Source of the DNA: Utricularia gibba | Lineage: Eukaryota; Plantae; Magnoliophyta | Direction of reading: 5' to 3' | DNA length: 64,000 nt | Assembly: GCA_002189035.1 (NCBI GenBank) | Contig: CM007990.1 | Coordinates: 186,001 to 250,000 of the forward strand | Part shown: positions 1-64,000 of the stretch, piece by piece | Layout: every line of letters starts with the position of its first letter | Numbering within the stretch: position 1 is the stretch's first letter | The notes under the pieces: model-generated | Database searches by the model: none | What the model saw: only the letters and a program-made list of their open reading frames with translations | Told to the model about the DNA's origin: nothing | Translations under genes and position numbers: made by a program

Positions 1-91
1 TCAAACGCAAAACGGTTAGAGGACTGACTTCCCTTACTCCGGTGAACTCCAATTCTATTTTGATTCACAAACCCACTGGTTTTCTCAACAG

Positions 92-375
92 GTTACAACG
101 TTTGGTCTCCCTTCTTATACGCGAATAACGTGCCGATCGCGCCCTTCAACGGGCTGCAGCTCACTTCGGATCAAAACGCCGGCAGGGTGCCGATGGTGAT
201 CAATCTGAACACGCGCGTACGGTGGCGCGTGGGGCTCTTCATCTCCGGGAGATATCACTTCCACGTGACGTGCCCCACCACCATCCCAATCGGCAACCCC
301 GGCGGCTATGGAGTCCTCGTGCAAGGGAACGCCATCAAGTACCATCTCTCACAGAGCTGCAAAGTGGATGTCTGA
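92..375 (+). CDS. NDR1/HIN1-like (LEA_2 domain) protein, NHL1/NHL12 type; 3' part only
   Basis: Frame reads GYNVWSPFLYANNVPIAPFNGLQLTSDQNAGRVPMVINLNTRVRWRVGLFISGRYHFHVTCP...SCKVDV*, the typical NHL1/12 C-terminal half. An in-frame TGA at 61-63 and a tttctcaacAG acceptor at 90-91 suggest an upstream intron; the 5' part is outside the window. Confidence 0.8.
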
Positions 376-1961
376 AACACAAAACTACAGTAACTGCCAA
401 TTTATTTTACCTTTTTTTTTTTAAAAAAAAATGTTGTCTTCTACACAAAATTACAAACGATGTAACATTCCAGCATATGTGAAATCATATCTGATGGTTA
501 ATTCCAGATGAATTTCAATTTCCGCTACTAATTCTTCTGAAGAACACTCAAGAGTCCGATTTCTCACACCTTTTGCAGAAAAGGGCAAGATCAGTTCTCC
601 TCTTCTTCAAGAAGCCAACCCATTTGACTTAACATCGTGCCAACTCCTTTTTCAGTTCCCCTCGTTTCAAAAATTACTTCTTTACACGTGTTTAAAAATT
701 GGTGAACTCAGAAGTCCCCAAATAGGATTCTTCTTTCCGAAATATAAAATCAGAAAAAGCCGTACCAGTTCAATTCAAAATAGGGTGATGTTTAGCCATC
801 ACGACGCAATGCCATGTGATCAATCCCAATCAGCTTTTCTTCTCCTTTAAATAACAAAGATTCCCAACATAAAACCATTCTACCCATACAATAACAAGAA
901 TACGAATCATAAGGATAAGATGCCGAGATGGGTGTGGCGCAGCACGAAGAAGCTCAAGTAGCAAGCAAGCAACCGAGATGGGTGCCGAGGGCCACGTTAG
1001 TAGATGCTGATAATGTAAACGTATAGGCGACATAATGGAATGGGGGCGCATAATTATCCACCCTACGGCGGTAACCCTTAATTAACCTGATCGCATTTTT
1101 TTATCTTCTGGGCGATCTGAGGAACTGGAGCCCTCCCCTCCTGGACTGGAGACACCAGAACGAGCACTGAGCAGTGTGGTTGGTATTTGGGAGAACTTCG
1201 TTTTCGATAAATGTGTGGGGGTCGGTCTATTTGTTGTGTTATCGGGGAGGTTCGGTCGTCCTTTTCAATTGTCCATCGCCTCCAGATCTTCCATGGCTCC
1301 ATATCCTTGAAAGGACAAGGCAATTCCAAACACGTCGAGGAGAGGAGCGCTCATGTCTACACCCTACCCTCCTCCAATTGCTTGCTTTTCCATTCTATGT
1401 TGACTATGGCGATGCAAGATCTACAGCTATGATGGCAAGAAAGTAGCACCTTTTTTTTTTTTTTCTAACATCACGAGAAAACCTAGCTATGGTCCGAAAG
1501 AGAATCTCTCTTATCTGGGGAATTGGCTGACAACTGTGGGCCGGGATGGGCTCACTCGGTCTTGTCCAATTCACGGCACTAGAGATAAGCCCAGTTTGGA
1601 AATGGGCCCGAGTCCAGACGCGCAAAGGGGATTTACTTTTTGGTGTGCATTCCCGATTTTAGCCTCGGAAATGGGTAGGTAGATGAACGAACAGGATGCT
1701 GTTTCCGCATTCATCACCGCTGGCCACTTAACGAGAATTGATTGCGGCATTTGTCCGTTGCATTGTATTTTTCGTTCCGTGAGAACCGCAGGCGTCCCCA
1801 CGTCCGCCGCGACGGCTCAGAGAACGCGCCGTGGGGATCGGAAGACCGTATCGAATTTCAAAAAAAGTATTTTTCCCACGGCGGAGAACGTGAAACAATA
1901 ATGTCCAGCAAAAGAAGGCTGACGAGAGTAGAATGGGAATCGTTAAAAGTAGGAACAAGAA

Positions 1962-2687
1962 TCAACGCCAAACGAAATTGCACCTTTGCGATCGGAACGC
2001 AGCGGGGGCGGTGGTATTGGAAGTGAAGGGAATGTCCAAATTGCAGTCAATCCTCGGCCTAAAGCTCATGGATCTCACAATCCAGAATCTCAATCTGGAT
2101 CTGATTCGAAGCTGTACATCAATGCCGAAAACCCCGGAGTTCCTATCGCTGTCGTAGTTCGATAAACCGTCGCCTCCGAGAAGAAGGGTTGTTTGACCGG
2201 CGAATCGAGCAGTCACGTTGTTAATTGCACGCTGGCCCTGGTAGAACGGCGGTATTTCCGCGGTGGCAAACCTCTGACCTTGGTAAAAGGCGTCGGCGTC
2301 GATCTGGTCGTAGTAGATGCCGATACGGCTGTTGGTGTTCTGAATGGTGAGATTGAGAACCAAATTGTACTGGAGAGTATTATTGTTGCTGAGATTGAAA
2401 CCGGTGAGCGCCGCGTCGGAGGTGGTGAATCTCACGGCGTTTGGTCGAAATATCAGCCACAAGACAAAGATGACGATGCCGACTAGAACGAGGACCGTGC
2501 AGAGGATTTGGAAGATGCAGGTGCATATTAGGTTGGCAATGCAGCTGCAGCAGCAAGTGAAGGGATTACAGCAGCACCCGTCTCCTCCTCGGCTTCTCCC
2601 TGGACGATAATAAGTCGCCTGCGGCGGAGGCACCGCCGGCCCGAAGTAACCGCCGTTCAGATAAGATTGTTGCTTTATTTCTCCCAT
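1962..2687 (-). CDS. NDR1/HIN1-like protein, NHL3/NHL10 (HIN1/YLS9) type; intronless
   Basis: ATG at 2687. SYLNGGYFGPAVPPP, Cys-rich CCCNPFTCCCSC, TM segment ending WLIFRP, LEA_2 motifs IGIYYD and FYQG, C-terminal CNLDIP...CNFVWR. Confidence 0.9.
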   Translation of the reverse strand: MGEIKQQSYLNGGYFGPAVPPPQATYYRPGRSRGGDGCCCNPFTCCCSCIANLICTCIFQILCTVLVLVGIVIFVLWLIFRPNAVRFTTSDAALTGFNLSNNNTLQYNLVLNLTIQNTNSRIGIYYDQIDADAFYQGQRFATAEIPPFYQGQRAINNVTARFAGQTTLLLGGDGLSNYDSDRNSGVFGIDVQLRIRSRLRFWIVRSMSFRPRIDCNLDIPFTSNTTAPAAFRSQRCNFVWR

Positions 2688-4638
2688 CACCAAATTGAAG
2701 CAACGGAACAATAATCAGTGTTCGGAATTTAAAATGAGGTATACGTTATGCGGATCTCCCATACGACGACGTTTAGAGGAGAACTGTCGCATTTTGTATT
2801 CTGGGCTCCACTTGTAAACGCAAGCCCAACAACACCGACTAGATGAAGTAAATAACATTTACCCCTCGCCGGCGCCGTCGAAACACTAGGAGTGGTGTAC
2901 GGCGTAGTATCCGTACTTTCGCCGTCGTCTCCCACAAGTGTACCTACCTTTTGTCAATTTGAAACAATCTTTCAGTCTAAGCGCACTCGCGGCTGTTTCT
3001 GTCAGAAGACACCGCTGCTTCTCCGCTCATCGTGAAGCATCAACTTCAATGACAACCGCTTCCAATTATTTCCGATTGGAATTCGCGCATCGATGAGGTT
3101 AATTTCGTCGCGGTGAGCGCGATCCCGAAGCGCCGCCGCCACTCATTCTGTTGTGCTCAGCTGCAACAGGGTGATTCTTTTCTCCCGATGGTAAAGTGGA
3201 CTTACTTTTTCTGTAGTTCGTAATATCTAATGGATGGAACATTAACCAGCTTTCACCTCTTCTCTTACCCAATGCAGCTTCGAGACTATGATTTCTGATA
3301 CGTATTTTTGTACAAGTAAAATCGTTATCACAGAGAGCCCGCTGCAACAGTTACCTCAGGTAAACGTCAAATGTACATTCTGCATTTATAACAGATTCAA
3401 TTTCGAATTCGAACGTTGTGGCGGTTTAACAGGCCCAAGAATGTTGGGTGGTTGTAGTTCATCCACCCATCCCAGGAGGCCCATTACCACCACCACGACG
3501 ACCCTTGCTCTTGGTTCTTCCTCCAAAAGAAAGGACACACAGTGCTTGTCATTCGGGGTTATGATTCTGCCCACTGCTTTTCGTTTTCACATGACTTGAA
3601 CTAAACGACGTTGCAAATAATGGATGCGATGCCATAGATGGAGGAGGGGGAGGAATACTCAGAAAGCAATGAATACGGAAAAAGGCAAAGGCGTTTTAAA
3701 GGCGGAGGAGGGATTAAAGTTGTCTTTTCGTTTTGCAGTCCACGAACGAGTGTCAAAAGAGCAGCTTTTTCTCGCCCAAAGGGCGCCCACTTTCCACCAC
3801 CTCCTGCATCTTTGCATCATCCACTCGCAGGCAGGTTTCCATTTCATTCCACTCCTCCACACCCAGGCCAGGTGGTTTGGTTAGGTTAGTTTTCCCAGCA
3901 TCCTAAACCTCGTCTCCACAGCCATCCATAGCTGTGTCCAGGGATCGGAGATCATCCTCCCACCCGCTCATTAGTCGCCAGGATTGATTACGACGCTAAT
4001 CCTGGTGTAATAAAGTGGGAAAGCGCACAGCCTCCATTCCATTCCACCGGGATGATGCATGCTTTTGGAGATTGTTGGACTATCAATCATCAACCCACAA
4101 TCAATTACCACCGGCTTTTCGACATAATACTTACTATAAAGTAGTCACGGCATTAAGTACAGTTCCTTTGTTTAAAGAGATCATCCCAGGACCTGCCACG
4201 TCCTCCAACACCAATCTTAAACGAACCAACCGGATTGTTTCTAAATTTAGAATGTTCCAGTCTATGAATTTGATCATAACGCATATTAGAGGATGGAAAT
4301 TTTTCTAATTGGTCTGATTTTTGAATTCATTTTAGTATACAGCTTCCGTGATTGATTATCGGATAAGAATGGGGCTGTGATGAACCAAAACATGCATTTA
4401 GAGATATGGTATCATTGTTCCACTTTCAAGATATGGGTCTGGAAAAGTTATTCCATCTCTCAAAAGCCGCGCTTTCTTTTAATTTCAGATAAAAACGGGG
4501 ATTTTCGCCCGATCGGAGGGCCGTTTTCGAAGGACTAACAACTGTTTCGGACAATTTGATCGATGATTTGCAAGGGAAATCACACCAACTAAGAAGCGCT
4601 TTACAGGATTGGTTAAAGCGGAAATGTTTCTACATGTC

Positions 4639-6284
4639 CTAGAGTTTAAACACCGGGCCCTGGTCAAGACTTCCACGTATCCCCAGTTCTGCATCACCGC
4701 CCTGGATCTCGAGAGTTTCGTCGTCTAAACGAGCGTTTAAGTCCAGTTCAACATGAGATGATACGGATCCGTTTTCGAGCCTCTTTGTCCTCCGCGAGCA
4801 GGCGGTTTCCGGTGATCCATTGTCAACGGCACTCTTCGGTGACGTTTCCATTACTTCGCTGGAGGAAACAGAGTTGATGGATGTGAAAATGTTGCATTCC
4901 CAACGCTGATTAGTATTCTGTTTGTCGGTGGAAAAGTGGAAAGAATTTGATGAAGCGGAAGGGAATGTCGGGCCAAAAGAAAACGTTTCAGGCTCGGCTG
5001 GGAATTTCGTCGACCACTTGGTGGTGTCCTCATCCTCTGCACCTACTACAGAAGCTTCCAAGTCTTCGCCTCTGGATATTAAAAAAAACAGACCAATGAA
5101 AATGAGGATGAAAAGCAGTGAAATTGTTGATTTTGATGCATGATCCAACATACCCAGAATGTGAAATGAGACTCAGACCCAAACTATTAGCAGGAACAGT
5201 TACTGGGTGAAGTCCCCATATTGATTCGAGCGAGCGGCAGCCGTTTTTGCATCTCATGTAAGTTTGAAACGTAGCGATTCCCATTAGCCAAAATCGCCCA
5301 ATTTCTCCGACATCCGAGACCAATCTCCCGATCTCCATAATCATGTACTCTACACAGCTTCTGTAGTAATCATTTTCTCGCTCTATGTTTACAGTGTAAT
5401 GGCTGATCCAATTCAAATCTCCCAAGTATAAAACGACCCCTTTTCCGGCGAGACCCTGAACCAAGTTACTCAATTCCATCATTTTCCGGCGACCCAAGTC
5501 GCCATCGAGATCGCAGAAGGAATGCAGAGGAGGGATGGTTACGAATTTCACGTTTCTGAAATCTTCAACTACTTCTTCCATATCAACCAAATTCATCAGC
5601 TCCTTGATTGTAGCTTCCAGCTTTGAAATGCATTCTCCTACTATGACGAAACTCCGTCTTCTTCTGTTGGTGATCAGTGCCTCAATAATGGAGTACACAT
5701 CGTGTCTCCTAATTGCGGAACAGGGATTGTTGAGTTTGACATCTTGCTTTCATTTGATTTCTGGGAACTCATCTCCAAAGAAACCGCCTTTTCAACATTC
5801 GATTTGATTCGGGAGCTGCAGAAGCCAGCTTCCTTCATAACTCTGCTGACACTGGGATCATCCAGTATGGACACGATCAGCTGCTCGAGTTCGATTTTCG
5901 ATACACTCAACTGCTTCTGACTCTCAACCGCTCCGCGGCGGTGGTGAGCTTGAGCCCTTTTGAAAGCTGCAGCGAGAGCGTTCGAGGGTGACGGGTAACA
6001 TCGCCGGCCGATGACCGCGTCGGCCGTGGAGGAGGACGAAGAGGGGAGGCGGTTAAGAGCAACGCTGAAACAGAGCTCGAGAGCCTTGCACTGAAGAGGA
6101 TGTGAATTGGATTGCAAGCAGGCTGCTCGAAGTACCCCGGCTGCCTCCGACAGCATGGTGGTGGCGACGTGGAGGGGGTCACCTGTGCATGCCCTCGCCT
6201 CCGCGCGAGATCCACCGCCTGTTTCACCACCGCGGCAGCCTCCCCGCGGAGAGATTGATGTCCCCCATAACCTCGTGGTTTCAT
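4639..6284 (-). CDS. SMXL3: SMAX1-like protein of the SMXL3/4/5 clade, internally shortened (N + D1 + EAR-like C-terminus); two -1 frameshifts in homopolymers
   Basis: [95 protein letters not shown]. Intron 5153-5072 (GT-AG, phase 2). C-terminus VELDLN...[15 protein letters not shown]. Frameshifts at G5 6174-6178 and near 5749-5751. Confidence 0.85.
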
Positions 6285-7330
6285 ATTCCCACCTTCCGTT
6301 GCCCGCTCCCCTCCTGCAACTCTATATTTAAGTGGGATCTCATTCCTCCCAAGTCCACCCCTTCCTCAACATGAATTCATTAGAAAATACAGTCAAAACC
6401 CACTCACAAACAACATCACTTTGCCTGACACTCACATTAAACTACAATTTTGTTTTTTAAAACTCAACAATACCCTGTTTATTGGAATTGTTGTGCATAT
6501 AATTTTTCCTTCGCAGTGAGCTTAACAGAAATTGGAAAAATTCCATGGCAAAAAGCAAGAGAAAGGGAGAATATTCCCAGAGAATCTTAGGGTTAGCGTC
6601 TGCAAGTGGATATGTACGTAAAGGCGCAGAGTTCTTTTCATGGAGTCCGACTGGAGTAACATAACACCGTGTTTCAAGAATACCGTTTCCAAAAACAGGA
6701 GAAGGTGGAATCCATGTTGTCACATTTCAGCACCGCCAAAGGCAACTCGCCTTTACTCCGTTTCACTATTGCTCTTTGACCCCCCCGCACACTTGTTAAA
6801 TTACATTATCCCCTCCTATCTTTTGTTTTTAATGCAAATCATGCCTATCTTCTTTCGTAGTGGGACAACACCATCCCTTCCCCAAACTTTTTGGTTATTT
6901 GATTTAATGCCGCATCTTTTTGATATTCAAGTTATGTGGAGTGGGATGTGCTATTGGAAAAGGGAGACACAGCATACTGCTTTTACAGGGAGCCAAATAT
7001 CGCAGTATTCGAGGCGTTCCAAAGGCATAAACTTTGCATGCATGAGACATGGAACGTGCTTTCGCTGCTTAGAGAATGGTACTTGAAAGCTTTATCAAAA
7101 AATGGCTAACTTTCTCCTACAAAAGGCGTTCATCTTGAGGGTGGGCTTCATGATTCTCTCTCAGTGGGGTTAGAGGTTGGGCCGGGGTTCTATTGGGTTG
7201 CTAGAGGCCCAATAGTTATAAGGCGAGAATACCGTCGATTCCTAGTTCACATTTGGCCCGGATCGAAGGGCACGGGCGGTTTAAACTCACGGAAAGCGAC
7301 GGAATATCGGAGACAGCTAAGACGAAAAAC

Positions 7331-8523
7331 ATGGCGATTCCGGGGTTGTGGATTGCGTTGCTGGTAGCATTTTCCGGCGTATTGTCCATCGGCGGATCGC
7401 GCAGCAGCGACACAAATACCGTCTTCTCCCCGTGTTCGGACGCCGTCGTGCAGAGGTCCGATGGGTTCACATTCGGTATCGCTTTCTCAGCGATGGGCTC
7501 TTTTTTATGGAACAACTCACTACATCTGTCTCCGTGCGACCGCCGCCTGTCGCTCTCTTCCGGCGGCTCGCAGATCTCTGTTTTCCGCCCTAGGATGGAT
7601 GAAATCTCGCTGCTTACTGTCAACACCTCCAGTTTCCAACCGGTAACATACTTTTTAGATTTGTAAATGGTTGGTTCTCCTCCTGATTAGGCTTACTAGG
7701 TTAGTTTGGGAATGGGGATTAATTTAACTTGCTAGGGAGGTGCCGGGGATTAATTTAACTTGCTAGGGAGATGCCTATTGCATAATTTTGCTGACTGTTT
7801 TGAAGGCTACAGGAATGATGCATCTACCGCATTTAGTTATACTCTTTTTCAAACTGACAATGGAAAATACTGACCTGCAGCATAATTCACCCTCTCTAGG
7901 AGACTTATAGTAGCACTATGACTTGGATCTGATTGGGCTAACTTTGTTAAGTTGAATCCCTGTGCCTGTGATTCTTCAGGTGTGCATTTTATGCTTCAAT
8001 GGTTTTTTGTTAACTGCAGGATTCTGTGGGTGGCTACATGGTAGCATTTGCGGGACGAAGATACGCTGCAAGATCAGCTCCTGCATTTGTTGCAAACGCT
8101 ACATTTACTGTTACCAGTTTCACCCTTGTGAGAACCAACCACAACCTGATGCAACAATCTTCACCATAAGAGTTCACTTTTATGGCTAAAATGGTGCTTG
8201 TTTTGTGCAAGGTTCTTGATTTTAGGAAGGGCAGACTCCAAAACTTGTTCTTCAAACGAGATGGCTGTGCATCCTGCTCTGGTAGATCCAACTTTGTTTG
8301 TCTCAACAACCAAGATTGTGCCATCAGAACCACCAACTGCCGCAACCGAGGTGGGTCCGTAGATTGCAGCATCGGCATTCAGCTGACATTTTCTGGCACT
8401 GATAGGCACCAGAGAGTTCTCAATTCTTGGTACGAGGTTCAAAATCTGCGGCAGTATTCTCTCTTTGGCCTCTATTCCAATCTCAGAGACTCTCTTACTA
8501 GCCAATATAACAGATTCTTTTGA
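7331..8523 (+). CDS. Conserved plant secreted protein of unknown function (Expp1-like), 3 exons
   Basis: Exons 7331-7642, 8020-8127 and 8212-8523 with GT-AG boundaries. Signal peptide, then DTNTVFSPCSDAVVQRSDGFTFGIAF, YMVAFAGRRYAARS, TSFTLVLDFRKGRLQNLFFKRDGC, FSGTD, LRQYSLFGLYSNL. Confidence 0.8.
7714..7775. repeat. 31-bp tandem duplication in intron 1 of the Expp1-like gene
   Basis: GGGGATTAATTTAACTTGCTAGGGAG(G/A)TGCC at 7714-7744 and 7745-7775, one mismatch. Confidence 0.85.
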
Positions 8524-8784
8524 TGTGTTTTTTCGAACCCTGTTCATTGAGTGTGTTTGTACCGAGAAGTTCAACGTTTGTGTGTAATTTTCCCCTCTAT
8601 GTATGTGTGTTGATTGAATCTCATTGCCATTAAGCCTCAATGACGTGCCGTCATGTGATGGTCAAAGATAGAAAAGAATGATTTCATGACAGAGAAAGTG
8701 AATCGTCTTATGAAACACATTTGTATGCAAACGCAAAGAAAACCACCATACACTCATTCATTCACACAACTGATACGCCAGACT

Positions 8785-10151
8785 TCAAACTTGAGCAAAG
8801 TTTTCACCCAGAATTAACTCACTTGGGTGTGAATCGATGTCACCAGAACCAGCTTTCTTCTCCCCTTTCTGCTCGCCCTTAGCATCGTCCGCGCAAAGAT
8901 TCGTCCCTGCCAGGAGCTCCGCGTTTGCTTCGGTTATCAATGGGGGAGTTTTCTTTACTTCTGCTTCATCGGTTTCCACCCTTCTTGCACGATCACGAGG
9001 TTTCGAGAGTTTCTTTGGAGCTGCCGAGAGATCATTGTTTCCTGGCGTGCCACTGGGCACGAGAGATGTTCCTTTCTGCTTTCCAAGCTTAGGAGACTTG
9101 GGGCGCGTAGTGGGGATCTGGAGAATAATGCAACGAACTTACAACGAAGTAGCCAAATAAAACAGATTATAGCAAGTCAAGGTCAGTGGTTGCCTTCTTC
9201 AATTCAGGTTTCGGAGGAGGTTCCTTGTAGAAATTTGGCAAAGGGGTGGCCTTGAACTTCAAGCTCTTTCTCAGACGCTTTATGTCAGCCTCTTGATTCT
9301 CCTGTAAGAAAATAGAACAAACCATTGAGACGATGAACCAATGACAAACTATGCCCCGAGCTAGTTGTTTTGGCATTAGATTTCCAAACACAGTGAACAA
9401 AAACTCAAATCACAAATCACCAGCATACAGAACATGCACTCTATCTTTAAGGAAGAACCTTAGATTTCGCTTGTAGATTGGTCTTTTCGGCTTCTTGCGC
9501 TTGTATTTTCTCCTCAATCTTTGAAAAGAACTGATACGAAAAGCACCCACTTACCATCTATAACCAGTAAAATAACAAGATGGCCCGACAAGGAGAATTT
9601 AGATGCATGACTACCTGTTTTCGTCGTTCAGCTCGCTCTTCCAACCTGAAAAAGAAGTGTGAAACATTGCTCCTCTGCTGCTGAGAAGAAAGAGCTTTGC
9701 CCCTGAAAATCCATGTACGTAGACCCATCAAGAGATCAAGTAGGTTTAAAAGGATCAAGAACTAAGAACTAGAATTTATTTCAGTACATTGTGACGCCAT
9801 GACCCCCTTTTCCTCAATTCCCATTTCACCATTTCTGGCCAAACGTGGTATGTTTGAACCCCTAGATGAAGTAGTCACGACAGTCTTATCTTTTGCACCA
9901 TTTTTCGGAGATTCCCTGATCTTAGATGTACAGTTTATCTTTTCACTGCGTTTAAATCCAGCTGACAGTTCGGAATCAGACTGATTCTTAGCAGATTTTC
10001 CATAACTTTTAGCCTCGTTTGCCTCCGACGCATCGACGGCGGTGAGGGCCTTGATCTCCTTCTTCAAGTCTTCCGACGAAAATTGAGAGCCATTGTTCTC
10101 AAAGACAACACGCTTTTCATCTTCAATAGAAGGCCCATTTTCAGATTCCAT
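8785..10151 (-). CDS. WVD2-like (WDL) TPX2-domain microtubule-associated protein, multi-exon
   Basis: Spliced exons give [12 protein letters not shown] / [24 protein letters not shown] / [36 protein letters not shown] / [12 protein letters not shown], i.e. a TPX2 domain with a KLEEK-type motif. Confidence 0.88.
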
Positions 10152-11038
10152 TGCTGCGAAATGCAGTTGCCCTGTAAAGATAAGAAAACCGGAGATTTTC
10201 ATCAGAGTGCCGCCGATCAAAGAAAACTAAGCCCAGATCCATTTCCCAGAACTAAAGAAAGATCAACTGAGAGATAGAGAGATCGCAATCTCCCATTTAA
10301 ACTCCACTGAAATGAAAATAAACCCAAAACCAAACCTCCGCCAACTTTATAGATCACCCCAAGAGGTAGAAATCCCAGTAATCAAACAGGATCAGAAAAC
10401 ACATCTCGCCCACCCCCTAACAAATCAGATTTACCAGTAGAAATGAATCTGCAAACAAGGAATCAATCAACGAATCTGAATGGCGCATTTATCTTCCTCC
10501 CCCCCGTTGAGCAGTTTTCCCAAATCCTCCCCGCCGACGGCCGTCAATGAGCCAATGACACATCAGTGATACCCCACTTACATATATGAGGTGGCTCTTC
10601 CAAAAAAAAGAAAAGAAAAACAAATTATTATGACTTTGCACGCATACTGAGATGAGGTGTCCTGTTCGTGATTGCCTGCCCTGACGGTTCAAGATGCCAT
10701 TAACAGAACTAGGAGCGGTTATGGGGTTGCGCGCTCGGAGTAGTCGTGATCGTCGGCGCAGTCCGTCCGGTCCTATACAACGATGCTGACGACCGGGCCC
10801 ACGCGTCAGCTTCCCTAACCTACCACCGTGAGCTGTCCACATCAGCGGTGGAGCCGGCAAGCTGGTGGCTTGAGCGAAGTGCATATACTAAGGACCGGTC
10901 TTGTATTGCCCGTGTCGTGTGTCATGCCCGCGTTGTATTTATATTAATCAATTTATTTATTCACCATCATTCGCATACACACGTCATCTTTCTATACTGT
11001 GCATTGCTGATGTTCTTATTCCCCTTCCTTCCGGTCAT

Positions 11039-11772
11039 CTACGTCGTCGTCTTCTTCGGTAGCCTCACGATCAGAACAGGGCACTTGGCGTGGTGCACGC
11101 AGTAATCACTCACGCTTCCCAGAAACGCCCTGCGCTTCCAAGAAAAAGTAACCATCAGAAGCATTCACACGACAACTGCTTACACAAATTCGACAGCTCG
11201 CCTCTTGATCTGCCCTAGCCCGCGGCTGCCCACGACCAGGAGATTGATTTTCATCTCTTCCACGGCGGAGCAAATCTTGTCCTTCGGGTCGCCCTCGAGA
11301 ATAAGGGTCTTCGCGTTCACCTGCGTCCATCGACAAGGCCAAAACCATAGGTTCATATATATAAACAGCTGATTGAAAAAAAATAAGAAGAAATTTTAGA
11401 GCATACCGATTTCTCCTTGCAGAGATCGTATGCACGGGAGAGTATTCTAGCGGCGTTCTCTTCTTGAGCCTTACTCGCAGATTCAACCACTGGATTCACG
11501 ATTCATACTACTGAGTAATTCTGTATAATTTACATGATCAATCCCAGACCTTAGATTTTTCAGTTACCGTGTCCGCTGGGGAAAGCGTAACGAGGCATGG
11601 GCTCCATTACATGGACGACGGTCAAAATTTGTGAAGGGCGTTTGATGATCGTATCCAGAGTCCACTGGAGAGAGCTGAAGCTGTCGTCACTGTCGTCGAT
11701 CGCCACCATCACGTGCATCGGCTTCTCTTCTTCGGCTGCCGCCGGTTCTTTGCCGGGAACCTCCGTCTCCAT
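11039..11772 (-). CDS. Universal stress protein A-like (USP) family protein, 4 exons
   Basis: VMVAIDDSDDSFSSLQW...LTVVHV; ILEGDPKDKICSAVEEMKINLLVVGSRGLGQIKR / AFLGSVSDYCVHHAKCPVLIV. The last intron (11201-11130) has a GC donor. Confidence 0.92.
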
Positions 11773-12249
11773 CGCTACTGTCTGTGTAGAAAGACGACGC
11801 TGTTACAAACGGCGACGAGCTCAGGGTAATGACCTGATTTTTATCGTCATACGTAGAAATGGATTGCTGTTACTGCATGCACGCCACGTGCACCGACGCA
11901 CGCAACCGTTGTCTATCTTCTGAAGCCTTACGATAAAACTTGTCTACGAATGTACGAGTCACTCGTACAACATTTTTTAAAGTAAATATAAAAATTTGCA
12001 TCAATTTTTAGAAATATACTTTAGTATAAAGTCGTCTATTTTATTTTATATTCCAACGATAAATAATACATTTATTTTATTTGACAGGTGCACGTGAACC
12101 AAACATGTAAAATGGGGTGGGATGGTGCTCAACTGATAAGACGCAATTGCCCTTGCTTACTAAACTGAGATTTCACCTTTGAGAGGACAAAAATGGAAAA
12201 TGAATTCGAGAAAGAATTGCAAAATAAGTTTTTGAATCATATTTTTACA

Positions 12250-15200
12250 TCGGCGAGTTCGCAGTTTCCCGCCCATCCTCTTCTCCAGATTTGGGCGACT
12301 GTCACTCGTTTCTTGATTTTCGTCTCAGATTAGTTTTTTTCGTAAAATCCTGAATCCGATTTGAACGGTTTCGTTTTGTAGTGATGCGGTAGAAATTTAG
12401 TTGCAGATGCATCCGCGACTTCTTTATTCATTCGGCGATCTCTGGATCTGGTTTTTAGGTGGTGTCGTAGAAATTTAGGTTGTAATTTCGTTTTTTTCGT
12501 CATAGATGAGTTCTTATTCATGCGGCGATCTGTGGATCTGGTTTACGGATGGTATCTTTGCAATTAATTTCGCTATTTTCGTTATAGATGCAATCCGTGA
12601 GTTGTTATTCATATGGTGATATCCGGATCTGGTTTACGAATGATGTCGTAGGAATATCGCTTTGCAATTTTACTATTTTATTTGTTTTTCGTAGATAAGG
12701 CGTTAGAAATTTGTGTTCGTGATCAGTATTTTTTTTTCTTCTGCTGAATTTTTGCGACCAGTTCCGAGGAGTCTCTTGATCTGGTATGTCGATGATTTCG
12801 TGTTAGGTTATTCAGTGAATCCGATATTTTCTAGAGGAGTACTTTTTCGCAGATGCATTTTGTGATTTAGGTTAGTGATTATTAATTTTGTTTTAAAACT
12901 ATTTATGATCAATTCAGGTAGCAGTCCATTGAGTTTCACTGCCTATGAAATTTCAGGCGGATTGGAGTAGAGAGTAGAAAATTAAAATTTTCGTTCATGG
13001 GAGTCCTCGTGGTCATGCTCATACCCTAACTGAAGTTCTAGAGGTAGGATCCAAGAATATTGTGCGGGTTCATTAGAAGTCGTGGATAATTTTTGCAATC
13101 ATAAATTTCTCTCTGGTGGGATTAAACTTCAATTTGTAGGCAGACTATTTGAATCCATTAGTATTGTCATCCCACATCAAGTGTGTGATGGTTCTTGATC
13201 ATTTGTTGCATGAAGTATTATTTGTGTCAATTCTTGTGAAAGGCATTGGCTAATGTTCTTGGTGTTGCTACCCCTTGCATGCGGCAATCTGGAGGAGTAC
13301 CTGAGGGATCATCTTGTTGATGCCAGCCTAGTATTTCGATCAGTTAGCGCTTCGAAGAAAGTTCGTCTTATAAATCTTGCATTTTTATGTTCGCCTCTTC
13401 TCATCATCATCACTGTTCTTTTTCCATCCTCTTCTCAATGTTTCTGGTCTAGCCAGCAATGAATCCTCTCATTTTCAGTGTGCATTCCCTCGCTGTTTGA
13501 TTACTTCCATAGTTTGGAGTGCAAACCAGTAGGTAGGGTAGATAGGATAGCTTTCCATTTCTGGAGATCCACTTGTTAATGTGGAAGCATTTGGTACAGT
13601 TATTTACGCCTGGAAACTCATGTGCATTGAGTAAAAGACGGTATCTCCTTTAGATTTCATACTTCCAAAAAGGTAAGTAGTCTATGGATCTAGTAGTTAT
13701 ATGTGATGGATCTGGATCTACTTTGTTAGTAATGTTGTTGAATGGTTCTATGTTTCTTGAAGGGGAATGTACGCGATAACGGTTTGGTTTCATAGGGCAA
13801 TACCTTTATGGGCATTTCCTTGGTCATCATTATCTTGCTTGCGGTATTTCCATTGAAAAATAAAATCTTTCTTGCGATATAGTTTCTTAACTTAAATATT
13901 GGTTATGTATTCTTTTACATGTCTCCATCTCTTTCAGTTGTTTGTATTGGAAGAATATTTATCGATGCAAGTAAACCAATATGTATTCCTAATCCATATG
14001 TATTAGAAGTATCCATATATTGGTTATATATTCTTGCAATCTCTTTTACAGGGTCACATATATATGACCAATATATGGTTATATATACATATATAATACA
14101 TAAGAATATTCTTGTAATATGTATTCCATATATTGGTTATATATCCATAAGGCATCAATTGGTTATATATTCTTTTACAGGGTCACATAGCATTGCGGTG
14201 GGACTTGTGTGGCCCATTGATGTCTTATGGGCCACACAAGACATATGGGCTATAAGACTCAACTGCCCAAATGCTATGTGACAAAGATGTATCCATGACT
14301 CAACTGCCCAGATGTATCCATATAAGACCAAATGCTGTCACATTTGGTCTTATTACGACTTCTGGGCTATAATACGGCCCAAATGTGACAGCATACGGAC
14401 TTTTGTATTGATGATATGATCACGGCCCAACTCAACTTTTATGGACTTTTGTGTTGACAAAGAGAACTTTTACGTAATTTTAGTAGATGATCCTAATTTT
14501 GGAGAAATACGTGTTCTATTGTTCATAAGGCGAACACAGAATTCAATGGACAATAGAACTCCATTACCAACTTCCGTCAAAACCCTCTTTAAAAGATTGT
14601 ATGAAACTATTCGAGTAAGTTCAGCGCAAGGATTCTCATATTAAACTATTGTATGAAACGTTCATTTAAAAATAACGGAGATGAACTTTATGCCAGTTGT
14701 TAATCTAAAAATTACTAACCTTGGAGAACCGTCAGGGCTCGATTTGCGTTAGCGTTACAGAAAAAGAAGGATTAGACAAATGGTTTTTCATGTAATTCTG
14801 ATTCCTCTACAAACAAGACGGCGTCAATATTCAAAATAACAAAATATATGATCTAATTAAGCTTTTATTCAGATCTGTAAAACATACATTTCTTATCCAT
14901 ATATTGACATTCAATTTCGAATTGAACTTAAAACTAATAACTCCACACAATGGTGAACTCGCTCATTAAAAAGTAACAAAAGATCGCAATCGACCCATTT
15001 TTACTGAGCTAAAGGATATATTGACATTCACATGCACCCTCCCCACAGTTCAAAATAGTAAAACCTCAAATTTAAAATCTACTGCTACTCGAACTATTTC
15101 ATCAAAGGGCACACCTAACTCGGAGACAGGGCGTGGTGTAGCAAAAATAAGAAAACAAAAACCATTGCAATAGAGACTTACCCATACTTCTTCCTGGTTA

Positions 15201-16450
15201 TAACTTCCACAACTGCGAACAATGTTGAATATGTAAGTCTTAATTGAAGGTAGGCACGACGAAGAATATCATCAAGCGGCATTCATAATAGCGTACCTTC
15301 AGCTTTGTACCTATGCAAGTTTTTTGCTGAAAATGTATGATTCCTGCACACGTTTTATAACAAGTATAGATTATAACCGACAGAGATTGCATGTGCAACG
15401 CTGTTGCATCTGGTCGGCATATCTTGCTTTCTCCCTTCATATTGGTGGCTTATTACAGGAATCTAGGCATCGAGCTATCTAAAGCGGTGCCAGCCACTCC
15501 AATTCAAAGGTCTGAACAAAACCGAAATTCGACTGCTGCACTACATTAGAAAACAATAATAATGATTAGAACAATTTCAAGTCCAAAACAATTGACTCAT
15601 TACGGAGGACGAATATATTGAGAGTACATGGCAGCGTGCTTAGGAGCTTTTTTACATAAAACAACAAAGATTTTAACGCTTATCATTTTTCTATTCAGTA
15701 CAATGCATGATTCCAATGATTAAGCTTAAAAAACCGCATAAAACTTCAATTGGAAAATCATAATCAGATGAATTTCCCGGCGTTATCATTGGATTTTACG
15801 AATCAAACTATTTGATCTAATTCAAGGATTTGAAAATGGAAAAAAGAAAATTCAACTGTTGTAGAACACGTGGAGAAACAAAAACAATGATTATGAAAAC
15901 CTTGATTCTGAGAAACACGCCGAACAACCTCATTAATCCTACACAACAGGATAAGTAGGCTCTAAATACCTTGTAGAACTTCAGATCTGACTTATCATAA
16001 TCCATCGAACATTTCGTGCCATCGCGAGACACCTTGGAATAAATTTGAAACGAGATCAAAATATTCGCTCGAGATATCACTATTCAAAAAAATGCATGAA
16101 TGTCGAAAGCGGAATCTGAATACCTCATAAAACTTCAGATCTGACAGATCGTAATCAATCGAAGTGATAAGGTAAAGACACACTTTACATTATGCAGAAA
16201 CACAGACCTCGCCATTCCGCATCAGTCTGGAACCGGTAATTCTCGATTCCGATTGAAGCACCGGGGCGGTATACCATCAGAAGTCTTAGCCGCCTTATTC
16301 GAGGGAGGCAAACCTGAAGGCGATTTGAAAATTGAAATGTAAAATGAAACCTCCGTTTGGGCGGGACAGGTATTTATAATTTATAAATTAAAAGCAAATT
16401 TTAATTAATATTCATGCAAATTATGATGAATGTTTCATTGAGTACGACGT
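12250..16450. mobile_element. Gene-poor AT-rich island with degenerate tandem repeats and fold-backs; probable decayed transposon remnants (family unresolved)
   Basis: No recognisable ORF over ~4 kb in an otherwise packed region. Roughly 100-bp degenerate repeats containing GGATCTGGTTT (12400-12650), hairpin cluster at 14204-14395, repeated AACTTCAGATCTGAC (15977, 16130). No transposase motif or TIR identified. Confidence 0.3.
14204..14395. repeat. Cluster of perfect inverted repeats and short direct repeats
   Basis: CTTGTGTGGCCCAT/ATGGGCCACACAAG (14204-14240, 14-bp arms); ATAAGACCAAATG/CATTTGGTCTTAT (14322-14353, 13-bp arms); GACTCAACTGCCCA x2; GATGTATCCAT x2. Confidence 0.8.
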
Positions 16451-16863
16451 CGTACACCTTGAACTGGTAGCATCATGACATGCAACACAGACAAATGGTT
16501 TAGGGGTTACCGAAAGTTCAGAAACCATTTCATTCCCGAGACGCCGACGACCCATCGGAAGCCGATCTCCTCTACCAGCAGTTTCCAATTGCTGCGCTGC
16601 AATATGACCTCCGAATCGGAGCCGGAGGAATGAAGAACTTCACCCCACATTACGTCGCCGTTAACCTTCACTTGTGAGTACTGTAATTGTACCGCCGGCG
16701 CCGATCATTTCTAAGTCGTTTGCCGTTCCGTCGGGAGAACGTCGATGGAAAGAGCTGTCGATCTGAAGCTTAGCGCAATCCAAGCCGTGTGTTCTTCTAG
16801 CTACTCCGATCCTGGGTATGTTACTTATAAAGATGCACCAATTCCCCAGATCTGGCCACCGAA

Positions 16864-17304
16864 ATGGCGTCCTCCGATCAGATCCCCGTCATAGAGGTGG
16901 ACTCCTCTCTCTCAATTCGTCAAGTTGAAACTTCTTTTTTTTCACCCAATCTCGTCGAGGCATGGGAGCACGTGAGAGCGGAGAATGCGAGGTACTGCGG
17001 GTGGATTCCGGTAGTGGCCGATTACTACGAACTCACAGTTCTCAGATATACAGAACTGGTACAGTTTGGCCACTGTGCTTCAGGAGGCGGATATTCCGAA
17101 GATGAAGAAAGTGCTTGGAACAATGGCGTCGGATGCCGAGGAATGGATTCTGATGATTTTATTTCACTTGTGTATGAGTTTTGGCTGAGAAGAAGCCGTA
17201 CTCCAGTGTTGTTTTTTGTTTATCCGAAACCCCAGGCTCTAATTGATCACAACGAAAAATCCACTGAATCTACTCTACTTGTTCTCCAACAATATGCTAC
17301 CTGA
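16864..17304 (+). CDS. Hypothetical intronless ORF (146 aa), no family recognised
   Basis: Open 146-codon frame with protein-like composition. It may join an upstream ATG at ~16746 if one A is missing at 16860-16864. No recognised motif. Confidence 0.3.
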   Translation: MASSDQIPVIEVDSSLSIRQVETSFFSPNLVEAWEHVRAENARYCGWIPVVADYYELTVLRYTELVQFGHCASGGGYSEDEESAWNNGVGCRGMDSDDFISLVYEFWLRRSRTPVLFFVYPKPQALIDHNEKSTESTLLVLQQYAT

Positions 17305-17318
17305 ATCACGCTGGAGGT

Positions 17319-20300
17319 TCACCGGAAAGTTGCACTCCGGTTTCCGGATGCCGGAAAAGCCTGGCGCCTCCTACCCTGTGATGGTTCATCAGTTTGCGAT
17401 TGACCACGAGGCTGCGAGATTTTGTTCCCAACTTTTTTCCTGATGTTACCATGGCCATCTTCCTTGCGGTTTTCCCCAAACTTCACCTGGCTTCTAGCAG
17501 CTTCATAGTCGAATGGTTTAACCGGCAAGGGCGAGGGGCTCTTCGAGGATTGAGGCGCAACCGATTCTGGACTTTCACCACGGTCTGGTGAGGCTAAACA
17601 CCTTTCGAAGCTGGACGAGAGCTCATCCAGGGACATCGACTCTTCGTCTACCTCTGCAGGGTCTGAAGTCGATCCAACTTTGATTGTTTCAGGCGGTTTT
17701 GATTCATCTTGAGAGGTGGCAGCAGCTGGAGAGGGCTCGTCTTCTGAATCATCTAAAGTAATGATATCCTCCCGAGGCAAACCCCTTGCCGAATCACTTT
17801 CTGATGCAGTGTCCTGTGTCTTGGGAGGAGATTCTGCAGGTTTGGTTTCCGGTTGACTGCCGCCAGAAAATGTATGAAACGGTAGACTCACGCAAGATTT
17901 TATTTGTTCCAATTTGTTTTCCTGGAAGTTGCATGAGAAAACCAGTAAAGAGTTGAAAATCAATTCCTACTGAACAGCCCCGACAACACAGGAAAACACA
18001 GGCAGTATACAATATAATGTGCTTGAAACTTACACTTCGGGCAGGTTCAAGTCTCCTCTTAACAGAATTTCCAAGCATTGCACCAAGCCCTCCTCCTGGC
18101 TTCTTCAGTATCTGGACGGACACCTCAGGCTAGAAGCAGTAATAAGGGGTTAATTGCAATATATTCGGCAATTAAAGTACAAGAAAAGAGAATCTAGCTC
18201 ACCAATTTGTGAGTATTGGAGTCATTACGATCTGCATGAGCAGATGATGTTGCAACCCGAACAGAAATAGGCCGACCATTTGTGCTATCTTTGTCCCTTG
18301 CTGCATCTTCGGATTTGGGATTTGCACTCAGAACAGCTGAAGCACTTGTATTAGCTTCGATTTTTGCTACAGCAGGATCTTCAGAAGGTGACGCTTCTGG
18401 TTCTTCGCTAGTGAAGGCTTTCACTTCTCTCGACTGTACACATGGTAGTATATGTATTAGAATTTACAAGTCAACTTGAGAAAAAAAAAAACATAAAAGA
18501 TCAGAGAAAATGCAGGATAAAGTTGTGATCATCGCTCAAAGGATTGGAAGCATCAAAGAGTTTACATATCAGATGCACACTACAAGAATCTTCTAATAGT
18601 GAAACCAGGTGTTGTCAAAGAGAACAAAGCAAAATCAACAAGAGCAAACAACCAAAGATCCATCAATCTGAAGCTCACCATTTCCAGCTTCCGTTCTTTA
18701 AGATACTTAACACCCTCCTCAAACTGAGAGGAATTTTGGACAGAGTGCCTGACTATACTCACAACAGTACCAAGATTCTTCTCGATGTACGGGAGCTTGG
18801 ACTTCAAAATCCGGCGCAGCTGATTCGTAGTGAGAGGCATCTGTTTAGCTTTATCAAGAAATAACAGCCCCCTGAGTCAACATGTACTTGCAAAATAGGA
18901 GAACCCGGAGGGGAACATAATTACCAGAAGGTTTGACCTACCAATTTCCAAGAGCGTCCTGTTGGGTAAAATATAACCAGTGCTCTCATCTTCTGCACGA
19001 GCAACAGAATCTCTCCACTGACTGAGACCCTGGACAACATTCACAAATTTTTGATAAAGATGCAGGTTGGTTTTTTTTTAAGAACAATGAGAAATTAAAA
19101 AAAAGCGAATAAATCATCAATTTCTTAGAGAATTCAAGCTGACTCATGTGAGAGATATCTGAGAAGAAAAACAGGTAAAGGGTGCTACGAAGAAACTTAC
19201 GGATACAACCGCAAGCTGCTGTGCGTTAAGCTCAGCCTCATGCAACCTGTTCAATATGAACAAAAGTGGCCTTCATACAATAAAGATGACATATAAATCA
19301 CCACATTGCTGGGGAAGAGTTTATAATACCCATAAATGTAGAGGTATGACGTATCTGTAAGAAGCTCTTTTTCATAGAGTGGCACGCATAAATCATAACT
19401 GCGTTTATAGACCTGCCAATAGGAAAACCAACTTCAGCTAGATTTGAACACTGTCAGTGGTTTGGTACAACAATCTTCCCATCCTACACTAATATTTTCT
19501 CAACCATCTGTAGCAATACATTTTTAGGTTTCTATTTAATAGAGAGGACTCCAGAAATCGAAATGAAATGAGGAATATCCATGATCTTACATCAACAAGA
19601 GGAGGATCAGAACTTTCAGGGTCAGCAGGTGCCGCAAGTAGCTTCATCCTCATAATATCATAGATATACAACAAATAGTGTGTGTCTTCCCTAGCATATC
19701 TGAGAAAATATTACTAATTAAGTACAATTGCAACCACAACAACCAAACGCTTTCAAACAATCATTTAATAATGATTAGATTGAACGACAAATAAACACTC
19801 AGTTAAAATAGAAATAGAGAATAGTTTATAAGAATTCACACCATAAAAAAGTGGCAAAAAAGATTGTAATTACTTCAACATCTCTTCAGGGAGTGGCCTA
19901 ATTCTCCAGTCCGCATTCTGGTATCTGTAGCAGATAAGTATCCCGTTAAAAAAAAAGTGGTCTAACCACTAGATTGTTTTAGTTTTCCCATTTTGATTTT
20001 TCTTAAATTTTATGAAACTAAACCATTCACTCTTTGTTCGCAGAGGAAAATGTGCAAAAAAAAAAAAAAGAGAATATGGCGTAAACTAAGAAAGATCTTA
20101 CTCTTTGTTTGCAGCAACTCCACAAAACTGATTCAAGAGATACTCCAAGCTGTGTCTCTCCAACTTCAGCACCCTGGAAGCCTATAAAAAATAAGAATCA
20201 ATCATATAATATAGGGAGCTAAAACTTGATTCTTTTTTTCCTTCTCACAATCTTTCTGCACTTAAACTGGTGGCATTCGTAGGTATAAATCATTCAACTT

Positions 20301-21919
20301 TGAAGACAAATAGGTGATAAACATTATTAATCCGTGTTCCACGTTTGAACATAGATGAAGGCAGCATTTAGAAAGATAAAAAAAAGAAGAACACTCTTGC
20401 TAGTAGCCAAATGCAAGATTCAGCAGTGTACCAGCCAAAAAAGAAAAAAGATATTGATCTTCTATGCATAACAGAACATTTGAATGGTTCCAGGTAATTA
20501 CGGGGAAAAAACGAAATAAGCATCCCCCAAAAGGAAATATAAATTTCTTAGAGGGTAAAGTATCAACCATCACATATATATGTTCATTTCAAGTACCTGC
20601 CCTGTGTCGAACATATTGCAAACATATATTCCAAAATCCCGCTGAAGCCATAAGATGTCATGATTTGCTCCATGTAGTACCTAAAATTAAACAATATATA
20701 TATCAAGCAAGAAAAGAAAATGAATAACAAATTGAACATTCACCAGCACGCGTACCTTTCTTTTTGTTGGATCTTTAAAAACCTCCCTAAGATGAGGACC
20801 AATATGAACACGCAATTTCAAAGTATCTATGACAAAATCTTCAGATCTAGTGGATATTTGCATCAGGCAAGTTATCCCTTGAAATGACCTGTACTGGTTG
20901 TGTTCCAAATCAACCTAGAAAAAAATAAAATAAAACAGCTCTGAAGAGCGATCCTGAAAAAATGCAGAGCAAAACAGCAAGATGAAAAACTTGACCAGAG
21001 TATTACCGCAAATTCATCAACATCACGCAACTTAATGGCCAGCTGCTTCAAATCCTTCACCTCTTCCACAAACTTAAAAGGTGTAACCTCAACGGGCAGG
21101 GGTTCTACAGGCTCAATGCTGTCAAACTTATCAACGAAGTCTATAAAAGAGTACTTCTCCTACATATGCAGCGGAATTCGATCACCAAGGGGAATGGGAC
21201 CAAAAAGAACGAAATTTGAATTGAGTGGCACAAGGACTAACCAAAGGATGTAAAAACCTAGATGTGTCTTCGCTTTTCTGCAACCAGACATGATCAAATG
21301 GCTGATTTGCGTTATTCACAATAATCTTGTATTCATCCTGTGGGCGTGGAATCGAAGGTACATGAAATGGAACCTTAGGCTTCAACTTCGCTGCCATTTT
21401 CACACTGTTTCCACCCTCTATGTTCCTATCACAACCGTGGGAAGATTTTTTACTCTTCTTACCGGTAACTACCCGGAATCCATTTTCTGCTTCATCGTCT
21501 TCGTCAACTCTCATATTCCTAACACCAGTCCTCTCTTCTTCATCCCTGCGCGCGTTGAACTCATCCAGTGATATATCAAACCTTTCAAAAATTTCATCAT
21601 TGATATTCACCAGCCAATCTAACCCCACATCGTCGTCCAACTCGACGTCCCTTTCACTTGGGAAAGGAATATGCTTCCCAAACAGTTTCTCCGATTTCCC
21701 GACTTTTTCCAGCAAATATTTCGACGTTTTATCGATTTCCTCAACCGGATTCCTGAATTCTCGAAAGTTATTGTAGAAATGGAAGTCCTTTTCTGACGGT
21801 ATGCCTCGGGATGAGCCTGACAGTTTCGCCACTGAAGTTCGCAAACCACCGCTTTTGGTGAGGCTTCTCAAAACGTCGCGTTTCACAGAAACCTCGTCAT
21901 CCGCCTCATCGATTTCCAT
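17319..21919 (-). CDS. RRP6L2: RRP6-like 2 exosome 3'-5' exonuclease (PMC2NT, DEDDy, HRDC), multi-exon
   Basis: [90 protein letters not shown]-terminus [16 protein letters not shown]. An alternative start at 21937 is possible. Confidence 0.93.
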
Positions 21920-22481
21920 CACTCCTTCTGTGGGCATTCGCAAAAACGAACTAGGGTTTAAGAGGTCTCCACGCCCCCACCCAGAAGCTGCCGATTTTGT
22001 TTGCAATCAAACAATTTCAGAATTGTGCACAAGAGGAATATCAAAAAGAGTTGGGGGTCGCAATGCAAATACGAATCCCTTCAATTCCGGAGCCTTGATG
22101 AACTTCTACAAGTCGTCGACAACACATTTTACCATTTTAGGCATTACATTGGGCGACGCAATGAATTTCCGAACTCATTCCCCGATTCTTCGTCCCTAGG
22201 CCCATGCTCGAATTCAATGTCGTCAAGACCCTGACACGTGTCCAAGTATATGGGCCAAAACAGACCCTCTATGAGTGGGCCGGCCCATATTCTATGCGTC
22301 CAGCCCAAAATATCAAATCTCGGATAAAAATCAACTAAAGTGATGCAAATTTCGACGATGAACTCAAAAATTGTATAACAAAAACAAGCCCTAAAGCTCA
22401 GGAGCACCAGCTGACCCTTCATCTCCTCCTCCTCCTCACGAAGACACTACATTACTGGCCCAGGCCCAAAATCCTCTTATT

Positions 22482-23940
22482 TCAGTCATCAGGTGAACTG
22501 GGCGTCCTAACGAATCGTCCCTACAAAGCAGAGCAGAGCAGATTAGAATGGGGAGTTGGGTTAGAATGAGAGAGAGGCTGTGGAGGTGGGGGGTTACCTT
22601 CACTCTGGGCCGTTGATCTGCGTTCACCTTTCGAACTTCATATCTAATCTTTTTGGAAAAAAGACGTGTCCGACGCTTTTCCTTGTATCGCTGGACACTT
22701 GCTTCCCGCATCCCGCTATTCTCGGAGAAGAGGTCTATTTGGGCTAACCTTGCCTGCATGTTATTCAGATTATTTTCTTAGTCCCGGTTTGGTTGGTGCC
22801 AAGTGCTAACGCCCCCATGCCCGGAAAAAAGTTTCGTTTTTCTTCAAAAAGTCAGACTTTAACAGTACGGTGAAAAAACATGGTGACAAGATGGTATTCA
22901 ATATTAATAACTTGAACGAGTAAAACACGTGGGGTGCAGAGATGTACATACGTGGACATCGTTTCCGGCGGATTCCGCACCCGGAGAGTCGCCGGGAAAC
23001 GGCGAGGCTTTATCTGACCACTCCCTTAAAACGTCGTCGTAGTTCAATTTCAGAATCAATCCCGGTTCATGCGGAGGCAGAGGATCTTCGGAAACCTCTG
23101 TTTTCGTATCCAGATTTCCCTTCCCCCTTTGCAGTTCGAGGTTTTCGCTTCAGCCGTGTTCTTCTTATTCTTCTTCTTCTTCTTTTCACAAGGAACCTTA
23201 CTCGTATTGGGAGTCACATCGATGAAGCTCAGGCAAGGGTAACTGGCCCAATTCGCGGTGTCCGCACTTCTAAGTGCTCTGACTGGAGTGGGGAATCCGT
23301 ATTCGAATCCGAGGCCAATTGGGTAGCCGTAGCAGAAGTTGTTATTCTGGGGGCTGTTATTGGCAGTCGCGATGTCGTCTGCTTCGCTGTCTAGTGTTAT
23401 ATTTCCCATGATGCTGTCGATTCCTTCACCAATTTCCCCATCCAGAATAGATTCTGCATCGAAATCCTCCCGATATTCATCGCAGACTTCAGAGGAATCT
23501 CCCCGGGAATTGATTTCTCCGGGGCTAAAACACGGTTTTTCCAATGAATTGAATCCATTTGGATCTTGAGGCAAATGGGAGATTTCAACAAGAGGGGAAT
23601 GAAGCAAAGAGATGAGCAGTTCTTGGGGCTCGAAGAGAATGGTATTGCCGTTGCTGGTTTTCTTTCCGGTGGCTTTAACCAAGTGCCTGGTTTGGAAAAT
23701 TTTAGGATAGGCAGTGGAGAGAAGCGCCGCCGCCTCGTTATATGTCTGATTGGGGCGTTTCCGAGGAGTACGAGGCTTTCTAGTGGAGATTGTAAGAGGT
23801 GAATTGGTGGACTCCGACAGAGTCGATGATGGAGAAGAAGAACTCGAAATCCAAGAAGTAGACGGAGATTTAATCACCTCAAGTCCCAATGAGTCCAAAC
23901 TGTACGCTCTTCCTCCCCCACTACTCAACAAGGAAGACAT
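22482..23940 (-). CDS. CIA2: CHLOROPLAST IMPORT APPARATUS 2 / CIA2-like CCT-domain protein, 3 exons; one -1 frameshift at C5 23123-23127
   Basis: [10 protein letters not shown]...[32 protein letters not shown]; [21 protein letters not shown]; [21 protein letters not shown]; CCT domain [42 protein letters not shown]. Confidence 0.9.
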
Positions 23941-26115
23941 TGTTGCAGCTTCAATCTCTCCCAATTCTCCAAAACCTCAATAAACCCCTTCAAAACCCAG
24001 TACCCGGAATGACATCAGCTACAGCTAAACCCACAAAACAAGTGAGGCTTTTCACGGCAACAAGACAGCAAGTTGAATCTCCGGAACAGAGAGAAATGAG
24101 GAAATGCAGGAGTAAGAGAGAAAAGATGAGGATTTGAGAGAAGATTAGTACAGAGAGCAACCCTGCAACCATTCGTTTCCATCCATCATGTTCCCGTATT
24201 TAAAATGAACCAAAAACGATGCAGCCGGATCTGGTGCGAAGGTGGAAGAGACAGCCTTCAGCTTCTCTTCGTCAAAGGACCCACCGCCTTCATGAGCAAT
24301 TACCCATTTTACCCCACACCAACAATCCCCTTTTTTTTTCTACTGAATTTTCGAAAATCAATTATTCCATCACACTTCCCACGTACACTATTATCCTGTT
24401 CAATAACGCTAAACGAGTACTCGCCCTCGAGCAAAAGCATCTGAATTTGTACCAAAAAGCAATTTTATTTAATATTTATTTCTCAATATAATATTTCCAA
24501 GGGTGAAAAAAGACGGGAGGGTAAAAAGGTAACCTAATCCGAAAGGCAGTTGCATGGATTTCCCGATAGGGCTTACTGGTTCCCCCTCTACGCGCGTCTG
24601 GGAAAAGCGTCCCCTTATCCGCTGACATGTCAGCATCCCATTGGTCGCTGGGATTTCAGCAGCTGCTCCCCCATTGGTTGCCGGAGATATTAAATGGCAC
24701 CGGAGTGGGCGTCGCGAGGATAAAATTTTAATTTCATTTTTCAAAAGGATTAAAATAAATATTTTGGCAACTTGTGAGGACTTCTGCGGCTCCGAGGTAT
24801 CAAACGTCGACGGTTTTGGGTTCATGGGATTGTGATGACGAATAAAGAAGAGCACCAATCACATTCTCCCAAACCCTAATTTCCATTTATTAATTTGAAC
24901 AAGTGAGCACCACGCACCCTAGTGGCCCTGAATTTAAAACATATAGGAGCTATTAATTTCAGGCTCACTTTATATGAGTATTTTAAGGTATCTTTTCAGA
25001 AGATATTTCCAGAAATATCCTACCCTTATCCTCCAATTGAAATTTACCACTCATATATGAATTTCAAAATTACCAAAAAAAATAAAAACTAAATAATGCA
25101 TCTCTAAATAAAAATCCTGCATCCTTAGATTTTTTTTATTTTTTAATTTCCAAGATGTGTGATTGAATGTAGAGTTAGATCTTGGCCACAAACGTTGCTG
25201 TCCCAGGATGCTGTTGTGGGCGGCCTTATCCCTCTCTCGGACAACTTATGGCCTTTGATTTCATTTAGATAGAATCAAGGGCAGAGACGGTCAATTTCAG
25301 GCGTGGGGCATCTTTGTCCTTTCGTTTTCAAAAACCCATTTCGAATTTATATAAATTTATGGATATTTTAATATAGTTTTAATATATTCTGTTGGTTAAA
25401 AAAATCTTATTTATTGTAATTTAAAAAAAAAAGTAGATTTAGATAGTGGGAAAATAGTTTTATTTAAATATAATATTCAACTTTAATATTCCAAGACCAG
25501 TTTGCAAATTGCAAGGATCAGGCCATCAGGACTAGAATGTAATAGTGCATTCATTACTGCTGGGCCGTGGAAACTCCATAAGGTGGTTCTCGGCCTAAAT
25601 GCTATGGGCTTATTTTTCAAAAGTTGGGAATTATAATAACGGGCCAATAATGTGCGTATTTGTCGGGCCGAGCCTAGGGTTGAATTGGACACCCACCTGC
25701 CATGTGCTCGATAAAATTCCTCACTAGGTGTATGGTGTTCGCTCTTTTGTGGATGGACTTTGCCTGGCTAATAACTTGCACTCTGAACTATCATTCCGAT
25801 CCCATATGCACAGTTTCAAGAAACCATGTTGGAATAACCGGGAAATGGAAACCGTTTCATGAGGCACTGGTACATGACACTGTTCTATCCGTTATCTATG
25901 TAGGACCCGATTTTATCTGTTTGCTTTGGTGTCTTCTCTCTGCAACTACAGTGCTCCCTCGTGACTGGGGAAGAACAATAATTCAGTTTGTGGGGGCACA
26001 AGAAATATGATTCAGAAGAAAGAGGAGTACAGTGCTAAGGGGTGCAGAAGTAAAGATGAAAGCATCTTCAAAGACTGAGGCCGTGGTTCAATAACAATCT
26101 CCAAAACAAGGCAAC

Positions 26116-27186
26116 TCACTCGTCCCTCTTCCCATCGTTCGCTGCCGCTACAGCGGCCTCTATCTTCATCCTTATGTTTTCAGTTTCTTCCTCATCACCC
26201 TACAACATACCCGCATGATTTGACTGTAAATAATTGCACAAAGTTTATAATGGGGCCTTTTGGGATCCCACCAGCAGTCAGATTACCTTTCGTGAAGCAT
26301 ATGTCAAAGTTGATTAAAGTACCTCGATAAAGACAGTCTTGATAAGCTTCCCGGAGGATGCAATTATACTGTCGGTGATGACTCTAAGCTTCAATGATTC
26401 AAATATCTCACACAGTTGAACAATTGTCTCCCTTCCTTCACTGCATGTCATGCTCACAATGATCGTCCCCTGGCCCATGCTCGTCACCCTCAGCTGTCAC
26501 GATGGTAAAAAAAAAAGGATTTTCACCAAATTGTACAGCACCGATATGGAGTAAAGTCCCGTGAAAAAACCTCGAGGAGTTCAATGGGGGAAAGGGTGAT
26601 CTTGCAGTGTTTTTATTCGAGCTGAACGAAGCCCCTTCACGATGAACAGTAATACCGTTGGAATGGTGTCTTCCGGATTCCAACTCCTTGATCTCATCTT
26701 GAATCCTCTTCTCCTCCACTTGGAGTGACTGAATGTAACTGATAGCATCTTTGATGATCGAGGCCTTGTCCATCTGAATCATGATCAAGAATCAAAGCCA
26801 TGTGAATCAAGGGATCAGTTTATGTAAACTCTCCACCTTTGTTATGTTCGGAACCACTGATCTGAGTGCATAGAGCCGCTCGTTAAGCTTCTTCCTCCTG
26901 TTTCTCTCAGAGACAATGTTCTTGGATTCCAGGAGTGACTGCGCTCCATCAGGGGAGCTCGTATCCTCGTAGTTGTAAGAACAGTGTTGCTCTTCTAAGC
27001 TCGAATCATTGCACCCCGACAAGGGATCATCGAAGTAGCTGCAAGAAGTATTTCTGTCAAAAAAAACCGGCAGCCAGAGGAGGAAGACAGAGAACTACCC
27101 CTGCCTGAGTACCTGTCGAACTCCTCGTACTCATGGAACATGTTGTTTTCCCAGTAAGTATTGTAGACATCTTCATTGGAGTCCAT
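26116..27186 (-). CDS. bHLH transcription factor, bHLH35/bHLH27-like (bHLH plus ACT-like domain), 5 exons; one -1 frameshift at G5 26586-26590
   Basis: [30 protein letters not shown] / [17 protein letters not shown]; ACT-like region [17 protein letters not shown]...[10 protein letters not shown]; last exon ...IRMKIEAAV. Confidence 0.85.
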
Positions 27187-27841
27187 TGTAGAGGAGGAGG
27201 AGGAAAAAGAGGCTCTTTGTTGGGAAGGCTGAGATGGTCGGTCAGTTGCCTCACGTGCTTCTTATTATGCGGATTGCTTAGTGCGGTTTTTTTTTTTCAA
27301 CTCTTTTACGTAAATTATCGGAACCAGACAGACAGACATAGTGGGTCCCGGACTGCAACACAAAACTGTCAATTATTGGACTCGTTGGAAAGATCCGAAC
27401 CGTCCACGAAGAACCATTCTCATCCAGATACCGTGCAATACCTTTAACATCACTTTTTTGAGGTTTAAACAAAATACAAAATAAAAAAGGTGGCCGATTT
27501 TCCACCACGCCCAACTCATTCCCATGATTCACAGTAAGAGCGTTTTTAATACTTGGCGTGATTTATTTAATTTTGATAATTTATTTAAAAAAATAAAGGA
27601 GCTAAAAACATAGTTAATCATCAAACTTTAACTATAGTATATGTGAATAATTAATATAAAAATTAATCATGAAGCTTCGAATGCCTGGCAATGAAATCAG
27701 GAAACATAGATATCATCGGGTAACGTTCCAAAAGAAGTTGAGAAACTCCATGGCAGATAACCCAGAAACAAAAAATGGACAAAAAAGGGGAAAGGGGAGC
27801 ATGCGGCTGGAATGCCTTGAAACATCAGATCCAATGGAGCT

Positions 27842-29126
<1,285 letters not shown>

Positions 29127-29682
29127 CTGATGACACAAAACAACGTTACCATCTACCCAAACTAAAGACAAAACCAGAGTTCGGCGAGAGATTTACGTAA
29201 TCATGAGTTTGTAAATGATTCAGTAACATGCATCCTCCAGAAGAATAAATAAAAGCGCATATTATAAGCAAACAATATGATTCACCACGAGATCAAATAT
29301 GAAATACAGCTAATCTAGGTATCCAGAATTCGAACTACAAAAAAAAAAAAAAAACAAGCGAATTTCTCCTTGAAATAGCATACTCAAACAATGCTAAAAA
29401 AATTAATGCATTGACAGCCAACAGACGCATACGAAATGAATAAAACAAGAAACACAACTAATCCAGATGCCCAAAACCTAATACAAACCAAAACCGATTT
29501 CTCCCTTTCGACTAGCATCACCAGACTAAAGTAATACAACATAAATGAATCAACAGTCACAGAAAGCAAATGACATTATCGACCGCAGATCTTCAAATCC
29601 ATGAATACATCAGCAAAACAGAAGTAAGAATCCTACCTGAAAAGGCGAACGAGAGTCCAAGCAAAATTCGGCGGCAGAGGCT

Positions 29683-29770
29683 TTAAACCCTACTTCAGTT
29701 TAATACCCCCGACGTAACAATAAAGCTGGGTGTCACATATTGGCCCGAATATGATCTTAGTATATGGGCC
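29683..29770. promoter_or_regulatory. RPL7 proximal promoter: telo-box-like AAACCCTA plus site II (TGGGCC)
   Basis: AAACCCTAC at ~29684-29692 and TGGGCC at ~29765-29770, upstream of the RPL7 5'UTR exon. The telo-box plus site II combination is typical of plant ribosomal protein promoters. Confidence 0.5.
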
Positions 29771-30193
29771 GCTATTTTCTTTGGAAGCCCACTTCTTTTT
29801 TTTAAATAAAATTTATAATTACGGTAACAAACAGCGCGTGAACTCTCTCCCAAAGCCGAGAGTAGAGAACCCTTCTGTATCAAATGGATCTCTTCTTCGT
29901 CTTCAATGTTGCATGGCCCAACATTTTTGTTGGTGGTAGCGTTTGCGCAACTCCATTTGAGCCCAGGACTCCGACACGCAGAGGGACACGTGACCGTTGT
30001 CCACTTCCCCATAATTCTACATTTAGCAGGCTACCGTATCCTGCATCTGTTATGGGCTGCGGTATCGTTACTTCAACAGAATTTCTACTTCTCGTGATTA
30101 CACGTTGAAAAACGATTCATTATTCATGGGTATGCTGCTCTGCTCGGCAGTCCAAGTTTCGGAATGAATGATGGCAAAAAGGGTGGAAGCAAA

Positions 30194-32844
30194 TCACATC
30201 TCAGAGAGAAGATTGCTGATCTTTCTTAGCTCCTTCAAGGCGGTTAAGGCTGTAACCTGTCCCTTCCCGACAAGTCCATGTTTTGCAATGTTTTCTAGCA
30301 AACCTGTCTGTCCACGGTTGTCCATCTGAAACGCACCCTCGATCACCTGTTATATACCAACAAAGCACTATGGTTAGGCAGGTGAAGAATGGATGCAACT
30401 CCTGCTATTGGATTCTGTATCAAACCTGAATGTTTTCTAGCATAGATTGACCGAGATTCTTCAAGCTGATGATCGAGTTCGGGTCCATATTTCCCACTTT
30501 GTTCCTAGCAGTGGAGGCATCAGTTTCATTAGCATCGTTGCTTTTGCTTGTTCTCTGACAGGTTCCCTCTTCGAGCTTTCGACCAAAACTCCGGAACCAA
30601 TGGAATTTACTTGGGGTTTCCACTCGGGTTTTTGTCTCAGGTTCTGAATCAAGGTCGTCAGCTAGGACACATTTTGAAGAGGCAGCATCAGGAAGATCTG
30701 ACATAGGAAGAGGAAAAGAAGATGGCAATTCTGGATTCGAGGTCTCATTATCTTCGACATATGAGTTTGATGCAATGCTGCTTCCATCTGATTCATTCTC
30801 AATCAAACCATGAATAGGTGTAATGAAATTCATAGAGTCGGAGGAATCTACTTCACTTGCAGAAGCGTTTGAGGTTCTCGCAGCAAGCTTAACATCGGGC
30901 ACTTTGTCTTCTTCTTCACCTAAAGTAAGTTGCTTTTCCAAATCGTTCAGTAAGCTCCTCCTAACAGAGGACACTCGTATTTTTTTGCTTTCATCTCTTT
31001 TGGACGGCGAGGGATCAGATGCAGTTCTCAACAAACCTTTGATGCGGTTTGCAAAACTTCGCTCTCCTGCAATGCTCTTCCTTTCTTTTTCTTCTTCCTT
31101 GTGCAAATCTCTCCACTTCTTTTCCCAATAACTGTTCAGAGGAGTTCTTGGAGAAGTTGAATCTGGAGAAGAAGTGGTATGAGCTTGTGAAAAATTGGCA
31201 TTGATCGCCACAGAAAGTAATGAGTTAGCCTTCTCCAGAAGTTTCTCAAGCTTTACATCTTCTGGATAATTCAATAGCTTCTGAAGAGAAGTAGTTGCAA
31301 TCTCAGATGCAAGCAACGATGACCTCAAGTTCACTATCATGGAAACCGCAAAGGCACAAATGAATGCTCCTCTGCCTGACTCCAAAACCTCAAAGCTGGA
31401 CTCTGGATCATTGATGGGGTTTTCCTTGTTGCATTTCGCATTTTCATGTGCAAATATTTCATCCCAGATGATCAAAAGATCTTCCAAAAGAAATTCACGG
31501 CCAAATAATACCCGGAGCCAGCGAAGTGCAAAATACTGAGGCTCAACTCCAAGTTCAACCAGATGGCTGTGAAGAGATGAATCCGTAATAGAAAGCAAGT
31601 GGTATATGGCACGAGAGGCTCCAATAACAGGAGACACCCCATTGCGCAGGATTGAAGGATTGAAAAACTCTGCCATGGCAACAGAACCACCAGCTCCACT
31701 CATAAGAGCATCAAACATGGAATATGCATCATGCTCCATGAACTTTTCTGATAAAACAACACCAAGTTCGCCTTCAGCTCCGTAGGCATCACCTAACAGA
31801 ACTACGGTTTGTATCTCAGGATCGAGTTCACTGAGACTTGCATGGTCAGCAGAACCATTTCCAAATCCAATCCCATCTTCAGAGAACTTCTTGAAATCAA
31901 ATTTGTAAGAAAAATCGTCTTCATGGTATGAAAATCCATCAAACTTGTCAGCAAAATGGTTTTCATATGCTTTCCTCACTTCTGATAAGCGTTTTGCATC
32001 CACGTGAAGAACATATAACAAAGGAGCCAAAAGCTCATGCATTCCTGTGAACATAAGATGACAATTTTTTTAGGTAAAGTGAGTGGCAAAAGAAACGAAA
32101 ATAGGGCGAAGAACCTGTCATAATTTCTTAAGACACCAACGCAAAAAATATTCATATGCAGGATAACTCTGTTCCATATTTCTAAAGTAACCCACCTTGC
32201 CTGTAGCCATGTTCTGAGTGTGTAAGACACCAGAGCAGCAAAATTCTCCTTAACATCCCTTGGCATCCACTGGCTTGAAAATAGTTTCCTCTTTCAGGAT
32301 ATAGCCGTGATAGATCTTGATCAAGCATTCTCTCCAGTTCCGCATTTTGGAAGAAGCGTCCCCACATGCTATCTGCGTGGCATACATCAGAGATGAACAA
32401 TCGCATCAGACATCGCAGAACTTGTAAAGTTCACTAAATGATGAAACGAAACCATACCGGGATTCTGGGACAAAGGATTGTCGATGACAGGACCATTTGA
32501 ACTGATTTCTTCTTTAGAAACATGAGGGTCTATAAGAAGCCTTCTCCTTAAAGTTGCATATCTGTATGCAAATAAAAGACAACATCAGCATAAGAAGGCC
32601 TGCAAAAGAATACAAGACACAATGCCCTGCGAAGAAGGGAAGGGAAAATTGGAAATGGTGACATATACCTTCTGCGAGAATCTGCTGTTACCCTGCGGAG
32701 ATCATCAATTGATGCCGAAGGAGAAGACGGCAAAATTCCCAAACCCATACGCCACCTGACACCTCTAAGATTTCCATAGCGACGCGACTCATCGGAGCAA
32801 TATGCCGTCCCAAGATTCGAAGCTTCTGGAATTCCTACCGGCAT
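30194..32844 (-). CDS. TBC-domain Rab GTPase-activating protein (TBC1D5-like), multi-exon
   Basis: NLRGVRWRMGLGILP, DLRRVTADSRRR, LERMLDQDLSRLYPE, GYRQGMHELLAP, EKFMEHDAY, HLVELGVEPQYFALRWLRVLFGREF; last exon ...TALTALKELRKISNLLSEM*. Confidence 0.92.
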
Positions 32845-35800
32845 GTATTACAATTTCTTCTTCTCTTCGTTTCTCGGCTCTCACCCCACAAATCAACCCG
32901 AAATTCTCACAGAATCAAACACAAGGCTCCCTGCGCAATCTTATTCAAAGGCGCACCCTTTCCAATTGCCCAGAGCCCTTACCTACCTTCCCGCAACAAA
33001 CGGAGCACACCCAATATCTATGTGATTCAATCGCCGAAGAAGGCCGATATTTGGAGCCCAGGAATCACAATTGCAAGTAAAACCCGTGAATCTACTCAGG
33101 AATAACAAGTCAAATAGAAACGAAAACGGAAAACCCAATAATCATAGCCATAAACACAAGGTTTAAGACGCAGGAAACAGAAAAATGGGTAGCCGTAATT
33201 CCATGATACAAATCGAACTCCGGAAATCCTTGAAGCAATGAGAGCCGTGGACGGTGAGAAAAGAGTCTCACGAATGATTCCCACATGCCCAAATAGATGC
33301 TTTTAGTTGACAAGCCAACGAAAGCCGGCACTAACGCAGAAGATCAGAATTTTGTTTTTCCTTGTAAAACAAACCGACGAATGGGAACCGTGTCAACTTC
33401 CAGTTGAATAAAAACTTCGACCCAAACTCCAACCCCTCATTGGGCTGCAGTCTTTTCGCATTAGGCACGCTGTCCACTCTCCGTTTCTCTTAAATAATTG
33501 GCTTTCTAATTTTATTACCAATTTCTAAGGTTCTTGCATCCTTTTCACTTTCGGTCCTATTGTTTATGATGCACAAGCCACAGGAATTTCGGTTTCTTCA
33601 CCAACACTTCAGAAGGGCTACTACACCCTTCTAAGGTCCTCCAACTTCAATTCCATGACACCCTTAATTCCCTTCTGGTCAAATTACACAACTTGGGGTG
33701 AAGGCTTTCCTGTCCGTAGGGGCGGGCAAACGGCTATTATTTCAAGCATATCCACAGTGAGGTGGAGATGGCGTGGCGTTGTACTCCTCTCACTGCCAAA
33801 GTCGTCATGCTGGCACCATTTAATAACACTAATATTTCCTTTTTATTTTTTCAAAACAACCATTGGAACTTGTCCGAAGGGGCCACTGTAATAATAACAT
33901 GCAATAAAACTACGTTATCAAATAAATGGAGATCTACACTGAAAATGGCCTTTAATAATCGCTCCACCAACACGTACACGTCATCGTTTATGGTGATTAG
34001 TGGTGGTCACGTTAATCACTTTCCGCCATATAATAAATTATTATAAAACTGCCGAGTGTTCATCGACCCAACAAGAAGGCGCCACCTGGAAATCACTCTC
34101 CGCCTTGGAACTACTACATGCTTGGGGGGCGTGCGTTTCTATTCAAGTCCTAAACCCTAAAATAATCATGATCAAGATCATAATTAATCGAGAATTAGAG
34201 GGCCTAAGCAGAACCCATCCCATTGCCTCTGTGACGCACGGCACAGCGGGCATGATGGATATTCGGCTTGGGGTAATGCTGCTGCTATTGAGTAGATAGA
34301 TGGAGGGCATTGGCGCTAATGGCTGGGATTATGAGCTGTGGATAGGGACGAGGACGCTGAATTATTAGGTAGTGGACCGCCCTGGACCCTGACGCGCATC
34401 CAGTCACGACCCTGACCGAGCCTAATTTCCGTTAAAACTTAGTAAATGCACGCCCCTTTCTCCCCCCCCCCCCCCCCGGTTCCCTTAATAAGCATGGGTC
34501 CGTGTTGCACCCCACTCGGGCTCGGGTATTGGCTGGATGGACTTCATCCATCCTTGCTATACTCTCTAGAGATTAATAGATTTAGTAAGATGATCATGTA
34601 AATCTTGTATGATTAATTTTCTTAATTATGATGAAGTTTTCATTAATATGACTTTCAAAGTTAAACATACATGTTTTAAAATAGATTATAATGTAAATTT
34701 CTTAACTTAGTATGTATGATAGAACGTACGAATGATCATTTTTTCTAATTCATCTACTGTAAAATAATCTTAGTGTATGGGATCTTTTGAAAAACTTGTA
34801 ACAAAAAATGAGTGAAATATAAAACATAAAGATTTGAGAATCCAAAGTGGAAAATATTTTTCGCCGTTCGTTTGAGGTTGCGAATCCGCGTTTCTTGATT
34901 GGGGGGGTTGTTTCAAGTGTGTGTGTCTAGAATTAATTAGGCACATGTGAGCACGACATGATGCCACATACATGTCCGAGACTGAATCACATGTGCGAAT
35001 TGGGAAGGGAACAAGCATGGGAACGAGGCCGGCCCACCAGAGACGAGAGATGCATGAATCATTGCGCCGAGTCCGCCGAATCTTAAATGACGGTGTCGCC
35101 GCACTCAACTCCCCTCCTACATTATTTTGTGCGAGTTCTGTAGCTGGGAACCGCAACGGGGAAGCAGCAGCAGCAGCAGCACCAATTATTCCCAACTCCT
35201 TCAATCTGTGTAAGAATATCATGGATGCCCTGCCCTGCCCAGCCCATCCCAGCTGTCCATCTCCCCCATACCCCCTCCAGCTATCGTGCGCCACTTGCGG
35301 CATTTTTTCACCTACTTATCTGTCCAGTATCCTACGCGGCTTCCTTGTTTTTATTTTTTAAATATTATTATTATTCAAAGCAATAAAGAAGAACACGGGG
35401 CGGTGGGTCCCAGCTCCAATAGAAATATGACTTATAGCCTAAAATTCGAAATATAAATTTTTTTTGTGGATTTAATTAGAAGTAATATTTAAGGTCATTG
35501 ATTTATGTAAATTTAATCTAATGTCATGTCAACACAAAACCATTAATTTATTCTGAAGTGGGGGGGATTCTAGAAACGTGCCTAATTTAAAGTGTAGGGT
35601 TTGACGATGACATGTTTGACTTTCAATTTTTGAATTTGCATTATTGTGACCATTTTGGCCTATTTTAAAGTTTGAATGTTCACTACTCTTACCAGGATGT
35701 TAAGACACACACAATACGGAATTAGTAATAACATCCAAGGTTAAAAAACCGTAATAAAGCGTGGGTGTAAAAATAAATTATAAAAATCAAAAGTTGCAGG

Positions 35801-36112
35801 CTTGGAGCCAAGCCCGTGGGTGGCTCGGCTGCAAACTGCATTTCCATGCAAATGCTTGAATTTACAGCGAAGAAATTTAAAAGAGCTGGTTAGCCATGAG
35901 CTGGATCCCACTGGCTGGCTGGCTGGCTTCTCTCTCTTTTCCCTTGTACGGTAAAACCCACACCCGACTGCGCTATACGCGCCGCTTCGCGTCTTCTTCT
36001 TCAATTTCTCGTCCTCCAGGCGCATAAATACGATCTCCGTCTACTCGCCTTTCGCATTCCTTCAATCTCGGCAACCCTAAATCTCCGGATTCAACTACAT
36101 TGTTCTTGCGCG

Positions 36113-37118
36113 ATGAAGTTGGTGATTTTGAGGTTTTTTCTCTTACTAGTTCTCGCTCACGCCTCTAATTTCCAGAGAGACTTCGAAATTACATGGGGAC
36201 ACGGCAATGCTAGAGTTCTCGACTCCGGGAACCTTGTCAGTCTTTCGCTGGACAGAATTACGGGATCTGGTTTTGAATCGAAGAACGAGTTTCTCTACGG
36301 GAAGATTGATATTCAGATGAAGCTTGTTCCAGGGAATTCTGCAGGAACCGTCGCGGCTATTTACGTGCGTTCATTTTCAAATCTGGGTTTTTCCTTGTTT
36401 CGTTTATTTTCAACTGATTTCTCCACCCCCCTCCTGCTGCAGTTTTCATCTTTGGGAGCGACTCACGACGAGATCGATCTTGAATTCCTCGGTAATCTCA
36501 CTGGGCAGCCTTACACTCTTCACACAAATGTGTTTACACAAGGCAGAGGTGGTAGAGAACAGCAGTTTTATCTCTGGTTTGATCCAACGAAAGACTTCCA
36601 CACATACTCCATTCTCTGGAATCCCCAAATGATCAAGTGAGTACCACATGAATCCACCGTTCTGTTTCCTTGTATTCAAAGAGTGCGTGAAGGAACAAGC
36701 TCGATTTCGAAATGCCCGTCTGATGAATGTGCTTGAAAACAGGTTCATGGTAGATGGCGTACCAGTTAGACAGTACAAGAACTTGAAATCGTTGGGGATA
36801 CCGTATCCAACGAATCAACCAATGAGGATTTACGGCAGTATATGGAATGCAGATAGCTGGGCAACCAGAGGAGGACTGGTGAAGACGAATTGGAGTCATG
36901 CTCCATTCACTGCTTCATTCAGAAACTTCCATACATTGTCTTGTCTAGGCACTAAGTCCAGTGATTGCTCTCTTACAAACTCGTGGTTTTCCGAGTCGTT
37001 GGACAGTACAGAGGAGCAGAGGATGAAGTCGGTGCGGCAGAAGTACATGGTTTACGATTACTGTAGTGATTCCAAGCGATTTACAAGAGGGTTTCCTGGT
37101 GAATGCACAATGGCTTGA
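36113..37118 (+). CDS. XTH: Xyloglucan endotransglucosylase/hydrolase (GH16, group I/II), 3 exons
   Basis: Exons 36113-36364, 36443-36636 and 36743-37118. Catalytic motif [11 protein letters not shown]; [12 protein letters not shown]; [11 protein letters not shown]; [10 protein letters not shown]. Confidence 0.95.
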
Positions 37119-38885
37119 TTACTGATTTTTTCATTTTGATTCATAGTTCAATGCAGATACAGTTTCTTAGCAGAACATTTCAAACTGGTAACCAACTTAC
37201 AGAACAGAAAAGGCCTCAGCAAACATGTTCAGAAAATGGAAATCCTCCATTAACAGCATGATTGATTACCAACTTGAAAAAACCTGGGAACGCAGCGTAT
37301 TTCAAAAGGCCGAAATTCCCATAGTGATATGGTCGTTTGTTTCGATCTACTTTGCTATCCACATCCTCTTTGAGACCTGATGCTTGGCTCAATGCTCGCC
37401 ATCCCATTGATCCATAGAAGTGGGGTAGGCTGAAGGAACCATCTTGCATTAACTAATCCAAATATGATTCTTAGGATTCTTCAACACCCAAACCTAAGCT
37501 CCAACACAAACAATTCACCTCATATTTCCTCTTAAGATGCGCGACATGAATCTAAACAGAGTACAGAAAGCATCATAGTTCCAATATTCTCATTTTCCAG
37601 ATCAAAAGACAGGTGCTGTATGATGATCATCATCATCTTGAAGGAGTTCCAGCATAATGAATCCAGTAGAACCCGCCAGTAATGCAGTTCCTCGAACCAT
37701 GGGGCAAATAGCATCTACACCTTGCCATTCACAGTCCTCCCCATCCTTCAACCTGAGCACCTGCCAACTCAGGTGTGAATCTGAACTCCAATCAAACAAA
37801 TTGCCCTGGGCCACACGGGAATCACAAGCATAAAGCCCACGGATTTCACTTTCTATGCAAGAATATCTGCGTGAAGATCAGAACCCTCCACAGAAAAAAA
37901 AAAAATCGGCATCCTTGCTAAGGCCTATTAAAAAATAACTATTCTTGTCCTGGCATTGACCCCCAGTCGTGTAAAAGCACCACAACCCTTCACTAAAAGG
38001 TAACTCGGATTTCTCAAGCATGCTCTTTATGCAGTGAAACGAAGCTCGGATCCACAATTATTTGAATCCATTTTTTAGCAACGCCATTTAAACTTACTCC
38101 ACCGGAAGCAAGCCATGGAAGGACATCGATGAGGAAGCCCGCCGACCTCCCCCACACCCACGAAATGAAGAGGCGGCACAAAGGGATTAACTCAGATTTC
38201 TCTCAACTCCCCAGTCCCCCCTCAAAAAGCCTCATATTTCACGAGTTGCCCACCCCATTCCAAAAATAAGCAGAAGAAGCAATATTCGATGGAAGTCGTC
38301 TTCATTGAAACGTTGGTATGTCACGCCGTGGTGGCAGATGCTCTCGATGTTCTTCCTCATCCCAACTCTGCGCCACTCGATGGTAACCAGGTAGATATTT
38401 TCTAGTCGTATTCGTATTATATAGAGAAATATTTTAAAACTAATTTTATTATTTAAACATGATTGATTTTTATTTTAAAAAAAGTAAAAAATAATTTTAA
38501 GAAATTGAAAAACTTCAAATTTAATATTTTCAAAATTATTTATCGAAAATATTTTCTCAGAATATATACTAAAGAGAACGATAGTCATGTTACGGTATAC
38601 TTAGTAAAAGTCAATGATCGGGAAGTAGATAGCGTGAGCTACCCTACCTTTACTAAATTATAAAACACGAAAATATCATGCCATTAGTTTATTTAATAAT
38701 AATCGAAATAATGCTCGAAAGCGTAGGATAGATGAGCGACTTGTCAGCACATCTGAGCCGTCCAATATCACCAATCATCGATTCTTCCTCCACTTGGTCC
38801 GAATACACCTTGTCCGAAGGCATCCTCTATATAGTACCTCCCTCGCCATTACCGGAGTGCAGGCACCACTAAGACAAATCTCGCC

Positions 38886-39576
38886 ATGTCGGAGGAGCGC
38901 CACCACCACCACCACCACCACCGTAGAGAGGAGGAATACGGCGGCTACTCGGAAACCCCCTACAACGCCTACGGTGGTGGTTACGCTCCCAACGGTTACG
39001 GCTACCAGACCTACCCCATGCCCACCGGCGGAGGTTACGACTCCGGCGTCTATCAGCGTGCAGGTGTTATTTATTTGAAAGATATGAATCGAAGTAGAAC
39101 GTGCATAAACGGCTGTATTAACCGTGATTGTAAGTAACATCAGGGGACAACCCGGATTATCCAATCGGCTTTCAAGCCCCCGCCGTCTTTCAACCCAGCG
39201 GCTACGCCGTCGAGCAGCAGCGTTATGAGGAGTACGAGAGGGAGAGGAAGGAGCATAAGCACAAGGAGCATCAGGGAGAGCTCGGCGCCTTAGCTGCAGG
39301 AGCTTTCGCCTTGGTGAGGGATTTTGGAGACGTTCTGGTTACTGTACACCCAAGTTGATTGCTCTTTTTTTTCTTATTCGGTGTGCGCAGTACGAGAGGC
39401 ACGAAGAGAAGAAGGATCCTGAGCACGCACGCAGGCACAAGATCGAGGAGGGCCTCGCGGAGGCCGCCGCCGCGGGAGCCGGCGGCTACGCCTTGTACGA
39501 GCATCACGAGAGCAACAAGTACAAGAACGAGGAAGAGTACGGTGAGGGAAGGAAGCACCACCACCGTTTCTTCTAG
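38886..39576 (+). CDS. ASR: ASR (ABA/WDS-induced) protein with a Tyr/Gly/Pro-rich N-terminal extension, 3 exons
   Basis: Exons 38886-39063, 39144-39312 and 39391-39576. [21 protein letters not shown] / [40 protein letters not shown]; His-rich termini. Confidence 0.88.
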
Positions 39577-39884
39577 TGTGATCATGCGCCCCTTAAGTAT
39601 ACTACTACCTGTGTGGTCTGTGTCGGTACTACTAACAGAGAAGAATAAGGAACAATCTCCTAATCCCATCGGGTTAAGGTTGATTGATCCTAATTACCAT
39701 GTAATTGTCTTCTTAATCATGCTATGAATATTAAGTGCCGTGTGCTAAAGGCTATAGAACCCGTGCGAGCCATCATTTTTTACTTTTCGGACAATTTTAA
39801 TTTGAAATATATAACCGTAAAATTAAAATTTAATTCATTCAATCAAAACGTATCTTAGTTAGGTAATTATTACAGGTAATCAGT

Positions 39885-42703
39885 TTATCTTCCGTTGAGA
39901 GCTGACAACTGCGCAAACATCGCCGTGCCGGAATGTTCGTCAATATCTCTACTTCCCACCGGGAAATTACTGGTGTCGCTTACGAGCGGAGTCGTCGCGG
40001 GACTTGGAGCAGCTGCTGGAGGCGCTTGATTCTCCATCTCTGTCTTTCCTTGAGCCGAATTCTCCTGAAGATGCAAAGCAGACTCCAAATGCCACAGCAC
40101 ATCGCCCATCGAGGGACGATCAACGCCGTACTCGGCCAGACATTTCTCCGCCGCCTCGGCGAACTTGTTCATCGACTCGCCGTCGATGTGGCCGACGAGA
40201 GTTGGATCGATGATCTTATCAAGAAGCCCCTTTCTCTTCCACTGCATTGCCCATTCAGCTAAGTTTACCTGCTCCCTAGGTAACGCGGGATTTATTGCCG
40301 GCCGAGCGCATAACGCTTCGAGCAAAACGACTCCGAATGAGTAGACATCGGATTTCTCAGTCAACTGCTGCTTCCGGAAATACTCAGGGTCGAGATAACC
40401 GAAGCTTCCTTTCACGGCGGTGCTGACATATGCTTGACCGGTGACACCGTCCTTCGACAGGCCGAAATCCGCCATTTTGGCGACGAAGTTCTCGTCGAGC
40501 AAAATGTTGGTTGTTTTCACATCACGATGGATGATTCCCTGCGTCGTGCCGGTGTGGAGATAGTGGAGGCCGCGGGCGGAGCCGATGCAGATCTCCAGAC
40601 GCTGTTTCCATGACAGAGTGGGCAGATTCTTGCCGTATAGATGGTCACGGAATGGGCCGTTGGCCATGTACTCGTACACGAGGATCATTTCCTCGTTCTC
40701 TTCGCAGTAGCCGATCAAAGAGACGAGGTGACGATGGCGGAGCTTGGAGAGCATCTGAATCTCCGTCTGAAACTCGTTGATCCCCTGTTCTGATTGGGGG
40801 TTACCTCTCTTCACGGCAATTTTCAGGCCGTCGTCTATCTCAGCGAGGTACACATTTCCAAAACCACCGACACCTATGATACCGGCAGAATCCCAGTTCT
40901 TGGTGGCTTCTTGAAGTTCTGCAAGTGAAAAGTATCTGCCTAATCCCATCGTAGAAGAGAAAAATTGACTCTTTTTTGAGCCTAAAGAACTTTTGCTGTT
41001 GGAAATGTAGCTTGAATCTCCGGAGTGAATAGGTAGCAGCCATTTTTGCTTTTATTCCAATCATCAGGGCGTTTCTTCCACTTGACAGCCATAGCACCCA
41101 ATCCAATAAAAGCTCCAAACATCATAGCAAAACCAACGGCGGCGACGGTTCCTTTGACGGCCCCATTGCCTCCGGCCCGTTCGCCGTTGATTCCGAAAAT
41201 TGTTCATCTTCAGCACCTCAATGCCATTGAGAATTGCGTTTTTTGTCCCCGCATTCTCGTTCGTTGGACCAACTTGTACCGTTAATGGATCAAGGGTAGA
41301 AACCATGGTGGTGTTCGCAATGAAATCGGCGAAGTAGGCGGCGTTCAAACCGCCGGCGACCGTCGTTAGATCCAAGCCGGAAATCACCGTTATGCCATTG
41401 ATGTAAACATTGAAGTAAAGATCATTGGGTGACTTGCTCACGATATCAGCGAAGTGCAACCGGATAAGGTATTGGAATGAAGAATCTATCTTCATTTGCC
41501 AGGTGATATTGAAACTAGGGGCCTGTAATTGATACACAGATTCACAAGATTGCAGGGTGTATCTTAGAAAATGTTGATATCATTTTGCTAACCTCAACGT
41601 TGGCGTTGGCCATCACCGTTATGCCATTGATGTAAACATTGAAGTGGCTCACGATGGCGAAGTGCAACCGGATAAGGTATTGGAATGAAGAATCTATCTT
41701 CATTTGCCAGGTGATATTGAAACTAGGGGCCTGTAATTGATACACAGATTCACAAGATTGCAGGGTGTATCTTAGAAAATGTTGATATCATTTTGCTAAC
41801 CTCAACGTTGGCGTTGGCCATCTGCGTGGCGGTGGCGTAAACGCGCGGTGGTGCAATCAACGGCGACTCACCCTCCGGATAAGTGATTACATTTGTCTCG
41901 ACGGAGGCGGGGCTACCCATGGCCTTGGGTTGAAGGTAACTGTCATCAGTATCCCAATGTCTCCCCAAGGTGTCATTTTGCGCAGTGAGAATCGGGCCAC
42001 CGGCGTTAAGCCGGTAAACCGTCTCGTACGCGATTTTTGAGATCCCGGTGATGCTCGCTTTCGGAAAAACAGCGGTGGCGGCGTCGTTGATCAGTATATC
42101 CGGAGCCGAAACGAACTCGATGCCGTTAACGAACGCCATGCTTCCCGACGCCGGCTGGAAGATAAGTGAAAACCTCTCCGTCGTACAATCGACGAGAAAC
42201 TCCCTAAATGTCGTCGTTTCATTGGCAGGGGTCTGAAATTCGTGGATCAACACGAGACCGTTGTTCGTGACCACCCTGAAAGCGGCGGATTTCAGATCCC
42301 TGTCATTGCTCTGAATCGCTGCGAAATGTAACCGGACCCAGTGGTACCCGGGTCGGGTCACGGGGAAAGAGTACGTCGCGTCTCTCTCGAACACCCTAGC
42401 CGAATCGTATACCTTCGATGGAAAACTTGGATCCGGATTCGGATCCACGACTTGGATTAGAGGGCCATCGTAGGCTAGGTATTTGCTGGAATCATGATCT
42501 CCGATGAAAGCTCGCCCACCGGGAGCGGGAACCCCGGCGGAATTCCCGCAGTCGAGGAGAATGTTGTCCGGCGGTGTGAATGAATCCGATTTCGCCGGCG
42601 CGTTGATTCTGGAAGAGTGGATGGAAATGGGAGACGTGAACAGAACCAGGAGGATAGCTGCAAGCGGCGCAGGTCCCCGCCGCCGTAGAGGCGCATCGTC
42701 CAT
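39885..42703 (-). pseudogene. CrRLK1L malectin-like receptor kinase, BUPS1/2-like; disrupted as assembled (pseudogene or misassembly)
   Basis: Malectin-like ectodomain (DNILLDCG, HWVRLHF, YRLNAGG, YLIRLHFAD); TM segment GTVAAVGFAMMFGAFIGLGAMAVKWKKRP; intact kinase [11 protein letters not shown]...HRDVKTTN...DFGLS; C-terminus [18 protein letters not shown]. Frame breaks at ~41197 and ~41045, plus a 208-bp internal duplication. Confidence 0.75.
41383..41822. repeat. 208-bp-period tandem duplication containing a complete 70-nt intron
   Basis: Identical introns at 41800-41731 and 41592-41523, with duplicated flanking coding sequence. One copy has net 3-nt and 18-nt internal deletions. Confidence 0.9.
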
Positions 42704-43041
42704 GACTCCGATGACCCCTCCCGGTAATGAAGAGTATATTAATATTAACTCTGGTTTTGTTGTGTTTCCGAATCGAGTATTATTGCCCTGTGGGGGAAAA
42801 GGACTGCTTTAGGTGAAATTATGTTAGCCTTTCCTTGTTTGTCGGGGGGAATTCGTTGCGATCATGTTTAAATTTAGTAAATAAATAAAAGTATTTCACG
42901 TAAAAATAATATTTAAAAATAACAGAGAAGCGGGTTAGACCCGACCCGTAATACGTGTTCGCTATATGTCTTGGAGAAATTGGGGAGGACGAAGCCGGGA
43001 AATAAAGTTTGGGGTCGCAGAGAAAGCTTGAGGAATCAGCA

Positions 43042-45354
<2,313 letters not shown>

Positions 45355-46273
45355 GAGCTCTAAAGTCTGCTGCGCCTCGCGCTCCTCCCTCTTTCATCAT
45401 CGTGATATTTTCCACTGCATATCACTGTGGAATGTTAAGCTCATATAGATTTCTCATTTCGAGTTCTTCGCCTGAAATTGACGTCTCGCCATCGATTTAT
45501 TCCGCCAAACTGTTCAAATAGATTTTTTATATCATGCCGACGTTATCCCTGATGATGGTCGCCGGAATCGCAGCGACGCCCACTACGTCGGTGGGGGCTA
45601 AACACAGGCGCCATGGGGGTCAAATTTGTATTTTGAAATAGAAAGACGATTTTGCCCCCATCTGTACGACGTCGTTGAGGCGTAGTGTAGCCTTGTGTCT
45701 TCTCGTCTCGTCTCGTCGGTCGTCTCATTTTGAGAATTCTCCTCTCAACTCTGATTCTCGTCAACAACAGGTAAATCAATATTTTCAGATATTCTACCTG
45801 CGATCATCACCACTTTTTGTTAATTTGAATTCAGATTCTTTCTTATGTGATGTGTTTGGATTTATCGATTTGGAGGAATTGCTGTTTCCAGATCTGGTTC
45901 TGGTCGTCGTTGCTTGTCTCTTTCTCTCTCTTTTTTTCGCCGGTTTCTTTTTTTCTTGGAGTGTCTAATACTGCGGCAAGTTGGGCAATTGTGGATGGCT
46001 GAATGCCGAGTGATGCGTTGTGGCTTTAGTAGTGAAGATTGATTTGCTAGGGCTTTTGTTGTGCGGTCATTTTTGCATCGTGATATTCATGATTATTGCA
46101 TTTGGAGGTTTGCCTTCATTTACATTTAACTGGTTTGCGATTTGTTTGATGATGAAATTGTGGTTCACATTGGAGTTCTTTTAGGTTGTATGTACTGACT
46201 TTGGAAACAGCAGAAGAAGCTTCCACCAACTGTGCTTCTTCCGAGTTCGTTGGTACTTTCATCCAAATTGATA

Positions 46274-47015
46274 ATGGAGGGGGGTGGAGGTGATGACCAT
46301 GCTGCGGCTGCTGCAGTTCTGCATCAACGGGGGCAGGAAGTCTCTAAGCTCTTCCAGTATTACCTGGATAAATCGACCCCGCATGCTCTCTATCGGTGGA
46401 TTGGGAGTTTTGTTTTAGTGCTGATCTATGCTTTAAGGGTCTATTATATCCAAGGATTTTACATAGTCACCTACGGGCTGGGGATCTATATTCTAAACCT
46501 GCTTATAGGATTTCTATCGCCTCTTGTTGACCCGGAACTTGAACCATCCGATGGCCCTCTGCTGCCAACAAAGGATTCTGATGAGTTCAAGCCATTCATC
46601 CGCCGTCTCCCTGAATTCAAATTTTGGTAATACTATTGTCTGTTTTGCATCTTTTTCATTTGTCGGCCTTCTGATGATACCCCTTTTTTTTTTTTCCCTC
46701 CTAGGTATGCCATTACAAAGGCTTTCTGCATAGCATTTGTGATGACATTCTTTTCCATGTTTGATGTTCCTGTATTTTGGCCTATCTTATTGTTCTACTG
46801 GTTTGTGCTCTTTGTACTCACAATGAAGCGCCAGATCATGCACATGATCAAGTACAAATATATCCCACTTAACCTTGGGAAGCAGGTATTTTTAACTGAT
46901 AACTCATGCTTTGATATGTTTTCCTTCCCTTCCCAGATAAAAAAATTCCACGTTTTCCTTCCAATAGACCTACAAAGGGAAAAAACCTGCTGCTAGTAGT
47001 CCGCGAGCTGACTGA
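46274..47015 (+). CDS. RER1: RER1 ER-retrieval receptor, 3 coding exons
   Basis: [11 protein letters not shown]...[57 protein letters not shown]...[14 protein letters not shown]. Confidence 0.96.
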
Positions 47016-47563
47016 GGTATCACTTTTTGTTTGCTCTGCAAACGGAAGAACGAGTTCAGCGGCGAGTCTGAACGTGAACACGACATGGAAAGCAAGTATG
47101 AAATCCCTTGAAACACTATTACTTCTTAGTGTACTACACAAGCATTAGTATTCCTCAGTTTGGGAAAGTCGGTATGCTTGATTCTGTTTTAGATGGATGG
47201 ATGGATGGAATGTCAAGCCTTTGTGATATGATTCATCAATCTGTTTCGAACTCTGCATGGATTCTGAATAGCATGTGAAATATTCATATCACAGCTTTTG
47301 GTGACTGGTTGAGTCGGCCACTTTGTACCTCAATAATGAAGGGATTTCTTAGTTAATCAGTCAAAAAAGACCTCTGAAAACCAAGAGGGGGTGCAAAAGA
47401 CATAAGATTAAGATATGAAGGACCAATAGGTAGGTAACCAAAAGACGAGCTGGCCGCATTACATGTCCTCACACGGTGTAGAGCATCTATTTTTCCCTCC
47501 GGCCGGCTCGATGCTCCCCCTGTCTCTTGAAGCCCTTCACTCCTGTAGCGGACGAAGTAGCAT

Positions 47564-47922
47564 TCAGCTTTGTAGTTGAATGCTACAGTGGGAGATGATG
47601 AACATGGATCGAGGTTATAGAAATGTGGAAAACCGTACTCTTACCTCATCATGTTCTCATTTTTGGCAGCTACCGGCGGCGAAGGAGCCTCCTTTTCAGC
47701 TGTGGTTTTGTATTTGGGAAAAGGCACACCTCCTCTCTCAATGCACAGCACATCTTCAACAAGTACTTGATAATGCTTCTTCACTTCATCCTCAGTCCGT
47801 CCAATGGCTTTTGCCACCTTCATCCACCGGTCCGGGGTGTCCTGGTCGTAGACAGCCAAGGCCTCTTCGAAGTCCTTGTTCGCCTTGGCTGTCCATCCCA
47901 GAAGCATTGAAGTGGTAGCCAT
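47564..47922 (-). CDS. RADIALIS-like single SANT/MYB protein, 2 exons
   Basis: [60 protein letters not shown]; short second exon ...IQLQS*. Confidence 0.92.
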
Positions 47923-48853
47923 TTGAACTCAGAGAGCACAGGTGCAAATGATGAAGGGGAGGAGGCTTTTGTAGAGGGTGTTGGCCTGTTCAAAGATAAC
48001 GCCAAGTTGTAGTAATGTGCATGTGTTGGGGAATGCTGTTGCAGGAATCCCTAGGCATTGATCATACAAAGGGTGGGGTATTAGGAAATGGCCAAACAAG
48101 CTAAGAACATGTATGCAACTGTGGTACTTTTTCACCAGGGGAATAAATCCTCCCGAGACTATCGCCATCCTATCTTGGCTGTACAAAGCGAGCACTGAGA
48201 ATCCAGCATTTGGTCTTCTTTGAAGGCCTAGAAATCATCGCAGTTCAGTCCCTTGAGGGGATTGAGTGCAGAGGGTGCCTCTAAGGTAGATCCTTACCAA
48301 TTAAACAAGAGTTGGAATCGATGAGTGTACAGAAACCGAGCACGAGTCAAGCATGACAGCCGGAGAACAGTTATGGAGACTGGCATCTTATCCTTCTAAA
48401 TTCAGCTAAATTTGGTACAGCAGTTCACGAGGAATCATATCTCAGCTTCCTTATCTCATTTTTCCATCTTACATTTCACCTTGAATCTGGTTTTGGGTGA
48501 TTCCTTCACCCTCTTTCTCATTTCTCCTTATGGAGAACGGGAATAGACACATACAGGCCCACATATTAATCAGGCGCAAGTTGTGGCATGGATAACTCAA
48601 GTGATAAGGTTTGAAGCTTGAGGTGAATGAGATTCATGATGCAACTGATGTGCCTATAGTGAAGAGATAATATCCATAATGCAACATTGGTTCCAACTGT
48701 CGGGTACAACCAGAAAGGCCAAGGATTCTTGCAACGTTCCTTATTGAGCATATCCCTTGCCATCGGGCAAATATGCAGACAGTTTACCTAAAACAAGAGA
48801 TCTACACCTTGCTTATTCAACAAGGGTACCTGGAGGAAGGGCAGGCAAATAGC

Positions 48854-50668
<1,815 letters not shown>

Positions 50669-51048
50669 CGTTCCCGGTTTATGGCCCCTTCCGCGAGTAC
50701 TCTCCTGAATGCGGACACGAGCACCTGTCTGTTCTCTCACCGCATAGAATTGTTTTCATTTTCTATTTGTGATTCCTGAATTGGGCCAAACCAATAGTAT
50801 ACCATCCACCAGTACACGAAAGGGGCCAATTTAATGGGCCTTATCGACAGGCCCAATATCATGACAACAAAGCAACGGAGGCCTTATTGATAAACAAATA
50901 TTTTGGGCCTTCCTTTGCACAAAGGCCCGATGTACTTTTAGAATACAACGGATCTCATGTCTCCGACATTTTCTCTGCATTTCCGACGGAAATTTTACAG
51001 GTGGGAAGCACCTAGAACGGACGTTTGTTTTGGGGAGACATCGCAACA
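50669..51048. promoter_or_regulatory. 380-bp head-to-head promoter between NDUFS8 and CAP1 with a site II cluster
   Basis: TGGGCC at 50782, 50835 and 50904, GGCCCA at 50850; divergent ATGs at 50668 and 51049. Confidence 0.65.
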
Positions 51049-53557
51049 ATGAATGAGAGCTTGATAAGGAGGTTGGAATCTGCGGTGGCGTGCCTGGAAG
51101 CGCTTTCCGCGGGAAATGTCATTCGAGAGTTGAACGCGGCTTATGTCCCCGGAGGTACTGCGTCGTCGGATCCTTCGATCTTGGCGTATGAATATCTCAT
51201 CTCAGAGCGTGTCGGGAAAGTTTTGAGGGCCGGGGAGAAGATCGGAGGTCAGGTTTTTGATATCTCGAGGATTATTCAGGAAGCATTTGGCCTGCAGAAG
51301 GAGCTTCTCGTAAACATCAAGCAAACTCAGGTTAGTCTCGTTGTGATGTGATTTACATGTACAGAAAGGAGTTTTGGGTGGGGATTTTTCATTTTTATGG
51401 CGACAACTATTGCCTGGTGAGCATTTCCGCGTTGTATCTTTTGATGCTTCATTTATAAGAATTAAGGAAACATGTGCTTACGGGTTACTGCTGAAACTTT
51501 ACTCCATTTGGATGATTTGAAGTTGCGTGATTTTTGTGAGATGTGGACTTGATTGTTATCCGATGCATTGTTAACCTCACTGAAGCCATTTCTAACTTGC
51601 AGAAACCTGACATGAGTGGATTACTTGACGTTCTTAAGCCGTTGAATGATGTGATCACGAAAGCATCAGCGTTGTCTGAGGGAAGGCGATCTCAGTTTTT
51701 CAACCACTTGAAGACCGGTGCTGACAGTCTGGCAGCTCTGGCATGGGTTGCTTATACCGGAAAAGACTCTGGTAAGAAAAAAAAGACATATTGTTCTTAT
51801 GTTTTCCTGTTTCTCATTCTTTGTTCCTTCCTTTTTTCATGAACAATAATTCCCTTGTTAGGTATGAGCATGCCAATCTCACATGTTGAAGAGAGTTGGC
51901 AAATGGCTGAATTTTACTTTAACAAGGTAATCCCGTCCTGAATTTTCCCGCAGCTTTTGTTATCATGTACTCTTCAGTATGCATGAAGGTTTTTAAATCT
52001 CTTTCGAGATATGTTTTTCGCCATTGCATAAGGTTTATAAACAGCTTTAAATGTAATTTGATGGCATCAACATCTGCTCTGGTGTGATTTTATGACTTAT
52101 TTACGAGGTACTCATCGAGTACAGAAACAAAGATGAAAATCATGTTGAATGGGCAAAAGCTGTGAAGGAGTTATATATCCCAGGCTTGCGAGATTACGTG
52201 AAGAACCACTATCCGCTAGGTCCAGTATGGAGTACCGCTGCAAAGGCGTGTGCACCTTCCTTTACAAAAGCTCCTGTTACACGTGGTCCAGTTCCTCCTC
52301 CCCTCCTCCTGCTTCGCTTTTCAGCTCTGAAACAGCACAGCCCTCCTCATCTCGCCCAAAAGAGGGAATGGCTGCTGTTTTCCATGAAATTAATTCTGGA
52401 AAGGCAGTTACATCAGGTAATTTTATTACTCCTGATCTCAGTATGCTCACTGTAATTCATATTTTGGTTTCCTAAAAGGTCTGAAAAAGGTCACCGATGA
52501 TATGAAAACCAAGAACCGGGCAGACAGGTATAGTGTGGTTAGTGCTTCTGACAAAAGGGCCGATGCTTCTGCGACTGCCTTCTCCAAAGAAGGGCCTCCA
52601 AAGCTAGATCTTCAGATGGGTCGCAAGGTTAGGGAAAATTACTCTTTAACATGGTCCTCTTATTTGTTTCCCTTGTGGCGTAAGCCCAGTGTAAGTTTCT
52701 AAATGGTATTCAGATGGGTGGTGGAGAATCAAGTTGGACGTAATGATCTGCTCATTGATGATTGTGATGCAAAGCAGTCAGTATACGTATATGGGTGTAA
52801 AAATTCTGTTTTGCAGATTCAAGGTAATTTTTCTGACCCTAACCACTAATCTTAATGTAAGTTGATTTCGTCTTCAAAGACCTCACTTCACAATATCCAT
52901 GCAGGAAAAGTGAACAACATTACTATTGACAAGTGCACAAAGATGGGTGTGGTATTCAAGGTAAGCTATCAAATTTCTCTTACATATATCTAGCTGTTAT
53001 GTGAATCACTGAGCCCATCCGTAGAAACTGCAACTTGTGTCTTTCTAATCTATTCCGGAATTCGGAATCCAGGATGTTGTGGCAGCTTGTGAGATAGTCA
53101 ATTGCAACTCCGTGGAGGTTCAATGTCAGGTAATCCACACAGTGCTCCGATCTGAGCCACCGAACATAAAAACCAGAAAACTGAAATGGAGTTTTCAGCG
53201 AGTCCTTTTCCTCCCTGTCAGGGATCTGCACCTACAGTCTCTGTCGACAATACCTCAGGTTGTCAGTTGTACTTGAGTAAAGATTCTCCTGAAGCTTCTC
53301 TAGCCACAGCAAAATCAAGTGAAGTCAATGTTCTGGTACCCGCATCTGACTCAGAGGGTGATTGGGTATGTGCTCCGTACATTTCTTCCCTCTGCTGTTT
53401 CTTTCTCCCACAGCTCATAAATCCCCACCCACTCTGCTTCACCATTCACTCCCGAAAACTTCTCCTGCAGGGAGAGCATGCATTGCCTCAGCAATATGCT
53501 CATGTCTACAAAGATGGCATGTTTGTGACAGCTCCCGTCTCTCACTCCGGCGGCTAA
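51049..53557 (+). CDS. CAP1: Cyclase-associated protein 1 (actin-monomer-binding CAP), multi-exon
   Basis: LIRRLESAVACLE, FNHLKTGADSLAALAWVAY, HVEWAKAVKELY..GLRDYVKNHYPLGPVW, PPKLDLQMGRKWVVENQ, VDNTSGCQLYLSKDS, EHALPQQY..VYKDGMFVTAPVSHSGG*. Confidence 0.95.
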
Positions 53558-54522
53558 CCCAGCCACCTGATTCTCCCCCATGCTTTCACAGATAAAAACA
53601 TATTCCCTGAACATGCTTTTTGAAAGCAGGAGTTCAAGGTTGCTAGCCCAAAGGAGTTATTTTTACCTGGATGGGGTATTCAGTTGTTTAATCTGTATAT
53701 CATTATTTTACTGGGAGTCACTGCAGTATGCGCAAGCACTCCGCCGCACCTTCCGGATCGGTCGGTCGGAACCCCAGATTGATTTGTCAGCATGGGCTCC
53801 GTCCTCCGTCCTCCGCCTCCAACATTCATACATTTATTTCAAATAATTTATTCAAAATAAATATTCGTATTATCTTAAATAATCAAATACATTGGGTGTT
53901 TATTCGATAGTTAATATAATGCAAATTATATCTACCTCCACTAAAAACAATCATTTTTGTAAATTTATCTGATATTTCTTCAATTTAAATGCTACAAAAT
54001 GCAATCAAAACATCTTTACTGCATTGCCAACTTTGGAGAACATTAATTGTAGATGCTCTTTTATATCATGGAAAAGGTACGATTTAATTTACATTAAATA
54101 TAAAAAAGAAATCAAAACAGTAAATATAATTAATAATGTGAAAAAACCCTGGGGTCCTCCTGGCGGCTAAGTTTGCTGGACTTACCTGGACACCGTAGCG
54201 TGTCAGATTCAAAATAAATAATGCAGTAAATAGAAGGAATAATGTTATTCTATTCGTACTAAATGACTTTTTCTATCCCGATCATAAAAGCTCTGGGTCC
54301 TCCGGGCTGCCAAGTTTGGTGGATTTACACGGCAATGTGGGAGGGGAGGGAATTCCGGGGGTGGACTTGGAGAAGACTGGATCCAATAACATAAATGACT
54401 GAGATGAGTACATTTTGGAGAGCAGCCGCCAACCCACTAGCGGGTTTTTGCGTGTATAAAATGCGCTGCATTTTGGAGGTGATTCTCCGCACAGAGAGCG
54501 AGAGCGAGAGCAAGAAAGGGAG

Positions 54523-55570
54523 ATGATGGCTCCCGTTCCGAGGTTCATTCTCTTTGCTACCTTCGTTTTAGGTGCTGCTGCTTTCCTGCAAGTAAGCGGG
54601 AGGGAAATGCCGGTGTCTGTGGACTCGGGAGATGAAGGTTAGTCGCCATCTTCTTCTTCTTCTTCTCTTTTTGTTGCTGAGAGTAGACAACCCTGGAGAT
54701 CATTTTGTTCATGGTTATGTGTGGGTGTCCTTTTTCAGCAAAGCATTTTAAGGAAGGAACGGTTAACGATGGTAAGTGGTTCTTTCCATGGCATCATCCC
54801 TGGTTTCACGGAGCAAACGGCGCTGGAGGAAATGGCGGCGGTGGTCTAGGAGGAGGAAATGGCGATGGTGGTCAGGGAGGAGGAAATGGCGATGGTGGTC
54901 AGGGAGGAAATGGCGATGGTGGTCAGGGAGGAGGATTGGGCGGCGGTGGCCAGGGAGGTGGAAATGGCGGCGTTGGCCCGGGAGGAGGATACGGCGGCGG
55001 TGGTCAGGGAGGAGGAAGTGGCGGCGATGGTCAGGGAGGAGGATTGGGCGGCGGTGGTCAGGGAGGTGGAAATGGCGGCGTTGGCCCGGGAGGAGGATAC
55101 GGCGGCGGTGGTCAGGGAGGAGGAAGTGGCGGCGATGGTCAGGGAGGAGGATTGGGCGGCGGTGGTCAGGGAGGTGGAAATGGCGGCGTTGGCCCGGGAG
55201 GAGGATACGGCGGCGGTGGTCAGGGAGGAGGAAGTGGCGGCGATGGTCAGGAGGAGGATTGGGCGGCGGTGGCAGGGAGGAGGATTGGGCGGCGGTGGCC
55301 AGGGAGGAGGATGGAGCTCGGCGGCGGTGGCCAGGGAGGAGGACTCGGCGGCGGTGGCCAGGAGGAGGAGGAGGAGGACTCGGCGGCGGTGGCCAGGGAG
55401 GAGGACTCGGCGGCGGTGGCCAGGGAGGAGGACTCGGCGGCGGTATTCTGGGGAGGACACGGCGGTGGTATTCTGGGGGAGGACACGGCGGTGGTATTCT
55501 GGGAGGAGGACACGGCGTTGGTGGTCTGGGTGGGGGATTCGGCGGCGGTAGCGTGGGTGGAGGATACTGA
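54523..55570 (+). CDS. Secreted glycine-rich protein, array copy 1 (long G/N/D/Q-repeat type), 2 exons; -1 slips in G-runs after ~55250
   Basis: Signal MMAPVPRFILFATFVLGAAAFLQVSGRE; intron ~54639-54738; AKHFKEGTVNDGKWFFPWHHPWFH, then Gly repeats ending GGGY*. Confidence 0.8.
54929..55260 (+). repeat. 108-nt coding tandem repeat (36 aa) x3 in GRP copy 1
   Basis: ATTGGG anchors at 54935, 55043, 55151 and 55258 (periods 108, 108, 107). Unit GGLGGGGQGGGNGGVGPGGGYGGGGQGGGSGGDGQG. Confidence 0.9.
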
Positions 55571-56353
55571 AGCTTCAAGCGACCGAACAGAAAACTCCTC
55601 GAAGTATAATAAATCCGCTTGCGCCAATGTAAACATGGTTTCCGTAAGTCTCGTCACCTTGTACTCGTCACATGCCTGGTGCATGTTCATGTTTTTATTC
55701 TAATGTTTTCGAATAAATTTAAGGTTGGTTGTATCTTTCATTCCTATGCAATGCCTCACTGATTCTCCAGGTACACACATTGCAAGTCCCGTCTGTTATA
55801 AATATGGTCAATACCTCTTACCTGTGTGATCAAAATTTTGATTGAGTGTGTGAGATAGAATGTGAAAATGAGATCCCACAGTAATCACATGATTGATTTT
55901 CACCTTCATTCATTCACTTGGTCCCTCAAAGTATGCGTTGCGTGATCAGGTGACTGACCCAAGCTATCGAGGCATCCATCCATCCCCACCCAACCCAACA
56001 TAACTGGGCTCTTCATATCACAGAAGCCTGCCTGCCTGCCTGCCCGCCTCAGATCTGATCTGATCTGATACAATTTGGAGTTAATTTTTATTGATACCCA
56101 TGCCTCAGATCTCATCTGGTGTTTGTTGTTCCCGAGGGTTGAACTTGTCATGGTGTCAAAGCATGTTTTTTGTGGATGACAGGGAGTCGGAGAAGAAGAC
56201 TTAGACTTGTTCCAAGGACGAGTAGAGAGACAGACATATCTTGAACAAACAACCACCCGACGGCCCTACTCCACATTAACTCACCCGCCACCTTCTCCTT
56301 CTATAAAATGCACTGCGCTCAGCAGGCGATTCACAACACACAAGACAAGGAAG

Positions 56354-56715
56354 ATGGCTTCCAGGTCCATTCTCTTCACCACCTTGGTCTTAGCTGCTGC
56401 TCTCCTCCTTGCCTCTTCCCTTGCCGCCGCCAGGGAAGTCCCGCAGTCTCTCGACACCGCAGAGCAACGTCAGTTATCTTCTCCTTCTTCTTCTTATTGC
56501 ACGAACTAGAAAACCCTAGATATTATGTCCATGTTTGTGTGCGTTTTTCAGCAAAGCAGTTCCAGCAAGGAACGGTTAACGATGGCAAGTGGTTCTTTTT
56601 CCCATGGTGGCATCATCAATGGAATCCTTGGTCAAACGGAGGATACGGCGGTGGAGGGTATGACGGAGGGTACGGCGGCGGTGGTTACGGCGGTGGCCCC
56701 GGAGGAGGATACTGA
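56354..56715 (+). CDS. Secreted glycine-rich protein, array copy 2, 2 exons
   Basis: MASRSILFTTLVLAAALLLASSLAAAREVPQSLD / AKQFQQGTVNDGKWFFFPWWHHQWNPWSNGGYGGGGYDGGY...GGGY*. Confidence 0.88.
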
Positions 56716-58506
56716 ACCCCAAAAGCGATGCATCTACTTCTACACCTGGGAACTACTACAGTAATCCGCAATACACCTGCGGTACATAATAAATGTGTTT
56801 GCGACTGTGTAAAACTTTGTGTCCGTACCTGTCTTCTCCATGTGGCTTCTTTCATGCAATGAATGTAGTATATATTACAACATGTGTTTCACAACCCATA
56901 CCACCAAATATCGGGTCGGATCCCTAACCATTTAGATTTCAACCCGAAATTAAAACATAAAACAAGAGAATAATCTTTTTTTTTTTTTGCATATTTTATT
57001 TATCACCCTTTGAACTTCCCATCAGTGGTGTAGTGAATAATTCGATAACAAAAGTGAAGAAAACGGTATTATCTAGTTGATCATAACATATAATTATAAA
57101 ATTAACTTCCCCAATATATTTAGTATATAATACCTATATTTTTTACCATATCTCAACACACACTCACATGGTGTAGAGTGGTATCATTTGACGCTATGCA
57201 ATAAAAAAAAATCTTGTTTCATGTACTACTAAAATTTTTTATTAACGCTATAAATTTAGATTATTATTAATTTAATATCACTAAAGAAAATAAAAATATT
57301 AATACAAAATCGTCAAGGACACATCACAATCTGCCTACCAATGATTTGTTCCTCAACTTTGATGCGGTTCGGGCCTCCGGGTTGATGGGTAGCATGTATT
57401 CTTTAGTTATATAATATGTGAGCCACGGTATTTAAAAAATCATGATTAAATTATGTTGCGCTATGAACTATTAATCGTAAAGCTAGGTTAAAGTCGACAT
57501 AATCACGATTGAATTGTTTTGGAATACAAGGTCTTTGTGTATTTTTATTTTTTTAGTGATTTAAAATAATGGGTATCCATGGGTAGTCCCCGAGTACCAA
57601 GTCAAACTTACGTCCCCGGATAGACACACTCCAAACCCTAACAAAAAAAAAAAAAAAATCAAGTTGGGTAATCCCCAGGTACCAAGTCAAACTCAGCAGC
57701 TCTGTGATCTGTTTTTGTTGTGAGGTTGAGCGTTGGTTTTGTGATGGGGAGGTTCATTTATCTGCTAACTGTTGAATCATTGACACGGGAAGACCTGGAG
57801 AGGGAGGCTGGGTCAAGCCAATCGAAGCATGACAGGGACCGCCCACCATGCGATCGATCATAAAGCTTCCAGTTGGCTCAGATCGCTGTAATGCAAATCT
57901 GGTGCCACTCCCCGATTCCCATCTGATCTCCCCAGTTTTTCCAAAATGCACACACAGTATATGCTGATGATATGAGGTAGCCTCAAGGCCTCTCGAATGA
58001 GGGAATGCTCGGCATCTTGACCTCAGGGAGGAATGATCAGGAACAAGTCAAACCCTCAAAAAAAGAAATGCAACTTGAGATAAAGAGATATCAGAAGTCA
58101 AATTGACGTAGACTTGGAAGATAATGAGAACCATGTGATGGAACTTAAACAATGATCTTCTTCTAAGAGTCGTTTGCTCTGATCATGATTCAGGCGTGTA
58201 GTTTAAGAACTACTCTCCGCATCAGGACTTTGTCAATACCAGCAGTAAATATCATCCCACATCGTATTCGTAAAGATAAATAGTTGGTTCGATGAAAACT
58301 TATATGAATTCATGATGATGTATAAACAGGGTTTCCATTCCAATGTGTTAAGCAGCTATTTGACAACTTAAAAGTTTGATAATAAATGCAACAAACAACC
58401 AGTCGAGGGGCCTACGCATTAACTCTTAGCTGTGGAGGCGTGTCGAGCTCCATCTCCTTCTATAAATAGTGGCGGATTCTGCAAGTCATCCTCACACAGC
58501 AAGAAA

Positions 58507-58971
58507 ATGGGTTCCATTCCAAGGCGCTTCTTGTTCACCACCTTTGCCTTGGCCGCTTTCCTCCTCGCCCTTTCGCAAGCCACCGCCAGGGATCTTCCGC
58601 AGCAGACTCTCGACCCGGCAGTGGAATGTAAGTCACACCCTTTTTCTCTCTCTCTAACCCTATAGAGTTTGCTCATACTTGCGTGTGTCTGTTGTTCAGC
58701 TAAGCATTCTAAGGAAGGAACGGTCAGTGATGCTAAGTGGTACGGTGGCGGCGGAGGCTTCGGCGGTGGATATGGAGGAGGCTACGGCAGCGGATATGGA
58801 GGAGGCTACGGCAGCGGATATGGAGGAGGTTACGGAAGCGGAGGAGGATTCGGTGGAGGAGGGGGGTACGGTGGAGGAGGTGGCTACGGAAGCGGAGGAG
58901 GATTTGGCGGAGGAGGAGGATACGGCGGTGGGGGTGGATACGGTGGCGGATACGGCGGAGGAGGATGGTGA
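58507..58971 (+). CDS. Secreted glycine-rich protein, array copy 3 (GGGY type), 2 exons
   Basis: MGSIPRRFLFTTFALAAFLLALSQATARDLPQQTLD / AKHSKEGTVSDAKWYGGGGGFGGGYGGGYGSGY...GGGW*. Confidence 0.9.
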
Positions 58972-59369
58972 AACTAAGAGCGGCCCTCCCTCCTAACCAG
59001 AAGAGAAACCCTCGTCATGCGTGTGCTATATAATAGAATAAGGATGATTGCACCAATGTACAACTCTGCTTGCGTCCATGGAGTCACTCCTCGTTTCATG
59101 CAATGCCATCCATAATTCATTCACCTTCAACACTGAACACACTTATCAAAGCACAACCGCGAGCACAGAGGAAACCCATTTCGACTGTAAAACATGCTAA
59201 TTCACTCCACTTAGAAATCTAACACGGCATACCAACCCCATCTATCACCTCATTCGGCTTGATTCATTATCTCTAATCATCTACTCTAATCTTTTATAAT
59301 ATAATATAAGTTTATTATATATTTGCATTCTACTTATGTTCATCTGACCCACCGTACTCTTAATTTCAA

Positions 59370-59410
<41 letters not shown>

Positions 59411-59462
59411 AGCTTCAAATTCCCAAGGACAAAAGGATCATTAGGCCACGCTTTCACGGTTC
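59370..59462 (-). rRNA. Isolated ~93-bp degenerate fragment of 25S rRNA (not a functional gene)
   Basis: The reverse complement reads GAACCGTGAAAGCGTGGCCTAATGATCCTTTTGTCCTTGGGAATTTGAAGCTAGAGGTGTCAGAAAAGTTACCACAGGGATAACTGGCTTGTG, matching the recalled plant 25S sequence ...GTGTCAGAAAAGTTACCACAGGGATAACTGGCTTGTG with a few substitutions. The flanks are non-rDNA. Confidence 0.85.
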
Positions 59463-61057
59463 CTATAAGAATTTGAACCGGAAATTGATACATAGAACGT
59501 GTAAACTATATGTCTCTCCATGGAGGCGATATATATGTTATGGGAGTACCCAACTCAAAGTTATGCATTTTGTTCTAAAATAAACAAATTGTAAATCATG
59601 AGAAACAATCAAGCAATGAAAGTATCCGACCCATGAATGTGTACAAATGTTTAAACATCTAGCGATGTTTCTCTAAAAATACTTTTCGAAATATTTCTCA
59701 TAAAACATAAATTAGATCTCTATAACTTCTTAAAAATAACAAACACTTCTAAGTTTTTGTTCTTTTTTAAACCAAAAGTCACTTGATAACAAAACTAATG
59801 CATTTTTCAAAAAAACATATAAATTTCACCAATTTTAGTGATTTCCACTAAAAATAATAATAAAATTATGGAACCCGTTTTTGCAGATGAATGTATCCGA
59901 CACATGGATTAGTGTGAACGTTTGACATCTTAACCTAAACGGCAAAGATTGGAACAAGTCAAAGCTAAAAAAACGACAATAATGATGAAGATGGGGCCAA
60001 AGTATTAATTAACAAAACTGATTAATGTGATTGCCTGCACAAATCTACAACTCCATGTACAAATGTGTTTTGGAACCCATTTTTTTTTATATAGTCATGT
60101 ATTTAAACTGGGTCTGTTTTATAATTATTTTTTAAATTATTATTTAATCGAATTGAAATCATTTTTTGCATTCATCATGAATTCAAATTGAATCGGGTTT
60201 AACTTCAGGTTGAACGTCTCCATCCAACATGAAGATATACATGAACATTAGTCAACATGACGTTGACCCCATTTCCACAAAATAAAAAATGAAGAGTGGG
60301 GCAGCACCTCTACTTATCCGGTGCTAAACCAAGTCAATTACGAAGAGTTCTTCCTTGACACTATTATCCCTAACATTTAAATATAATCATTTGTCTTTAT
60401 ACAGTTGACTCATTCGGACAGGAGCTTGGGTTTAGTTCGAATAATGAATTTTGAAATTTTAGGAAATCGAATCGAATAGAATTTCGACGGGGAAATTCAT
60501 CAAAGTTTGTATACGTTAAAAGGGTGATAAGTGAACCAAATCCAATAGTGAATTTTTTTAAAATATGGTAAAATCAAAACCAAAATTTCGAAACCAAAAA
60601 ATCGATCCGATTCCGTAATCTCACCGTGTTAGGTACCAAGTCACGCTTAGCGACTAGGTCAAATTTAAAAAAACAAGGCTTCATTTTTATATGGCAAGTA
60701 TTTGGGCAAAGGAAAAAAAAAATGAATATGATGCAAAGATACGTACAATGCATCGTCCCCATGAGTGCTGTGGCGTGTTGTTTGAAAGAGATTTCTTTTT
60801 TTATATTTGTCATTAAATAAATCAATAAAAAATGTATACATAACCCTAGAAATCCGATTTTTTAATTGAAATAAGAAAGACATTTTCAACAAAGAAGGTG
60901 TCAAAGTGAGTGAGTCATCTTGGTTGTTTACGTGATTATCACTTCAGCGAGCAACTAATCCATGGGCTACTCTTAACTGACTCTGCTAATGTTTTCTATA
61001 AATACCAACGCATTTTGGAAGGAACACACACACAAAGCCATCATAGGATCAAGAACA

Positions 61058-61489
61058 ATGGGTTCCTTTCCAAGGTTGGCTCTTTTCGCCGGCTTGCTTG
61101 TGTTTGCGCTCCTCCTCGTCTCTTCCCACGCTGTGGGGAGAGATCTAGAAGAGAAACCCGACTTCGTTGGCTCAAGTAAGCTCACTTGTTCTTGTTTTTG
61201 TGTGTGTGTGTGTAGTGGACTCACAATAAAGCCCTAGCTAGAGATTTCGTTCGTGCATGAATGCATCCTTGTTGTCTGGTTTCAGCCAAGCCTACTGAAG
61301 CAGGAGGGGTCGGCGAGTCTCAATGGGTGGTTATGGCGGCTACGGTGGTTGGGGAGGACGTGGCTGGGGTGGAGGATATGGCGGTTGGGGAGGACGTGGC
61401 TGGGTGGAGGATATGGTGGCTGGGGACGCCGCTGGGGAGGTGGCGGTTATGGTGGCTGGGGACACGGCGGATGGGGTGGTTGGAATTGA
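61058..61489 (+). CDS. Secreted glycine-rich protein, array copy 4 (Trp/Gly/Arg type), 2 exons; two -1 slips in G-runs
   Basis: MGSFPRLALFAGLLVFALLLVSSHAVGRDLEEKPD / KPTEAGGVGESQW, then GGYGGWGGRGW repeats ending GGWGGWN*. Frame is restored by one G each at ~61326 and ~61403, judged against the sister repeat. Confidence 0.8.
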
Positions 61490-62640
61490 GGACACCGAGC
61501 CTGGGAACTGAAGAAACTCTGCTGAAACCGCCTCTCATCACTTAAGAATCCTAGAAAAATAAAGATGATTGGCGTAAAACTTGTCTGGTATGCCTGTCTG
61601 TGTGTGTCTATGTAATCTTTTCTAGTTCTATGTGATACTACTCTCTGTGCGTCACCAATAGACACAAAGCTCGATGCGAATCGCGATACACCTGCTGCTT
61701 ACACCGATTTACACACAAATCGTTGAAGATTACAAAAAGGGCTGATAATCCCTGCAAGTTAAGTTGACGTCGACCTTGAGAGACTTATCTGGAACATGAC
61801 TCCTCTGTGTATAGTCATGCCAAGTAGATAACTACCAGGTCCAACACTCTGTCAATTTCTGGCATCCAGGTGCTTGAGTGATCGATTACTAGAAAACAGC
61901 TTAGAGCAGAAGGCACGTATTTCCGCATATTTCACAAATTCCGATCCGATCTTAATCTGATCATCATGGTTTCTTTCAAAACCCTAAAACGAGCAAGGCT
62001 TGGTGGAGGCGCAGGAAACCCTAGTGAATGAAAGAGGTTTATTACTGGAGGGTCATTCAGTCGTTGACAGTAGACACATCGGGTAACCATGCTCTTTGGA
62101 GAAGGTGTTGGACTCTCGGTGATTAAATGGCGAAATCCTCAATGATTATTGTTGGAGAAACCTTGTGTGGTTATAAGAGAATCATGTTGAAGTTGAAAGT
62201 TATTGTAGCTCCCTAACTTGAAACTAAGATTTGAGTTTGTAGTTCCTAACTAGGAACCTAAAAGTTTGGATCTTGAGCTTGAGACACAAGAGCAGTCTTT
62301 GTATTCAAAAAAACTGCTTTACAAAGCTGTAACCACCAAGAATATATAGATAGATTTGAGTTGCAACTGTTGTAAAAGTTGATGTTGTATTATCAGATTT
62401 GCAATGGGCATCAATTAAGGTTGGGCTTGTGCTTGGGTGGGCTTTTCAACATGGTTTTATGGGAGCCTTGTGCACCTTGTAGGTCCAGTTGGGTTCTTTC
62501 CCAAGTTTCAGGGTCTTCCAAATCCACTTCAGCAAATATGCACGGTTTGGTCAAATGTTCAATGATTTTCTTATCATCTTTTAAAATAAGTATTCGATGG
62601 ATCGAGCGATCATACATGAAACTCAAATATATAATAAACA

Positions 62641-63140
62641 TGTATCATGTTAGAAAAAATTAGATTTAACCAATTAATTATAACCTACAATTTTTTATAT
62701 ATTTTACATATCACTTTCAAATCCTGATGTATTATTATTTGTTCTAATAAATACTCGCCTTCAAATCGAACTTATTTGTGATCTGGTTAAGATTTATTTT
62801 TTTGATGATTATAGATAATGTTTAGGTTATAAGTTGGATTTAATTGTTTGTCACCTAAACATAATGCATCTCTTTATTTTTTTTATTTTTAACCAAAGCT
62901 TGGACCAATACGAAACCCGTCTTGATCACCCAAGTCATGACATAAGGCAAACGTTTTGGTATCATGTTAAAATTAAGGATCTAATGGATTGTATGAGTAT
63001 ACGTGAAGTTATTGTATACGATAAAACATGAATTATATTTGAAAAAATTAGATACAACCAATTAATTATAATTCTTAATTTTTTATATAAATGATTGTGT
63101 CACTTTCAAATTAATATGTGCTATTATTTATTCTAATCAA
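62641..63140. repeat. Degenerate ~110-bp AT-rich direct repeat, ~390 bp apart
   Basis: GAAAAAATTAGAT..AACCAATTAATTATAA...TCACTTTCAAAT...TATTATTT.TTCTAAT at ~62652-62750 and ~63041-63138. Confidence 0.6.
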
Positions 63141-63393
63141 TTCAACCGTGGCATGCGGAGATGTATGAAGGAAATATAATTTTTCCGATCGATAGGAGTT
63201 ACAGAATGTGTGGATTATCTTCGTTGGGAGACAATTATCAGCTCAACTAACTCCTAATCCATGGCCCTACTCCTTAACTCCAATTATGCATGCAAACAAA
63301 TAGAGATCACTCACTCAATAGTTTTTTCCTTCTACAAATACCAAGCCTTAGTGGAGCTGCACTCCCACAAAATATTCTACAGAAGGAAGAAGA

Positions 63394-63751
63394 ATGGCTT
63401 CCTTCCCCAGGGTTGCTCTCCTCGCGCTCTTCGCCCTCCTCCTAGCCTCTTCCCTCGCTGCTGCCAGGGATCTCCCGGAGAATCCCAACGCCGTCGACGC
63501 ATGTAAGTCACCCTTCCGCTTTTATCGTGAAACTCTAAAAACTTTGCTCATGCCTCCTCCTTGTCTGCATGCTTTCAGCCAAACCCAGTGAAGCAGGAAA
63601 GGTTGATGACGCCAAGTGGTACGGCTACCATTGGGATATCCTCGTTACGGGTACGGCTACCATTGGATATCCCCATTACGGGTACGGCTACTATTCGGGA
63701 TATCCCCATTACGGGGGCGGCTGGTACGGCGGACACCCTGGCTGGCATTGA
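63394..63751 (+). CDS. Secreted glycine-rich protein, array copy 5 (Tyr/His/Pro type), 2 exons
   Basis: MASFPRVALLALFALLLASSLAAARDLPENPNAVD / KPSEAGKVDDAKWYGYHW...GYPHYGYGYYSGYPHYGGGWYGGHPGWH*. Confidence 0.85.
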
Positions 63752-64000
63752 GGACCCCCCGGACTCCGACTCCCCCGACGGAAGGATATCTCCTGTCACC
63801 GCGCATCATCCCCATGTATCCGGAGTGCAATAAAGATGCTTGCGTCAATCTGGTGTTGTGTGTGTCCCTGTGTAATCTCCCTGGTCTGCTTTCATATGAA
63901 AAAAATGGTTTGTGTCGTGTTTCAATGCTTCCTCAACCAAACACGGCATGCATAGGATTGCAACTTAGGCCCCAATAATGCAGAATCTTGACACACACGT

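Follow-up and report, generated by a model that had tools for sequence, protein, structure and literature searches.

Can a gene of the SMXL3 clade lose the whole of its D2 domain and still encode a working protein? This question is raised by a locus on the minus strand of a 64-kb stretch of Utricularia gibba DNA (the window, by which we mean the whole stretch analysed), where the initial annotation, made from the sequence alone, had read an in-frame loss of D2 and of most of the M domain from an SMXL3 protein that keeps N, D1, an EAR-like LDLN motif and the C-terminus. Independent DNA and RNA data bear out this structural reading. With a probability of about 0.6, we consider that the locus holds a real, transcribed and intact SMXL3-clade gene without D2, here called mini-SMXL3, whose product most likely acts as a stable nuclear adaptor or repressor.

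As assembled, exon 1 of mini-SMXL3 changes frame twice, first in a C5 run near 6173 and then in a G3 run near 5722, after ...NSTIP, two 1-bp frameshifts that the first reading of the locus had missed. Logan contigs of four public runs (DNA 2013, DNA 2019, RNA 2017 and RNA 2020) were aligned to positions 4300-6500 (2.2 kb). All four DNA and RNA runs carried an extra G behind 5722 and behind 6173 (plus strand), indicating that the two frameshifts are homopolymer assembly errors and not lesions, and no further indel was found inside the gene in any of the four. The real mini-SMXL3 ORF is intact. The corrected CDS of 1566 nt encodes a protein of 521 aa with no internal stop, in agreement with the length of about 520 aa estimated initially, and the ORF is uninterrupted in each of the three haplotypes observed, which differ by about 0.5-1%. 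Genes of this assembly can look like pseudogenes through the loss of one base in a homopolymer, and reads need to be consulted before any of them is declared broken.

Apart from these bases, the 2013 DNA run matched the window exactly, and it probably comes from the clone that was assembled; the 2019 DNA run showed 19 single-base differences from the window over the 2.2 kb. DNA contigs of 7.1 kb (2013) and 6.4 kb (2019, a divergent haplotype) were colinear across the 2.2-kb region apart from the 1-bp gaps, which excludes a collapse of the region. The contigs of both RNA runs joined 5071 to 5154, skipping 82 nt, and spanned the full last exon to about 4574-4583, indicating that the mRNA is spliced as predicted. 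This mRNA, which ends about 60 nt past the stop codon, was present in two independent studies. The initial annotation had reckoned with a collapsed or misassembled region and with an unexpressed gene; the reads show neither collapse nor misassembly, the divergent haplotype having the identical structure, and the spliced RNA contigs of the two runs show expression. Although the two 1-bp errors in exon 1 prove the assembly imperfect, the colinear 7.1-kb and 6.4-kb DNA contigs, together with the 2017 and 2020 RNA contigs over the last exon and the splice joint, make it extremely improbable that the short form is an assembly artefact, whether through a collapse, a misjoin or a gene truly broken by frameshifts.

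With the frame corrected, the two-exon gene is laid out as follows.

5154..6284, minus strand: exon 1, with the ATG at 6284, encoding N and D1, aa 1-377 and two bases of codon 378 (three-frame translation, four runs)
5775..6284, minus strand: N domain, a double Clp-N, about aa 1-170 (identity to Lamiales SMXL3, conserved columns)
5154..5713, minus strand: D1, a degenerate nucleotide-binding domain, about aa 192-377 (Pfam PF23569 NBD_SMAX1)
5072..5153, minus strand: 82-nt phase-2 GT..AG intron (joint 5071 to 5154 in contigs of both RNA runs)
4639..5071, minus strand: last exon, aa 378-521 and the stop, with the M remnant, the D2 deletion junction, the EAR-like motif and the C-terminal tail (translation, RNA contigs, alignments)
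4846..5070, minus strand: decayed M-domain remnant, aa 379-453 (alignments with relatives)
4789..4866, minus strand: deletion junction SSSEVME...ACSRR (alignments, conserved D2 columns gapped)
4732..4746, minus strand: EAR-like motif LDLNA (site homologous to the family's invariant D-L-N, D692 L693 N694)
4642..4686, minus strand: C-terminal tail with the end ...GPVFKL, homologous to ...LGILENVDRRVVFK... (7/8 conserved tail columns kept)
4574..4638, minus strand: 3' UTR to the end of the RNA contigs (contig ends at 4574 and 4583 in the two RNA runs)

The acceptor AG of the intron ends at 5072 and the stop TAG occupies 4641-4639, so that the span 4639-5071 given in the initial annotation is exactly the last exon, as delimited by splice acceptor, stop and RNA contigs; this exon comprises 143 full codons and a split Gly codon. 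Along the protein, a double Clp-N is followed by D1, a decayed M remnant and the ACSRR...LDLNA...VFKL tail. Two N-domain blocks were placed at 6163-6203 and 5821-5871, the D1 motifs VIVGEC and LGDLNW at 5630-5647 and 5408-5425, and the last-exon blocks SSSEVME and ACSRR at 4846-4866 and 4789-4803, respectively.

Two observations concern the surroundings of the gene. Diversity is uneven across this small region: over its 339 bp, the 3' flank (4300-4638) shows about 2.4% divergence from the 2019 DNA run, with 8 SNPs and 1 indel, and the coding sequence differs from the same run by about 0.45%, with only 1 synonymous difference. In addition, an intronless 241-aa ORF at 1965-2687 on the minus strand looks like an NDR1/HIN1-like (NHL) membrane protein, and its promoter region borders directly on the SMXL3 gene at its 3' end; no exact match to this ORF was found in the gene collection.

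To describe what the protein has kept, we used columns at least 90% conserved among 52 SMXL3 proteins. mini-SMXL3 keeps 97/112 of these columns in N, 45/48 in D1 and 7/8 in the tail, 1/7 in M, and 4/55 in D2, where 47 columns are gaps. The N domain shares 71-73% identity over 160-167 columns with PF02861-bearing SMXL3 proteins of Lamiales; scanned directly against Pfam, the N piece of the window gave no match, but the assembly frameshift at 6173 cuts this piece. D1 matches PF23569 NBD_SMAX1 with an E value of 7.1e-28 and 98 bits (cut-off 27) over profile positions 12-207 of 212. Its P-loop position has no canonical Walker A motif (GxxxxGK[ST]), as in other SMXL3 proteins, and D1 would not be expected to be active as an ATPase. 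The LDLNA motif keeps the invariant D-L-N, with Ala as the fifth residue versus the usual Leu, Ile or Met.

The lost parts were delimited in alignments that took in the Genlisea aurea orthologue and full-length SMXL3 proteins of Lamiales, Solanales, rosids and basal angiosperms. The M remnant retains SSSEVME and a block matched by CSTKCQAEPE in Genlisea, and CCxxC and LPxWL are gone. Between SSSEVME and ACSRR, relatives have about 175-215 D2 residues. The stretch missing from mini-SMXL3 runs from KFKEFNAENL through VPWQ, TWLxFxGxDxxAKEKI, NPHRVFLVED and CDAIVVLSCE, after which come ACSRR...VELDLNARL and the tail. None of LPxWL, VPWQ, the TWLxFxG/AKEKI Walker-A-like block and the HRVFLVED block was found in the 521-aa protein; alignments and tblastn of the window thus agree with the original statement that LPAWLQ, VPWQ, D2 Walker-like and VEDIEQ segments are absent. 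The RGKT string is likewise absent from the 521-aa protein, trivially so since the whole D2 is missing. When five full-length relatives were used as tblastn queries, no D2-like coding sequence was detected anywhere in the 64-kb window. As the 64 kb hold no D2-like ORF, we rejected a gene fission that would have left D2 in a neighbouring gene.

In the AlphaFold2 model of Paulownia SMXL3 (mean pLDDT 63, domains 84-95), what mini-SMXL3 lacks corresponds to a confidently folded D2 block (residues about 478-656). The model shows the EAR region as disordered and ends in a confident strand (718-721), with a pLDDT of about 91. Since this strand adjoins folded domains in the model of the full-length relative, the tail of mini-SMXL3 may have lost its structural partner.

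We then assigned the gene to a clade. When D1 was the query of an exhaustive HMMER search, the best matches were Lamiales SMXL3-like proteins and Genlisea aurea EPS57404.1, and a second search retrieved hundreds of sequences annotated as SMAX1-LIKE 3. A maximum-likelihood tree of 60 taxa placed the gene as sister to that of Genlisea aurea (SH-aLRT 96). The Utricularia and Genlisea pair fell within a core-Lamiales clade of 27 rows (support 100), and it belongs to one of two Lamiales paralogue groups. The tree, which has no Arabidopsis sequence among its taxa, was anchored via the Mimulus sequence: the N-terminus of the Erythranthe guttata member of the clade equals the translation of SMXL3_Mimulus_guttatus mgv1a025529m of Walker et al. 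2019, indicating that the clade is SMXL3 and not SMXL9. The tree and its anchor to the SMXL3 label of Walker et al. therefore support the name SMXL3 originally given to the gene. Two SMXL3 paralogue groups are present in core Lamiales, for example in Paulownia (838/727), Sesamum (812/846) and Handroanthus (773/765), and several members of the group containing mini-SMXL3 have shortened M domains.

Equally short SMXL3 forms, which the initial annotation had allowed might be common, were not found among the sampled relatives. Genlisea retains D2, and so do all other sampled SMXL3 proteins, of 677-876 aa, those of Lamiales included. The Genlisea protein EPS57404.1 (hypothetical protein M569_17414, partial) is like its sister mini-SMXL3 in intron site and phase and in derived blocks such as STK..AEPE, and it too is shortened relative to other Lamiales; its intron of 75 nt lies after ...SLISPS in phase 2, with position and phase as in the Utricularia gene. 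The two proteins differ in what is gone: the Genlisea protein has lost most of M and has D2, with 45/55 conserved columns retained, whereas the Utricularia protein has more of M and no D2. These opposite patterns indicate that the two reductions are independent. At the Genlisea aurea locus (KE536891.1 12-1655), most of M is gone, with LPFWL followed almost at once by KFNEF, where D2 starts; this orthologue has kept the EAR motif and tail as well as D2.

Two proteins among the best D1 matches have a similar annotated length, Rehmannia glutinosa KAK6147328.1 (569 aa) and Phtheirospermum japonicum GFP96031.1 (598 aa), but they differ from mini-SMXL3 in that their loci still encode D2 and the tail (tblastn with Paulownia SMXL3 residues 474-727). 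Their short models were rejected as D2-less genes, being annotation artefacts or interrupted models. At the Rehmannia glutinosa locus (CM071934.1 7730-12567), about 4.8 kb, either a large intron or inserted DNA, separate the D2 halves, and part of D2 is left out of the 569-aa model. The best short match, P0272, was also set aside, as it proved to be exon 1 of a regular Lamiales SMXL3, downstream of which M starts normally. Searches with the Genlisea protein, the last exon and a 239-aa D1 piece found neither the gene's own protein nor another Utricularia orthologue, nor any relative closer than Genlisea; the last-exon query gave no match at all, and the best match of the 239-aa D1 query stood at 58%.

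The initial annotation had further suggested that the loss of D2 might be linked to reduced root or phloem development. This suggestion is not supported, since Genlisea is also rootless and its orthologue keeps a complete D2 (45/55 columns). The gene does belong to the Lentibulariaceae according to the tree, and in Arabidopsis SMXL3/4/5 function in the root protophloem, where roots are also the main site of what SMXL3 does through its EAR motif (PMC12966999, PMC10104830). However, the EAR motif retained here is the very element on which root functions depend in Arabidopsis, whereas root loss alone would predict the reverse, and we regard it as quite improbable that D2 was lost in adapting to a rootless body with reduced vasculature, or as a direct result of that body plan. 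Relaxed constraint with a miniature-genome deletion bias accounts at least as well as rootlessness for a shrunken M in Genlisea and a missing D2 here.

A more serious competitor takes mini-SMXL3 as an expressed gene en route to loss. In this view, its roles in root and phloem were no longer needed, or paralogues took them over; constraint relaxed, M decayed and D2 was then deleted in a genome strongly biased towards deletion; and the rest of the ORF has escaped interruption only for lack of time. Variation within the species gives some substance to it. The 12 coding SNPs among the three haplotypes comprise 9 nonsynonymous and 3 synonymous changes (4:2 in exon 1, 5:1 in the last exon), and these small counts, with a pN/pS near 1, hint at relaxed constraint, with which they are compatible, and would be improbable under strong constraint. 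On the other hand, once the assembly errors are removed, the gene runs for 1563 nt without a stop or frameshift in the three haplotypes, and it is correctly spliced, two independent studies both having recovered its mRNA. Loss of the M motifs LPxWL and CCxxC speaks for decay, but the open 75-codon M remnant in front of a conserved EAR motif and tail fits selection for the C-terminus. The independent loss of most of M in Genlisea suggests a family-wide relaxation, and the two SMXL3 paralogue groups in core Lamiales make a back-up copy possible; against this stand the conserved columns kept in D1 (94%), N (87%) and the tail (7/8), with D1 better kept than in the D2-bearing Genlisea orthologue.

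The comparison with Genlisea in D1 bears directly on this point. mini-SMXL3 keeps 45/48 conserved columns versus 38/48 in Genlisea, and its identity to outgroups is 60-68% versus 47-54%; the retained parts have thus not drifted faster than in an orthologue that has D2. Sequence evolution in the family is very fast, with a dS of 1.2 to >2 between Utricularia and Genlisea; the dN/dS values relative to Genlisea (0.14 for N, 0.24 for D1) are uninformative on the time after the deletion because dS is saturated. The retention of conserved columns argues for continued function, and part of the residue conservation could be inherited from a recent full-length ancestor. Taken together, we consider a gene on its way to loss to be unlikely, but an explanation to be kept in view.

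We therefore favour the reading of mini-SMXL3 as a stable nuclear adaptor or repressor. According to this proposal, one in-frame deletion inside the last exon has removed the whole D2, and the M domain has decayed. N and D1, with its GDLNW motif, would bind transcription factors or chromatin partners such as OBE3, a short and probably disordered linker would connect D1 to the EAR motif and tail, and LDLNA would recruit TPL/TPR (TOPLESS-type) co-repressors. Properties that depend on D2, namely multimerisation through the C-terminal half and contacts with D14, KAI2 and MAX2, would be lost, and the product would be a stable adaptor independent of MAX2. The functional N-D1-EAR repressor put forward in the initial annotation is plausible in this light: the spliced and expressed mRNA, the intact ORF, the conserved N, D1 and tail, and the presence of GDLNW and LDLNx are in its favour, while the 9:3 SNP ratio, which fits relaxed constraint, is not. 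Nuclear repressor activity, TPL binding and present-day selection are what we infer from these sequence features.

More tentatively, mini-SMXL3 may be a naturally selected minimal SMXL, in which N, D1, linker, EAR motif and tail suffice in this lineage for the essential role of SMXL3 in planta, the loss of D2 perhaps being tied to a simplified vascular and rootless body. If this were true, the D2 half of a ClpB-derived co-repressor, with any oligomer or TPL-hexamer scaffolding that it provides, would be dispensable.

In the literature searched, no paper mentions SMXL proteins together with Utricularia, nor does any of the papers listed for carnivorous or rootless plants or Lentibulariaceae. 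The SMXL field seeks to separate an 'input' (D2, receptor and MAX2 contacts, multimerisation) from an 'output' (the N domain and the EAR motif). Arabidopsis SMXL3 cannot do without its Clp-N segments and the GDLNW of D1, and its LDLNx EAR motif adds to its function, above all in root traits (Tolnai et al., PMC12966999). mini-SMXL3 has in common with Arabidopsis SMXL3 (AT3G52490) and the angiosperm SMXL3 clade the double Clp-N, D1 with GDLNW, LDLNx with the tail, and the absence of RGKT. Different from the other members of this clade, which have about 680-860 aa, it has 521 aa and lacks the M motifs LPxWL and CCxxC, and it is missing all of D2, whereas only D2b is missing from ordinary SMXL3 and SMXL9. 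SMXL3 and SMXL9 are already without D2b and the RGKT degron (Walker et al. 2019, PMC6728956; Tolnai et al., PMC12966999), and mini-SMXL3 carries this trend to its end.

The closest engineered parallel is SMAX1 N210 fused to the EAR-type motif SRDX, which rescues smax1,2 and is insensitive to karrikin and GR24 (Chang, George & Nelson 2025, PMC12184505), indicating that an architecture of N plus EAR can work. mini-SMXL3 and SMAX1 N210-SRDX both combine an SMXL N-terminal 'output' region with an EAR-type motif and have no D2. In contrast to the fusion, which is artificial, comes from another clade, has no D1 and carries the foreign SRDX, mini-SMXL3 is natural, a putative repressor, and has D1 and its native EAR motif and tail. 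As an expressed natural D2-less allele in which the residues known to be important in N, D1 and the EAR motif are preserved, it offers a ready-made test of the need for D2 in the hormone-independent SMXL3/4/5 branch, and it constitutes a natural counterpart of the minimal SMXL proteins engineered in the laboratory.

Follow-up and report, generated by a model that had tools for sequence, protein, structure and literature searches.

At positions 54523-63751 of the window (the whole 64,000-nucleotide stretch of Utricularia gibba DNA that was analysed), five paralogous genes of two exons each, all on the + strand, follow one another (gene models g1-g5), and a first, sequence-only reading had presented them as an undescribed arsenal of secreted prepropeptides. 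The question is whether the locus encodes such peptide precursors or members of a known family of secreted plant proteins. The second answer is preferred here: with a probability of roughly 0.8, g1-g5 form a tandem array of ordinary plant secreted glycine-rich protein (GRP) genes of family PF07172, class I type. The array and its gene structure stood as first described, but the readings of the g1, g4 and g5 tails and the end assigned to the signal peptide did not.

Gene models and layout of the array

The features, with TATA boxes read from the sequence, were as follows.

54455-54461, + strand: g1 TATA box (TATAAAA), about 62 nt 5' of the ATG
54523-54637, + strand: g1 exon 1, predicted 26-residue signal peptide and start of the acidic spacer (REMPVSVDSGDE), phase 1 end
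54638-54738, + strand: g1 intron, 101 nt, GT-AG
54739-55570, + strand: g1 exon 2, coding part, with GTVNDGKW, W/F/H/P block and 27/108-nt Gly-rich repeats
56302-56308, + strand: g2 TATA box
56354-56468, + strand: g2 exon 1, predicted signal peptide and start of the spacer
56552-56715, + strand: g2 exon 2, with GTVNDGKW, WFFFPWWHHQWNPW block, GGY repeats and stop codon
58461-58468, + strand: g3 TATA box
58507-58627, + strand: g3 exon 1 (gene model)
58700-58971, + strand: g3 exon 2, with GTVSDAKW, GGGY/GSGY/GGGF repeats and stop codon
60997-61004, + strand: g4 TATA box
61058-61175, + strand: g4 exon 1 (gene model)
61286-61489, + strand: g4 exon 2, with GGVGESQW and 36-nt Gly/Trp/Arg/Tyr repeats
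63333-63340, + strand: g5 TATA-like box (TACAAATA)
63394-63502, + strand: g5 exon 1 (gene model)
63579-63751, + strand: g5 exon 2, with GKVDDAKW and Tyr/His/Pro/Gly repeats in units of 32, 31 and 33 nt

The genes were spaced by about 2 kb, and a TATA-like box was read upstream of every one. All five introns were of the GT-AG type, 72-110 nt long and in phase 1, and interrupted the same codon, the one immediately 5' of an invariant Lys. Cross-matches between the copies (down to about 1e-9), together with the identical gene structure, placed their paralogy far above chance; the same-strand, two-exon paralogues with a phase-1 intron at a shared place were thereby borne out by the gene models, and the junction strings listed with them (GTVNDGKW twice, GTVSDAKW, GGVGESQW and GKVDDAKW) were all found in the sequence. 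Within the window, tblastn detected no additional copy upstream of g1. About 12 kb upstream of the array is a gene for a malectin-like receptor kinase.

Frame breaks in g1, g4 and g5

As assembled, g2 (92 residues) and g3 (130 residues, repeat periods of 12-54 nt without indels) were intact. The Gly frame of g1 was unbroken until about 55250 (about 170 Gly-rich residues) and was then followed by about six frame changes; it stops at 55568-55570, and the assembled ORF continues as non-Gly sequence to 55703. The W/F/H/P block and long Gly repeats first ascribed to this copy are thus present, but not in a single frame throughout. The GGWGGRGW tail of g4 is likewise encoded, but as assembled it is not joined in frame to the leader: the frame that follows QW reads VVMAATVVGED... 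and stops at 61545, and the Gly/Trp repeats lie in two other frames, so that one additional G at 61325-61327 and another at 61402-61404 are required to reach the stop of the Gly frame at 61487-61489. The ORF of g5 was open and reads YGYHWDILVTGTATIGYPHY; the repeats given as GYHWGYPHY exist, but that reading had passed over 10 codons (63635-63664), flanked by a GGG run on one side and a GG run on the other, that do not keep the register of the repeat.

All breaks in the three genes fell at G/C runs that were short relative to the sister repeats. Elsewhere in the window, a conserved SMAX1-like gene showed a frame change exactly between the positions of residues 66 and 67 of the solved SMAX1, at a C5 run, and its defect was one base short, as in the GRP copies, which makes an assembly error likely. 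Exon words of g4 were present in RNA runs from three studies; g4 is transcribed. For g4 exon 2, the best DNA or RNA run carried at most 13 of the 21 sampled words, and with two wrong bases about 7 of the 21 would be expected to drop out (62 of 185 when every possible 31-letter word is counted).

The breaks could instead be real; g1, g4 and partly g5 would then be decaying or recoded members of a birth-and-death array, with canonical GRPs left in g2 and g3 alone. This is how the frames of g1, g4 and g5 read as assembled, and the assembled g4 lacks a GRP match; pseudogenes are common in tandem arrays, and the two offsetting shifts of g5 leave its frame open, as expected of a tolerated natural change. 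Against this, the shifted segments are still perfect Gly repeats in the other frame, in which neither stops nor substitutions have accumulated, every shift sits at a G/C run, g4 is transcribed, the best DNA and RNA runs miss about the share of words expected from two wrong sites in g4, and the SMAX1-like gene carries the same defect. Real breaks are therefore considered unlikely. Most likely, G/C runs were called one base too short at the frame breaks of g1, g4 and g5 during assembly, and all five genes are probably intact; a model of one-base errors alone does not cover the second G run of g5, which would need two bases more. Caution is advisable with the Gly-rich coding repeats of this assembly, in which one-base homopolymer errors are likely, since intact genes may appear recoded or broken.

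Assignment to the PF07172 glycine-rich proteins

Spliced proteins were used as queries against PF07172 (GRP; gathering cutoff 30 bits), and splicing was required for detection because single exons gave only faint matches, for g2 alone (17.9 and 11.3 bits). Two of the five copies passed the cutoff, namely g2 (51.0 bits, E 2.3e-13) and g3 (first 95 residues, 38.8 bits); the remaining three scored 20-25 bits, below the cutoff and each at E <=1e-3 (g1, first 95 residues, 20.1 bits; g4, 23.9 bits when read in the Gly frame with X placed at both breaks, and no match as assembled; g5, 24.7 bits). Alignments to the HMM began at profile position 1-7 (g2, g3 and g5). PF07172 scores depend largely on a signal peptide and on low-complexity sequence, which published criticism has named as a weakness. 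The resemblance to secreted GRPs that had been noted at the outset was thus confirmed for the family by g2 and g3, secretion being predicted.

Class I GRPs are defined by a high-glycine region that contains (GGX)n repeats and is preceded by a signal peptide (PMC5852109, Table 1). This description fits the tails of g1-g4, which consist of GGX/GGGX units with Gly contents of 66% (g1), 44% (g2), 73% (g3) and 57-67% (g4, Gly frame); the tail of g5, with 27% Gly and GY/PHY units, is the sole copy atypical for the class. Class II GRPs (AtGRP3 type) carry a Cys-rich C-terminal domain on which WAK1 binding or cross-linking in the wall depends (PMC5852109). Their N-terminal region up to the K-Y/W junction is the same as in the array (AtGRP3 and coffee family 4011), but Cys was absent from every leader, spacer and Gly-frame tail of g1-g5, as had been stated for the tails from the start, and the copies fall outside class II. 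The same absence bears on a role of the proteins as signalling ligands of wall-associated or malectin-like receptor kinases, after the model of AtGRP3 and WAK1. WAK1 is bound by a class II GRP, and the upstream kinase gene is of the malectin-like type, about 12 kb away; the domain that defines class II is missing, however, and nearness of a kinase gene proves nothing alone, which leaves this role highly improbable.

The closest layout was found in the class I GRPs of coffee (OrthoMCL family 1231, CcContig6984; PMC3045888, Additional file 11), published in 2011. Like g1-g5, they have a predicted signal peptide and cleavage site, A-A-R-[DE]-L directly behind that site, an acidic/polar spacer of about 20-25 residues with S-K, a [DE]-[GAS]-K-aromatic junction ahead of the Gly repeats, and tails that vary between paralogues; coffee class I and class II GRPs aligned colinearly with the array over signal peptide, A-R-[DE]-L, S-K and [DE]-[GAS]-K-Y. 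The array differs in having Trp where coffee has Tyr as junction aromatic, in the W/F/H/P block ahead of the Gly repeats of g1 and g2, in lacking the C-terminal ...AEPQN motif, and in the Tyr/His/Pro-rich g5 tail with its low Gly content. In organisation, though not by sequence, the array was likened to soybean GmGRP1-5, a tandem same-strand PF07172 cluster of five mostly two-exon genes within tens of kb on Gm02, which arose by tandem duplication under purifying selection (PMC13685382); two exons and one intron are present in 10 of the 11 soybean family genes, and GmGRP1, which lies in the cluster, has five exons (PMC13685382). The U. gibba array, with its spacing of about 2 kb, is the tighter of the two. 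With two copies passing PF07172, coffee GRPs of the same layout and a five-gene cluster in soybean, the description of the locus as an undescribed arsenal was given up.

Other searches added little. Word-indexed searches returned no homologue of g2 exon 2, g3 exon 2 or the g2 leader, probably because low complexity and short length defeat the scoring; a phmmer search of 1.84 billion representatives with the g5 leader found a single match, an irrelevant repetitive sequence of 769 residues, and spliced g2 had no exact match in the protein collection. No orthologue of the array proteins was recovered from large protein databases. ESM Atlas matches to g2 exon 2 were bacterial low-complexity look-alikes (scores <=0.71) and were given no evidential weight. 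Literature searches yielded nothing relevant on Utricularia GRPs or Trp-rich plant GRPs, and junction strings such as VNDAKY, looked for in full texts, led to no paper.

Leader, junction and tail of the predicted proteins

Signal peptides were judged by the -3/-1 rule of thumb. In all five copies a hydrophobic core was followed by A/V at -3 and A/G at -1 before an invariant Arg, and the predicted signal peptides comprise 24-27 residues, cut just before this Arg. By this rule the R[DE][LVM][PE] motif, taken earlier for the end of the signal peptide, is instead the predicted N-terminus of the secreted protein. It is followed in every copy by an acidic spacer of constant length (25-26 residues, pI 4.4-5.5), which ends in an acidic-x-K/Q-Trp junction where the acidic residue is Asp or Glu. 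Cold/ABA-induced GRPs of alfalfa have the junction N-E-V-N-D-A-K-Y. Leader and junction motif are family-wide, because coffee GRPs of both classes share this layout. The leaders of g1-g5 were pairwise 27-58% identical, with dS from 0.47 to above 1 and dN/dS of 0.12-0.65; with such identities and dS values, the proposed parallel to defence peptides, in which a conserved leader precedes a hypervariable mature domain, was abandoned. Nor does each copy have a repeat chemistry of its own, as had been claimed, since g1 and g2 have a W-F-F-P-W-H-H block in common.

The spacer might be removed at acidic-x-K/Q|W, and the genes would then be prepropeptide precursors releasing antimicrobial, metal-binding or adhesive peptides in the manner of shepherins. 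The constant length of the acidic spacer, the conservation of the junction in five paralogues and in coffee GRPs, the His- and Trp-rich blocks of g1, g2 and g5 and the basic Gly-frame tail of g4 would suit such a function. Processing of shep-GRP, a GRP-type precursor in Capsella bursa-pastoris, does release the Gly/His-rich antimicrobial shepherins, which shows that GRP-type proteins can give antimicrobial peptides. Shep-GRP is a secreted Gly-rich protein with His-rich repeats, as is predicted for the array, but in it nothing separates shepherin I from the signal peptide, and processing takes out a dipeptide linker and a C-terminal peptide; the array proteins have the acidic spacer ahead of the tail, no dipeptide linker and mostly uncharged tails. 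Four of the five tails contain neither Lys nor Arg (pI 4.1-6.5) and, being uncharged or acidic, are unlike cationic defence peptides; only the Gly-frame tail of g4 is basic. Asp and Glu are interchangeable at the junction, and cleavage of the phytaspase type after the junction Asp was set aside, as g4 and coffee have Glu there. We know of no plant pro-protein processing motif that the junction matches. The shepherin precursor, the only processed relative cited, has no such spacer; the label 'processing motif' is not supported, and precursors of this kind are judged quite unlikely.

A variant, which we regard as very doubtful, holds that the PF07172 spacer is a true propeptide and that the array releases non-cationic Trp/Phe/His/Pro- and Tyr/His/Pro-rich peptides, membrane-active or metal-binding in a His-dependent manner and at acid pH only. 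Candidate peptides would be W-F-F-F-P-W-W-H-H from g2 and, from g5, units of 11 residues of the type Y-G-Y-H-W-G-Y-P-H-Y-G; if true, they would be active, for example, in the acid trap or gland fluid of a carnivorous plant.

For the ordinary class I GRPs that are preferred here, the secreted product would consist of the acidic spacer, the junction and a repetitive Gly/Tyr/Trp/Phe/His tail, once the signal peptide preceding them has directed secretion. The proteins would most likely reach the apoplast or cell wall and have a disordered structural or stress-related role there, and the tail aromatics may permit self-association or cross-linking; we infer these properties from the predicted proteins. 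The tails probably diverged as short coding repeats were expanded, contracted and replaced via slippage and unequal exchange. Such repeat turnover among old tandem duplicates would suffice, and targeted hypervariation need not be invoked.

Spacer and junction are conserved from U. gibba to coffee, so PF07172 proteins carry at their N-terminal end something beyond the signal peptide. None of the coffee proteins, the sole relatives compared, shows the Trp/Phe/His/Pro block that g1 and g2 have. The value of the locus lies mainly in annotation: it represents a family of wall and stress proteins, known but poorly understood, that has expanded in a lineage-specific way.

Gene array and predicted proteins

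Five small genes in tandem (g1–g5, in + strand order) were identified by reading the sequence and were analysed together with the following features of the window.

54523-63751, + strand: g1–g5, spacing about 2 kb
36113-37118, + strand: GH16 xyloglucan endotransglucosylase/hydrolase (XTH)-like gene, 12–18 kb upstream of the array
39885-42703, - strand: malectin-like receptor kinase gene, 12–18 kb upstream of the array
4600-6300, - strand: SMAX1-like gene, used as within-window control for frame breaks
59030-59050, 61555-61575 and 63825-63845: shared 3' UTR element of g3, g4 and g5, respectively

Each gene carries a TATA-like box 50–65 nt 5' of the ATG, a first exon of 109–121 nt ending in phase 1, a GT-AG intron of 72–110 nt and a second exon whose first two bases complete the split codon and whose next codon is an invariant Lys. 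When the five N-terminal regions were used as tblastn queries, exactly these five loci were found in the 64 kb window, with no further copy upstream of g1; gene models and tblastn thus bore out the five + strand, two-exon, phase-1 paralogues of the sequence-only reading as a real array. The surroundings are ordinary gene-dense plant DNA (LEA_2, SMAX1-like, PMC2NT protein, RabGAP, GH16 XTH and malectin-like receptor kinase genes); the XTH-like and receptor kinase genes are wall-related neighbours, linked to the array by proximity only. The 3' UTRs of g3, g4 and g5 have AATAA[AG]GATG around the poly(A) signal in common, and then ATTG (g3, g4) or CTTG (g5); these 3' flanks were kept although the tails are unrelated.

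The predicted signal peptide has 24–27 residues in all five proteins, with A or V at −3 and A or G at −1, and by this rule of thumb the predicted cut lies directly N-terminal to an invariant Arg. The secreted protein would therefore begin with R-[DE]-[LVM]-[PE], which the sequence-only reading had put at the C-terminal end of the signal peptide. This motif is followed by an acidic spacer of constant length (25–26 residues, pI 4.4–5.5), which ends in V-x-[DE]-[GAS]-[KQ]-W, the junction quoted earlier and recovered here in tblastn alignments and leader analysis (leader: signal peptide plus spacer). After the Trp, the g1 tail consists of a W/F/H/P block and 27/108-nt repeats encoding GGGN/GGGQ/GGGL/GGGY, the g2 tail of a related W/F/H/P block and GGY, the g3 tail of GGGY/GSGY/GGGF, the g4 tail, in the frame giving Gly-rich repeats (Gly frame), of GGW/GGR/GGY, and the g5 tail of Tyr/His/Pro/Gly units. 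As had been stated for the tails, Cys is absent; no leader, spacer or Gly-frame tail of g1–g5 contains one.

Family membership and divergence

Single exons gave only faint matches to Pfam, and spliced proteins scored higher. Against PF07172, the glycine rich protein (GRP) family, g2 and g3 exceeded the gathering cutoff of 30 bits, and g1, g4 and g5 remained below it, so the proposed Pfam check was positive in part.

Scores of spliced g1–g5 proteins against PF07172
g2: 51.0 bits (E 2.3e-13)
g3, first 95 residues: 38.8 bits
g5: 24.7 bits
g4, X at the breaks: 23.9 bits
g1, first 95 residues: 20.1 bits

Because the PF07172 model comprises a signal peptide and Gly-rich sequence, for which it has been criticised in print, relatives were also sought at the sequence level. 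Large-database homologue searches with window sequences returned no relative and one irrelevant repetitive match, and an ESM Atlas search returned low-complexity look-alikes only; the blanks are put down to the shortness and low complexity of the queries and have no bearing on novelty. Class I-like and class II-like GRPs printed in the supplement of a coffee EST paper (PMC3045888, Additional file 11) aligned colinearly with the g1–g5 leaders along their whole length, sharing the signal peptide, A-(A/T)-R-[DE]-L, a polar/acidic spacer with S-K, aligned to the intron-flanking codon and invariant Lys of g1–g5, and a junction (G-V-E-E-G-K-Y, G-L-E-E-S-K-Y or E-G-E-A-K-Y) just ahead of the Gly repeats. 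What the sequence-only reading called a conserved leader and processing motif is therefore the N-terminal region that PF07172 proteins have as a family, in class I GRPs (Gly repeats) as in Cys-tailed class II GRPs. In soybean, five PF07172 genes form one same-strand cluster, ten of the 11 family genes have two exons and Ka/Ks is about 0.42 (PMC13685382). By published class definitions (PMC5852109), g1–g4 would be class I GRPs, and g5 an atypical, Gly-poor relative of these. The array is real and its family known; g1–g5 are new members of it whose tails carry a few unusual motifs, and the undescribed peptide arsenal envisaged was not supported.

Identity was 16–40% between g1–g5 and coffee and 27–58% among g1–g5, whose exon 1 DNA is 57–77% identical; over leader and junction (about 50 codons, Nei-Gojobori) dS ranged from 0.47 to above 1 and dN/dS from 0.12 to 0.65, which marks old, moderately constrained duplicates. 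The closest pair, g1 and g2, shares an intron about 86% identical and the W-F-F-P-W-H-H block. The tails are built from short tandem units, and amplification of different units accounts for most of the difference between them, in line with slippage and unequal exchange. With a leader that is not sharply conserved, the picture of a conserved leader beside a fast-evolving, defence-like mature peptide did not hold.

Reading frames of the tails

Frame translations showed that the repeat readings given for the tails of g4, g1 and g5 do not lie in one frame as assembled. The g4 frame from the splice site reads VVMAATVVGED and continues to 61545 with no Gly/Trp tail; the Gly/Trp reading occupies two other frames, ends at 61487-61489 and would need one additional G at each of 61325-61327 and 61402-61404, the latter being GGG where a sister repeat has GGGG (61366-61369). 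The Gly frame of g1 holds up over about 170 residues, after which the frame changes some six times within 55250-55475; with the Gly-frame stop at 55568-55570 the tail ends in GGGY, like that of g2. The g5 frame is open, with 63635-63664 (ten codons flanked by runs of GGG and GG) out of repeat register; its three units measure 32, 31 and 33 nt, of which only the last is in register. The g3 repeats have periods in multiples of three and no indels.

As they stand in the assembly, g1, g4 and g5 (three of the five copies) are mis-framed; homopolymer errors are the most likely cause, and indirect evidence favours them over decay. All breaks coincide with a run of G or C that is shorter than its counterpart in a sister repeat, and the shifted segments are still clean Gly repeats, free of stop codons in the Gly-rich frame; g4 matches PF07172 only when translated in the Gly frame, its two breaks set to X, and not as assembled. 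Of 21 words (31 letters each) sampled from g4 exon 2, at most 13 were present in any DNA or RNA run among 22 public ones, and two wrong bases would remove 62 of 185 possible words, or about 7 of 21; RNA runs from three studies contain such words, and g4 is therefore transcribed. The SMAX1-like control is likewise split into overlapping ORFs in different frames: residues 39–66 of solved SMAX1 (9kkx_D) align in one frame, ending in QVTP, and the next frame matches from residue 74 (E 3.8e-34). The intervening PLHVATTM is read in the second frame, which places the switch precisely between residues 66 and 67, where the sequence has C5 (6174-6178) and C6 would be required; a further shift is located within 5700-5780. 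These breaks look like a one-base-short assembly signature, not a pseudogene. Assembly error fits g5 less well, as its second G run would have to lack two bases; 63635-63664 may reflect either a pair of assembly under-calls, including one of two bases, or a naturally compensated frameshift. Two coffee GRP ESTs (PMC3045888, Additional file 11) are normal to the K-Y junction or slightly past it and then enter an alternative frame of Gly/His repeats, so that sequencing commonly produces such frame slips in the GRP repeats of other material too.

Likely function

The suggested antimicrobial role was not supported: Lys and Arg are absent from four of the five tails (pI 4.1–6.5), only the Gly-frame tail of g4 is basic, and as a set the tails are thus unlike cationic antimicrobials. 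Cleavage of the spacer to free putative tail peptides is improbable, though in its favour spacer length and junction are conserved in g1–g5 and shepherins are a case of processing from a GRP-type precursor; the shepherin precursor is without such a spacer. By analogy with established knowledge of Tyr-rich wall proteins, the aromatic residues of g1–g5 may serve in self-association or oxidative cross-linking. The best-supported assignment of g1–g5, judged from their sequences, would be to secreted, disordered wall/apoplast proteins of the class I GRP type, which reviews describe as wall components in growth and stress responses (PMC5852109).
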